Source: a virus
Taxonomy: Duplodnaviria > Caudoviricetes
Length of the DNA: 55,608 bases
Virus record (IMG/VR): IMGVR_UViG_3300012920_000048
Location: 1-55,608 of that record
Direction: 5' to 3' (one strand)
Both the position numbers and the translations under genes were made by a program. Shown here piece by piece: positions 1 to 55,608 of the stretch. The stretch's first letter is position 1. Every line of letters begins with the position of its first letter. Below the pieces are notes generated by a model. That model had not been told where the DNA came from. It ran no database searches and saw only the letters and a list, made by a program, of their open reading frames with translations.

Positions 1-2619
1 CATCGCCTCATCAAAGCCGGCTGATGCTTCTTCCTCGAACTTATCAAAGTCGGCTGATGCTTTTTCCGCGAACGCATCAAGACTTCCATCATTACCTTGT
101 GCTTTGTCTATCTCATCAAATATTCCTTTTCTCTCTTTTCTTAGAGCTCGGAGTTCTTTTTCTACTTTAGATTTCTTTGCCATCCAAGCATCTTTTGCTG
201 CCATTGGGTCATCAGTTGCTCTCCAGCTGTCATTCAATGCTGGATCGCCTAGTTCTCCCAGTGCAGCGCTTTCTTCTTCTTTGGCAGCTATTCTTTTATC
301 TACATCTTTAAGTTTCTTAAAAGCAGCATCTTCAGCAGCTGAATCTGGAATTCCAGACCTTTTAGGTTTAGCAGGTTTAGCTGTGCCAGTACCTGTACCT
401 GTTTTAGCTGTCGGCCCTCTTCCACTTTTAGCATTTTTCATTGCTTGAGCTGCTAAATCTCCGGCGCTCATATCTAACATCTCATTTGCTTTTGCGTGTG
501 TTCCTCCCAATTCTTGTGAAACGGTATCAACAGCTTCTGTTGGAGTAGCGCCCGCCTCCATCAAGTCCTTCATTTTTTGTTCTCCCTGTTCGGGAGTTAA
601 AGGTTTTTTCTTGGCAGTAACTTCTATCTCTTGAAGTGCCTCATCTGTACTTACTAAACCGCCTTCATTTTTCTGAACTTTGGCACCGCCCTTTGCCTCT
701 TGATACTCTTCATCGGACATTAACATAAATGGTTCAGATTCCGCACGCGGGTTTAGCGCCCGATATTCTTCATCGGATTTCATTTTAAATGGTTCAGATT
801 CCTTGAGTGGGTTTTTCTCCCGATATTCTTCATCGGATTGGAGTTTAAATGCTTCTCCTTGATCTACTTCTGCAATTGATGTAGATCTCAACTTATCTAA
901 CATTTCTTGATCTGTTTGTTTGAGAGCAGGTTTATCAGACTCTGTTTTCTTAGCTTCTACAACAGGTGCTACGACTTCATCTACAACTTGTTCTTTTACT
1001 TTCTCTTTTATTTCTCCACCAAAGAATTCATATAAAGATTTAGATAAATCGTTACCATCATCTCCTCCCAACATACCAAAGGAAAGTCCTGATATTAATC
1101 CTCCTGCTCCACTAGCTAACTTTTGTCCTAGTGTAGCATCTTCACCTTCTTCTAAATTAAATTCTGATAATCCTTCTCTTGTAAATGCTTGTTGCCCACC
1201 TTTAAACAAACCATAACCTGCCGAAGCTACTGCCGCTGCTGGACCAGCAAATCTTGCTGCACCTGCTGCTAATCTTGCTCCGCCTCTAAGTAATTTGCCT
1301 CCTGCAGATTTTGCTTTACCTAATAATGCTTTACCTTTTGTTGCTAAAGCACCGCCCATTAATCCTTCTACAACACCGGGTCCTCCGCCTCCACCGCCAG
1401 CACCGACGCCTCCGCCTTCTTTTAATACTTCTAATACTTCTTTAAGTGTTTCTTCTGTGGCAAGTTTATCTTTATCTGCTGCTATGCCTGTTCTACTAGC
1501 TACTATTTTTTCTCTTTTACTTTGTGCTGGCGCAGGTCCTGTTCCTGCTGCAGTTGGTGTATCCACACCATATTGTTCTCTCATTTTTTGAGCATAGTCT
1601 TTCTTTTCAGTACTCAACTCAGGTGTAAGATAATCCAAGCCTTGGTTTATTGCTTCTTGTTCTGCCTCTAATCTGCCTGCTCTATTTGCTGAACTTGTTT
1701 CTTTAAATGGTGCAAATTTTGTTAGTCCGCCAGAGTCTGCTTTCCCCATAATATTTTCCATAGAAAACATTTGCTTAAGACCTTCTTTACTAAATAAATC
1801 TGTGCCTTGCTCTACACCAAATATAGATCCTTTGATAGCTCCTTTTACTCTATCTCCATAAGTTCCTTTAACGTCTTGTTCTACTTGATCTAATCCTAAA
1901 GATTCTGCCAGTTCAGGACTTGCTGTTTTTCTAAGTTTTGCTATTTTTGTAAGGGCTGCTTTTTGATCGCCTTCCTTAAGAGCTGCTCCCAATTCTTTTA
2001 AATTTTTTGTATTTGTTTCGTCGCCTTGTAATGCTTCTGTAATTTTCCCATCACCTCTATCTGCAAATATGTTTGATGCTAAAGTAGATCTTCCTTGGGA
2101 TACTCTTCTTTTTGAAGCATTTTTTGTTGCGCCTATAATTCCGGTAGCTTGTTTAGCCACACTTGCAAGATCAACAAGTGCTGTGGATGAACTTCCGCCT
2201 CCACTGGTAGTGCCTCCTCCGGTACCACCACCGCCACCGCCAGCGCCTCCGCCTCCGGTGCCTCCACCAATTCCTCCTCTTTGAAGGATTTGTAATATTT
2301 TTTGGTTTTGTTCCAGCATTACAGTTCTTGCTGCTTTAGCCCCAGCATTATGTTTTACTTGTTTTACATTAATAGCTTGTTGTTCTTTTTGAGCCTTTCT
2401 TGTAGCCTTATTCGCTTTCATTTCGCTATTAAACATGATGACTTCTTTAGCGATTTGAATCTTATTAAATTTCTTATTTGATTCAGCGTCATCTTTTAAT
2501 GCTTTTGTTTCCGCTTTAATAGAAGCTTCTAAATCTTCAATGTCTTTGGAAATATCAGCGTCAGGCAATTCCCCAATAAGATTTGCTATTCCTTGTAACT
2601 GTTGATCTATGTCTGGCAT
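1..2619 (-). CDS. Tape-measure/gp29-like protein, truncated at window start (>=873 aa)
   Basis: Absent from the ORF track because there is no stop in the window. Hand translation from ATG at 2619 (MPDIDQQLQGIANL...) stays open to base 1. Helical, Gly/Ala/Lys-rich, with poly-Gly tracts and an ARFAGPAAAVASAGYGLF segment; lies directly downstream of gp26/gp51. Confidence 0.65.
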   Translation of the reverse strand, partial: MPDIDQQLQGIANLIGELPDADISKDIEDLEASIKAETKALKDDAESNKKFNKIQIAKEVIMFNSEMKANKATRKAQKEQQAINVKQVKHNAGAKAARTVMLEQNQKILQILQRGGIGGGTGGGGAGGGGGGTGGGTTSGGGSSSTALVDLASVAKQATGIIGATKNASKRRVSQGRSTLASNIFADRGDGKITEALQGDETNTKNLKELGAALKEGDQKAALTKIAKLRKTASPELAESLGLDQVEQDVKGTYGDRVKGAIKGSIFGVEQGTDLFSKEGLKQMFSMENIMGKADSGGLTKFAPFKETSSANRAGRLEAEQEAINQGLDYLTPELSTEKKDYAQKMREQYGVDTPTAAGTGPAPAQSKREKIVASRTGIAADKDKLATEETLKEVLEVLKEGGGVGAGGGGGGPGVVEGLMGGALATKGKALLGKAKSAGGKLLRGGARLAAGAARFAGPAAAVASAGYGLFKGGQQAFTREGLSEFNLEEGEDATLGQKLASGAGGLISGLSFGMLGGDDGNDLSKSLYEFFGGEIKEKVKEQVVDEVVAPVVEAKKTESDKPALKQTDQEMLDKLRSTSIAEVDQGEAFKLQSDEEYREKNPLKESEPFKMKSDEEYRALNPRAESEPFMLMSDEEYQEAKGGAKVQKNEGGLVSTDEALQEIEVTAKKKPLTPEQGEQKMKDLMEAGATPTEAVDTVSQELGGTHAKANEMLDMSAGDLAAQAMKNAKSGRGPTAKTGTGTGTAKPAKPKRSGIPDSAAEDAAFKKLKDVDKRIAAKEEESAALGELGDPALNDSWRATDDPMAAKDAWMAKKSKVEKELRALRKERKGIFDEIDKAQGNDGSLDAFAEKASADFDKFEEEASAGFDEAM
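702..852 (-). repeat. 60-bp tandem repeat (~2.5 copies) encoding FxxxSDEEY...ESEP
   Basis: GATA(T/C)TCTTCATCGGA recurs at ~702, 762 and 822 with an exact 60-nt period, in frame in the tape-measure-like gene. Confidence 0.85.
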
Positions 2620-2622
2620 TTT

Positions 2623-2763
2623 TTAAAACCTATTTCTGTTTGCTCTTTCCTTTGCTCTCTCGGCCTTCTCTTTCAAGTGACCTACTAACATACTAACATA
2701 AACTTCCCTTTCCCAGGGCATCATACTTTCTAACTCTGTTAGACTATATTGATGTTCTTGCAT
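2623..2763 (-). CDS. gp51: gp51-like baseplate hub assembly protein (46 aa from ATG; frame open upstream to the gp26 end)
   Basis: Hand translation MQEHQYSLTELESMMPWEREVYVSMLVGHLKEKAER; the NYYRTNFLLM...YSLTELExMMPWERxxY pattern is typical of T4-like gp51; follows gp26. Confidence 0.75.
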   Translation of the reverse strand: MQEHQYSLTELESMMPWEREVYVSMLVGHLKEKAERAKERANRNRF

Positions 2764-2813
2764 TAACAAAAAATTAGTCCTGTAATAATTATCAAGACTC
2801 TCCTGAGAAAGGC

Positions 2814-3500
2814 TTAGGCGAAAAAATGTTCGTATCCATTAATATTAACTATTTGTTCTGCTCCACAATGTGGACATCTGTAGTCTATATTATGAGATAA
2901 CGCTGGCATCTTTGCCATGAAAGCTTTCATCTCTTCCATAATATTAAGAGGAAGTTCTTCAATAAATTCTATTTGTTCCTCTTTTGTTGCCTCAGAAAAA
3001 ATACTTTTTTCTTCTTCTGTTTCAATTGACTCTATACATTCAGCTACATAATCTATATCTTCTAATCCGCCCTTGGCAATTTTTAATGCACTGGGGTATT
3101 TCATTTTTATAGCCATGCTATCGCCAACCTTAATAACAGGATCTGGCAAACTGTCTAATCCTTTTACTTTAAGATTTTCTAATTCTAATTCATAAGGAGA
3201 TGTTTCTTTACACTCCCCACAAATAAGATTAAATTCTTGTGTCTGTCCTACAGAGTCCATTCTTATTTTCATAAACAAACCTTGTAGATCATACATTGTT
3301 AATTCTTCTACATCGAGTTCTCCGAATGTACAATTATTAACAACTTGTGAAGCAGCCCTAACCATCTCTTCGAAAGAGGACTCTTCATCACTAGCCATCA
3401 TTAGAATCTTTTGTTCTCTTACAAGAAAAGGCCTATACTTTACTACTTCTCCTGTAGATAAACTTGCTTCCGATATTGGCTGTTCAATTTTAGGTAACAT
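2814..3500 (-). CDS. gp26: Baseplate hub assembly protein gp26-like
   Basis: MLPKI...YRPFLVREQKILMMA, KIRMDSVG, two CxxC pairs (CGEC, CPHC), ends GYEHFF. Confidence 0.85.
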   Translation of the reverse strand: MLPKIEQPISEASLSTGEVVKYRPFLVREQKILMMASDEESSFEEMVRAASQVVNNCTFGELDVEELTMYDLQGLFMKIRMDSVGQTQEFNLICGECKETSPYELELENLKVKGLDSLPDPVIKVGDSMAIKMKYPSALKIAKGGLEDIDYVAECIESIETEEEKSIFSEATKEEQIEFIEELPLNIMEEMKAFMAKMPALSHNIDYRCPHCGAEQIVNINGYEHFFA

Positions 3501-3520
3501 AATTTTTCTCCATTTTCAAA

Positions 3521-4066
3521 TTATCCTGATGCAATAGATTTTAAATCTTCAGACTCCCAATAGGCAGCAGACATAATTAAAGTATTTCTTACGGCTGATG
3601 TTGTTCCATGGGATAAAGGCACCAAGTTTAAAACTTTAGGCATTGCTTCGTGCAATGTCCATCTTCTTGTTAGATTGTTTTGCATATCCAAACAATCAAT
3701 TAAAACAGTAGCATAGATATCCTCAGGAAATGCAACCTCTTGACTCTTAGCATTCACACAAGCGTCAATCCATTGTTCACATTGTCCTCTTAGATGCCAA
3801 TCTCCTGTAGTAAGGAATGTAAAGTTTATTTCGTTTCCTAAGAAACCTAACTTTGTATTTCTAAAGAAAGTCCAAGGACCTATATTAAATTCTTTATTGC
3901 TTAAAATAGCACCTGGTATTTGTACTTCCTCACAGAATAGTTGAAAGTCTACTTGTGCATTTGTATCTAAGTAATTAGATAATACAGTAACTTCAAATCT
4001 TTCTGCACGGGCAAAAGAATCTTTGACTAATCTATTTTTGTATTCATCAAATTTTCTAAAAGCCAT
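3521..4066 (-). CDS. Tail-tube-fold baseplate protein (gp54-like tube initiator / gp19 paralogue)
   Basis: ARAERFEV, FCEEVQIPG, INFTF, QWID and LHEAMPK echo the gp19/gp54 fold; lies between gp2 and gp26. Confidence 0.65.
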   Translation of the reverse strand: MAFRKFDEYKNRLVKDSFARAERFEVTVLSNYLDTNAQVDFQLFCEEVQIPGAILSNKEFNIGPWTFFRNTKLGFLGNEINFTFLTTGDWHLRGQCEQWIDACVNAKSQEVAFPEDIYATVLIDCLDMQNNLTRRWTLHEAMPKVLNLVPLSHGTTSAVRNTLIMSAAYWESEDLKSIASG

Positions 4067-4677
4067 TATCTGCCTCCGGTTGTACTAATGGTCATTCTTC
4101 TTGTTCTTTGTGGTTTTTCCATTGTTTCTCTATATACTTGTCTATCTGAAGCTCCTACAAAATTTTGTACTGGTAAAAATATAGCTGCTTGCCAATTTTG
4201 TGGATCTACTTCTATCATTTTACCTGTTATATTAACTGCCAAATATTTTTTAACAGAGCCTCTAACTTCTGGGAACCTTGAGAAGTTTTTTACAAAACTC
4301 CAAGCAGATTTTAATAAACTTTTATCAGTTATATCTGTTGCTGGTAATAACTTATCTAATAAATTAGCTCTTAATTGTGGAGCTAAATAATGTAAGTTAA
4401 TACCACTAAACCCGCCTGGGAATGGTTCTGTAATTATTACAAGAGGAACTGTATCATAATACGGCAAGTCTGCTTTCCATTTAGGATCGTATGTAAACAT
4501 ATACATTTTACCCACTTCTAATTGTCTTGCTTCTTTACCAAGATCTGTTTGTTGTGCCTCTTGGAATGTATTAACTCCTCGTGCATATGTTCGAATAGCT
4601 CTCTGATACCACAGGACTGAACGGTCCATTTGTTCATCTCTAGCTGCTCTAACAATGTCTGCAAAAGGTGTCGCCAT
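4066..4677 (-). CDS. gp2: DNA end protector protein gp2
   Basis: GKMYMFTYDPKWKADLPYYDTVPL, GINLHYL, VKKYL, WQAAIFLPV. Confidence 0.9.
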   Translation of the reverse strand: MATPFADIVRAARDEQMDRSVLWYQRAIRTYARGVNTFQEAQQTDLGKEARQLEVGKMYMFTYDPKWKADLPYYDTVPLVIITEPFPGGFSGINLHYLAPQLRANLLDKLLPATDITDKSLLKSAWSFVKNFSRFPEVRGSVKKYLAVNITGKMIEVDPQNWQAAIFLPVQNFVGASDRQVYRETMEKPQRTRRMTISTTGGR

Positions 4678-4682
4678 GTAAG

Positions 4683-4690
4683 TATTTATA
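4683..4690 (-). promoter_or_regulatory. T4-type late promoter (gp2-gp54-gp26-gp51-tape measure unit)
   Basis: TATAAATA on the minus strand, 5 nt before the gp2 ATG. Confidence 0.8.
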
Positions 4691-5137
4691 CTAGATACCC
4701 AATTCTTTTTCGGTAACTATCTTAAATTCCATGCCTTGCGCTTTACAAAAATCCTGTGCTGATTTCCATTTGGCCTCGTTTACTCCGTACTGAGCTATCT
4801 CTTGTAAGTGTTTTCTAGTCTTACGCTTCTGAGGTGAGGGAGGTTTTGTGAATCTTTCTGGTTTGACTTCTATTAAATACTTCTTTACTCTATCTTGTTC
4901 TTGTACTTCTATATAAAAATCTACCATATATCTGTGTACTTTATTGTCTAGAGGGTTTCTATAAGGTATTGCAATCTCTTCTGATACCCAACCTTTTATA
5001 GAACTATTAAGATCACACCAGTTCATAAACTTCAACTCGTAACTAGAACGATAGATTATCGAGGTAAAGTCACCAAGATACTTTGCTGGGTTTTTAGGAA
5101 TAAACTTTCCTTTGTATATTTCTTTGGCATAAACCAT
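4691..5137 (-). CDS. gp4: Head completion nuclease gp4
   Basis: YKGKFIPKNPAKYLGD, YRSSYELKFMNWCD, SEE, HRYMVDF, IEVKP, NEAKW, TEKELGI. Confidence 0.92.
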   Translation of the reverse strand: MVYAKEIYKGKFIPKNPAKYLGDFTSIIYRSSYELKFMNWCDLNSSIKGWVSEEIAIPYRNPLDNKVHRYMVDFYIEVQEQDRVKKYLIEVKPERFTKPPSPQKRKTRKHLQEIAQYGVNEAKWKSAQDFCKAQGMEFKIVTEKELGI

Positions 5138-5173
5138 ATAAATAAGTATAATAATTAATTAAAAGTATTTATA
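5137..5173. promoter_or_regulatory. Face-to-face late promoters for gp48 (+, 5137-5144) and gp4 (-, 5166-5173)
   Basis: TATAAATA on each strand at the short divergent intergenic gap. Confidence 0.75.
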
Positions 5174-5183
5174 TCGAGGACTT

Positions 5184-6203
5184 ATGCACTATCCAGACGG
5201 TTTATATGATGATGAACACCCAAATGGTATAAACTTCTATATCATTGCCAAATCTGCAACTGTATCTAATTTTGGATTAGAGGCAGCAGATGCTGATACA
5301 CAAACAGCATTGAGAGATACAATGGGAAATCAAAACAGATCATCATCTGAACACTATGCATCTTCTGTAAGTGCAGCAGGAACAGTGGCAGGAGGTGCTG
5401 GTGCCCTTGCAGCAGGAGGTAAGGGTTCGTCCTTTTTAGGATCAGTAGTGCGAACTGCTGGTGGCGTGGCTGCAGGTGCAACTGCAGGAAGAATTGCAGG
5501 AGAAATCATGGAAAGATCAGGTTCTGCTCCTGGCTCTAGTGTACAACTAGCAGGAGATATTTCATTGTATGTACCTCAATCTGTAGTTGCAGCATATTCT
5601 GCTAATTGGGACGAAGTAGACTTAGGACCTTTTGCAGGTACAGTAGGAACCTCAGGAGCATCTTTTCAAACATTAGCAGACTCATTTGGAGAAGGTACTG
5701 AATTAACAGCAAGGGGAGCAGTTGCAGCAGCTGCTAATATACCAGCTGCCTTAGGAATAGGAGATGTTAATTTTAATGATTTGTTTGAAGCTACAAGTAA
5801 GAAAGTAGGCAACCCATATAAAGAACAGTTATTTAAATCTATGGGCTTTAGGCAGTTTTCATTTCAATATGTTTTCTCTCCTAAAAATGCTGGAGAGGCA
5901 AGTAGAGTAAATGAAATCATAAAAACATTTAAAGAAAACATGCACCCAGATGTTTCTCCTGATGGAATGTTCTTAATTTATCCTTCAGAGTTTATAATAG
6001 AATTTAGTTACAGAGGTGCACCAAATCCAAACTTACCTAAGGTGAGTAATTGTGCATTAAAAAATGTTAAATTAACTTATGGTCCTGATGGAATGATGAA
6101 CACATTCCAAGGCTCGGGCGGTATACCAACAGAAATAACAATGGAACTTCAATTTGTAGAACTAGAAACTCTTACAAGACCTAGATTGGCGGAGGGATTC
6201 TAA
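5184..6203 (+). CDS. gp48: Baseplate tail-tube cap gp48
   Basis: ISLYVP, NPYKEQLFKSMGFRQFSFQYVFSPKN, YPSEF, CALKNVKLTYGPDG, LQFVELETLT. Confidence 0.88.
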   Translation: MHYPDGLYDDEHPNGINFYIIAKSATVSNFGLEAADADTQTALRDTMGNQNRSSSEHYASSVSAAGTVAGGAGALAAGGKGSSFLGSVVRTAGGVAAGATAGRIAGEIMERSGSAPGSSVQLAGDISLYVPQSVVAAYSANWDEVDLGPFAGTVGTSGASFQTLADSFGEGTELTARGAVAAAANIPAALGIGDVNFNDLFEATSKKVGNPYKEQLFKSMGFRQFSFQYVFSPKNAGEASRVNEIIKTFKENMHPDVSPDGMFLIYPSEFIIEFSYRGAPNPNLPKVSNCALKNVKLTYGPDGMMNTFQGSGGIPTEITMELQFVELETLTRPRLAEGF

Positions 6204-6718
6204 TGTACTTTAAAACACTACCTAAAATAATTTATCCTTATACAGACGCAGACGGTAAAAAGCACGGTGCTTTTGTTCCTGATATATTTAGAAGAGTACA
6301 ACTAGATAGATTTTTTAAAAATAGATTAGTTCTTGTAGATTATTTTGTTGATGATGTTGAGAAGCCTGAAGATGTTGCTCACAAGTATTATGGTAGTTCA
6401 GAGTATCATTGGATTGTCCTAATGTCTAATGACATAGTAGATGTTGACAAAGAATGGCCTAAGAAAAGTAGAGACTTACCTAAATATGTTAAAGACAAAT
6501 ATGGAGAAAACAATTCAACTGATGTACATCACTATGTAATTGATGGTACCGACATAATTGTCGACTGGGACGCAGGAAAAGTAGCATCTGGAGAATATAA
6601 AGAAGTTACAAACTTTGATTATGAGGCTGAATTGAATGATAAAAAACGACAAATATTTCTATTAGATAAAATTTATGTAAGAGATATTATAGAACAATAC
6701 AAGCAATTGATGGGATAA
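6203..6718 (+). CDS. gp53: Baseplate wedge protein gp53
   Basis: MYFKTLPKIIY, LysM-like EKPEDVAHKYYGSSEYHWIVLMSNDIVD, EWP, NDKKRQI. Confidence 0.9.
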   Translation: MYFKTLPKIIYPYTDADGKKHGAFVPDIFRRVQLDRFFKNRLVLVDYFVDDVEKPEDVAHKYYGSSEYHWIVLMSNDIVDVDKEWPKKSRDLPKYVKDKYGENNSTDVHHYVIDGTDIIVDWDAGKVASGEYKEVTNFDYEAELNDKKRQIFLLDKIYVRDIIEQYKQLMG

Positions 6719-6719
6719 T

Positions 6720-8105
6720 ATGTCCGGAGAACAGTTAATCAAACCTGGTGATGTTACATGTGATGATTTAACTCTCACAACACATACAGGACAATCATAC
6801 TTACTAAAGGCAGATGCCGAAACAGGGCATGAAGGTTATTTTGCTGAACTTAATTTATACGAAGATGTATTTAATAAATTTGTTACAGGAAAATTATTAT
6901 TAAGAGATGCTTCCAATATGATGGAGCAAGGACCTATTGTAGGTGGTGAAACTATTACAATGAAATGGAGAACAAATACTTTTCCAGGTGATATGCAACA
7001 CTCTATTATGAGAACATTTAAAATTACAGGCATATACACAAGAGCATTAAACAACGATAGAGAACAAATTTATTCATTACATTTTGCTTCTGATGAAGCA
7101 TACAAAGATCAAACAACTATTGTAGGACAAAGATTTGATGGTAAAACAAATGATCTTATTTTAAAAATATATAACGAATTTCTAAAAACAGGAAGACCTT
7201 CATTGCCAGGACAAGCAGCTCCTGGTTTGTTTATAGGAGACGAACCACATAGTTCTAAGATAAGTTTTGTTTCCAATCAATGGACACCGATGCAAATATA
7301 TGATTGGCTTACAAGGTATTGTGTTGGTGCTACAAAGACAGGAGCAGACTTTGTATTTTATGAGTCCCATAAATCTTTTTATTTTACCTCACTACAACAA
7401 AGAATAGACGAACAATTAGATAATATGTTTGAAGAATACATATATGAAATGGGAGGCGCAGAGATTAAGCATAGAGCAAGTGGTTCTTTTAGAGCTATAA
7501 AACTTCCTAAAGAATATGTTACCATAGATAGATTTGTAATACCTAGAACAATGGATACATTTGACGGACAAGATCAAGGCTACTTTGCACAACAAGGCAG
7601 AGCATATGATTTATATAGTAAGGAAAGAGTAACAAATAAAATAGATATCAACGAAGATTTTGATAAATTTGTGCATACAGAAACTAATTGTCCTGTACCT
7701 CAACAAATACCTAGAGAAAAATTAGCAAAGCAAACATTTAAAATATTAAACAGTATGAACAATATGCACCAGGCAAACAATATACCTGGAGGCGAATATG
7801 GTAATAATGATTTAGATAATGTTCCTTCTAACATGTTATATAGAGATAACTATTTTAATTCTTTTAAGGATTATACATTTGAAATACATGTTCCAGGTAG
7901 AACAGATATACAAGTAGGAGATCTAATAAAAATATTATATCCTTCTACAAACTCTAAAGGACCTGGTTCAACATACGACGATATTTTTGATAAAAAATTA
8001 ACAGGTAAATATTTAATTACAGCTATACACCATAAAATAGATAATGTGGCGCATACAATGATTATGGAAGTAGTTAAAAATGGATTACCGGTGCCACCTG
8101 TTTAG
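6720..8105 (+). CDS. Baseplate hub protein (gp27-like)
   Basis: LYEDVF, GPIVGGE, FVFYES, VPGRTDIQVGDLI, LTGKYLITAIHH; lies between gp53 and gp5. Confidence 0.7.
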   Translation: MSGEQLIKPGDVTCDDLTLTTHTGQSYLLKADAETGHEGYFAELNLYEDVFNKFVTGKLLLRDASNMMEQGPIVGGETITMKWRTNTFPGDMQHSIMRTFKITGIYTRALNNDREQIYSLHFASDEAYKDQTTIVGQRFDGKTNDLILKIYNEFLKTGRPSLPGQAAPGLFIGDEPHSSKISFVSNQWTPMQIYDWLTRYCVGATKTGADFVFYESHKSFYFTSLQQRIDEQLDNMFEEYIYEMGGAEIKHRASGSFRAIKLPKEYVTIDRFVIPRTMDTFDGQDQGYFAQQGRAYDLYSKERVTNKIDINEDFDKFVHTETNCPVPQQIPREKLAKQTFKILNSMNNMHQANNIPGGEYGNNDLDNVPSNMLYRDNYFNSFKDYTFEIHVPGRTDIQVGDLIKILYPSTNSKGPGSTYDDIFDKKLTGKYLITAIHHKIDNVAHTMIMEVVKNGLPVPPV

Positions 8106-8113
8106 GAGATAAT

Positions 8114-9805
8114 ATGTTACAGAATTTTTTTAAAGTAGACTTTCCACAATGGGTATGGTGGATGGGTGTGATTGAATCTAGAGGAGATGTTGCACAAGCT
8201 GGTAGATATCAAGTAAGAATATTTGGTTATCATACAGATGATAAAGAAATTTTACCCACAAAAGATTTACCTTATGCAACTTGTTTACATTCTGTTACTA
8301 ATGCAAGTACTTCAGGTATTATGGAAACACCTGCTCTTGTTCCAGGTTCTACAGTTATAGGATTTTTTGCAGATGGACAAGAAGGACAAATGCCTGTTAT
8401 CATGGGATCAATAGCAGGTAAGGCAGCACCCGGAGGAGGTCCTGGCCAGGAAGATGCTTTTAATGATCCTAATAAAAAATATCCTAGAGGTATGTGGAGT
8501 GGCCCACCTGAAGGTTACGCAGGAGTAGGCGAACCAGATATATCTAAACTTGCAAGAGATGAAGATGCTGAAGGACATTATAGTCTTATTACAAAAAGAG
8601 CAGAAAGAGAAGTAGAAGTTAGAACAGCATCGGCGCCATCAATAGAAGAAGATGGTATATTAGATGACAAAGACGGTAAAGACTATGAGGGTGCAGAATG
8701 GGAAGAACCACATGCCAGGGCTCATGGTCCATATAAAACATTTGAAAAGAAAGAATTCGAGCCCAAGTATTGGGACGCATTAGCAGACTTAAAAGGTGGA
8801 GGTGATGGTTCTCCTAAAGAACCTGGAGAATATACATCATTATATCCTTACAATAATGTTAAGGAAACAGAAGCAGGATTTATAGAAGAGTTTGATAATA
8901 CAGGTAAAAAAGCCAGATATGCTTGGCATAGTCCAATGGGAAATTTTGTCGAACACCAAACAGATGGCACTAAAGTAGAAAAAATAAAAGGCGACGATTA
9001 TGAAATCGTTGTTAAGGATAAAAATGTTCTTATAAGAGGTTCTTGTAATGTAACGATAGCAGGAGACTGTAAAATGCTTGTACAAGGGGACAAGTATGAA
9101 GAAGTAGAAGGAGATTATTTCCTTACAATATTCGGAGATCGTATTACAAAAATTAATGGTAACGACAATAAGGTTGTTATTACAGATCAAAACTATTCTA
9201 TTGCAGGGAACAGAGTGTGTCGTGTTTCTTTAGATGACTCTTTAGAAGTTATAGGTAAACAGACACAGACCGTTGTTAAAACAAAAACAGAAACAATTAA
9301 TGATACAGTAACAGAAAACTTTAATAAAAGTCATAATACAACGGTGGCAAAAAATAGAGTGGAAACGGTTGTAGGTACAAGTAAGTTAGAAGTAGCAGAA
9401 AAAATATTTATTGCAGCTGCTGATACTTTAGAACTTCTTTCTGAAAAAGCAATGAAAATACAAACAAACTCAGAACAAGAAATTATTGTTGGTAAAACTC
9501 AAGACATTGAGGTGGGAACATTCCAAACAACAACGATGGGTAAAGAGGAAACAACAGATGAAGAAGGCAACACAGTACCTGCTGTAGAAGGAAAACAAAC
9601 TATTTCTGTTAAAGGTGGCGGTACACATAATATTACAGCAGAAGGACATAGTACAATTAATAACAATGTAACAATAACAGGTACAACGCACTCTGTAGGA
9701 GATGTTTCTACAGCGGCAGGCAATGCACCTACATTGGCTACACATAAACATAAAGAGATACCGGGTAGCGGCGATCCAGCAGATACAACGGTAGCAGACG
9801 CATAA
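8114..9805 (+). CDS. gp5: Central spike protein gp5 (OB-fold plus beta-helix, no recognisable lysozyme domain)
   Basis: WWMGVIESR...GRYQVRIFGYH...DLP, GFFADG..QMPVIMGS, YPYNNVKETEAG, 8-residue V/IxG(D/N) repeats, C-terminal THKH. Confidence 0.88.
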   Translation: MLQNFFKVDFPQWVWWMGVIESRGDVAQAGRYQVRIFGYHTDDKEILPTKDLPYATCLHSVTNASTSGIMETPALVPGSTVIGFFADGQEGQMPVIMGSIAGKAAPGGGPGQEDAFNDPNKKYPRGMWSGPPEGYAGVGEPDISKLARDEDAEGHYSLITKRAEREVEVRTASAPSIEEDGILDDKDGKDYEGAEWEEPHARAHGPYKTFEKKEFEPKYWDALADLKGGGDGSPKEPGEYTSLYPYNNVKETEAGFIEEFDNTGKKARYAWHSPMGNFVEHQTDGTKVEKIKGDDYEIVVKDKNVLIRGSCNVTIAGDCKMLVQGDKYEEVEGDYFLTIFGDRITKINGNDNKVVITDQNYSIAGNRVCRVSLDDSLEVIGKQTQTVVKTKTETINDTVTENFNKSHNTTVAKNRVETVVGTSKLEVAEKIFIAAADTLELLSEKAMKIQTNSEQEIIVGKTQDIEVGTFQTTTMGKEETTDEEGNTVPAVEGKQTISVKGGGTHNITAEGHSTINNNVTITGTTHSVGDVSTAAGNAPTLATHKHKEIPGSGDPADTTVADA

Positions 9806-9815
9806 GGAGGATAAG

Positions 9816-10421
9816 ATGAGTTGCGGTCCAAGTTCAGCAATGAGAGATTTAGCAGATCAAATAGATCAAGCAAATGATGCTTTGGATGCTGCTATTAACG
9901 ATTCACCATTAGGTAAATTACTCACATTAAAAGAAGAAGCAGAAGCTAAAGTAAATGCCATGATGGATAAATTGGAAGCTGCCATACCAGGAGCTATTGG
10001 AGGATTTGTAGATAAAGCATTTGACGAATTGCCCATGGGTGATCAAATGAAAGAAGTTGCAGGTTTGATAGCTTTAGGATATTTACAAAAAGATGTTGTG
10101 GAAAATAAGATAGATGTAATGAAAGCAAAGTATTCTAACTTAGATGTAGATATAGACAATGTAGCAGACTTGCTAAGAAGTGGTGCAGCAGATATAGATG
10201 ATTTGTGTAAACTGTTACCTAATGTTTCTACACAAGGTGTTAATTTAATTGTTAAAGGTATACCAACATCATTTCCTAATGTAGATCCTGTGGCTATGGT
10301 GAAAAAAGGAGATATACCTAAACTTCCTGATATAGGAAAAGTATTTTTAGATGTAGAGGTTGAAGCTAAAGATCAAGCTGATGATTTTTTAAGTTTAGAA
10401 CTGCCAAGATTCAATTTATAG
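9816..10421 (+). CDS. Hypothetical helical protein in the baseplate cluster
   Basis: Strong SD (AAGGAGG), 201-aa ORF, no motif recognised. Confidence 0.75.
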   Translation: MSCGPSSAMRDLADQIDQANDALDAAINDSPLGKLLTLKEEAEAKVNAMMDKLEAAIPGAIGGFVDKAFDELPMGDQMKEVAGLIALGYLQKDVVENKIDVMKAKYSNLDVDIDNVADLLRSGAADIDDLCKLLPNVSTQGVNLIVKGIPTSFPNVDPVAMVKKGDIPKLPDIGKVFLDVEVEAKDQADDFLSLELPRFNL

Positions 10422-10422
10422 T

Positions 10423-10430
10423 TATAAATA
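10423..10430 (+). promoter_or_regulatory. T4-type late promoter upstream of gp25
   Basis: TATAAATA, 5 nt before the ATG. Confidence 0.8.
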
Positions 10431-10435
10431 CTTAC

Positions 10436-10849
10436 ATGGCCTTACTAAGAAGAAAAGTTGCAAGAATATACAAGGACATTGATTTGTCTTTTGGTAGTAA
10501 TAGTATTACTGGCGATCTTAATAAAAAACTAGATGTCAGTGCTGTAAAACAGTCTTTAAAAAATTTAATATTAACAAAACCTTATGAAAGACCTTTTAAT
10601 CCTGCACTATCATCAGAACTAGCAGGATTGTTATTTGAGAATGCAGATGTTTTTACTGCCAATAGAATACGAAAAACAATAGAATTATTGATTAAAAATT
10701 ATGAGCCTAGATGTAAGTTACGTCTAGTAAATCCAATTGAAGTTGAGCCAGATTATGATAGAAACGCTATAAATGTAAAGATTCATTTTGAAGTTATTGC
10801 AATAAATGAGCCACAAGAATTAACAGTTAGACTAGAGAGATTACGATAA
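10436..10849 (+). CDS. gp25: Baseplate wedge protein gp25
   Basis: YKDIDLSF, AVKQSLKNLILT, ERPFNP, LLFE, NYEPR, LERLR. Confidence 0.92.
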   Translation: MALLRRKVARIYKDIDLSFGSNSITGDLNKKLDVSAVKQSLKNLILTKPYERPFNPALSSELAGLLFENADVFTANRIRKTIELLIKNYEPRCKLRLVNPIEVEPDYDRNAINVKIHFEVIAINEPQELTVRLERLR

Positions 10850-12753
10850 TGGCACAGATGAAAGTAAACGAATTAGACTTCAAAGGCATAAAAGAAAATT
10901 TAAAAGCCTATCTAAAGTCACAGACTGAATTTTCAGATTATAATTTTGAAGGTTCAGGTATGGCAGTATTAATTGATTTGTTGGCATACAATACACATTA
11001 TAACGGTATGTTAGCACACATGCTTGCCAATGAAAATTTTATTGATACAGCAATTAAAAGAGAGTCTGTAGTATCTATTGCAAAAGCATTAGGATACACA
11101 CCTAGATCTTATTTAAGCTCAGAAGCAAATGTAACTATAACGATTACACCTGATCCTTCATATACAGATACAAATCTTACTTTATCTAGAGACTCGGTAT
11201 TTACTTCTGTAGTAAATGGTTCATCATATAAGTTTTATCCTTCAGAAGATATTACAGTTGCAGCACAAGTTATAAATGGAGTTACTAAATTTATTTTCGA
11301 TGATGTAAAAATTAAAGAAGGTGTAAGGGTTACAAATCAATTTACAGTAACAGCAGCAGCACCACAAGGACCATATATTATTCCTAATGAAAATGTTGAC
11401 ACCAGCACAATAAGAGCAAGAGTACAAACATCATTACAAGATACATCTATTACAACATGGTCTAAAGTAGACACATTGTTAGATATTAAAAATGATTCTA
11501 GAGTTTATTGGTGTGAAGAAGGAATTGATGGTCTTTCCCAATTAAGATTTGGAGATGGTGTATTAGGTAAAAAATTAGATGTAGAAAATGTTGTAATTAT
11601 CGATTATTTAGCAGGCTCAGGAACTACACCTAACGGAGCAAAAACATTTAATACTCAATCTGTAGTTTCGGGTAGCGCAGAAGTAATTGAAGTTACAACT
11701 TCAAGTCCAGCATCTGGAGGCTCTATACAAGAAACAGTAGATGAGATTAGATTTAATGCTCCTCGTTACAACGCAACAAGAGATAGAGCAGTTACAGAGT
11801 CAGATTATAAAACATTAATATTACAAAGTAATCCTAACATACAATCTGTTTCTGTTTGGGGAGGCGAAAAGAACGATCCTCCTATGTACGGTAAAGTGTT
11901 TATATCTCTTAATCCTATTGCAGGACAGATTATAACAGAACAAGACAAGGATACAATTAAAAATACTATTATTGATCCTAAAACACCTGTAGCAATTATT
12001 CCTGAATTTGTCGATCCAGAATACACATACATACAACTTGAAATTTCTAGTGTTTTCAATCCTAAAGAGACATCTTTAACTAAAGGACAAATTGAAGCAG
12101 AAATTAAAACACAAGTTGACAATTATTTTAATCTTAGTTTGAATAAATTAAATAAGAGTTTTTATTACAGTAGAATACATGACAGAATTAATAATAGTCT
12201 TGAGTCTATTATTTCTACAAACATACAATTAGGATTACAGAAAAGAGTAAAACCAGATCTTAACTTGTCTAAAAATTATACAGTTAGATTTAATCAAAAA
12301 TTACAACCGAGAGAAGTTAGCAGTACATTCTTTAATATTAAAATTTCTAATGTAATACATAAGGCAATATTAAAAGATGTGCCTGCTACAGATGTTATAG
12401 CTCCCCTATATAGTGGAAAGGGTGTTATAAATGCTGTAACAGTAGAAGGAACAAACTTAGGACAAGTAGGAACAATCGATTACGATTCAGGAACATTAGA
12501 ATTACCTTCAATGGTAATTACAAGTTTATATGGAACAGAAGCTAATTTAAGAATAAATGTAAAACCTCATGATAGTGTTAAAGACATTACTACACAAGCA
12601 TTGATTAGAACATCAGATACTAGCACATCAGCAGTCGTTGCTAAACCCTCAAGAAACACAGTTCTAATACAAGATGATAGTGTTATAAATTCTACGATCA
12701 ACACTACATCAGGTGTTAAAATAACGGCAAATAAAGAAGTAGAAGAAGTATAA
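10849..12753 (+). CDS. gp6: Baseplate wedge protein gp6
   Basis: [59 protein letters not shown]. Confidence 0.95.
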
Positions 12754-15700
12754 TGGCGGATTATATCCCATCATTCTATAGATATGTAAAATCTATAACA
12801 ATAACTAATGGAGGCTCAGGATATTTTTCTGGTTTGCCAACTGTTAGTATTACAGGTGGTGGAGGTACAGGCGCTACAGCAACAGCAACAGTAAATGGTG
12901 GTGTCGTAATAGACATTGTTATTACTAACAGAGGTTCGGGTTATACAAGTGCTCCTACAGTTACAATAACAGGAGGCGGTGGTACAGGAGCAACAGGTAC
13001 TGCAGTTTTAGATTCAGCACAAAGCGCCTCTACATTAGAACAAAGAAATAAAAATTACTTAATTAAAGAACAAGCTCCTGAGTATATTCAAACAGAAGCT
13101 CCTGTTTTTGTTACATTTTTAGAAAAATATTATGCGTTTATGGACGCAAATTATAAAGGTGTAAACAATTATGTATCAGATATAGATTATGCAAGTGAAC
13201 AATTTCTCGATAAATGGCGAGGGGCATTAGTATCAGATTTTCCTAAACTATTACAAGTAGATAAAAATTTCTTTTACAAAAGAGCGAAAGACTTTTACGA
13301 ATCAAAAGGTTCTAAAAGATCTATAGAAGCTTGGTTTAGAATATTATTTGATGAGAATGTTGATATTAATTATCCTTATCAATTTGTATTGAAACCTTCT
13401 GATGGTATCTACAATGTAGAAAGAGCAATTAAAATACAAGAAGCTGTACACGGCGGTGGCAGTCTTGAACCTCTAGATCTAGATGGTAAAAAGATTGATA
13501 TAAGATACAAGGAAACAACAGGTACGGTTACAGTTACAAAGCATACAAACGCTAGTGTAAGAAGAGTAGAAAAGAACACATACCAAACAAATGGTTTAAC
13601 ATTACAAAGATTTGAGCTTATTCTATCATTCGATGATGAGAATGTTACTACAATACATGGACCGGGAGCAGGTGCTACAGCAACAGCAACGGTAAGTGGC
13701 GGAGCAATTACAGGTGTTACAGTAACCAATGGAGGCTCAGGTTATACAGCAGCACCAACAGTTCAAGTATTTCCAGCAGCAGGAAATACAATTACCACAA
13801 ATGCAGTACTTTCTGCTCGTGTTAGCAATGGAGTAATTACATCTATTGTAGTAGACACAGCAGGCGCAGGATATGATGATGCACCAGGAATAGAATTTGA
13901 TGAAGAGTCTACTAGATCTTATGTTGTAGATGATGGTGCAGGTAACGCAGACGATGATATATATGGTTATCTTGTTAGAGTACTGACAAGCGTAGCATTT
14001 AAATCATATGCAGGCTCAGAAACTAACGCAGGATTTAAAGTAGGACAAATATACGCAATTAACGAAACAGGCGATGATGGTAAAGCGTATGCTGTTAGTG
14101 GCTATTTTGCTGAGGACTATACATTTATAGGTGGTTCTAATGATGCTTATATTAGAGTTACAGCAGTAACAACTGCAGGGCTACCTTCGGCGTTCACAGT
14201 AATTAATCCAGGTTCTACATTCTTAAATGATACAGCAGATATTTTACTTACATCTCCATCAGGAGAATCATGTACAGTTACATTAACAACAGGTTATCTA
14301 TTCGAATACGAAGGTAAATGGAAAAACGATCAGGGTAAATTGTCTGATGTTAATGTAATTGCAGATAACAAAAGATATCAACCATACTCTTATGTAGTCA
14401 AATCAGGCATATCACAATCTATATGGGACAGATCTCTAAGAGATACTGTACACCCAGCTGGTATGGAAGTATTTGGAGACTTAGTTATAAGAAGTGTGGT
14501 AGACTTTAATGTACTATACGAAGTTGAATCTACAGGTTATACATTCTATATATTTGATGCAGATGATGAAGTTATAACAGTAGAAACACAAGTATTTGAC
14601 TTTACATTACCCAAAACAGACTCCACAACAGTAACAGAAAATCATGGAATACATTTTGTTCCTGCTGGAAAAACAGAGTCTGTTTCAGCAACAGATCAAG
14701 GAGCTGGAGATCCTTATTGTGTAGATGGTTATTGGAATGATAGTACCGATGGTAATACAGCGGATAACTATAATATTGGAGACGAACAATTTGTTAAACA
14801 TGTTTCCAAACCATTTACAGAAACGCTTACAGCAACAGATAGTGTTACAGAAGATAGTATAGATATATCTTTTGTTAGAGCGTTTACAGAAACACAAAAT
14901 GCCACAGAGGCATTGGCAAAATCATTTAATAAAGTATTTGATGATGGATTTAATAATACATATTGGACGCCAGCTAATGGCGCAAGCTCTTATACTAATG
15001 ATTTAGACAATGCAGGTAACTACATGTACTATGTAGGTACAAGAATTGCAGGTGTAAATGTAACAGAGTCTATAAATGTAGAAAGAATATTAGGCGCACA
15101 ACCAACAGATACAATTTCTGTAACAGAAGTGGCCGTAATACAAGCAACATTTAATAGAGCTCTTTCAACTACATCAACTGCCACAGATACTGCATTTGTA
15201 GTAAACTTTAATACTACATTTACAGAATCATCAAGTGCTACAGAATCTAGTGCAAAAACTATTGCTAAAGTACTGGCTAATACAGCAACAGTAGGACAAG
15301 CAGTAATTAAATCATTGGGTGTAGCACCTTCGGATACAGCAACAACAAGTGATACTGACACATATCAATTAAATAAAGTCCAATCAGATACACCAACAGC
15401 AACAGAAAGTTTGGCTAGAGCATGGACAGTAAATAGAACACTTACAGATTCACCAAGTGTTGCAGATCCATTAATAAAATCCTTGTCTAGACCGGCAACG
15501 GATTCAGTCAGTGCAGCAGAATCTATTAGCACATTGTTGTCCAGAGAGGTAGTACTCTCAGATTCAACAAGTGTTACAGCATCTGAGGTACTACAAATTA
15601 ATAAAGCAGTTTCGGAAACAATTACTGTATCCGAGGCTATAAACAGTATAAATACAAGTAAAGGATTAACAGAAACACCGACAGGTACAGAATCCTTAGC

Positions 15701-15830
15701 AAATGCACTAAGTAAACCGGCAACGGATAGTGGAACTGCTACAGACACGGGTACAGGTAAGATGCAGGATTATGTAGATCCTACTTACTTAGACTCAGAC
15801 TATGTTGGTTCTAGTTGGAACTTTACATAA
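12753..15830 (+). CDS. gp7: Baseplate wedge initiator gp7-like with inserted modules and a Thr/Ser-rich repeat tail
   Basis: [54 protein letters not shown]. Confidence 0.78.
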
Positions 15831-15855
15831 CGGATAAACATATTAGGAGAATAAA

Positions 15856-16299
15856 ATGTTTAAAAATGATAACTCAAAAGCTACAGGTAAGCTTACAGTT
15901 GAAATCAAAAACGACAAGGGCGTCGTTGTAGAAACTAGGGAAGTAAAAAACCTAGTGGTAGACGACGGACTAGGCTTTATTGCATCTAGAATGAAAGATG
16001 CTACAGCAACAGCTATGTCTCATATGGCTATTGGAACAGGATCAACAGCAGCAGCTGCTAGTGATTCTGCTCTAGGTTCAGAGGCAGCTAGAAATGCACT
16101 AACTTCTACAACGGTAACATCTAATGCCGTTGCTTATGTTGCATCATTTGCAGCAGGCGAAGGAACAGGCGCTATCACAGAAGCAGGTATTTTGAATGCC
16201 GGTTCTAGTGGTACTCTTCTTTGTAGAACAGTCTTTTCGGTTGTAAACAAAGGCGCGTCAGATTCAATGACAATTACTTGGACAGTTACAATTTCTTAA
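15856..16299 (+). CDS. Small baseplate/fibre-anchor structural protein
   Basis: KNLVVDDG, HMAIGTGSTAAA, GAITEAGI, ITWTVTIS resemble fibre-attachment domains; AGGAG SD. Confidence 0.55.
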   Translation: MFKNDNSKATGKLTVEIKNDKGVVVETREVKNLVVDDGLGFIASRMKDATATAMSHMAIGTGSTAAAASDSALGSEAARNALTSTTVTSNAVAYVASFAAGEGTGAITEAGILNAGSSGTLLCRTVFSVVNKGASDSMTITWTVTIS

Positions 16300-16308
16300 G
16301 GTAAATAA

Positions 16309-17922
16309 ATGGCGCTAGTACTTAGAAGACTAGGTAGAGTAGAATTAGCAAGAACATTCCACAGGGATATTCGTAATAGCAACGACTACTTTCACTTTGC
16401 AATAGGGCGTACGGAGGCTTGGACAGATGATACAAGCCCCGAAACCCCTATTGACAATGACTCCTATGTTTCTAAGTTTAGACGCAGCATGATGTTTACC
16501 CAAAGAATTGACTCGGCAGATGTTTGCTTATTAGCCAAACGAAATGATTGGTCTTCAGGTACAGTATATGATGAGTATGATGATAATATTTCATCTACAA
16601 ATCAAACCAATTCTGGAGCTTCCAATCTTGCCGATGCAACCTTTTTTATAATGACTGATGAATTTAAAGTATATAAATGTATCAGTAATAATAATAACGG
16701 ACCAAGTACAGTCAAACCAACAAGTACAGGAACATCTGTATTCGAGTTGGGAGACAATTACAATTGGAAATTTATGTTTCAAATATCGGCATCCGATCAA
16801 AACAAATTTTTGGATGCCGATTTTGTTCCTGTTAGAAAATTAACAGGCAACCCTACACACGATGTTACCGGAGAAGTAGATAGTGTTACAATAACTGCAG
16901 GAGGATCTAGTTATACATCTGCTCCAACAGTAGTAATACAAGGAGACGGTGATGGGTTGGCAGCAGGAACAGCAACAATAGATACAAATCCAGCAAGTGG
17001 TACATACCAACAAGTTACAGGTGTTACAATAACAGCATCGGGCTCAGGTTATAGTTTTGCTTTTATAACATTTACAGGTGGAGGCGGTTCAGGAGCAACA
17101 GGCTCTGTTAATTTAGGAGACGCCGATTCTTTACCAGCATTACAAAGTGCTGTAGAAGGTGCAGCTGTAAGTGGTACATTAGACAGAGTTATTGTTACCT
17201 CAGCAGGACAAGACTACGCAGAAAGCGATGTTCAAGTTACTGTTGAAGGTGATGGTACAGGAGCAGAAGCAAGTGCTTATGTAAACGCAGCAACAGGAGC
17301 CATTACAAAAATAAGAGTAACAAATCCAGGCTCAGGTTATTCTTATGTAGATGTTAAAATTACAAACACAGCAGCGCCTGGAACAGGAGCTACAGCAAGA
17401 GGGATTGTTTCTCCACAAGGAGGGCATGGCTCTAATGCACCAAGAGAATTGTTTGCAACAAACTTAGGTGTAACTGTATCTCTTTCAGATAACGATAATA
17501 GAGATTTAATATTAGGAAATGACTTTAGACAAATTTCTCTAATAAAAAATATTAAAACACCAGCGGGTGTTGTTTATACAACTAACACAGCAACTGCATG
17601 TTTTATTATAAATGTATCATCATCAGCATTAAGTAGTTATGCTGTAGACGATAACATAACAACAGATGACGGAGGAACATTTACAGTCATACAAATAGAT
17701 TCAGAAAATAATAATGTATATTTAACTTCTACGAATCCTATAATGACAACTAACTCCGTTTTGACAAATACTACAAAAAACATTACCAATTTGGTTATAA
17801 ATAGTATAACAAATCCAGAAGTAGATAATGCTACAGGAGAAATTATTTACTTAGATAATAGATCACCGGTAACTAGATCCGTTGATCAGGTAGAACAGAT
17901 TAAGGCATTGATTAGGTTTTAA
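16309..17922 (+). CDS. gp8: Baseplate wedge protein gp8
   Basis: FAIGRTEAW, WSSGTVYDEY, VYKCISNN, YNWKFMF, PQGGHG, NDFRQISLIKN, GEIIYLDNRSP. Confidence 0.9.
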   Translation: MALVLRRLGRVELARTFHRDIRNSNDYFHFAIGRTEAWTDDTSPETPIDNDSYVSKFRRSMMFTQRIDSADVCLLAKRNDWSSGTVYDEYDDNISSTNQTNSGASNLADATFFIMTDEFKVYKCISNNNNGPSTVKPTSTGTSVFELGDNYNWKFMFQISASDQNKFLDADFVPVRKLTGNPTHDVTGEVDSVTITAGGSSYTSAPTVVIQGDGDGLAAGTATIDTNPASGTYQQVTGVTITASGSGYSFAFITFTGGGGSGATGSVNLGDADSLPALQSAVEGAAVSGTLDRVIVTSAGQDYAESDVQVTVEGDGTGAEASAYVNAATGAITKIRVTNPGSGYSYVDVKITNTAAPGTGATARGIVSPQGGHGSNAPRELFATNLGVTVSLSDNDNRDLILGNDFRQISLIKNIKTPAGVVYTTNTATACFIINVSSSALSSYAVDDNITTDDGGTFTVIQIDSENNNVYLTSTNPIMTTNSVLTNTTKNITNLVINSITNPEVDNATGEIIYLDNRSPVTRSVDQVEQIKALIRF

Positions 17923-17925
17923 CAA

Positions 17926-20900
17926 ATGGCACTAAATTTAAATACATCACCCTATTACGACGACTTTAGCGACGATAAAAGATTTCATCGCATCTTGTTT
18001 AAACCTGGTGTTCCAGTACAAGCTAGAGAGCTAACACAATTACAAACTATATTACAGGACCAAATGGAAAAAGGATTTGGTTTTGTTCTCCAAGAAGGAG
18101 CAGTAATTACAGGTTGCGCAGAATCACAAAGAACTATAGACTGGGTTAAAGTCAATGATACTGACGCATCTGCTACAACAATTAATAACACAGACTTAAC
18201 TAAGTATCTTAATAAGGTTGTTTTAGGTAGTGTTACAGGTTTAAAAGCAAAAATTACAAGTGTTGAAACAGGTTCTGTAGGTGAAGCACCTAATCTAAAA
18301 ACATTGTATGTAAAATATTTAAGTGAGACAGAAACACATACCTCATTTGAACCGTCAGAAACTTTAACAGTTATTACACTAAACGAAGAAACACAAGAAG
18401 CAAATGATGCAGGAACAAACCTAAACGGTGCTACTTTTGTTGTAAATAGTTTAGAAGACAATACAACACAAGCAGGCGGACCTGTAGGTACTACAACAGA
18501 TATTACATTAGAACCTGGTATTATACATGCCAGAGGTTCTTTTATAAAAACAGATAAAATTACAGCAAGGGTAGATAGATATAATACTAGGTTAGCAAAA
18601 CATGTAGGTTTTGTTATAACCGAAGCAGTAACACAAGCAGCTACAGATACAACACTATTAGATCCTGCACAAGGATCATTTAACTATAATGCTCCTGGAG
18701 CAGATAGACTTAAATATACAGTAGAGTTAAAATCTTTAGATGCTTCAGCAACTAAACCAGAAAATTTTTATTCATACGCACATTTTATTAATGGCGAAAT
18801 TCAAAGAGTACACCTCAAAGATAATCCTTTAGCAGGGTTGGGTGATATTCTAGCAAACAGAACATACGACGAGTCAGGCAATTATCTTGTTAGAGGTAAT
18901 TCAGTTACATTGAGAGAACATTTAAATGAAAATGACAACGGCGGTTTGTTTACATCAGGCAACAATGGCTCAAGAGCAGCTCTTGTAGTATCAGTTGATC
19001 CAGGTGTTTCTTATGTAGGTGGATTCAAAAGAGAGTTATTAAGTTCTAAAAGAATACCTATAATGAAACCAGGACACTTTATTACAAAAGAGTCTCAACC
19101 TATATCTACATCATATGGTAACTACATAGAAATAGAAGATGTTTCAGGTATCTGGGATGTCGACGGTGGCGCAGAAATTAAAATATATAACGCAGTACAA
19201 AACCAAAATGCCAGCCCACAAGGTAGTGAAATAGGTAAAGCAAAAGTTAGGCAATTAGTTTATTCTAGTGGCACAGCACCAACAGCAGTATATAGACTTT
19301 ATGTTTATGATGTTGAAATGATTAATGGTGAATTTAAAGATGCAAGAGGTATTAGATACTCTGCTACTAATGGAGGTATTGCAGATTTAGTTCTTAATAC
19401 ACCTAACGCAGCAGGCACAGCCAATCAACAACCAGGTATAAAAGAAAGTAAGGTAAATAAATTAGTTTACAGACTACCTTACAAACACATCAAAACACTA
19501 AAAGCAGAAACAGGTAGTACATATGATTACACATTCCAATATCAAAAGGAATTTGATGTAACACTAGATAGCACTAATGGTTCTGCTACACTTACGGTTT
19601 CAGGTTCTGAGACATTCCCTTATTCGGGTGTATTAACTGAAACACAAAAACAAGATTTTATTTGTATTGCCACAGCAGCGTTCAACCAAACTAGCGGACC
19701 TTCAGGCGGTACAATAGCAGCAGGAGAATATATAGATTTATCCTCAGGCTCTTCAACAGCAACAGTTACAGTAAACAGTGCTACATCTATTACAATAGAT
19801 ACAGGCGGTGCAATAACAAGTGGCTCTGGAAACATTAAAGTTTATGTTCCTGTACAAGTAGCAGACGGCACACCTGTTGCAAAAGCATTGCTACAAGACA
19901 GATATGTAAAAATAGATACAGGTACAAACTCTGCAGGAACAACTGGAGAATATAATATAGGTGTTTCAGATCTATATAAAGTACAGCAAATTACAGCAGG
20001 CACAAATTCAGATTATACTACTGGCCAAGTAGATGTAACAGCTCAATTTAGAGTAGTAGATGGACAATCTGATAACTACATAGGACATGCTAAAATTGTT
20101 AAAAAGAATAACAGTACTTTAGATTTAGCAACTAATAGATATATTGTTGTTAAATATTCATTCTTTGAACATACAGTATCAGGACCTTCATTTGCTTGTG
20201 TAGATAGTTATCCAGTAGATGATACATCAAGTCCAGCAGCGAATACAATTAGAACTGAAGATATTCCTGTTTTCCAATCTCAAAAATATGGAACATTTAG
20301 TTTAAGAGACGCAGTTGACTTCCGTCCTGTAATTACAGCAACTGCTACAAACACAAGTACATTAGGTAGCGCAACAGTCAATCCTGGTAATGAAAGAAAT
20401 ATTAGTAGACCAGGTTCTGGTTTAACAAACCCTAAACCAACAAAAACTTTTGCTACAGACTTGCAATATTATCAAGGTAAAAAATTAAGAGTAGTATTAG
20501 ACTTTGATGGCGAATATAGAATTATAGAAGGCACATACGGAGACGATCCTAAACTACCGGCTGAACCAGCAAGAACAATGACATTGGCTGAGGTAGATCT
20601 TAAACCTTATCCTTCACTTTCACCACAACTAGGTAGGCAAAAAGCCAAACCTGAATACACTAATGTTATTAAAAATGTATCTCAGAGAAGATACACAATG
20701 AAGAACATTGGTGCATTAGAACAAAGAATTAAAAACTTAGAATATTATTCTTCTCTTAACTTATTAGAGAATTATGCTAAAGACATGACTATTGTTACCG
20801 AAGGCGGTACAGATAGATTTAAGAATGGTATTCTAGTAGATCCGTTTACAGGACATAATGTTGGATCTGTATTAGATCCTCATTACAGAATTTCTATAGA

Positions 20901-23900
20901 CCCTGAGAAAAAACATGCTAGACCATTCTTTGCAATGGAAAACATAGATAACAGAATATTCTCGGGTATTAATACTAATGCCACAGTAGCAGGAACAGAG
21001 CTAAAATTAACAGGCAATACAATATCATTACCATACAATAGAATGGTATTAACACAACAACAGCAAGCTTCTCAAACTGAGAACTTGACAAAAGAATTGT
21101 TATTCCAATATGCAGGGGAGATGACACTATCACCAGATGTCGATAACTTCGTAGACACAGCAATACAACCTGCAGTCAATGTAAACTTTGACGGAAACTA
21201 TGACGCGTGGGAGAACATGGCAGAGGCTTGGGGAACACAATGGGGTTCATGGGAAGACTCAGGCGCTGCCAATGTTACATCAGTTACTGAAACAGCACAG
21301 TTTATTAATACTGGCGGAGGCTCAGGAGCTGGTGCGTCATTTACTACTACAACAACACAACAAACACAAGTAAGACAAGGTATAGGTCTAAATGTACAAG
21401 CATCAACAGAGACTCAATCATTAGGCGAGAAGGTTGTAGATGTAGCATTTGCTCCATTTATGAGAAGTCGAATGATTACAGCGACATGTACTAGACTAAG
21501 ACCTGAAACAAGAGTATATCCGTTCTTTGATGGAGAGGATGTATCAGATAATTGTACGATGGCAGACGGCAGTACAACTACATTAACAACAGATGCAGAC
21601 GGAAAAATAACAGTACTCTTTACAATACCTCAAGGAAGATTTAAAACAGGATCTAGGATATTTAAATTAACAAATAGCTCTACAAATTCTGAGAAAAATA
21701 TTACGACAACATGTAATGCAGTTTACGAGTCATCTGGTTTTATACAACAAAAACAAGATACAATCGTAGGAATGAAAACTGCTAATGTTAGCTCAACAGA
21801 ATTTTCAGATTCAAGAACATTAACAGATGTAAGCACAAGTTTTAGTGTTGGAGCAGGTACACCTTTACCTCCTCCCCCACCACCTGTTATTGTTAATAAC
21901 CCGGTACCGGTTCCAGTACCCACAACAGTTTTTGTACCACAACCTGTACCACAACCACCGGTGATTGTAATTTCACCTGTACCGGCACCACCTATACCGC
22001 CGGTACCGGTACCACCTCCACCGGTAGTACCACCGGTTACAACGCAACCGCCGACACCGGTTCCGGCACCGCCTAATCCGGCGCCACCACCTCCGGTACC
22101 ACCGCCCCCACCACCGAGTCCGGAGCCAACACCTGCGCCAACACCTGCGCCGACGGAACCGCCGGTTGTTACACAAGATTTGGAAACAGTTAGAGCAAAT
22201 GTTAGAAGGTGGATACGACAAGGCCGTTTCAGAATGGGCGATCCTTTAGCACAAACATTTGTTGTGCCTAATATACCAGGCGGTGTGTTTATTACTGATG
22301 TAGAAATATACTTTAAGAACAAACCATCATCAGGTAATAACGGTGTTACAATGCAAATTAGAGAAGTTATTAATGGTGTGCCAGGAGCTCGTATACTTCC
22401 TAATGGAACAAAAAGATTAGAAAGAGCAGATATTAATACTTCACAAGAAAGTGAAGGTGTAACAACATTTGTAGGAACGACATTTACATTTGACGATCCT
22501 GTTTATTTACAACCAGATCAAGAATATTGTTTTGTTCCTAAACCAGAAAATGACGAAGCAGGATATGATATTTGGATTTCTGAATTAGGAGAAAACCAAG
22601 TAGGTACAACAGAAAGAATTTCTAAACAACCACATGGTGGTATGATGTTTACTTCAGCTAATGATAGAACATGGAGCGCTCATCAGGCAAAAGACATCAT
22701 GTTTAACATACATAGAGCAACATTTAAAACAGGAAAAGTAAGTGGTAAAGTAACTAATAAAGACTTTGACTATGTAAACTTTAGTGAGTATAGCACAGGT
22801 TCAGCAATTAACTGGGACGCTGGTACTCACCTAGTAGGATTTACACCTACAATTACATCAGGAGGATCAGGATATTCTAGTGCTCCTACAGTTACAGTTG
22901 ATAACAGTAATACAAATGGAACAGGCTTGACAATGACAGCAACAATATCTGGAGGAGCAGTAACAGCTCTAACAGTTACAAGTCCTGGATCAGGGTACAC
23001 AAGTGCACCTACTATTACAATAGGAGCAGGAACAACGACAGCAACGGCAACACTTACATTACAACAAGGTAAAGTAGTTAATTACGATTCATTAAATGAA
23101 CAAGTAACATTAGACAGAACAGCAGATACATTACCATTTACAGTAGGACAAAGAATAGGTAATACACAAGGAAGTGCTTTAATAGGTTCATTTACAGATA
23201 AAATTATTAATGAAGTTGCACTAAACGCAGGCCTACTATTGCCTCATGTATTAACTACTGCAACAGCTTGTATTTCAATTAATGAAACAGGCGCATCGGA
23301 TGCTGTTTCTAAAACAGGTATTACAGAAGCATATACAGAATTAGACTTCAATACTACAACAGCATTAGAAAAAGAACATACTATTTACAGTAGATCTAAT
23401 GAAATGTCTACTTACAATAGTGATAAAACATCGTTGTTGGAAATAGAACTAGGATCTGATTTAGAAAACACCAGTCCTATATTATCACTAGAACAATTAG
23501 ATACTCTAGGAATAGTTAATAGAATTAATAATGATGCCACAGATGAAGACACAAGATTCAAAGGTAACGCAGAATCTAGATATATTACAAGAAGAGTAAT
23601 ATTAGAAGATGGCCAAGATGCTGAAGATATTTGTGTATACTTAGACGCAGCAGTTCCTAATGAAGGCAGCTTAAAAGTATATGCTAAATTACAAAACGCA
23701 GCAGATGAAGGAAACTTCCAGGAAGATTTAAGTTGGATAGAATTATCATCACAAACACCTCCATTTGAATCTACTGAAGATTTTGCAGAATACAAATATG
23801 GATTACCTCTTAAAGGCTCGAACGCAGCAGGACTAGACGGAGGTACACCTTCAGTCTTTGAATACGATGTAAAATGTGTTCAAAGTATTGCAGTGGGTGC

Positions 23901-24216
23901 AGGAGGAAGTGGTTATAGTGTATCACCTACAGTTACAATAACTGGCGGTGGTGGTTATGGCGCACAAGCAGAAGCAACAGTTTCAGGCGGTGCCATTACA
24001 GCAATTACGGTTACAAATCCTGGCCGTGAATATACAAGTGCACCAACAGTTACAATTACAGACTCTAGTGGATCAAGTGCTACGGCAACTGCTACAGTAG
24101 GTACAGTAACACATACAGGATTTAAAACATTCGCTATTAAGGTAGTGCCTTTAAGTACGACAACATCTAAGTGTCCTAAGTTTAAAGACTTAAGAGCTAT
24201 AGCATTGCAGGCATAA
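17926..24216 (+). CDS. Large VrlC/DUF4815-type virion structural protein (2096 aa)
   Basis: [95 protein letters not shown]. Confidence 0.85.
21862..22166 (+). repeat. Proline-rich low-complexity insert (~100 aa)
   Basis: [18 protein letters not shown]...[15 protein letters not shown]; locally GC-rich with many CCG codons. Confidence 0.9.
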
Positions 24217-24217
24217 G

Positions 24218-24448
24218 ATGAATAAGTTACCAACAGGCATTATAAATATTGAGGGAGAAAAAGATCTTGTAAGAGATCGTAACTCAAAAGCTTTATTAAA
24301 TACTAATTTAGAAAGTCTTAAGGCATATAAAATTAAAAGAAATGCAAATCTTAAGATAGTAGAGTATGAAAATGATATAAATACTTTAAAGACTGAATTA
24401 GTTGAAATAAAGAAAACTTTAGAACTTTTAGTCAACAAAATTACATAG
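24218..24448 (+). CDS. Hypothetical small coiled-coil protein
   Basis: LVRDRNSKALLNTN plus a heptad-pattern C-terminus; follows the VrlC-like gene. Confidence 0.75.
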   Translation: MNKLPTGIINIEGEKDLVRDRNSKALLNTNLESLKAYKIKRNANLKIVEYENDINTLKTELVEIKKTLELLVNKIT

Positions 24449-24456
24449 GAAGAAAC

Positions 24457-24987
24457 ATGGCAACTTTAACATTAAGATCAGCAAAAGGTAGTCCTCTTAC
24501 TAACAATGAGGTTGACGCTAACTTTACCAATCTTAATACTGACAAATACGAATCAGGATCTAATGTATCTTTAGGTACAATTTCTGGTACGACTGTTAAT
24601 GTTACTTCTGTAACTACAACAGCAGGTTTAACAGTAGGAGGTTCTTCTACATTAAGCACATCTGCTACAGTATCAGCAGCAGGTTCAGACCAGTCAGGTG
24701 CTACAGCACTAACTAATTCGTATAATATTGTTACAACTGCTACAGCTAACCAGGGTGTAAAACTTCCTGATTGTGCAGCAGGTTTGGAAGCTTTTCTTTT
24801 GAATGACACGGCAGTTAATCTTAAAGTTTACCCAGCATCAGGCGAATCTGTTGATAGTGGATCAGCCAATGTTGCAGTAGATTTAGCGCCAGGACATTCA
24901 TTGAAATTGGTAGGAGTAAGCGCAACAAAATGGAACAGGCTAAGTCCTGTAATCATTTACAACTCATCGGGAACAAGAGTAAATTAA
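24457..24987 (+). CDS. Short fibre/adaptor protein
   Basis: N-terminal LRSAKGSPLTNNEVDANFTNLN, a fibre-type start; C-terminal IYNSSGTRVN. Confidence 0.6.
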   Translation: MATLTLRSAKGSPLTNNEVDANFTNLNTDKYESGSNVSLGTISGTTVNVTSVTTTAGLTVGGSSTLSTSATVSAAGSDQSGATALTNSYNIVTTATANQGVKLPDCAAGLEAFLLNDTAVNLKVYPASGESVDSGSANVAVDLAPGHSLKLVGVSATKWNRLSPVIIYNSSGTRVN

Positions 24988-25002
24988 TAGGAAACGATAG
25001 GA

Positions 25003-26283
25003 ATGAGACCTCTAAGAATTAAAGCATCAGCATATCCAGTAAGTTCAGGTAACTTACAGGGTTTGCAAGAAATGACAGATTCAGAAATAGAACAGTATTA
25101 CAGTGCTATTTTAACATTAGATTTCGCAGATAATACAGATGGTTCTGGTACTGCGGAAATTAATATCAATGGAGGAACAGGAACTTCTATCGGAACAGCA
25201 ACCGATACAAAAAGAGATGACGCAGTAGGAACACACCCAACAGACGGTGCAAGTTCTACGGTTACTACTTATACAGCTAAACAAATAGAAACAGCAGCGT
25301 CAGAAAGTATTACTAACAGACCTTTAGGATATGTATCCTCAGGTACAGTTGGAATGCACGAGTTCGACGATACAGAATTAGACACAGACATTTTAGATAA
25401 AGTCGTAGATGATTTTGTTGCACAAGGCGATTATACTGTAGGACAATATAAACTATCTACAAGCTCACCTTCAGGTGGTACTTGGACTTCTCGTTACACA
25501 TTGGTAAACACAGAAGTAGATGGTACAAGCACAAGTTATTACATTTGGCAAAAGACAGCAGCTACAACATCAGCAGTAGCTAATTACAAACCACTTAAAG
25601 TAACAGGTGGTGGAGCTGGTGTTCAAGAAATGACTGTTGCTGAAATGGAACAAATTGTTCCTAATTTAAGAAACTACATGATTTCTAGTGGTAAAGGGAA
25701 ATATGTATTACAAGCAGCAGCTCCAGGTTCAGGTACTTGGGTTGATCAAGGTTCATTTATTGATACAAAGAAAGAAGTAGCAGCACAAAACTATACAGGT
25801 TCTTATGAAGGAACATACACAGGGTCTTATACAGGTGGTTATACAGGTGCCAAAAACTACGCAGGCACATATACAGGTGCCAAATCTTATTCAGGAAGTT
25901 ATGTAGGAACCTCAGGTTATGCAGGCACATACACAGGAACCTCAGGTTATTCCGGTACATATTCAGGTGACTACACAGGAAACTATGCTGCCAACTATTC
26001 AGGTTATGCAGGTACATCTTACGCAGGCACATACGCTGGCTCATATACAGGGTACTATACAGGTGCCAAAAACTATACAGGTTATTACACAGGTGCTAAA
26101 ACATATGGCGGAACTTATGTAGGCACATCAAACTATGCAGGCACATACACAGGAACATCTGCTTATTCCGGTTCATATTCAGGTAACTACACAGGTTATT
26201 ACTCAGGCACATATTCAGGCGATACAATTCAAAGTTCAAATGAAACAGTCAGTACGGTAAAACTGTGGCTTAGAACTGCTTAA
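25003..26283 (+). CDS. Putative fibre protein with a Tyr-x-Gly repeat array
   Basis: 426-aa ORF with 32 consecutive Y-initiated units near the C-terminus. Confidence 0.65.
   Translation: MRPLRIKASAYPVSSGNLQGLQEMTDSEIEQYYSAILTLDFADNTDGSGTAEININGGTGTSIGTATDTKRDDAVGTHPTDGASSTVTTYTAKQIETAASESITNRPLGYVSSGTVGMHEFDDTELDTDILDKVVDDFVAQGDYTVGQYKLSTSSPSGGTWTSRYTLVNTEVDGTSTSYYIWQKTAATTSAVANYKPLKVTGGGAGVQEMTVAEMEQIVPNLRNYMISSGKGKYVLQAAAPGSGTWVDQGSFIDTKKEVAAQNYTGSYEGTYTGSYTGGYTGAKNYAGTYTGAKSYSGSYVGTSGYAGTYTGTSGYSGTYSGDYTGNYAANYSGYAGTSYAGTYAGSYTGYYTGAKNYTGYYTGAKTYGGTYVGTSNYAGTYTGTSAYSGSYSGNYTGYYSGTYSGDTIQSSNETVSTVKLWLRTA
25792..26223 (+). repeat. YxG(x/xxx) coding repeat, 32 units
   Basis: TA(T/C)nnnGGn repeats with 12/18-nt period; units 5-14 and 21-30 are near duplicates. 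Confidence 0.92.
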
Positions 26284-26290
26284 TTAGCAG

Positions 26291-26298
26291 TATAAATA
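26291..26298 (+). promoter_or_regulatory. T4-type late promoter
   Basis: Intergenic TATAAATA followed by GGAG SD and ATG at 26320. Confidence 0.8.
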
Positions 26299-26319
26299 AA
26301 CTTACATTATGGAGATATT

Positions 26320-26904
26320 ATGGCAAACGAAAATGTCGTTCTTGAGATTGATCCTAGTAATATAACAACAGTCCAAGACGAACCCAAGAAAAGAAATTTT
26401 GTTTACAAAGATCCTTATTGGTCTAATAAGGATGCCAAACATATGATCGTAACTCTTGAATACGAAGATGGTAGAAAGTCTACAGCATCTATTCAAGACA
26501 AAGACGGCACAAATCCAGATTACAAAGCAATACTAGAAGAGTTTGGTGAAGAAGTATTAGATAATAACACAGCAGAAGGTGTTAGACGTCGTGATGAACA
26601 AGTTAAGAAAAGACTACAAAGAAAAGAAACAGAAGCAGTTAGGGCTAGACAAGAAGCATTGTTTGGTGCTAAGTTACAAGCATTTGAAATAGATAAAATT
26701 AAACATTCATCTAATGTAGAATTGAAAAGACTTATTCGTAAGGCAAAAACACCTTTGGAAGTTACATCTTATACAACAATTTTATTATTAGATGACTTTA
26801 TGAATAACAAAACTGTAACAGACTTGTGGGACGAAACTCCAAATCTAATACAGAAATTGAAAGAAGTTGCGGAAGTAGTTTTTGATGAAAGAGATAAATC
26901 CTAA
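26320..26904 (+). CDS. Hypothetical protein, possible fibre assembly chaperone
   Basis: Directly follows the fibre gene; DPYWSNKDAKHMIVTL loosely resembles fibre-chaperone N-termini (inference). Confidence 0.5.
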   Translation: MANENVVLEIDPSNITTVQDEPKKRNFVYKDPYWSNKDAKHMIVTLEYEDGRKSTASIQDKDGTNPDYKAILEEFGEEVLDNNTAEGVRRRDEQVKKRLQRKETEAVRARQEALFGAKLQAFEIDKIKHSSNVELKRLIRKAKTPLEVTSYTTILLLDDFMNNKTVTDLWDETPNLIQKLKEVAEVVFDERDKS

Positions 26905-27637
26905 AGATTTTCCTGAGAACGGATTTGTAATTGTAGCATCGTTAAAGGAAAGATTTTATAAAGCAGCAATAGAATGTGCAGAGTCAGTTAAATTATTTTG
27001 GCCTGAAGCACATATTACAGTATTCGTAGATCATGAAGAATGGATCAAACCATCTGATTACAATGTAGCAGATTATATTGTACATTGGGAAGTACCTAAA
27101 CATATTAGAGCTAAACTATGGGCATTAGGTAACACACCTTATAAAGGTATTACATGTTACTTAGATGCAGACATGTATTGTCAACATGAAGATGTAGAAT
27201 TTATATTTGATCAACTGCCTGATGATTTAGATTTATTGTTTACAAAAATTAGACCTTACAATGCTAAGGTAACTAAACTTACAAACACAGAAGAAATGAC
27301 AGCACATTGTGGCATGTTCTTATATAGAAACAATCCTCATACAATTAAACTTATGGAAGATTGGTATGGAGAATATGTTAAACAAAATCTTAGAGATCCT
27401 AAAGGTGGTTGGGTACATGAATTGGGAGGCGACTATCCTAGTGATGTAAGAAAGTGGGATACTTTTACAATGTGGCGACTACTTACATACGGAGATGGAG
27501 ATGTAAAGTGGAGAGACGATTTACATATTAGATGGAATTTTATTAATGGACATTTAGATAGTGAACTTGAAGGTGAAGAAATAGTTTTTTGGCATTACAC
27601 TATCCCACAACACGAAATACACTTGAAGAGAAAATAA
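26885..27637 (+). CDS. GT-A fold glycosyltransferase
   Basis: RAKLWALGNTPY, YLDAD (DxD), HCGMFLY, WDTFTMW, RWNF, FWHYT; ATG at 26885 preferred over TTG at 26882. Confidence 0.75.
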   Translation: MKEINPKDFPENGFVIVASLKERFYKAAIECAESVKLFWPEAHITVFVDHEEWIKPSDYNVADYIVHWEVPKHIRAKLWALGNTPYKGITCYLDADMYCQHEDVEFIFDQLPDDLDLLFTKIRPYNAKVTKLTNTEEMTAHCGMFLYRNNPHTIKLMEDWYGEYVKQNLRDPKGGWVHELGGDYPSDVRKWDTFTMWRLLTYGDGDVKWRDDLHIRWNFINGHLDSELEGEEIVFWHYTIPQHEIHLKRK

Positions 27638-28284
27638 TGAAATGGATTAATATGTCAGATGAGATACTAGATATGTTGAATCCATATACCGATTGGTTTT
27701 TCAAACAAGATACAACTTGGTTAGACGAAAAATCTAAAGAACACGAAAAGAATACAAGTACATTAGAACATGCCTGTTCAGATGATTATCTAAAAGAGAT
27801 AGTAGAAAAAGATGGTAGGCATGAAGGATATCCTGAGATATCATACAGTTTTGATCTTGCCTCAAGAACTATACCAGGTGAGTTTCAAGAGAAATACAAT
27901 GAGCTAACTGATGAGCTCCTGGCATTCTTAGGTGCCAGGAACCAAGCTGTTCATGTATATTATCCTAAGAATGGATTCATGGGTTGGCACAATAACTGGA
28001 ATGCACATGGATACAATATATTATTATCATATACGAAACATGGGGGCGGGTTCTTTAAGTATAGAGATCCTGTCACCCATGAAGTAGTAGAGATGTTAGA
28101 TCCAGGTGGTTGGTCTGCGAAAGTAGGTTATTATGGCAGGGGCAGAGAACCCGATAAAGTCTACTATCATTGTGCTGGAACACACGAACCGAGACTCACA
28201 TTAGGGTTCGTAGTACCCAATTTGGACATTTGGCGGTCCATGATTGAGGATATTTCTGGAGAAGATGCCTCACATTTCTCCTAA
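27637..28284 (+). CDS. 2OG-Fe(II) oxygenase/cupin-like protein
   Basis: YYPKNGFMGWHNN ... GGGFF ... YHCA ... RLTLGF fits the DSBH pattern (H-x-N in place of H-x-D); start overlaps the upstream stop (TAATG). Confidence 0.6.
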   Translation: MKWINMSDEILDMLNPYTDWFFKQDTTWLDEKSKEHEKNTSTLEHACSDDYLKEIVEKDGRHEGYPEISYSFDLASRTIPGEFQEKYNELTDELLAFLGARNQAVHVYYPKNGFMGWHNNWNAHGYNILLSYTKHGGGFFKYRDPVTHEVVEMLDPGGWSAKVGYYGRGREPDKVYYHCAGTHEPRLTLGFVVPNLDIWRSMIEDISGEDASHFS

Positions 28285-28333
28285 GTTACTGATATAACTA
28301 CAAAAAAGATTTCAAAAGATTACCCTAAAAAGG

Positions 28334-28362
28334 TTGACTTCTGGTTCCTCAGAGTGCATAAT
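28334..28362 (+). promoter_or_regulatory. Sigma70-type (early) promoter
   Basis: TTGACT-17 bp-CATAAT with an A-rich upstream tract, in a 111-bp intergenic gap. Confidence 0.7.
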
Positions 28363-28395
28363 GTATGTATATTAAATAAAAAGTGAGGACTTTAA

Positions 28396-28827
28396 ATGAT
28401 ACTAGATAACGAAGTAACAATAGCAGGCGAAACAGTTCGTAAAGAAAGATGGGGCATGGCAGCACATCACGATGAGAACAAAACTTTTACAGGTGATGTT
28501 TTATACAAAAGCCAAGTAAGAACAGCTCCAAGTGGTTATTCTTATGATAACTCCATTGAAACAAAATTCCAAGACACAGCTCAAGTAGATGGGCTTACAG
28601 TTTGGAAATCAAATGGTGAGGTTCCATTCGCAGACATGCTATTAGACTTTGTACAAATTGGTGCAATAACTTTAGAACAAGCAGAGTTCTCATTACTTCA
28701 AAAACAAAAAGATCAAAGTGCAAGTATTTCTAAACTTTACAGAGCAGACGACGGCAATATTTACTTAAGCGAAGATGCCCTAGCATATCGTAAAGAAAGA
28801 CTAGCAAAAATAGCGGAGGCAGCGTAA
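28396..28827 (+). CDS. Hypothetical protein (probable early gene)
   Basis: GAGG SD, follows the sigma70-like promoter; no motif recognised. Confidence 0.8.
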   Translation: MILDNEVTIAGETVRKERWGMAAHHDENKTFTGDVLYKSQVRTAPSGYSYDNSIETKFQDTAQVDGLTVWKSNGEVPFADMLLDFVQIGAITLEQAEFSLLQKQKDQSASISKLYRADDGNIYLSEDALAYRKERLAKIAEAA

Positions 28828-29933
28828 TGATATTTCCTTTACCAACACTCTACAAAAGAGACACGAACGGAAACATTCGTGAACTAACAGTAGAATATTC
28901 TCAGGGTGTATTGAATGCTACTCGAACTATTGCTGGTATAAAAGACGGCAACCTAGTTACAAGTGGTTGGAAAAATGCTACAGGTAAGAACACAGGCAAA
29001 GCAAATGCTACTACAGATGCTGAACAAGCACAAAAAGAAGCACAAGCAATGTGGGATAAGAAAGTAGAAAAAGAATACTTTGAAGACATTTCAAAGATTG
29101 ATACTTACGATAAGTTCAAGCCAATGTTAGCTCATGACTATGCAAAAAGGCCACAGTCAAGTGGTATTAGTCAACCTAAGTTAGATGGCATTAGATGTAT
29201 TGCAAGAAAAGATGGACTTTACACAAGAGCAGGTAAAGCAATTACAACTTGTGATCATATCTTTTTAGCACTACAACCATTCTTTGAAGAGTATCCTAAA
29301 GCTATTTTAGATGGTGAACTTTACAATCACAAATTAAAAGAAGACTTCAACAAAATTACAAGTCTTGTTAGGAAAGTAAAACCTACACAAGAAGAACAAG
29401 AAGAATGTTTTAAACTTGTTGAGTATCATGTATATGATTGTCCTTTCTGGGGTAGAGGTTTAGCTGAAACAACTCTAGATAGAATAAGTTTTATAGAAGA
29501 TCAAGAGTTTGAAAGTCCTATTGTTACAGTTCCAACAGATACTTGTGAAGATCAAGAACAGTTAGATGCTAAGTATTCACAATATACAGAAGATGGTTAC
29601 GAAGGACAAATGGTTCGTAACCATGGCGCTTACGAAAACAAAAGAAGTAAGAACTTACTGAAAAGAAAAGAGTTCATTACAGAAGAGTTTGATGTTGTAG
29701 AAGTATTAGAAGGCTCAGGTAATTGGGCAGGATATGCTAAACACTTTGTTCTTACAGACGGCACAGAAACATTTAAGAGTGGTGTAAGAGGCAATCAAGA
29801 AACACTTAAGGCTCTATTAGAACAAGAAGAGAAACCTACTTGGGTTACATGTAGATTCTTTGAAAGGTCAGTAGATAATATTCCTAGATTCCCGGTTGTA
29901 ATTGATTGGGGTGTAGGTAAGAGGGAAGACTAA
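28827..29933 (+). CDS. ATP-dependent DNA ligase
   Basis: PMLA, motif I QPKLDGIRC, LDGELY, YHVYD, GYEGQMVR, KRSKNLLKRK, PRFP; N-terminal KNTGKANATT domain. Confidence 0.9.
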   Translation: MIFPLPTLYKRDTNGNIRELTVEYSQGVLNATRTIAGIKDGNLVTSGWKNATGKNTGKANATTDAEQAQKEAQAMWDKKVEKEYFEDISKIDTYDKFKPMLAHDYAKRPQSSGISQPKLDGIRCIARKDGLYTRAGKAITTCDHIFLALQPFFEEYPKAILDGELYNHKLKEDFNKITSLVRKVKPTQEEQEECFKLVEYHVYDCPFWGRGLAETTLDRISFIEDQEFESPIVTVPTDTCEDQEQLDAKYSQYTEDGYEGQMVRNHGAYENKRSKNLLKRKEFITEEFDVVEVLEGSGNWAGYAKHFVLTDGTETFKSGVRGNQETLKALLEQEEKPTWVTCRFFERSVDNIPRFPVVIDWGVGKRED

Positions 29934-30124
29934 TGTACACATATTTAAAAGAAATCACCGATTGGGGTGAACACAAAGTCAAGAACCATACATATATCTT
30001 CAATGAGAAAGGACAGAATGTTGGTTATATTAAAACAGGAACCAAGGAAGAACTTTTTTACAAAAAACCTTCCAAGCTCTTTTCTAAATCTCGAAGGAAA
30101 TTTATTAAACTTAATCGTACTTAG
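29933..30124 (+). CDS. Hypothetical small basic protein
   Basis: TAATG-coupled to the ligase; LKEITDW, NHTY, FSKSRRKF. Confidence 0.75.
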   Translation: MYTYLKEITDWGEHKVKNHTYIFNEKGQNVGYIKTGTKEELFYKKPSKLFSKSRRKFIKLNRT

Positions 30125-30368
30125 AAAATCTTAGTCTTACAAGAGCTTTTCTTACAATAGCAATTCCAGTTAATCCTATAAAGTTAATAAACGCAGCCAT
30201 CTCAGATGAGGTGCCTGCGTAGTCAATGCAAGCCTTAATAATGAATACACTTAACGGGAACATAATAATTGCTCCTATTGCAGTATCTACTGTTGCTTCA
30301 TGTAGTGCTTTCTTTAATTTATTATTTTGTACCAATTGCCATAAATCTGTCATAGTAAACTTTCCCAT
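30111..30368 (-). CDS. Small two-TM membrane protein (start uncertain)
   Basis: Two hydrophobic segments (TAIGAIIMFPLSVFII; AAFINFIGLTGIAIV) and a basic tail; last gene of the minus-strand operon. Confidence 0.6.
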   Translation of the reverse strand: MGKFTMTDLWQLVQNNKLKKALHEATVDTAIGAIIMFPLSVFIIKACIDYAGTSSEMAAFINFIGLTGIAIVRKALVRLRFSKYD

Positions 30369-30990
30369 TCCAATCGTAATAGAATTGTTTTACTTTGCCG
30401 GTATAACTGACGTCTTTCAATCCGGCATTTTCAATTAACGCTTTCTCACTATCAACACAATTAATGCCATACATTTCTTCTATAACATTTGAATTCTGTA
30501 CAGCAAATACAGCGTGTTTGTTTGCTGTTTTTAAATCTTTCAAAGGATACATCTGTTCTGCTCCCATTGTAATAACTACATCAACCTTTAGTTGATTTAA
30601 TTCATCAAATGCGAACGGAATATCCATGTTCCAGTGATTTATTTTTATGTATTCTTCTGCTATATAATGCTTATTAAACACCTTAGAGAGCTCTAAAGCT
30701 TCTTTATCGATGTCAACTAGGTGCATTTCTCCCACGGACAAGTTCTCACATAAGAGAGGAACTAAAGGTATCCCTAACCAGCTGTTTAAGATAAGAATGT
30801 TAAACTGCTCGTCTTTCATATAGTCATCTAAACTATTCTTTAGTTCTTCCACCAGCCATATACCAGCTTCCATAGTATTAGGATTCAATGCTTGTCTAAA
30901 GTCATCATGTTTATGTTTCATTTCATGCTCTACTTTAGCGAGAGCATCGCCCCAATGTTGTAAATTATTTAAAAAATTAAAATTTAACAT
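30322..30990 (-). CDS. Class I SAM-methyltransferase-like protein (degenerate motif I)
   Basis: ILILNSWLG (motif I position), LVDID, DVVITMGAEQM, AVQNSN, INCV, RFMAIG; start moved to ATG 30990. Confidence 0.55.
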   Translation of the reverse strand: MLNFNFLNNLQHWGDALAKVEHEMKHKHDDFRQALNPNTMEAGIWLVEELKNSLDDYMKDEQFNILILNSWLGIPLVPLLCENLSVGEMHLVDIDKEALELSKVFNKHYIAEEYIKINHWNMDIPFAFDELNQLKVDVVITMGAEQMYPLKDLKTANKHAVFAVQNSNVIEEMYGINCVDSEKALIENAGLKDVSYTGKVKQFYYDWNGKVYYDRFMAIGTK

Positions 30991-31651
30991 CTTCTTTTCT
31001 TCCCATTGAATCAAATAAACAGACATATGGTATTTGTCTGAATACATGTTTTTCTATATCATGTGGATATATATAGCCTTGGTTATAACTATAAAACCAC
31101 CCTAACGGAAAATATTTAATTCTTGCTACACCTTTGTGCATAAAGAAATTATCTATTCCACGATAGTACCATAAGATTTTTTCCTTGTGTGCTTTAAAAT
31201 AAAGAGTTATATTTTCTTTATCTAAGTTATCGTTCCATCTTAATATACTAGAATTTAAATCTGTATATCTATGAGGAACATGTTCTGTTTCTTTTTTCTG
31301 TGTTTCTAAATCATGCCAATGTGTTTGGCCAAAACATAGACAATCTTCAGGATCAAAGTTTGCTATGTCATCTATATTCTTTTGTATAATAATATCTAAA
31401 TCGAAGAAAAGATTCTCACCTTTTTGTCTTACGACATTATCATCGAATAGATACATTTTATTCCACCACTTCTCTAATTTGTTTCCTGCAGGAAATGGTA
31501 TAACTTTTATATTATCATCTAGTCCTTTTGGTTTATCAGTCAAACAATAAAATTTAAAATCCCGAGATATATATTCACTACAAGATTCGTATATCTTATT
31601 TACATGTTTGGCAGAATACTTACTGCCCCATTTGACTGTATAAATGTTCAT
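30977..31651 (-). CDS. GT-A glycosyltransferase (KWGxKY family)
   Basis: TVKWGSKY, FYCLTD, WWNKMYLF, FFDLDIII, NSSILRW, YSY. Confidence 0.8.
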   Translation of the reverse strand: MNIYTVKWGSKYSAKHVNKIYESCSEYISRDFKFYCLTDKPKGLDDNIKVIPFPAGNKLEKWWNKMYLFDDNVVRQKGENLFFDLDIIIQKNIDDIANFDPEDCLCFGQTHWHDLETQKKETEHVPHRYTDLNSSILRWNDNLDKENITLYFKAHKEKILWYYRGIDNFFMHKGVARIKYFPLGWFYSYNQGYIYPHDIEKHVFRQIPYVCLFDSMGRKEDVKF

Positions 31652-32463
31652 TGCCAATGTTTTAATAAATCCGGGTCCACCAATTCATTTTGTTTAACAC
31701 TACCTCTACCTTTAAGCATAGGTTCGGGTAGTAAATCAATATTAAATACACAGAGGATTGGTGTCTCTCTATATATTTCTGTTTCTAAATCGTCGTCTTC
31801 CCAACTACGACCTCGGTTATAAGAGTAAGCATAATCTGCTGGGAAATGATCCCAAAGTTTTTTGCCCCAATCGCCCCACCTCCAAGAATGATAATTGTCA
31901 GTTCCATCTGTATATGTAAACCAAATCTTATCTTTGTTTTCTAACACATCATGCCATATACATTCTGCTTGATCGTCGGACCAAACTTGGCAACTGCCAT
32001 TTGTATATGCACCGTGTGCTAATTTAAATTTTCTTGTTTTCATTGGACGAGGATCTTGCCACCAACTTCTTAGCTTTGTCGGTCTTTCCATATTATAGGT
32101 TAATATAGGCTCTATATTGTTTTGAATGATTACATCCAAATCAAAGAAGACGAAGCGTCCTGTCGGCTTATCTGCTGCAAAATTGTGAGTATTGAAGACA
32201 AATGTTTTAGGTCTGTCCCAGCATCTAGCCATGCCATACTTAAAGTCATCAGAGCCGAACCAGTACTTAGGATGAATGGTATCAATGTCTGGAAATGGTA
32301 TAACCTGAATATCATCATCCAATCCTTCAGCGTCATCAGTATAACAGTAAAAATGGAAATCGTGCTTATCATCTGTATGCCTCCTTGCCATGTTTTTTAG
32401 TTTATTCACAAAATGAGGACCATACCTAGTACCCCATTTAGAACATACTATATTTACTCTCAT
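31648..32463 (-). CDS. GT-A glycosyltransferase (KWGxxY family)
   Basis: CSKWGTRY, FYCYTD, CWDRPKTFVFN, FFDLDVII, NGSCQVW, GTDNY, YSYNRG. Confidence 0.8.
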   Translation of the reverse strand: MRVNIVCSKWGTRYGPHFVNKLKNMARRHTDDKHDFHFYCYTDDAEGLDDDIQVIPFPDIDTIHPKYWFGSDDFKYGMARCWDRPKTFVFNTHNFAADKPTGRFVFFDLDVIIQNNIEPILTYNMERPTKLRSWWQDPRPMKTRKFKLAHGAYTNGSCQVWSDDQAECIWHDVLENKDKIWFTYTDGTDNYHSWRWGDWGKKLWDHFPADYAYSYNRGRSWEDDDLETEIYRETPILCVFNIDLLPEPMLKGRGSVKQNELVDPDLLKHWQ

Positions 32464-33131
32464 AGTTGCTCCTTTGCCAGCGGAAATACATTACTTATAA
32501 CTTTAGCAACTTCATGGGCTATATCCATGTGTTCTGCTTGTGTTCCGTTAGCACCTCTCAATTCTATGTAATGAACCCAACTTCTTAGAGTACCATTAAC
32601 ATACATTCTACTAATGGTGTTACCTTCAGGCAACACCGCCCTTGCTTGTTCTTTTGCAATACCATGTTCTAATGCCCATGTATACGCATATCTAGTTTGT
32701 CTAATTATATCTTTTTGTAAGTCATTCCACTTTATTCTTAAAGCCTGATCTTCTAAGGTATCTCCTAGTTCAATACTATTTTGTCTGTTCTTAGGATCTT
32801 GTAGTCTTGCTTCTCGAACTTCAAATTGCAAATCCTTTGTAGGGTTTGCATACCTTTGACTGTATTCTTGAAAACTAAAACTTCTGTGTCTTAAAATTTG
32901 CCTAGCAATATCTCTTGTAGTTTCTATTTCTAAACATACACTAACCATTTCTAATGGCGACCAGTGTTTGTGTTTCATTAGATACTTAATAAGTTTCTCG
33001 CTAGTTTCCTGATTGTTTTGATTATCAGGATTACTTACCCTAGCACAGAACGCAATTAGTTCTGTTGGGCTTGTACTAGAAATTAATTCTTTTCCATCTG
33101 TTTGACTGTAGCTAATTAACTTAACCTGCAT
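32460..33131 (-). CDS. thyX: Flavin-dependent thymidylate synthase
   Basis: ARVSNP, HWSPLE, signature RHRSFSFQEYSQRY, EQARAVLP, TQAEH. Confidence 0.95.
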   Translation of the reverse strand: MQVKLISYSQTDGKELISSTSPTELIAFCARVSNPDNQNNQETSEKLIKYLMKHKHWSPLEMVSVCLEIETTRDIARQILRHRSFSFQEYSQRYANPTKDLQFEVREARLQDPKNRQNSIELGDTLEDQALRIKWNDLQKDIIRQTRYAYTWALEHGIAKEQARAVLPEGNTISRMYVNGTLRSWVHYIELRGANGTQAEHMDIAHEVAKVISNVFPLAKEQL

Positions 33132-33331
33132 ATGACATAGTCCTTACCGTATTGTTGTTTGTGTTTAGCAAGCTCTTCCGTGACTTGCATTGTTTTATAT
33201 TCAAAGTCTGTAATATCCGATTTGATAACCAGAACAGCAAATTGAGACTCTTCAACTATTGGTACATAGTTATCGTAGTCTTCAAATGTGCCTTTTAATA
33301 TTACCGACTTTTCTGTTGTTACTTCTAACAT
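33116..33331 (-). CDS. Hypothetical protein
   Basis: 71-aa ORF overlapping both neighbours in the operon. Confidence 0.65.
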   Translation of the reverse strand: MLEVTTEKSVILKGTFEDYDNYVPIVEESQFAVLVIKSDITDFEYKTMQVTEELAKHKQQYGKDYVICRLS

Positions 33332-34818
33332 GTTCCACCTTGTTCATTATGTATTACTGCCGGATTTAACTTTAATAGATTATTAAAGTATCCTTTATAA
33401 AAATCATTTGTAAAAATTTCTTCTAATGTGTATTCCTTTATATTGTTCTTATCCCAACTATACAATAACTCTGTCTTGTGTTCAGGAGAGTTATATGCTG
33501 TTATTAGATTAAGTGCCACATGTTTACAGGGAAACACATTACCTGTTGCACTTAGATAAAATTGATTATTAACTTTACCCTCGCACTTAACATGTGGAGA
33601 AAACTTTATTGTTCTCTCTTTATATATATCATCTTTTTTTCGTGTCTGTAGAGTTTCTAGTTCTATAAGTTTGTAGTCAGGCATATCCTGTTTTTCATTT
33701 TTCTCTACAATTTTTTCTTCCTTAGGCACGCTATTTTCATATACAAATCCAGAAAACATATATTGTTTAGAAAGTTTTTTAGCTTTTTGTATATCATTGT
33801 CTAATTGATTTGTATGTGTATAAGACCAAAACACTCTACAACCTGCATCTAATAATGTTTTAGCATTTTCTAATATTTTTTTCTCTGGATTGCCTGTATC
33901 AATTTGGAAAGTTATATTACCTACTTCTTTTAACGCTTCTGCTAAATTACGCCACCATATAAAGTCATTTATTTTCTTTCCATCTGTAACTAAGTCTGTG
34001 CCTATACCCCAACGACTAGCAAAGAATTGTACAATGTCAAATAAATCTGGATTATCTGTAGGCTCTCCTGTCAGTCCTTTTAGTTTGACTCTTTTGATTT
34101 TAGCCCTTTCTATGTATTCATACGAAAATGCTTTTTCAATATCCTCTATTGTAAGACAATCACCCTCACTATTAATACACTCTATTTCTATTTTTTCAGG
34201 CAACCAAGGATACAAATCTGTTTCTTTATTGTACATCTTTTCTATTTGTTCTTTTGTATAGTCATCATACCAATAAGGTAAAGCAACAATATTCTCATCT
34301 GTAGTTTCAGGATATGTTGCCGTAGTATCCTGTAAGAAAGGTAGAGTACCATCTTCTATAAAAAATTTATTATGGAAAGCGTCATATTCATATAATAGAT
34401 CGTCTTCATTTTCTTCCCATTCTTCTAAAATTTTTTCTACTCTATCATTTCGGAAAATAAAGTAACAAAGATTACCGTCCTGCAGTCGAACACGCTTGTT
34501 GGTCTTATAAGTCTCTATGTCCCCTATGTTGTTAATAATAGTGTTAGGAGTAATAAACAAAGAGCTACTCTTAGGCTTTGTGTATCTCATAATATCTATT
34601 TCTAACCAATCTATTCCATATTTAGGAACATGAAAAGTAATACCCTCAATGTAGCCGTCCATCTTTTTGGTTGACATAAGCAGATCCATTTCATCATCTT
34701 GTACAAAGACAACGAATTCAAAAGGATCTTCTATCAGCTTCTTGCATTGAGTATACAAAGCGTTTATTTGTAACTGACTGTATTTGTTATCTAGCTGATT
34801 TGCTATTATTGTTACCAT
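33325..34818 (-). CDS. Fusion of a degenerate GT-like domain and a degenerate radical-SAM/SPASM-like domain
   Basis: The N-terminus parallels the GT paralogues (NKYS..QINALY..CKK....FEFVVF) without DxD; the C-terminal half has GEPT.NPD, VTDG, WW..LA, ITFQID, ILENAK and C...YLSATGNVFPC but no CxxxCxxC. Confidence 0.55.
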   Translation of the reverse strand: MVTIIANQLDNKYSQLQINALYTQCKKLIEDPFEFVVFVQDDEMDLLMSTKKMDGYIEGITFHVPKYGIDWLEIDIMRYTKPKSSSLFITPNTIINNIGDIETYKTNKRVRLQDGNLCYFIFRNDRVEKILEEWEENEDDLLYEYDAFHNKFFIEDGTLPFLQDTTATYPETTDENIVALPYWYDDYTKEQIEKMYNKETDLYPWLPEKIEIECINSEGDCLTIEDIEKAFSYEYIERAKIKRVKLKGLTGEPTDNPDLFDIVQFFASRWGIGTDLVTDGKKINDFIWWRNLAEALKEVGNITFQIDTGNPEKKILENAKTLLDAGCRVFWSYTHTNQLDNDIQKAKKLSKQYMFSGFVYENSVPKEEKIVEKNEKQDMPDYKLIELETLQTRKKDDIYKERTIKFSPHVKCEGKVNNQFYLSATGNVFPCKHVALNLITAYNSPEHKTELLYSWDKNNIKEYTLEEIFTNDFYKGYFNNLLKLNPAVIHNEQGGTC

Positions 34819-35554
34819 GCCAAAATCTCAAAAGTGTCTCATCTTCTAATTCATCTATTTTTATTTGAAACTCATTGTTATGTGAGTCTATATTAAACAA
34901 ACAAAATCTAGGTTGTTCTCTATATTTATGTGGATCTAAATCATCAGGCCACTGCTTACCTCTGTTATAACTATACACCCATTCGTAAGGTATATTGTTC
35001 CAAAAATCTCTTTGTCGCCAGTAATGATAATTATCTGTACCTTTAAAGAAAGTTCTATATATTTGTTGATCCTCGTCTAATGCGTCCCAGAATATATGTT
35101 CACATTGATCTTCATTCCAACACATGACACTAGAATTGTACATTGTACCTCTAATGTCTATGAATAATCTTTCATGTATTCTTTTAGGATTATCCCATCT
35201 AACATGAATGATTCTAGGCTTAAGAGCTAATTCTTGTAAGTCTGTTATATCATTTTGTATAATTACATCGAGATCTAAATAACACCATTTACCCATATAA
35301 CCTAAAAAGTTATGAGAGTTGAATACTAAAAATTTAGATCTATCCCAACACCAGCGTTCTTTACCAAACCAAAACTTAGGATGCAAAGGTTCTATGTCAG
35401 GTATATCTCTTGTATCACACTCTAATCCTTTACTATCATCTGTAAAACATGTAAAGGTAAAGTCCTTATTGTAGTGTCGTTGCACCGCACGATATAGATT
35501 GTTTACATATTGTGGTGAGTATTTAGTGCCCCACTTGATGCATACAAAGTTCAT
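34787..35554 (-). CDS. GT-A glycosyltransferase (KWGxKY family)
   Basis: CIKWGTKY, FTCFTD, CWDRSKFLVFN, YLDLDVII, NSSVMCW, GTDNY, YSYNRG. Confidence 0.82.
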   Translation of the reverse strand: MNFVCIKWGTKYSPQYVNNLYRAVQRHYNKDFTFTCFTDDSKGLECDTRDIPDIEPLHPKFWFGKERWCWDRSKFLVFNSHNFLGYMGKWCYLDLDVIIQNDITDLQELALKPRIIHVRWDNPKRIHERLFIDIRGTMYNSSVMCWNEDQCEHIFWDALDEDQQIYRTFFKGTDNYHYWRQRDFWNNIPYEWVYSYNRGKQWPDDLDPHKYREQPRFCLFNIDSHNNEFQIKIDELEDETLLRFWHGNNNSKSAR

Positions 35555-36185
35555 CATATTCTTTTACTTGCTCCGGATATTGTTCTTGATTATTCAATAA
35601 TGCTATTGTGTATTCTGGCCTATATTTTCTACCTGCAAATACATAAGAGTAAACCTCATGATTAGGTAAATGTTCAAATGTAAAACCTTCATGGTATAAG
35701 AATGTATCGTCACCATGAGGGTATTGTAAGTTATATTTATGTTCGTTTCTAGCATAGTGATGCCAAATATGAGTAGCGTCTTTCCATAACATTACACTAG
35801 AATTAAAATTGGATAAAGGATGTTTACTGTGATATGGAAATTCATCTATAGGCATTTGATCTATACCTTTATCTTTCCACCATGTATATGCTATAACAGG
35901 ATTATTTACACAATAATCAAACAAATGATCTATAGGTTTTTGTATTCTTACATCTAAATCTAAGTATAATATTGTACCTAAATCCTTTAACTGAAACAGT
36001 TTGAGCTTTTCCATATTGCCTGCTGGCTCATGTTCTAAGTATAAAACACCTATTGCAGGGTTCAAACCGTATGCATCGTCGGTTACACAGACATAATTGT
36101 ACTGTCCTTCCGTGTGTTCGTATATAGCATTGACGTCATCTTCGCTATATTTGTCACCATATTTTAATGTTAAAATAGTTTTCAT
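35523..36185 (-). CDS. GT-A glycosyltransferase
   Basis: LKYGDKY, CVTD, KLKLF, YLDLDV, FNSSVMLW, GDDTFL, YSY; ATG 36185 preferred to GTG 36194. Confidence 0.8.
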   Translation of the reverse strand: MKTILTLKYGDKYSEDDVNAIYEHTEGQYNYVCVTDDAYGLNPAIGVLYLEHEPAGNMEKLKLFQLKDLGTILYLDLDVRIQKPIDHLFDYCVNNPVIAYTWWKDKGIDQMPIDEFPYHSKHPLSNFNSSVMLWKDATHIWHHYARNEHKYNLQYPHGDDTFLYHEGFTFEHLPNHEVYSYVFAGRKYRPEYTIALLNNQEQYPEQVKEYDELCMHQVGH

Positions 36186-36196
36186 TGTAATCACAT

Positions 36197-36210
36197 TTAT
36201 TTATAAATAA
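36197..36210. promoter_or_regulatory. Palindromic bidirectional late promoter
   Basis: TTATTTATAAATAA contains TATAAATA on + (36202-36209) and on - (36198-36205), between divergent operons. Confidence 0.8.
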
Positions 36211-36242
36211 GACTATATACGATAATTTAGAGAAAACTACTG

Positions 36243-36572
36243 ATGGCAACCATTTCTAATATAGTAATAGATCAGGGCACAACATTTAGTTTGGAGCTTA
36301 ATCTAACAAACGACGACGGATCTGCTAAGGATTTAGCAAATTATACCGTGACTTCTCAGATGAGAAAAAGTTATGAAGCTACAACAGCTACTGATTTTAC
36401 TACTGCTAAAGTGGATGCCACAGGAAAAGTTACAATATCGTTGACTGCAGCACAAACTGCAGCAGTCAAAGCAGGAAGATATGTTTATGACATTGAGATA
36501 GCCTCATCGTCAGAAACATTAAGAGTATTAGAGGGTATAGTTACCGTAACACCTAATGTTACGAGAGCATAG
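36243..36572 (+). CDS. Small structural adaptor (BppU N-terminal-like)
   Basis: IDQGTTF, SQMRKSY, ISLTAAQT, GRYVYDIEI, RVLEGIVTVTPNVT. Confidence 0.65.
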   Translation: MATISNIVIDQGTTFSLELNLTNDDGSAKDLANYTVTSQMRKSYEATTATDFTTAKVDATGKVTISLTAAQTAAVKAGRYVYDIEIASSSETLRVLEGIVTVTPNVTRA

Positions 36573-36581
36573 GAGATATAG

Positions 36582-36839
36582 ATGGCAGTTACAGTATCAG
36601 CATCAAGTACACCAATAAAAGTATCAACATCAGTAGGTAGTACAAGAGTCGTAAGTTCTGCTACACCTCAGTCTGCGATTGCGACGGCAACAACGATTGA
36701 TAATCTTTCGGGATTAGATACCTCAGCAAAACAAAACGGTTATACTCTAGTTTATGATGGAACCAGTGGTAATTGGCAAGCAGCACCAGCATCGTCTGTT
36801 GCAGCATCCATTACTGCAATTGATGGTGGCACATTTTAG
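36582..36839 (+). CDS. Small fibre-associated protein
   Basis: NGYTLVYDGTSGNW; C-terminal IDGGTF; AGGAG SD. Confidence 0.65.
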   Translation: MAVTVSASSTPIKVSTSVGSTRVVSSATPQSAIATATTIDNLSGLDTSAKQNGYTLVYDGTSGNWQAAPASSVAASITAIDGGTF

Positions 36840-36889
36840 TATGATATTAAGCTTAATATTATATAAAACATTTAACTAGGAGAAAATAA

Positions 36890-38287
36890 ATGGCAACAAC
36901 AATTCAAATTAAAAGAAGTACAGGCTCAGCAGCCCCCGCTACTTCTGATTTAGTTGAAGGCGAATTGGCGTATGCTGAGGATAGATCGGGTAGTGGAGCA
37001 TCTGCTAAGTTATACATTTCATCTATTGATTCAGGTGGTAGTGAAGTAATTCAAGAGATTGGTGGTAAGTACTACACAGATCTTATTGACAACGCTACAA
37101 ACGCAGCAACTGCTAGCACCATTGTTAAGAGAGATGGAAGTGGACACTTTAACGGTGCAACAATTACAGGTTCAACACTTACAGATGGCACAGCAAGCAT
37201 AGCTTCAGGTGCTATTACAGGAGCAACAAACATAACAGCTTCTGGTACAGTACAATTTGGATCTTTATCAGACGGTACTATTACAGCAACAGCATTTGTA
37301 GATGAAGACAATATGGCTTCTAACAGTGCAACGCTTATTCCTACTCAACAATCAGTTAAGGCTTATGTAGATGCAACAGCATCAGCGGCGTTTGACTTGG
37401 ATTTTAGCGGTGACTCTGGTTCAGGAACAATTGAACAAGCAGAAACATTTGCTATCACAGGTGATACAGGTATTACAACAACAGCATCTGGTAATGGTTT
37501 AGCCATTGATCTAGATGACACAGCAGTTTCAGCAGGATCATATGGTTCCAGTACTGCCATTCCTGTTATTACAGTAGACGCACAAGGTCGTATTACATCA
37601 GCTAGTACAGCAACAACAAGCTCTACTTTAACTATTGGTGCTGACAGTGGTTCAGACGATACAGTTACAGTAGGAACAGATACACTTAACTTTGTAGGTA
37701 CAGCCAATGAGGTTGAAACAACAGTTTCTAATAACCAAATCCAAATTGGATTACCAAACAATGTAACAATATCAGGTAACCTTACAGTTAGTGGTACAAC
37801 TACAACTGTAGATTCCACAACTTTATCCGTAGCAGATCCATTGATCTCACTTGCAACAGGTAACAATTCATCTGACGCAGTGGACATTGGTTTATATGGT
37901 TTGTATGACACTTCAGGTTCAACAGACTTGTATTCAGGTTTCTTCAGAGACGCTAATGACTCTGGTAAGTGGAAACTATTTAAAGACTTACAAGCAGCAC
38001 CTGGCACAACTGTTAATACAAGTGGAACAGGTTACGCCGTAGCTACATTAGTAGCAAACTTGGAATCATCTAGTGTAGCAATCACAGGTGGTACTATTAC
38101 AGGTATTACTGATCTTGCAGTAGCAGATGGTGGTACTGGCGCAGGTACATTTACTTCTAAAGGTATTCTTTATGGTAATGGTACAAGTGCTTTACAAGTA
38201 ACAGCAGCAGGCTCAGAAGGACAAGTCCTACAAGCAGGCTCAGGCGGTACGCCAGAATTCGGAGGAATTGACGGCGGTACTTATTAA
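36890..38287 (+). CDS. Fibre protein
   Basis: IQIKRS...LVEGELAY N-terminus, PTQQSVKAYVD, GSYGSS..IPVITVDAQGRIT, LAVADGGTGA, C-terminal IDGGTY. Confidence 0.75.
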   Translation: MATTIQIKRSTGSAAPATSDLVEGELAYAEDRSGSGASAKLYISSIDSGGSEVIQEIGGKYYTDLIDNATNAATASTIVKRDGSGHFNGATITGSTLTDGTASIASGAITGATNITASGTVQFGSLSDGTITATAFVDEDNMASNSATLIPTQQSVKAYVDATASAAFDLDFSGDSGSGTIEQAETFAITGDTGITTTASGNGLAIDLDDTAVSAGSYGSSTAIPVITVDAQGRITSASTATTSSTLTIGADSGSDDTVTVGTDTLNFVGTANEVETTVSNNQIQIGLPNNVTISGNLTVSGTTTTVDSTTLSVADPLISLATGNNSSDAVDIGLYGLYDTSGSTDLYSGFFRDANDSGKWKLFKDLQAAPGTTVNTSGTGYAVATLVANLESSSVAITGGTITGITDLAVADGGTGAGTFTSKGILYGNGTSALQVTAAGSEGQVLQAGSGGTPEFGGIDGGTY

Positions 38288-38307
38288 TAAATTTTGAGGA
38301 TTTTGAA

Positions 38308-38604
38308 ATGGACGAACAATTAATTAATGAATATATTAATAACTTAGCAAATCAGGTCAATAATTTGACTCAAGAAAATATATTATTAAAAACTAGATTA
38401 ACTATATTTGAAAAGAGAGAGAAGGATAGATTGGAGGTAGAGGCTAAAAAAGAGGAACCACAAAGTGAGTTCACACAGCCTGAACCGATAAAAGAGGAAA
38501 AAGATATTCCTCCTTTAGTGAAAGGCCCTAAGCCTAAAGGTTATAATCCTAAAGTGGATGGACCTTTACCTCTTATCCCTAATCCTAAATTAGCAAAGGA
38601 ATAA
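38308..38604 (+). CDS. Hypothetical coiled-coil protein
   Basis: YINNLANQVNNLTQENILLKTRL heptads; Pro/Lys-rich tail; GAGG SD. Confidence 0.7.
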   Translation: MDEQLINEYINNLANQVNNLTQENILLKTRLTIFEKREKDRLEVEAKKEEPQSEFTQPEPIKEEKDIPPLVKGPKPKGYNPKVDGPLPLIPNPKLAKE

Positions 38605-38608
38605 TTAA

Positions 38609-38929
38609 ATGGCAACAGTAATTAAAATTAAGAAATCAGAAACTGCCAGCAGCGCACCTAGTACATCAGATCTAGTTGCAGGTGAGGTAGCTCTTAATAC
38701 AGCAGATCAAATAATGTATGTAAGAGACTCTGGAGGCTCTATTGTAAAAATAGCAAACTTCTCAGAGGCTGATCAATCCTTAGTTTTTCCTACTGGCGAT
38801 TATGGTAGTGTTGCAGATAGTCTAACAACAGACGCATTTGGTCAACAACTCGATAAAACATTTGATTGTAATACTAGCGTAAAGTATAGAGTTCAAACTG
38901 TGGAACTAGGGTCAAGTTCATCAATTTAA
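38609..38929 (+). CDS. Small fibre-related protein
   Basis: IKIKKSETASSAPSTSDLVAGEVALN is paralogous to the N-terminus of 36890; FPTGDYG, DAFG. Confidence 0.7.
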   Translation: MATVIKIKKSETASSAPSTSDLVAGEVALNTADQIMYVRDSGGSIVKIANFSEADQSLVFPTGDYGSVADSLTTDAFGQQLDKTFDCNTSVKYRVQTVELGSSSSI

Positions 38930-38938
38930 GGAATAGAG

Positions 38939-39193
38939 ATGACAGTAACAGTACAATTTAGACGAGGAACAACAGCACAAAATAATGCGTTTACAGGATC
39001 TATTGGTGAAATATCTGTTAATACTACTAATAACTCTATTAGAGTTCATGATGGTTCTACGGAGGGCGGACATGAACTTATGAAATCGGATGCAACTAAT
39101 ATTGATGGGAGTATTGCAAGCTCAAGAATATCCGGAACTATAACAGCTAGTACATTGGCAGATGGATCTAGCATAGACGGCGGAACATATTAA
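38939..39193 (+). CDS. Mtd-N-like small fibre/adaptor protein
   Basis: VQFRRGTT..N..FTG..GE..V......RVHDGST.GGH; C-terminal IDGGTY. Confidence 0.7.
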   Translation: MTVTVQFRRGTTAQNNAFTGSIGEISVNTTNNSIRVHDGSTEGGHELMKSDATNIDGSIASSRISGTITASTLADGSSIDGGTY

Positions 39194-39207
39194 ATTAGGA
39201 GAAAACA

Positions 39208-40407
39208 ATGCCAACACAGGTACAATTTAGAAGAGGCACAACAACACAGAATAACTCTTTTACCGGTGCGGTAGGTGAACTTTCCGTAGATACTACGCTA
39301 GATACAGTTAGAGTCCATGATGGCTCAACGGCAGGAGGACACAGGCTTGCCAAGTATTCAGAAATAACAACTGGAGACATAACGGCAGTCGTAGCAGGCA
39401 CAGGTTTATCCGGCGGTGCAACTAGCGGTAGTGCAACGGTAGCACTTTCCCACTTAGGATTAGAAAGTTTATCAGATCCAAACGATGATCAAATTATATT
39501 TTGGGACGACTCGGCTGGAGCAACAGCATTCCTTGATATTGGTTCAGGACTTGCCATATCAGGAACAACTTTATCTAGTTCTATAACACAATATGCAGAC
39601 TCAGATGCAAGAGGAGCAATCAGTGTAACAGATTCAGGCGGAGATGGTTCTCTCGCTTACAATAATTCTACAGGAGTTATAACATATACAGGACCTAGTG
39701 CCTCAGAAGTTAGGGCACATATAACAGCTGGAACAGGTGTAAGTATCAGTTCTGGCGAAGTAGCTATTGGACAAGCAGTAGCAACATCTAGTAATGTTAC
39801 ATTTGCAGATGTAGCAGCAACAGGTAATTTAACAGTTACAGGTAACCTAGATGTAAACGGAACGACTACAACTTTAGATACCACAAACTCAACAATAGCA
39901 GATAGACTTATTGAGTTAGGTAATGGAACAACTGGAACACCAGGTAATGACATGGGTCTAGTACTCGAAAGAGGAGACTCAGATAACGCATTTATTGGTT
40001 GGGACGAAAGTGCAGACAAGTTCCTAATGGGAACAGGCTCATTTACAGGAGCAAGCACAGGAGATCTTACAGTTACAACAGGAACACTTGTAGCAAATTT
40101 AGAAGGCAATGTTACCGGTAATGTAACAGGCAACGCAGATACTGCAACAGCATTGGCAACTGCCAGAGCAATTGCTTTGACAGGAGATGTTACAGGTACA
40201 GCAAACTTTGACGGTACAGCAGGCATATCAATTAGTGCAACTATTGCAGCTAATAGTGTGGCTTTAGGTACAGACACTACAGGTAATTATATGGCACAAG
40301 TTTCAGGTGGAGACGGTATTACAATCTCTCATACACAAGGAGAAGGTTCCACAGCTACTATTACAGGAACGGCTATATATAATAGTAGTGGAACAAAACT
40401 TAACTAG
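39208..40407 (+). CDS. Fibre protein with Mtd-N-like N-terminus
   Basis: Same VQFRRGTT domain, LVANLEGNVTGNVTGNADTATALATAR, C-terminal IYNSSGTKLN. Confidence 0.75.
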   Translation: MPTQVQFRRGTTTQNNSFTGAVGELSVDTTLDTVRVHDGSTAGGHRLAKYSEITTGDITAVVAGTGLSGGATSGSATVALSHLGLESLSDPNDDQIIFWDDSAGATAFLDIGSGLAISGTTLSSSITQYADSDARGAISVTDSGGDGSLAYNNSTGVITYTGPSASEVRAHITAGTGVSISSGEVAIGQAVATSSNVTFADVAATGNLTVTGNLDVNGTTTTLDTTNSTIADRLIELGNGTTGTPGNDMGLVLERGDSDNAFIGWDESADKFLMGTGSFTGASTGDLTVTTGTLVANLEGNVTGNVTGNADTATALATARAIALTGDVTGTANFDGTAGISISATIAANSVALGTDTTGNYMAQVSGGDGITISHTQGEGSTATITGTAIYNSSGTKLN

Positions 40408-40416
40408 GGGTAAAAT

Positions 40417-41394
40417 ATGGCATTAGCTAGCAGACAGGACTTACAAGACTACGCACTTAGAAGACTAGGTCACCCTGTTATTGAAATCAATGTTGATGAA
40501 GGACAACTATCAGACAGGATAGATGATGCCTTACAATTCTTTCAAGAATATCACTTTGATGGTGTAGAAAAAACATTCGTAAAACATCAGATAACAGGTT
40601 CCACATTAAAGCTAACTGCCAACCTAGCTAATAATTTCCAAAAGGGAGAGACTATTACGGGTGGCACATCAGGAGCTACAGCATTAGTAGATGGTGCTGA
40701 TAGTACAGCACAGTTTATACAACTAGAACAAGTAAAGTCTGGCACATTCCAGGGTGGAGAAACTATCACAGGTGATAGATCAGGAGCTACAGCTACACTA
40801 CATGGAACAGATACTTATATACAAGGCGATATAGAAAAAGGATATTTGCCTATTAGTAATAATATATTAGGTATAACCAAAGTATTTAACTTTGGAGGCG
40901 CAGCAACTAACAATACAAGAGATGGACAACTATTTGATTTAATGTATCAGTTTAGAATGAACGATCTCTATAACTTAATGGGTGCGGATATGATTTATTA
41001 TTCCGTAGTCCAAACACATTTGACAACTTTGCAGAAACTCCTAACAGGGGATAGGCAAATTAGATTTAATCGTAAAACAGATAGGCTTTATATAGATACT
41101 GATTGGGACAAAACATTCAATATTGGAGACTATGTTGTAGCAGAAGCGTATGCTATTATAGATCCTGCTACATATTCAGAAGTCTATGATGATATGTTTC
41201 TTAAGAAATATACAACTGCATTATTTAAAAAACAATGGGGCGATAATATTAAGAAGTTTGCTGGAATACAAATGCCGGGTGGTGTAACATTAGATGGACA
41301 ACAGATCTATCAAGAAGCCATTGAAGAAATTAGGCAAATAGAACAGGAGATGCAACTTAAATACGAATTACCACCTCAGTTTATGATAGGATAA
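40417..41394 (+). CDS. gp13: Neck protein gp13
   Basis: YALRRLGHPVIEINVD..Q..DRIDDALQFFQEYHFDG, KKQWG.N..KF.G..MPGGVTL.G. Confidence 0.93.
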   Translation: MALASRQDLQDYALRRLGHPVIEINVDEGQLSDRIDDALQFFQEYHFDGVEKTFVKHQITGSTLKLTANLANNFQKGETITGGTSGATALVDGADSTAQFIQLEQVKSGTFQGGETITGDRSGATATLHGTDTYIQGDIEKGYLPISNNILGITKVFNFGGAATNNTRDGQLFDLMYQFRMNDLYNLMGADMIYYSVVQTHLTTLQKLLTGDRQIRFNRKTDRLYIDTDWDKTFNIGDYVVAEAYAIIDPATYSEVYDDMFLKKYTTALFKKQWGDNIKKFAGIQMPGGVTLDGQQIYQEAIEEIRQIEQEMQLKYELPPQFMIG

Positions 41395-41398
41395 TACT

Positions 41399-42148
41399 AT
41401 GCCAACAAACAACTTTTTCCAAAATGGCGGTGGCATAGGCACAACAAACGAACAGCGCTTAATAGAAGATCTAATTATCGAGAGCCTTAAAATATATGGC
41501 CACGATACTTTTTACCTGCCTAGAACATTAATAAACAAAGATACGGTATTTGACGAGGATCAATTATCTAGTTTTGATGCTGCCTATCCTTTAGAAATGT
41601 ATTTGGAAAATGTACAAGGTTTTGCTGGACAAGGAGATATATTTACAAGATTTGGTATGGAAGTTAGAGATCAGGCAACTTTCATATTAGCAAAAAGAAG
41701 ATGGGAGGACATGGTAACAAGACAGAGTCCTTCTTTGGCAACTAATCTTAGACCTAATGAAGGCGATTTAGTATATTTCAGCAGAACAAAATCTTTATTC
41801 GAGATTAAATATGTAGATTTTCAAAATCCATTTTATCAGGCAAATCAAATCTATGTTTACAGATTAACTTGTGAACTGTTCGAATACAGCTCAGAAGATT
41901 TGGATACAGGTATTGCAGAAATAGATGCAATAGAAACAAAATACTCTCAGGATATGTTGGAGTATCAATTCAAACTAGAAGACAATGGATTATTCCTAAA
42001 AGAAGATGGTGGTTCATTAATTACAGAAGCATATCAAACAACTGTATCCGAACCTATAGACAATACAGACTTTGATAACCTACTATCTATAGAAGGTATA
42101 TTAGACTTCAGTGAAACAAATCCATTTGGTGAGATAGGAGGCTCGTAA
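41399..42148 (+). CDS. gp14: Neck protein gp14
   Basis: EQRLIEDLIIESLKIYG, YLPR, RPNEGDLVY, FEIKYV, PFYQ, LDFSETNPFG. Confidence 0.93.
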   Translation: MPTNNFFQNGGGIGTTNEQRLIEDLIIESLKIYGHDTFYLPRTLINKDTVFDEDQLSSFDAAYPLEMYLENVQGFAGQGDIFTRFGMEVRDQATFILAKRRWEDMVTRQSPSLATNLRPNEGDLVYFSRTKSLFEIKYVDFQNPFYQANQIYVYRLTCELFEYSSEDLDTGIAEIDAIETKYSQDMLEYQFKLEDNGLFLKEDGGSLITEAYQTTVSEPIDNTDFDNLLSIEGILDFSETNPFGEIGGS

Positions 42149-42942
42149 TGTTTAAGAATAAAACATTTTATCACAGCCATATAAGAAAGGCTATTATTGC
42201 CTTTGGAACTATATTCAATGATATAAACATTGAAAGAAAGAATAGCTCAGGTGCAGTAACACAAACATTAAGAGTACCTTTAGCGTATTCTACAAAACAA
42301 AAATTTATGACACGACTTGCTAGAGTGCCAGACTCAACAACAAGAGGTGAAGTAGCACTTACATTGCCTAGAATGGGATTTGAGATAAATGGTTTAACAT
42401 ATGATCCAGCAAGAAAGGTAGTACCTATACAAAGAAATAAAGTAGTGGGTATAGGAGATGATGCTAATACTGTTAGATCTGTATTTGCTTCCGCTCCGTG
42501 GAACTTAGATATAGCATTATATATATTTGCAAAGAACCAAAGTGATGGATTGTCTTGTTTGGAACAAATTATTCCTTACTTCAATCCAGACTTTAATATT
42601 ACAGTTAATGATCTCCCTGAAGTGGGAATTAAAAGAGATATAAAAATTACATTAGATAATGTTGGTTATGAAGATGAATATGAAGGCGAATTTGCTAACC
42701 GACTTAGTTTAGTTTGGACATTAAACTTTACTATGAGGCTTAACTTCTACAGTCATGTAGATAATGTAGGTATAATTAAGAAAGCAGTTGCAGATGCTTA
42801 TGTAGATCCTACACTAAGTTTAGATAAAAGCAAAGTAGCAGCAAGTAGAGGTAGAACAACTGTTTCAGTTAATCCTCTAACAGCTACACCAGCCGATGAA
42901 TATACATTCTTGGAGGAATTTGATGAAGCATTCGAAGAATAG
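42148..42942 (+). CDS. gp15: Tail sheath stabiliser/completion protein gp15
   Basis: FYH, AFGTIFNDI, VPLAY, LPRMGFE, EQIIPYFNP, WTLNFT. Confidence 0.93.
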   Translation: MFKNKTFYHSHIRKAIIAFGTIFNDINIERKNSSGAVTQTLRVPLAYSTKQKFMTRLARVPDSTTRGEVALTLPRMGFEINGLTYDPARKVVPIQRNKVVGIGDDANTVRSVFASAPWNLDIALYIFAKNQSDGLSCLEQIIPYFNPDFNITVNDLPEVGIKRDIKITLDNVGYEDEYEGEFANRLSLVWTLNFTMRLNFYSHVDNVGIIKKAVADAYVDPTLSLDKSKVAASRGRTTVSVNPLTATPADEYTFLEEFDEAFEE

Positions 42943-43420
42943 TGGGTTTGAAAGTTTAGACAAGAGCTTTAATACAAAAGAAATAACAAAAGCTCTAGAA
43001 ACAAACTTAAAAAAGACACAAGAAGAAAGACAACTACCTACAGTAGACATGTCAGCAGAAGACAGAGAGGCTCTACACAGGAAACAACAAGAAGAAGACT
43101 TGCAGTATGCTAGAATGATGTTAAAGCAGGCTGAAGCATTCAATGCTGAGGCTATTGAAGGCATATTACATATAGCAAGAAACTCAGATCAGCCTCGTGC
43201 ATATGAAGTAGCAGGTGGATTAATTAAAAATCTACAAGATAATGCTAAGGATATGTTAGATGTGCATGAGAAACAAAAAAGAATAACAGCAGACGACCCT
43301 AAAGCAAGAAGAATAGAAACACAAAACAATTTATTTGTAGGCAGTACAAAAGATCTACTGCAAGCTATCAAAGAGGATGATAGTAAAGTTATAGATGTAG
43401 AGAATGGCACAGAAACCTGA
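42923..43420 (+). CDS. gp16: Terminase small subunit gp16
   Basis: DLQYAR, PRAYEVAG, NNLFVGSTKDL; ATG 42923 follows a GGAGG SD. Confidence 0.9.
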   Translation: MKHSKNSGFESLDKSFNTKEITKALETNLKKTQEERQLPTVDMSAEDREALHRKQQEEDLQYARMMLKQAEAFNAEAIEGILHIARNSDQPRAYEVAGGLIKNLQDNAKDMLDVHEKQKRITADDPKARRIETQNNLFVGSTKDLLQAIKEDDSKVIDVENGTET

Positions 43421-45068
43421 ACAAGTATCATATCACGGCAACCCTAACCTTAAACCGTTAGCGTATCAGCATGATTTTACAAAAGAAGAAATACAAGAAT
43501 ATATAAAATGTAAAGAAGATCCTAAGTACTTTATAGAAAACTATGTAAAGATCGTAACACTAGATAAAGGATTACAACCATTTAAATTATTTGAATGCCA
43601 AAAAGGCAAAGTAGATCTCATTATGAAAGAGAGAAAAGTAATTTTAATGGAAGGACGACAGCAGGGTAAAACAGTTACAGCAGCTGCGTGTATATTACAT
43701 TATACAATATTCCAAGAAGATAAAACAGTAGCTATTATGGCTAACAAAGCCTCAGCAGCTAGAGAAGTATTAAACAGATATCAAATTATGTATGAGAACT
43801 TACCCTTATGGATGCAACAAGGTGTTAGAGTATGGAATAAGGGTGATGTAGAATTAGAAAATAATAGTAAAGTACTCACAGCAGCAACAACAGCAGCAGC
43901 CATTCGAGGTAAATCAGTAAACTGGTTGTACATTGATGAGGCAGCAATCATACCTAACAATATAGCGGACGAATTCTTTACTTCCGTTTATCCTACTATT
44001 TCTGCTGGTGAGACAACTAAAATTCTACTTACATCTACACCTTTAGGTTACAATCACTTCTGGAAATTCTGGAATGAATCTGAGAAAGGAGAGAACGGAT
44101 TTGAAAATATGTTTATTCCTTACTATGAGATTCCAGGTAGAGATGAGAAATGGTTAGAAGAACAAAAGAATCTATTAGGAGAAGTTAAATTTAACCAGGA
44201 GGTTATGTGTGAATTCCTAGGTTCTACTAATACACTAATAAATGCAACAACAATAGGTAGATTAAGTACAAAAGAACCTGAATATCAAAATAATGGATTA
44301 GATATATATGAAGATCCTAAAGAAGGGCATTACTACGCAATGGCATGTGATACTGCCAGGGGAATAGGTGGAGACTACTCTGCCTTTGTAGTCGTAGATA
44401 TTACGGAGATGCCCTACAAAGTGGTTGCTAAATATCGTAGGAACGATATTGCTCCTATGTTATTTCCTGATGTTATAGGTAAAGTAGGCAGAGATTATAA
44501 TAATGCCTTTATACTTGTAGAAGTAAATGATATAGGACAACAGGTAGTAGAAATACTACATCAAGAAGTAGAATACGAAAACATTCTTAGTACAGTTACA
44601 GAACAACAGAGGCAATATGTAAGTCCTGGATTTGGTAAAGCAACGAAACTAGGTGTTAATACTTCTAAACAAGTAAAAAGACAAGGATGTTTTACATTCA
44701 AATCATTACTTGAAGAACAAAAATTGTTGGTATTTGATGAACATATTATACATGAAATATCAACTTTTATTGAGAAAGGCAATACATACCAAGCCGACGA
44801 AGGCTATCATGATGACTTGGTAATGTGTATGGTACTGTTTGGTTGGCTGTCAAGTCAAAACTTTTTTAAAGATATGACTGATGTCAATGTTAGAGAAGGA
44901 TTGTATGGACAACAAATGGGAGAAATAGAAACTAATTTAACTCCTTTTATAAGACAAGACGGAACAGAACCAGAAGTAGAAGTAATAGGTAATGATGTTT
45001 GGCTATTAGAAGACGAGTATCACCCTAAAAACTTACAGAAGAAATTGAAAGATCTGATAAACAGATAA
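43404..45068 (+). CDS. gp17: Terminase large subunit gp17
   Basis: Walker A RQQGKT, Walker B YIDEAA, TSTP.G.NHF, DTARG.GGDYS, HDDLVM. Confidence 0.97.
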   Translation: MAQKPEQVSYHGNPNLKPLAYQHDFTKEEIQEYIKCKEDPKYFIENYVKIVTLDKGLQPFKLFECQKGKVDLIMKERKVILMEGRQQGKTVTAAACILHYTIFQEDKTVAIMANKASAAREVLNRYQIMYENLPLWMQQGVRVWNKGDVELENNSKVLTAATTAAAIRGKSVNWLYIDEAAIIPNNIADEFFTSVYPTISAGETTKILLTSTPLGYNHFWKFWNESEKGENGFENMFIPYYEIPGRDEKWLEEQKNLLGEVKFNQEVMCEFLGSTNTLINATTIGRLSTKEPEYQNNGLDIYEDPKEGHYYAMACDTARGIGGDYSAFVVVDITEMPYKVVAKYRRNDIAPMLFPDVIGKVGRDYNNAFILVEVNDIGQQVVEILHQEVEYENILSTVTEQQRQYVSPGFGKATKLGVNTSKQVKRQGCFTFKSLLEEQKLLVFDEHIIHEISTFIEKGNTYQADEGYHDDLVMCMVLFGWLSSQNFFKDMTDVNVREGLYGQQMGEIETNLTPFIRQDGTEPEVEVIGNDVWLLEDEYHPKNLQKKLKDLINR

Positions 45069-45124
45069 TGTATTTACAATAATTATACTGTATTTACAAA
45101 ATTGAAGGTAAAAAGATTGTCATG

Positions 45125-45132
45125 TATAAATA
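45125..45132 (+). promoter_or_regulatory. Late promoter for gp18
   Basis: Intergenic TATAAATA, then GAGGAG SD. Confidence 0.8.
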
Positions 45133-45193
45133 GTAGGATGATAATTAATAACTTGTGTCATTCATAAGATAATATAAACCGAGGAGAAGAAAC

Positions 45194-47110
45194 ATGGCAT
45201 TTCAGCTATCACCAGGTGTTCTCGTAAAAGAGACAGATCTTACTAGCATTGTTCCTTCAGTTGCATCTTCAATTGGTGCTTTTGTAGGAGATTTTGCGTG
45301 GGGTCCTTCAAATGAGATCACAACAATTAGTTCCGAAAACGAGTTGGTAGAGCGTTTCGGAGAGCCAAATGATACAACAGCTGTAAGTTTCTTTACAGCA
45401 GCATCATTCTTGGCATATGGTAATAACCTCAAGGTAGTAAGATCAGTTGACGATACCACAGCAGTTAATGCTGTAGCATCTGGTTCAGCAGTTCTTATTC
45501 AAAACGAGGAAGACTACGACAATAACCATGGTACCGGAGCAGGTACTAATGGAATGTGGGCAGCTAAGTGGCCTGGAGCTTTAGGTAATTCACTTAAAGT
45601 CTCATTTGCAGATTCTAGTAACTTTGATAGCAACTCTGTTGCTTCAGCTACTATTACAGCAGGTGGTTCAGGTTATACAAGTGCTCCTACAGTAACATTT
45701 GCAGCAGCACCAGCAGGCGGTATTACTGCTACTGGTACAGCAACAATTAGCGGAGGCGCTGTTACAGCAATTACTATTACTAATCCAGGTAATGGTTACA
45801 CTTCCGCACCAGCAATTACATTCAGTGGCGGAGAAGGTTCTGGAGCAACAGCTACAGCAGTCTTGGCAACTGATTGGGCTTACAAAGACGAATTCGATAG
45901 AGCTCCGTTAACATCACAAAGAGCGTTAACTAAGTCAGGTTCTAATGACGAAATTCATGTCATTGTTATTGACGAAGACGGATTGTTCTCAGGAGTAATT
46001 GGTACAGTATTAGAAAGATTCCCACATTGTTCTAAAGCGTCTGACGCACTAGGACTAGAAGGCGGATCTATTTTCTACAAAGACGTAGTTAATAACCAGT
46101 CTAAGTATGTTTGGTGGACAGACCACCCCGCAAGTGAATCCACTTGGGGTACTACACAGGCAGGTACAACATTTACATCAAACTTTACAGCAGCAGAATC
46201 AACAGTAAGTCTTACAGGCGGTGTTGATGACAGTCCTGAAGATGGAGATTACCAAACATCTTGGGCTTTATTTGGAGATGCAGAACAAACAGATGTAAAT
46301 CTATTAATTACAGGAGGCATGAGCCTTGTATCTCAAAAATATGTACAAGACAACATTGCTAAAGTAAGAAAAGATTGTATTTCATTCCACTCACCACAAT
46401 TAACATCAGTAGTAAACAACGCAGGTTCAGAAGGAACAGCGATTGCTACAGATAAAGCATCACTTGCAGCTACTTCATATAGTGTTATGGATAGTAACTG
46501 GAAGTACATGTATGATCGTTACAACGATACATTTAGATGGGTACCATGTAATGGTGACATCGCAGGACTTTGTGCTCATACAGATTTAGTTAGAGAGGCT
46601 TGGTTCTCTCCAGCAGGTCTTAATAGAGGACACATTAGGAATGCTTTCAAACTAGCTTGGAACCCTAACAAGGCAAATAGAGATGATATGTATAAAATTG
46701 GTATCAACCCTATTGTTAATATGCCTAATGATGGTATTGTATTGTTTGGAGATAAAACACTTCTAGCAGCACCTAGTGCTTTTGATAGAATCAATGTTAG
46801 AAGATTGTTTATTGTCCTAGAAAAAGCGATTGCTACAGCAGCTAAATATCAATTGTTCGAGTTCAACGATTCGTTTACAAGGCAACAGTTTACTTCTATT
46901 GTTACACCTTTCTTAAGAAGTGTACAGGGTAGAAGAGGAATATTTGACTTTAGAGTCATTTGTAACGACAGCAATAACACAGCAGAAGTAATAGACAAAA
47001 ATGAATTTGTTGCAGATATCTTTATCAAGCCAGCAAGATCCATTAACTTTATTACTCTTAACTTTATTGCTACAAGAACAGGCGTTAGCTTCGAAGAAGT
47101 TGGTGGTTAA
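45194..47110 (+). CDS. gp18: Tail sheath protein gp18
   Basis: MAFQLSPGV...[42 protein letters not shown]. Confidence 0.97.
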
Positions 47111-47113
47111 CAT

Positions 47114-47121
47114 TATAAATA
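47114..47121 (+). promoter_or_regulatory. Late promoter for gp19
   Basis: Intergenic TATAAATA. Confidence 0.8.
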
Positions 47122-47144
47122 AAAGGATAAATTAGGAGAAAACA

Positions 47145-47657
47145 ATGCCAGACATTAATAGATTTAAGCAACAGTTGGCCAATGGAGGCGCTAGACCTAA
47201 TCAGTTTAGAGTCAACATTACTTTCCCCGTTGGATCACCAGATGGTTCTAAGCAATTGCTTGTTACAGGGGCTGCACTTCCAGCATCTACTGTTAACCCA
47301 GTGATTACACAGTACAGGGGAAGAGAAGTTAAGTTTGCAGGAGAAAGAATATTTGATCCATGGACTATTACTATTGTTAATGACAACGAAATGTCACTTA
47401 GAAGATCGTTTGAGCAGTGGATGCAAATGATTAACGATAAGGATAACAACGAAGGTAAAATTGAATGGGATCAGTATCAGAAAGAGATTGTTATTGAACA
47501 CTTGGATCGTAACGATAAGAGTATAAATAAAATTAACCTTAAGGAAGCGTTTCCAATTAATATGTCAGAAATTGCATTGGCTTATGCACAGAACGACATT
47601 ATTGAAGAATATACAGTAACATTCCAGTATCAAACTTACACATCAGACTTAGACTAA
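47145..47657 (+). CDS. gp19: Tail tube protein gp19
   Basis: GGARPNQF, LPAS, YRGR..K.AGER.FDPWTIT..ND, IEEYTVTFQY. Confidence 0.95.
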   Translation: MPDINRFKQQLANGGARPNQFRVNITFPVGSPDGSKQLLVTGAALPASTVNPVITQYRGREVKFAGERIFDPWTITIVNDNEMSLRRSFEQWMQMINDKDNNEGKIEWDQYQKEIVIEHLDRNDKSINKINLKEAFPINMSEIALAYAQNDIIEEYTVTFQYQTYTSDLD

Positions 47658-47678
47658 TCTAAGTTAGTAGGAAAAATT

Positions 47679-49274
47679 ATGGATTTATTTGGGTTTGAAA
47701 TAAAACGGAAAGAGCCACAGAAGAACGAAAAGTCGTTCGTGGCTCCTTCTACAGACGATGCTATAGAGAGTATACGAGCCGGTGGGTATTACGGCACCTA
47801 TCTAGATTTAGAAGGTGTCGCCCATACGGAAGCCGAGCTTGTTAAAAGATATCGTGATATAGCAGGTATGGCAGATGTCGATACAGCTATTGAAGATATA
47901 ATTAACGAATCTATAGCGCAGTTAGAAAACGAATCGCCTGTAGAAATTAATTTAGACGATGTAGAACTATCGTCAGCCGTTCGTAAATCAATATCCAAAG
48001 AGTTTGAAGAGATTAAGAATATCCTGGACTTTAAGGATAGAGCCCAGGATTATTTTAGAAGATGGTATATTGATGGAAAATTATTTTTTCATAAAGTCAT
48101 CGATATGGACAATCCTAAACAAGGGATAACAGATATTAGATATATCGATCCTAGGAAAATTAGGAAAGTTAGGGAAGTAAAGAAAGAGAAAAACCCTACA
48201 GGTGTCATGTTTGTTAAGAATGTAGAAGAATACTTTATCTATAATGATAAAGGAGTTACTACAAAACCAGGTGCATATGTAGCACCAGAAAATCAGCAAG
48301 GGCTGAAGATAACAAAAGACGCCATAGCATATTGTCCTAGTGGATTAGTAGATCATGACAAAAATATTTCGTTGTCGTATCTACATAAGGCAATTAGGCC
48401 TGCTAATCAACTTAGGATGATGGAGAATGCTGTTGTTATATATAGAATAACAAGAGCACCTGAAAGAAGGATATTTTATGTAGATGTTGGTAACTTGCCG
48501 AAGATGAAGGCAGAACAATATCTAAAAGACATCATGGATAGGTATCGTAATAAATTAGTTTACGATGCTAATACAGGTGAAATTAGAGATGATAAGAAGT
48601 TCATGTCTATGTTGGAAGACTTCTGGTTACCCAGAAGGGAAGGCGGAACAGGAACAAGTATTGATACATTGCCAGCAGGTCAAAACCTAGGGCAGATTGA
48701 AGATGTAGAGTATTTTCAAAGGAAATTGTATCAGTCATTAAACATTCCTGTATCGAGATTAGAACAACAGGCTGGACTAAACTTTGGTAGAGCAGCTGAG
48801 ATTAATCGAGACGAGATGAAGTTTACAAAATTCATCATCAAGTTAAGAAGAAAGTTCTCGGTATTGTTAGCGGACTTACTAAGAACGCAGCTCTTACTAA
48901 AAGGTGTTTTGACAGAGGAAGATTGGGACTCTATTAAAGATGATATAGAGTTTGAATTTGCTACTGATGCCTACTACACAGAATCTAAAGAACAAGAGAT
49001 TTTACGAAGTAGGGTAGAAGTATTAAATGGTCTTGCTGCTTACATAGGAACATTTTTTAGTAAGCGTTACATTCAAAAGAATGTTTTAATGCTAACTGAT
49101 GAAGAGATAGATACTATCGAAACAGAATTGTTGAGTGAACCTCAATATCAACGACAGTATCAATGGTCGCCACTTAGTGCAGTTCAACCGGACGCACCAC
49201 AAGGTGGCGGTGATATAAGTAATGAAGTACCTGGTGAAGGAAATCCTGTACCAGGCCCAGATAATGGAGCATAA
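47679..49274 (+). CDS. gp20: Portal protein gp20
   Basis: LFGF, RRWYIDG, IDPRKI, LHKAI.PANQLRMME, YRITRAPERRIFYVDVGNLPK, EDFWLPRREG. Confidence 0.97.
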   Translation: MDLFGFEIKRKEPQKNEKSFVAPSTDDAIESIRAGGYYGTYLDLEGVAHTEAELVKRYRDIAGMADVDTAIEDIINESIAQLENESPVEINLDDVELSSAVRKSISKEFEEIKNILDFKDRAQDYFRRWYIDGKLFFHKVIDMDNPKQGITDIRYIDPRKIRKVREVKKEKNPTGVMFVKNVEEYFIYNDKGVTTKPGAYVAPENQQGLKITKDAIAYCPSGLVDHDKNISLSYLHKAIRPANQLRMMENAVVIYRITRAPERRIFYVDVGNLPKMKAEQYLKDIMDRYRNKLVYDANTGEIRDDKKFMSMLEDFWLPRREGGTGTSIDTLPAGQNLGQIEDVEYFQRKLYQSLNIPVSRLEQQAGLNFGRAAEINRDEMKFTKFIIKLRRKFSVLLADLLRTQLLLKGVLTEEDWDSIKDDIEFEFATDAYYTESKEQEILRSRVEVLNGLAAYIGTFFSKRYIQKNVLMLTDEEIDTIETELLSEPQYQRQYQWSPLSAVQPDAPQGGGDISNEVPGEGNPVPGPDNGA

Positions 49275-49275
49275 A

Positions 49276-49566
49276 ATGGCAGAGACAGATAGAACAAAAG
49301 AAGTTAATGATTTAGTGGGCGATATACTAGCAGGCAACAATGCAGATGCCCAACAAAAATTTAACGACCAAATGACATCTAGAGCACATGAGGCTATAGA
49401 TGATATGAAATCAGGTATAGCAACTGATGTCTTTAATAAACATGTTGTAGATCCTGATATGGAACCACAAGGAGTCGGCTTAGAGGACTCGATTGTGGAT
49501 ATAGATCAAACCACAGGTAGACCAGTAGGTGAGCCTGAACAAGGAGAAACAAATGAAGACATTTAA
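49276..49566 (+). CDS. Prohead core protein (gp67-like)
   Basis: Small acidic ORF directly after the portal; LVGDILAGNNADAQQKF; start moved to ATG 49276. Confidence 0.55.
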   Translation: MAETDRTKEVNDLVGDILAGNNADAQQKFNDQMTSRAHEAIDDMKSGIATDVFNKHVVDPDMEPQGVGLEDSIVDIDQTTGRPVGEPEQGETNEDI

Positions 49567-49852
49567 AGATTTTAGAAACGGGACTATTACCGAAAGTCCT
49601 GTTGATGGTGTCGCAAAAGGCTCACTAGACGGCGATAAGCACTTGTGCGCTAGTAAAATTTTCAAAGAAGGTTTTGGAGAAGGGACACCTATTATTGGAG
49701 AACATGCAGAGCCAGTTGATGGCCATGTGTCTTGGTATAAAGTTATGTTTGAACACGGTATCGAAACAGTTGAAGTGAATGATCCTAATGTTGAAATTGT
49801 AGAGGCAGGTTCTCATGGGAATCATGCCAAAAAACCAGCAAAAAAATATTAA
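49553..49852 (+). CDS. Small head-associated protein
   Basis: MKTFKDFR....E start typical of T4-like prohead-packaged proteins; AAGGAG SD; His-rich. Confidence 0.6.
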   Translation: MKTFKDFRNGTITESPVDGVAKGSLDGDKHLCASKIFKEGFGEGTPIIGEHAEPVDGHVSWYKVMFEHGIETVEVNDPNVEIVEAGSHGNHAKKPAKKY

Positions 49853-49868
49853 TTAAAAGGATAAACAA

Positions 49869-50294
49869 ATGGCAGTCACAGTAAACGCACTTAAATTAAC
49901 CCAGGTCCAGGGTGTAATTTCTGTAAGGGGGACTGCAGACACAGGAACAATTACTTTAGCAACAACACTAAAGAAATCTACTGAGACGCAAAGCTCCCCA
50001 GCAGTCAATATAAAAGGACTACATTGGACTTTATCTAGCGGCGCTAGCGCTAAGGTTCAAAGAAACTCCGTCGTATTATATGAGCTTATGGAAAGTGGCT
50101 CACTTGATATGTACGGGTATGCAGACAACTCAGAAAACACATCTAATATTGAAGTAGTCATAGCAGGTGGAGCCGGCGGTACAGTTATAGTAGATTGTGC
50201 TAAAGTTTCAGGTTATGGTTCACAACAACATCAAGACGCACCACTAGACACTAACGATTCAGGAAGTGTTTATAATGGCGGATCATTAGGTTAA
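49869..50294 (+). CDS. Hypothetical beta-rich head-cluster protein
   Basis: 141-aa ORF between the core genes and gp21. Confidence 0.7.
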   Translation: MAVTVNALKLTQVQGVISVRGTADTGTITLATTLKKSTETQSSPAVNIKGLHWTLSSGASAKVQRNSVVLYELMESGSLDMYGYADNSENTSNIEVVIAGGAGGTVIVDCAKVSGYGSQQHQDAPLDTNDSGSVYNGGSLG

Positions 50295-50304
50295 GGAGAA
50301 AGAT

Positions 50305-50964
50305 ATGAGACTTATTAAAGAATTTAATGATAGTATTAATTACCTTACAGAGGAATCTAGTAATCCTAAGAAACCTAATGTGTTTATTGAAGGTGTTTTC
50401 TTACAATCAGATTTAAAAAACAAAAACGGCAGAGTCTATCCTAAAGAGATCATGCAGAGAGAAGTCAACAGATATGTTGAAGAAAATGTAAAAACTAAAA
50501 GAGCTTACGGTGAATTAGGACACCCAGAAGGTCCAACAGTTAATTTAGACAGAGTTTCTCACATGATTACAAGTCTTAAGGAAGACGGTACCAATTATAT
50601 TGGTAGAGCCAAAATAATGGATACGCCTATGGGGCGTATTGTTAAAGAACTTATTAGCGAAGGCGCTCAACTAGGTGTTTCATCTAGAGGTCTGGGCAGT
50701 TTAAAAGAAAGGAATGGCATTAATGAAGTACAAGGTGACTTCATGTTAGCTACAGCAGCAGATATTGTTGCAGATCCTTCAGCACCAGATGCTTTTGTTT
50801 CCGGAATAATGGAAGGCAAAGAATGGGTATTTGTTAATGGTAAATGGACAGAGCAGGATATTGAGGAGACTCGAAATATAATCAACTCGACATCACAGAG
50901 AGAGCTAGAAGAAGCTAAAATAGCAGTTTTTAGCAATTTTCTAGATAAACTGTCTAAAATATAA
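50305..50964 (+). CDS. gp21: Prohead protease gp21
   Basis: IEGVFLQ, NKNGRVYP, GELGHP, DRVSH, GVSSRGLGS, DIVADPSAPDAFV. Confidence 0.97.
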   Translation: MRLIKEFNDSINYLTEESSNPKKPNVFIEGVFLQSDLKNKNGRVYPKEIMQREVNRYVEENVKTKRAYGELGHPEGPTVNLDRVSHMITSLKEDGTNYIGRAKIMDTPMGRIVKELISEGAQLGVSSRGLGSLKERNGINEVQGDFMLATAADIVADPSAPDAFVSGIMEGKEWVFVNGKWTEQDIEETRNIINSTSQRELEEAKIAVFSNFLDKLSKI

Positions 50965-50974
50965 TAGAAATCTG

Positions 50975-50988
50975 TATAAATATAAATA
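50975..50988 (+). promoter_or_regulatory. Tandem overlapping late promoters for gp22
   Basis: TATAAATATAAATA gives two TATAAATA boxes 6 nt apart. Confidence 0.78.
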
Positions 50989-51035
50989 GTTTATTAGATT
51001 ATATTACAATTAAATAATCCTAAGAGGAGAGTAAC

Positions 51036-52358
51036 ATGGGAGTAGAATCCAAAATCAGAGAACTGCTAGAAGGTAAGTTGCAAGACGACACCGTAGCAGT
51101 ACTAGATGAGGTAGCTGGTAACCAGCAACCTACATCTTCAGCGGATGCTCATCGTCCACTTGACAAAAAAGCGGGTGATGCTACACCTCCTACACAAGGT
51201 AACTCAAATCCAAATCCTGAAATGCAAGACCTTAGCGGTACAAGCAATCCAGAAGGTGGATTAACTAGCCCTGTAGGTAAGGAAGCGTCAGCTAAGGCAG
51301 GCAGTGCACCTAGACCTCAGAACTCTGGTGCAGGTAAAGCACCCAACTACAACGATGGCACAGACCCTCGTTCAGTAGTTGCTCAGCCTTCTTCTAAAGG
51401 CAATGTTCATCAAGAAGAAACGGAAGTCGAAGAAGACGAAGTTCTTGAAGAAACACCTGAAGTAGAAGCAGAAGAGGATCAAGAAGTCGTTGTTGAAGAC
51501 GAAGTTCTTGAAGATGAGGAAGTAGAGTACGTCAACGAAGGTGAAGAAGAAGACGACGAAGAAGAAGTTATTGCAGAATCTGAAGAAGATGAAGTAGTAG
51601 CAGAAGACGAGTCCGAAGCAGAAACACTTTTTGAAGACGACATTGCTAACCTATTTGCCGACGAAGAGCACCTTTCAGAAGAATTTAAAACACAAGCAGC
51701 TTCATTATTTGAAGCAACGGTTGTGGCTCGCGTCAGTCAACAAGTAGAGATCATTGAGAACGAACTTGTTGAGGAAGCTTCTAAAGCTTTCGACGAAGCA
51801 AAAGAAAAACTTGTTGAAAATGTAGACAAATACCTCAGTTATGTAACTGAGCAATGGCTCAAGGACAACGAGTTAGCTGTTGAAAATGGCTTACGCAGCG
51901 AAATCACTGAATCATTCATTAACGGAATGAAGCAGGTTTTCACAGAGCATTACATTGAAATGCCCGAAGAAAAATACGATGTGTTGGCTGAACAACAGAA
52001 CCAAATTGATGAACTAAGATCTAAGTTAGACGAAGAGATTAGTAAGTCAGTTGCAATCAGCGAGGCAAAAGAACAATTGCAGAAGGAAAAAGTTTTCCGT
52101 TCCGTGGTTGGCGATCTAGCTGAAACTGAAGTTGAAAAGTTTGCATCACTTGTTGAAGATGTCACATACGACAACGAGGAAATGTATACTTCTAAACTTA
52201 ATGTTATCAAGGAAAATTATTTTCCTAAAGCAAAATCTGATGACACAGACAAGCTAGATGATAGCGTTGATCAGGGAACTTTAGCGGACAATACTGTAAT
52301 GAGTAGATATGTACAAGGTATCTCTCAAGCAGCTAAGTTTGATAAGGTTAAAAATTAA
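51036..52358 (+). CDS. gp22: Prohead core scaffold gp22
   Basis: LSEEFK..A..LFEA, VDKYLSYVTEQW, F.EHYIE.PEEK.DV, IKENYF; long acidic N-terminal region. Confidence 0.93.
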   Translation: MGVESKIRELLEGKLQDDTVAVLDEVAGNQQPTSSADAHRPLDKKAGDATPPTQGNSNPNPEMQDLSGTSNPEGGLTSPVGKEASAKAGSAPRPQNSGAGKAPNYNDGTDPRSVVAQPSSKGNVHQEETEVEEDEVLEETPEVEAEEDQEVVVEDEVLEDEEVEYVNEGEEEDDEEEVIAESEEDEVVAEDESEAETLFEDDIANLFADEEHLSEEFKTQAASLFEATVVARVSQQVEIIENELVEEASKAFDEAKEKLVENVDKYLSYVTEQWLKDNELAVENGLRSEITESFINGMKQVFTEHYIEMPEEKYDVLAEQQNQIDELRSKLDEEISKSVAISEAKEQLQKEKVFRSVVGDLAETEVEKFASLVEDVTYDNEEMYTSKLNVIKENYFPKAKSDDTDKLDDSVDQGTLADNTVMSRYVQGISQAAKFDKVKN

Positions 52359-52364
52359 TTTTTT

Positions 52365-52372
52365 TATAAATA
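52365..52372 (+). promoter_or_regulatory. Late promoter for gp23
   Basis: Intergenic TATAAATA, then AAGGAG SD. Confidence 0.82.
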
Positions 52373-52418
52373 ATTAGGTTATAAAATATAACAAACATAG
52401 TAAAACAAGGAGAAACTG

Positions 52419-53684
52419 ATGTATCTTTCAGAAGAACTACAAAAGAAGTGGCAACCAGTTCTTGAGCATCCTGAACTCTCAGAGATTCAAGATCCTTACA
52501 AGAAAGCTGTAACCACAGTAGTCCTCGAAAACCAAGAGAAGGCTCTTCGTGAAGAAAAAGAAGCTCTTTTCGAGGCTACACATGCTAACCAAACAGGTAG
52601 CAACATCGACAACTATGATCCTATTTTGATCTCGTTGGTAAGACGTGCGTTACCTAACCTTATGGCTTACGATGTTTGTGGCGTACAACCAATGTCTGGA
52701 CCTACTGGTCTTATCTTCGCAATGAAATCTCATTACAGCACACAAGCTGGAACAGAGGCTTTATTTAACGAAGCAGACACTGACTTTGCCGGTGCAGGTA
52801 CTCACGCTGGAGCTAATCCAGTAGATGGTACTTATACAACTGGTACAGGTGTATCTACAAGCACTGCAGAAGGGTTTGGAGACAGCACTACACTTAATGA
52901 AATGGCATTCTCGATTGAGAAGACAACTGTAACTGCTAAGTCAAGAGCACTTAAAGCAGAATACACCGTTGAACTTGCTCAAGACTTGAAAGCTGTTCAT
53001 GGTCTAGATGCAGAATCCGAGCTAAGTAATATCCTTTCACAGGAAATTCTTGCAGAGATCAACCGTGAGGTAATTAGAACTATTTACAAAGTAGCTAAAA
53101 CAGGCTCAGCCTCTACAGCTACAGCTGGAACATTCGACTTAGATGTTGATTCCAACGGTAGATGGTCAGTAGAAAGATTTAAAGGTCTTTTATTCAATAT
53201 CGAGCGTGATGCTAATGTCATCGCACAAGACACAAGGCGTGGTAAGGGTAACTTCATCATCTGTTCATCAGATGTAGCAAGTGCTCTCTCAATGTCAGGT
53301 GTTCTTGACTATGCTCCAGCATTATCAACTAATTTAAATGTTGATGACACAGGTAATACATTTGCTGGTGTACTTAACGGTCGTTATAGAGTATACATTG
53401 ACCCATATTCAGCAAACACAGGAGCTGCTAGCCAGTTCTATGTTGTTGGTTATAAAGGCACAAGCCCTTATGACGCTGGTCTATTCTATTGTCCTTATGT
53501 TCCTTTACAAATGGTTAGGGCTATTGACCCAAGCACATTCCAACCTAAAATTGGTTTCAAAACTAGGTATGGCATGATCGCTAACCCATTTGTAATGCAG
53601 GCAGACGGTACTACTGATGCAGACACATTTACTGCAGACAGAAACCAGTACTACAGATCTGTTAAAGTTACAAATCTTATGTAA
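52419..53684 (+). CDS. gp23: Major capsid protein gp23
   Basis: KWQPVLEH, LENQE, DPILISLVRR, GVQPM.GPTGLIFAM, ELAQDLKAVHGLDAE, FQPKIGFKTRYG. Confidence 0.98.
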   Translation: MYLSEELQKKWQPVLEHPELSEIQDPYKKAVTTVVLENQEKALREEKEALFEATHANQTGSNIDNYDPILISLVRRALPNLMAYDVCGVQPMSGPTGLIFAMKSHYSTQAGTEALFNEADTDFAGAGTHAGANPVDGTYTTGTGVSTSTAEGFGDSTTLNEMAFSIEKTTVTAKSRALKAEYTVELAQDLKAVHGLDAESELSNILSQEILAEINREVIRTIYKVAKTGSASTATAGTFDLDVDSNGRWSVERFKGLLFNIERDANVIAQDTRRGKGNFIICSSDVASALSMSGVLDYAPALSTNLNVDDTGNTFAGVLNGRYRVYIDPYSANTGAASQFYVVGYKGTSPYDAGLFYCPYVPLQMVRAIDPSTFQPKIGFKTRYGMIANPFVMQADGTTDADTFTADRNQYYRSVKVTNLM

Positions 53685-53712
53685 TTAGGACTAATTCTAG
53701 TAATAGAATTCG

Positions 53713-53741
53713 AAACGGGCTACTATGTAGCCCGTTTTTTT
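53713..53741 (+). terminator. Rho-independent terminator after gp23
   Basis: AAACGGGCTAC-TAT-GTAGCCCGTTT stem running into a T7 tract; a second AT-rich hairpin AATTCTA-GTAA-TAGAATT sits just upstream. Confidence 0.9.
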
Positions 53742-53751
53742 ATCTGAACGA

Positions 53752-53967
53752 TTATTTTTGGTTGACGAACTCGTATAATTCTTTGGCCACTTCTATTACA
53801 TCAGATGCTGATATAGTATTAGTAGGTAAGTATTTTAAGTCCTGGGGATTGTGTTCATTATGTAAGAAAATAGCGTCTGCTTTTCTTCTATAATTATCTT
53901 CTAACAAGCCTTGCGCTTGTCCTAGTAAGTCGGCTCGTATCTCGAACCCTGATTTATTATCACTCAT
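53752..53967 (-). CDS. Hypothetical small protein
   Basis: KSGFEIRADLL..A, DVIEVAKELYEFV; AGGAG SD and its own late promoter. Confidence 0.8.
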   Translation of the reverse strand: MSDNKSGFEIRADLLGQAQGLLEDNYRRKADAIFLHNEHNPQDLKYLPTNTISASDVIEVAKELYEFVNQK

Positions 53968-54010
53968 TTTATTCTCCTGTGTGTATGTGTGTTGTCCTTA
54001 TGGACACTTT

Positions 54011-54018
54011 TATTTATA
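54011..54018 (-). promoter_or_regulatory. Late promoter for the 53967 gene
   Basis: TATAAATA on the minus strand. Confidence 0.75.
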
Positions 54019-54037
54019 CAAAAAGGTAAAACACAAA

Positions 54038-54071
54038 TTGACTTATGGTTAACATGAGTTTATTATAAATA
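54038..54071 (+). promoter_or_regulatory. Overlapping sigma70-like (TTGACT-17-TATTAT) and late (TATAAATA, 54064-54071) promoters
   Basis: Both elements read directly upstream of ATG 54077. Confidence 0.65.
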
Positions 54072-54076
54072 CTATT

Positions 54077-55216
54077 ATGAAATACCATGTCATATACAAA
54101 GAGGGAAAAGCAGAGCCATTCTACGGTACACAATGGCAGGAAGTTCCATGGTCTATTAATGATCCTGAAGAACTATTAAGATACAGAGAGGATAGGAATG
54201 TACTGACATGGAGATTAAATGACTTACCTCTTACAGAAAAATTTATAGAAGCATATAAAAAGATAGCAACCCATTCATCTCAGTTCTCATCTTACGGTGG
54301 AGACAAAATAGCACAAGACGAAAGACCGCCTGGTTATCCGTGGACATACAGAGACATTTGGTGGGAGTACAAATTACGCTTAGATATTTACAAAAGTAAT
54401 ACAGTAGAAGATTTTTTGGCTAGTCGTGTAAAAATGAACGAGCTAATAGATTATATGGGATTAGATCCTAACTTAAAATTAAATACTAGAGATATATATG
54501 ATGCTAGACTACCAAGTCTTAATGCCTTACATGAATGTTTTGAAAATGGATTAGCAGAAGGATATGCAGCTGTAGGTAGAGGAGAGATGACTGCTAAACA
54601 TTTTGAACACTTCCAACATAATTGGGAAGCAATAAATTATATTGTTCATATGAACGAAAAATGCCAGGGTTTTGGTGATGAACCAATAGAAAGAATACAA
54701 CAAAAAATAATGGATGACTTTGTATATTGTACAACATTAGCTCCTCATTATATTCCAGCAGGAGATCATATTAATGAATATAAAAATTGGAAATTAACAC
54801 CTGAGGATTACGAACACTTTACATTACAAAGAAATGGACAGGAATTATTGTTAGACTATGGAACAACAGGTAAGGATTTGTATATTTCATCTGTTACAAA
54901 CGACATAGAACTAGCTAAAGGAAATAAAACATCACAACAGATACACTATAATCCATGGGTTATGTATGAATTCCATACACAAGACCATAACCAAGCACTT
55001 AATCAGTATGAGAAGTGGATTGCAAAGAACAACATAGCAGAAGATATAGATCTTACACGGCCTGAGTATACTCCTGGTAGACATGTACTATCAGAAGAAT
55101 TAATATCTCACAGGCACATCAAAGATCCTTTAACATTTTATAATGAAATAGTAAAAAGGACACCTATTATAGAAGGGTTCATTATAACTGATGAAAATAA
55201 TAGATCTATCTTATAA
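54077..55216 (+). CDS. Hypothetical protein (379 aa)
   Basis: Long ORF; LNALHECFE, INYIVHMNE, LDYGTTGKD; function not recognised. Confidence 0.8.
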   Translation: MKYHVIYKEGKAEPFYGTQWQEVPWSINDPEELLRYREDRNVLTWRLNDLPLTEKFIEAYKKIATHSSQFSSYGGDKIAQDERPPGYPWTYRDIWWEYKLRLDIYKSNTVEDFLASRVKMNELIDYMGLDPNLKLNTRDIYDARLPSLNALHECFENGLAEGYAAVGRGEMTAKHFEHFQHNWEAINYIVHMNEKCQGFGDEPIERIQQKIMDDFVYCTTLAPHYIPAGDHINEYKNWKLTPEDYEHFTLQRNGQELLLDYGTTGKDLYISSVTNDIELAKGNKTSQQIHYNPWVMYEFHTQDHNQALNQYEKWIAKNNIAEDIDLTRPEYTPGRHVLSEELISHRHIKDPLTFYNEIVKRTPIIEGFIITDENNRSIL

Positions 55217-55219
55217 ATA
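55212..55219 (+). promoter_or_regulatory. Late promoter for iscU
   Basis: TATAAATACTATT followed by GGAGG SD. Confidence 0.8.
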
Positions 55220-55237
55220 CTATTAACCGGAGGATAT

Positions 55238-55608
55238 ATGGCTTATTCAGATAAAGTAGTAAAGAGATTTGAAGAGGTAACAAACAACCCAGCAGCACAT
55301 GGTGTAGGTAAGTTTGATCCTAACGATCCACATGTTGCTACAGGACTCACAGGCGCACCTGCTTGTGGTGATGTAATGAAATTAGATCTTAAACTAGACC
55401 CTGAGACAGATGAAATCTTAGATGTCAAGTTTAAAACATACGGATGTGGTAGTGCTATTGCTAGTTCTAGTATGTTCGTAGAAATGTTAAAGGGTAAAAC
55501 AATAGAAGAGGCAAAACTTATTAAGGATAAGGAAATTGCTGACGCGCTTGAATTGCCACCCATTAAAATACATTGTTCTGTATTAGCAGAAGATAGTATT
55601 AAAAGAGC
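55238..55608 (+). CDS. iscU: Fe-S cluster scaffold IscU, truncated at window end
   Basis: Absent from the ORF track. Hand translation MAYSDKVV...GAPACGDVMKL...FKTYGCGSAIASSS...LELPPIKIHCSVLAED keeps all three Cys, the Asp and the His. Confidence 0.95.
   Translation, partial: MAYSDKVVKRFEEVTNNPAAHGVGKFDPNDPHVATGLTGAPACGDVMKLDLKLDPETDEILDVKFKTYGCGSAIASSSMFVEMLKGKTIEEAKLIKDKEIADALELPPIKIHCSVLAEDSIKR

Follow-up and report, generated by a model that had tools for sequence, protein, structure and literature searches.

The Y-x-G array of a 426-aa protein encoded in a 55,608-nt stretch of Caudoviricetes DNA (hereafter the window) probably doubles back to form a long antiparallel stalk of two strands, as judged from sequence comparisons and structural models. 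Fold-back is the most likely arrangement because relatives keep the special units of the array matched on both arms.

Fibres and baseplate appendages determine the cells to which a phage can attach, and in marine T4-like phages most such proteins are annotated only as hypothetical. The family described here is abundant (at least 976 homologues at E ≤ 0.001 among 8000 candidates scored, and at least 557 representative clusters at 50% identity), yet has no entry in Pfam, PHROGs or the PDB. A fold-back stalk, if real, would give a simple rule by which such proteins can be recognised from sequence, make stalk length predictable in the same way, and allow the distal, probably host-facing domain to be located in giant relatives. 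It would also be a clear natural case of compensating insertions on two protein strands, helpful for designing rigid beta-ribbon spacers.

Genomic context and family membership

The gene belongs to a baseplate/fibre module from a marine T4-like phage, in which gp5-, gp6-, gp7-like and gp8-like genes are followed by the DUF4815 gene, the phrog_473 virion protein gene and then the 426-aa gene (Table 1). The three upstream neighbours are all present in each of the 72 related loci with at least 1500 nt upstream, and the three downstream neighbours in each of the 75 with at least 1500 nt downstream. We lean towards a location of the 426-aa protein in the virion or baseplate, where it would build a fibre or stalk of this T4-like marine myophage. 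The three downstream ORFs matched nothing in Pfam, PHROGs or the PDB; the preliminary description had taken adjacent genes for enzymes, for which Pfam and the PDB gave no support and no enzyme family was matched among the neighbouring ORFs.

Table 1. Features of the 426-aa gene and its neighbours, in positions of the window.
Feature	Position	Strand	Basis or remark
Upstream neighbours: 2096-aa DUF4815 protein, 76-aa virion structural protein (phrog_473), 176-aa fibre-like ORF	17926..24987	+	
Gene of the 426-aa fibre-like protein, stop included	25003..26283	+	ORF list
N-domain repeat 1, about residues 1-100	25003..25302	+	internal repeat alignments, motif positions, AF2 strands
N-domain repeat 2, about residues 101-195	25303..25587	+	repeat alignment, motifs, AF2
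N-domain repeat 3, first part, residues 196-263	25588..25791	+	repeat alignment, motifs, AF2
Putative outgoing arm, residues 264-334, units 1-16	25792..26004	+	unit parse; K/T pair centre
Direct tandem DNA duplication, two 210-nt copies, spacing 216, 78% identical	25801..26226	+	
Two Lys-type hexamers, outgoing arm: YTGAKN 280-285, YTGAKS 290-295, 4-mer between	25840..25887	+	
Two Thr/Ser-type hexamers, outgoing arm: YVGTSG 300-305, YTGTSG 310-315	25900..25947	+	
Inferred turn S333-G334-Y335-A336, within conserved junction YAAN-YSG-YAGTS	25999..26010	+	K/T centre, AF2 symmetry
Putative returning arm, residues 335-407, units 17-32	26005..26223	+	unit parse; K/T pair centre
Two Lys-type hexamers, returning arm: YTGAKN 352-357, YTGAKT 362-367	26056..26103	+	would face outgoing Thr/Ser hexamers
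Two Thr/Ser-type hexamers, returning arm: YVGTSN 372-377, YTGTSA 382-387	26116..26163	+	would face outgoing Lys hexamers
Conserved C-terminal strand TIQSSNETVSTVKLWLRTA	26224..26280	+	family alignments A1 and A2; AF2
Downstream neighbours: ORFs of 194, 251 and 231 aa	26320..28284	+	

The family, as we define it by a three-repeat N-domain, a [YF]xG array and an LW.RTA end, is undescribed and uncharacterised. The query carries the triple helix-plus-hairpin repeat with its G[LV]QEM motif at residues 20, 117 and 206 (conserved in alignments A1 and A2), an aromatic-x-Gly array of 144 residues between the strands of the repeat-3 hairpin, and the C-terminal strand G.T[IV]....(S/T)..LW.R(T)A, the columns of which are invariant or near-invariant in the family alignments (query end GDTIQSSNETVSTVKLWLRTA). 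The flank-motif filter was passed by 127 of the 150 representatives listed. No Pfam or PHROG family matched the 426-aa protein, the PDB sequence profile search gave nothing below E 0.03 (the matches there were unrelated HIF chains), the ESM Atlas returned only unnamed viral clusters, and Foldseek found no match at E ≤ 0.001 in the PDB and BFVD. In the literature searched, mostly abstracts and with subscription journals outside its scope, hairpin arrays of the x-Y-x-G kind had not been described for phage fibres. The complete record of the pelagiphage HTVC008M, searched with the profile, yielded no family member, and tentaclins, which combine C-type lectin and Ig domains (PMC10743442), are unrelated.

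Three-repeat domain at the base

The N-terminal 263 residues comprise three tandem helix-plus-beta-hairpin modules, and the hairpin of the third copy would be hugely lengthened. Repeat 1 contains the helix motif GLQEMTDSEIEQ at residue 20 and a beta-hairpin (AlphaFold2 strands E61-71/E84-94); repeat 2 contains a GMHEFDDTELD helix followed by a short hairpin from GTW(159) to IWQKT(181) (E161-170/E176-184, pLDDT about 87-91); and repeat 3 contains the GVQEMTVAEMEQ helix, GTW(244) and a base strand that enters the array (E246-265, pLDDT about 89). The C-terminal strand (...VKLWLRTA; E403-424, pLDDT about 90) closes the elongated repeat-3 hairpin against residues 246-265 in the model and would do so in the protein. 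Repeats 2 and 3 aligned with z = 9.3 (score reached by 0/300 shuffles), repeats 1 and 3 with z = 4.1 (1/300) and repeats 1 and 2 with z = 2.8 (7/300). LWLRT(421) of the C-terminal strand is the counterpart of IWQKT(181) in repeat 2, and the family consensus of repeat 2 is GGTW..DT-turn-T..LW.KT and that of repeat 3 GGTW..DTR-[array]-T..LW.RTA, the distance from GTW to [IL]W being 22 and 177 residues, respectively, in the query. When the C-terminal 24 residues were aligned with the N-domain, the best local alignment fell at the expected place (175-186, ...YYIWQKTA), with a score that 187 of 300 shuffles reach and that is not significant by itself. The homology of repeats 2 and 3 supports the view that the Y-x-G array would be the tip of a hairpin that is present in short form in repeat 2.

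Unit structure of the array

Cutting residues 264-407 (25792-26223, in the frame of ORF 25003..26283) at each Y-x-[GA] reproduced exactly the 32 units described before, with lengths 4,4,4,4,6,4,6,4,6,4,6,4,4,4,4,3,5,4,4,4,6,4,6,4,6,4,6,4,4,4,4,4. The 144 residues (Y35 G35 T27 S19 A13 N6 K4 V2 D2 E1) include no His, Cys or Pro by composition count. We distinguished Lys-type hexamers (Y.G.K.) and Thr/Ser-type hexamers (Y.GTS.); units 5, 7, 9 and 11 end in AKN, AKS, TSG and TSG, and units 21, 23, 25 and 27 in AKN, AKT, TSN and TSA. The symmetry that had been reported about unit 16 (YSG, the sole 3-mer) is real for the hexamer positions but does not extend to the full list, which differs from its own reverse at units 15 and 17 (4 vs 5 residues) and leaves unit 32 unpaired.

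The halves had also been called direct duplicates, and at the DNA level they are: TRF reported a period of 216, 1.9 copies, 78% matches and 0 indels (25801-26219), sub-repeats of 10 residues occur within the array, and the repeat analysis found no inverted repeats at the array DNA. Because the halves arose by direct duplication, the mirror symmetry of the query hexamers is not above chance, since hexamers at p, p+10, p+20 and p+30 that are copied at +72 guarantee a mirror centre. The length symmetry of one sequence, from which a hairpin had been argued, therefore carries no weight of its own: direct duplication and the 10-residue sub-repeats alone reproduce it. They would do so equally in a directly repeated fibre that does not fold back, such as a beta-solenoid or a parallel in-register trimeric shaft, in which the symmetry would be a by-product of duplication; phage fibres are mostly parallel trimers (PMC12143355). 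Duplication does not account for the K,K,T,T order of each half, which is its own reverse complement under K<->T exchange. As 4 of the 16 possible four-letter patterns share this property, it is weak evidence alone. The four query pairs (KT, KT, TK, TK) are all centred at array position 71.5, between G334 and Y335.

Under the fold-back reading, the chain would exit the domain as a strand, run outward for ~70 residues of x-Y-x-G, turn at S333-G334-Y335-A336 and return antiparallel for ~70 residues. Strands rise by about 3.3 Å per residue, from which the stalk would be ~23 nm long. Tyr and Gly would alternate along one face of each strand. Each hexamer adds two residues, so the Tyr/Gly register between the arms is kept only if hexamers stand level with one another on the two strands. 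A Lys-type hexamer would always lie opposite a Thr/Ser-type one, making the K/T order of the chain self-complementary like a palindromic DNA hairpin, and direct duplication of a K,K,T,T block would give a chain able to pair with itself.

Arm-to-arm compensation in close relatives

The close set comprised the query, 120 proteins and 68 complete orthologues on viral contigs, 189 ids in all; removing two proteins without flank motifs left 187 ids with 117 distinct arrays. The pairing test asked that each K-type hexamer have a T-type partner and that all pairs share a single centre; arrays with degenerate hexamers (L053/L054 and L081) were left out of the score. The test was passed by 110 of the 117 distinct arrays, and P0055 has the same K/T geometry with point substitutions, bringing the conforming arrays to 111/117; four of five further distinct arrays, from 8 loci that were first dropped, also pass. 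Conforming arrays are 51 to 363 residues long, and their K/T centre lies 0.5 residue (93 arrays) or 1.0 residue (17 arrays) from the array midpoint defined by the flanks. Five of the 117 distinct arrays have one-arm indels, the kind of asymmetry that the preliminary description had named as refuting a hairpin (P0019, KTT|KKTT; P0023, KKT|KKTT; P0045 and P0046, KTKT|KT; P0059, KT|KTKT). Each of these variants comes from a single contig, so an assembly error is possible.

Several self-complementary orders are not duplicated: KKT|KTT with 3 pairs and one centre each at 8 loci (L041, L055, L078, L040, L072-L075), KTKTK|TKTKT with 5 pairs all centred at 73.5 in P0039 (49 member sequences, 5 contigs, 82% identity to the query), and KKTTKKK|TTTKKTT with 7 pairs all centred at 181.5 in L076/L077. 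With the same letters randomised, the chance of a self-complementary order is 0.40, 0.127 and 0.037 for 3, 5 and 7 pairs, respectively. A repeated fibre without fold-back predicts neither such orders nor arms that stay equal within 1 residue over this range of lengths; the hexamer period, 10 residues in the query type vs 22 in orthologues, fits poorly to a fixed-coil solenoid, and both ends of the array join a single N-domain hairpin. We consider that arrangement very unlikely.

These orders also bear on an arrangement in which each 72-residue block folds on itself (unit 5 with 11 and 7 with 9, the second block likewise) into a four-stranded bundle of half the length. Taken alone, a K,K,T,T half is self-complementary, and so is a K,T,K,T half; single-block variants exist (P0061, P0062), and the 4+2 and 2+4 variants (P0045, P0046, P0059) fit unequal independent hairpins. 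The KKT|KTT, P0039 and L076 types, however, cannot form two hairpins because their halves are not self-complementary, and the conserved junction of the query aligns with the central turn motif of short relatives, which show one central turn. Two tandem hairpins are therefore unlikely, and a single fold-back remains the preferred reading, although the single-block variants imply that the turn need not always sit at the junction motif.

Mutual information in 37 equal-length arrays was ~0.09-0.10 for the anti-diagonal, direct (+72) and half-block pairings vs a background of -0.005, alike for all three because the K/T swap and shared ancestry dominate. Unit register, hexamer spacing and K/T complementarity are conserved in relatives down to 48% identity, which would be unexpected in a disordered, sticky low-complexity tail akin to the [G/S]Y[G/S] prion-like domains, with no fixed structure. 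The array composition, dominated by Y, G, T and S, would suit such a tail, as would the low confidence of the query models given below; we regard it as highly improbable.

Distant and short relatives

A position-only mirror test covered 148 distinct length patterns, of which those with two hexamers pass both tests as a matter of course; in many distant arrays the hexamer count is odd or zero. Three distant representatives show a mirror geometry without duplication: in P0123 the position sums of SRN hexamers are 784, 784 and 784 around the motif YTLFYGG, with a GPAN/GTAT pair at 788; in P0238 four pairs all sum to 780; and P0125 has repeat types A,B before an inserted domain and B,A after it, equidistant from the base. 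P0167, another distant member, was read by eye as nearer to a direct repeat (4 6 6 4 6 4 | 6 6 4 6 4) than to a mirror. In the shortest relatives (P0202, P0235, P0263 and P0246; 278-296 aa) the array is only 10-12 residues long, essentially the turn YY.G..xG alone. Across relatives, arrays extend from 10 residues to cases in which hundreds or thousands of residues separate the arms, and the arms themselves from the turn alone to over 180 residues each. In longer relatives a large domain sits at the turn, so the stalk probably holds this distal part off the baseplate; the query lacks such a domain, and its exposed part would be the Tyr-rich stalk. The preliminary description took the hairpin to be probably oligomeric and its Tyr ladder to be a candidate for glycan binding, cross-linking or modification; such a state and such roles would be conjectural here.

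Structure predictions

Strand pairing was taken from the DSSP strand ranges of AlphaFold2 models, which are predictions. The short relative P0148 (45-sequence alignment, mean pLDDT 91.7, pTM 0.82) was modelled with one long hairpin, E238-270/E273-314, that turns at G271-G272; its array has regular strands with pLDDT 65-69, at odds with a disordered tail, and its flanks reach 88-98. The motif YVLYY-GG-RNYG, homologous to the query junction, carries the 2-residue turn, and this single hairpin also speaks against two tandem ones. In the query model, pLDDT was below 50 throughout array residues 266-401. Its array strands lie for the most part symmetrically around residues 334-335 (272-280/388-397 and 317-325/343-351); a local hairpin (355-361/379-385) centred on unit 24 is also present, as two tandem hairpins would have it. 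A three-copy trimer prediction of residues 236-426 scored 0.00, the chain itself having a low-confidence fold.

The antiparallel fold-back proposed in the preliminary description, with ~70 residues per arm and each AK unit facing a TS unit, is hence supported by lines of evidence other than the original one, namely compensated K/T hexamers in relatives, internal homology, turn-only relatives and the AlphaFold2 models.

Comparison with known systems

The needle of the T4 long tail fibre tip protein gp37 is likewise long and thin, a beta structure whose chains each go out and come back, the course that we propose here. Histidines along its length bind seven iron ions, which keep the gp37 needle together (PMC6957217). 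Compensation, internal homology and AlphaFold2 suggest that the present family would share this antiparallel course, and the family would, like gp37, form a T4-like myophage fibre with a distal part at the turn of the stalk. The gp37 needle is a homotrimer with six strands in a tube, a state that the present stalk might share. The query differs from gp37 in its x-Y-x-G repeat with paired hexamers and in having 0 His in residues 264-407, unlike the His-x-His iron-binding motifs of gp37; no gp37 sequence match (nor one to any PDB chain) or fold match to the family was found.

A collagen-like triple helix has Gly at every third residue, whereas the query has it at every fourth (sixth in hexamers). 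A beta-solenoid has a fixed coil length, unlike the two hexamer spacings seen here, and in L076, P0039, L055, P0123 and P0238 the units follow a mirror-complementary, not a periodic, order. Prion-like low-complexity domains have a similar composition dominated by Tyr, Gly, Ser and Thr, but lack the strict 4-residue period, hexamer spacing and arm complementarity that the family keeps.

Tentatively, the family could represent a new kind of phage fibre, distinct from the classical parallel trimer, in which one chain would supply both antiparallel strands and a pairing code of two letters, Lys vs Thr/Ser hexamers, would fix their register. Its base would be the three-repeat domain, possibly with pseudo-threefold symmetry, from one hairpin of which the stalk module would extend. 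Its length could change by duplication of self-complementary blocks or unequal crossing-over with the fold preserved, and whole receptor-binding domains could be inserted at the turn.

A giant member is WJE88074.1 (3347 aa) of the Kyanoviridae phage C48C1, a true homologue that the family profile matched at the N-domain (E 8.6e-50) and the C-terminus (E 3.5e-12). It shares the three-repeat N-domain, [YF]xG-type arms and a C-terminal ...TYTLYVRVA strand, and is about eight times longer than the query, with thousands of residues between its arms. Its gene adjoins genes annotated as tail fiber protein and tail assembly chaperone; being itself annotated only as hypothetical, it gives no functional knowledge. 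The only PDB chains that recurrently aligned to the hairpin part of P0148 (about 95 columns) were beta-pore-forming toxins (anthrax protective antigen pore, CDTb, lysenin, aerolysin), the stems of which consist of one very long two-stranded beta-hairpin per subunit.

Array anatomy and duplication at the DNA level

Cutting the translated array of the 426-aa query protein (residues 264–407) at each Y-x-[GA] gave 32 units and reproduced exactly the unit lengths of the preliminary description, in which their mirror-symmetric order had been read as an encoded long hairpin. The 144 residues comprise Y35, G35, T27, S19, A13, N6, K4 and five others; His, Cys and Pro are absent. The hexamers are either Lys-type (K; units 5, 7, 21 and 23, …GAK.) or Thr/Ser-type (T; units 9, 11, 25 and 27, …GTS.). 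The description of the halves as direct duplicates was borne out at the DNA level, where TRF found a direct tandem duplication (period 216 nt, 1.9 copies, 78% matches, no indels) and a repeat search recovered two 210-nt copies at a spacing of 216 and no inverted repeats. The mirror symmetry did not hold up as hairpin evidence: compared with its reverse, the list of unit lengths is not an exact palindrome, and since the hexamers recur every 10 residues and are copied 72 residues downstream, a mirror centre midway between the copies necessarily follows from the duplication alone. The only query feature beyond the reach of duplication is the order K,K,T,T in each half, which is its own reverse complement with K and T as partners, as are 4 of the 16 possible patterns. 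The symmetry argument from the query sequence alone is thus weak, so relatives were needed to decide whether the array folds back.

Coordinates of the query gene, its motifs and neighbouring ORFs in the window
Feature	Position	Strand	Description
176-aa ORF	24457-24987		lies after the phrog_473 virion protein and before the query gene; no family match
Query gene	25003-26283	+	426-aa ORF; array within its last third
N-domain repeat motifs	25003-25791		GLQEMTDSEIEQ (residue 20), GMHEFDDTELD (residue 117), GVQEMTVAEMEQ (residue 206)
Three downstream ORFs	26320-28284		194, 251 and 231 aa

Compensation between the arms in relatives

The array set combined the query with 120 close proteins and 68 complete viral-contig orthologues; two proteins without the flank motifs and four orthologues cut by contig ends were left out, resulting in 187 sequences with 117 distinct arrays, and eight further loci were scored separately. 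Arrays were segmented by dynamic programming, with K defined by Lys/Arg at hexamer position 5 and T by Thr/Ser at position 4. In 110 of the 117 distinct arrays each K lies opposite a T about one centre, which in these conforming arrays (51 to 363 residues long) falls 0.5–1.0 residue from the midpoint calculated from the conserved flanks. The related protein P0055 keeps this geometry in its array, with point substitutions, and the eight further loci added five distinct arrays, four of which conform.

Several architectures carry no duplication and can be explained by pairing only: KKT|KTT in eight viral-contig loci (L041, L055, L078, L040 and L072–L075; the bar separates the outgoing and returning arms), KTKTK|TKTKT in P0039, which was found on 5 contigs and shares 82% identity with the query, and KKTTKKK|TTTKKTT in L076/L077, with seven pairs about a common centre of 181.5. 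Were the letters of each ordered at random, the chance of self-complementarity is 0.40, 0.127 and 0.037, respectively. Distant representatives follow the same pattern: P0123 has hexamer position sums of 784, 784, 784 and 788, and P0238 has four hexamer pairs, each summing to 780, both of them unduplicated; a third, P0125, shows the repeat-type order A,B, inserted domain, B,A.

Whether indels compensate on both arms was the check put forward in the preliminary description. Five arrays, each a cluster from a single contig and possibly an assembly error, have indels of 10 or 20 residues on one arm: P0019 and P0023 (3+4 hexamers), P0045 and P0046 (4+2), and P0059 (2+4). Also counted against the hairpin were P0167, whose array looks direct and not mirrored, and P0061 (357 aa) and P0062 (337 aa), which have one repeat block only (KTKT or KT), still self-complementary; their turn must sit away from the usual junction motif, and the single blocks suggest recombination between direct repeats. 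The hexamers of L053/L054 and L081 were too degenerate for K/T scoring, and a mutual-information test on array columns did not separate alternative pairings.

Structure models

For the short relative P0148, AlphaFold2 (45-sequence alignment; mean pLDDT 91.7, pTM 0.82) returned one continuous hairpin (E238-270 and E273-314, turn G271-G272 in YVLYY-GG-RNYG) with an array pLDDT of 65–69. In the query model (44-sequence alignment), the N-domain is confident and the flanking strands 246–265 and 403–424 reach a pLDDT of about 90, but the array stays below 50; residues 334–335 nonetheless form the centre of symmetry for most array strands, with an extra local hairpin at 355–361/379–385. If the turn in P0148 is a simple two-residue one, with pairing assumed, each outgoing Tyr would face position 4 of a returning unit and each outgoing Gly position 2; in this register, a two-residue insertion would need a match on the other strand, giving facing hexamer pairs. 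Neither model had significant likeness to solved or predicted viral structures. The PDB chains that recurred in alignments to the P0148 hairpin all came from the stems of beta-pore-forming toxins, at a non-significant E of about 1, and the likeness is one of shape alone.

Origin of the array and proposed architecture

The N-terminal 263 residues of the query are three tandem repeats, each a helix motif G[LVM][QH]E[MF] plus a hairpin, with no fold match in PDB or BFVD; repeats 2 and 3 align with z=9.3, a score reached by 0/300 shuffles. The family consensus is GGTW..DT-turn-T..LW.KT for repeat 2 and GGTW..DTR-[array]-T..LW.RTA for repeat 3, and the GTW-to-[IL]W span in the query is 22 residues in the former and 177 in the latter, which argues that the array extends the tip of a pre-existing hairpin. 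The shortest relatives (278–296 aa) have arrays of 10–12 residues, scarcely beyond the YY.G..xG turn, and the longest, among them a 3347-aa protein of phage C48C1, have insertions of hundreds to thousands of residues between the two arms.

Although the original reasoning was insufficient, the K/T compensation in relatives, the internal repeat homology and the P0148 model, all independent of it, make it likely that the query array folds back on itself. The protein would be a baseplate-associated appendage, in which a three-repeat base domain, whose single chain may form a pseudo-threefold base, bears a stalk made of a beta-ribbon that pairs with itself. Each arm would have about 70 residues, giving a length of roughly 23 nm (about 3.3 A per residue), and the conserved C-terminal strand would close the stalk. 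The K/T order, being self-complementary, would act like a palindromic nucleic-acid hairpin, and a direct duplication such as that in the query, which copies a self-complementary block, would lengthen the stalk without loss of register. Larger relatives would carry a distal domain at the turn, probably host-facing, and in the query the Tyr-rich ribbon itself would be exposed.

By analogy, such a stalk would work most like the T4 gp37 needle, which is described as six-stranded and antiparallel, its head lying at the distal end (PMC9659904), and as held by seven His-bound irons (PMC6957217). Membership of the gp37 family was rejected, as the query array has no His and there is neither a sequence nor a fold match. 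A collagen-like array was rejected because Gly recurs at every fourth residue, and a fixed-coil solenoid was also rejected for the query array.

Genomic context and distribution

The query belongs to an abundant uncharacterised family with a repeat architecture new for a phage fibre; we found no description of comparable arrays in the open-access literature. The protein has no Pfam or PHROG family and no PDB sequence relative, and occurs in the ESM Atlas in unnamed viral clusters only. The family is common in marine metagenomes, with at least 976 matches at E<=0.001 (8000 candidates scored) and 557 representatives after 50% clustering, and 207 of 211 candidate stretches on viral contigs were confirmed.

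The window is a 55.6-kb viral-record fragment, estimated to be 34% complete. Genes upstream of the query match T4 gp5, gp6, a gp7-like wedge protein, gp8, a 2096-aa DUF4815 protein and the phrog_473 virion structural protein; the gp6-like protein is nearest to those of Methylophilales phage Melnitz, Pelagibacter phage HTVC008M and Synechococcus myophages (33–37% identity). The DUF4815 protein has 54 prolines in a 103-residue stretch (residues 1313–1415, window 21862–22170), probably a linker between the DUF4815 part and C-terminal repeats. Homologues are preceded by DUF4815, a 76-aa virion protein and the 176-aa ORF in 72/72 loci with enough upstream DNA, and followed by ORFs of 194, 251 and 231 aa in 75/75 loci with enough downstream DNA. 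At its N-terminus, the 176-aa ORF is presumably similar to the beginnings of many phage tail fibre proteins. The three downstream ORFs had no Pfam, PHROG or PDB match; their start positions are uncertain, since the ORF calls run into one another at 26882-26904 and 27589-37 and two of them, those of 251 and 231 aa, begin at TTG. By eye, the former has a D-x-D-like YLDADMY and the latter a GWHNN...H pattern.

In Kyanoviridae phage C48C1 (L083, OQ984149.1 141011-151054), a 3347-aa family member with a profile match at both ends adjoins genes annotated as tail fiber protein and tail assembly chaperone, and contains many aromatic-x-Gly and Arg-rich repeat blocks, with 21 family-profile match sites.
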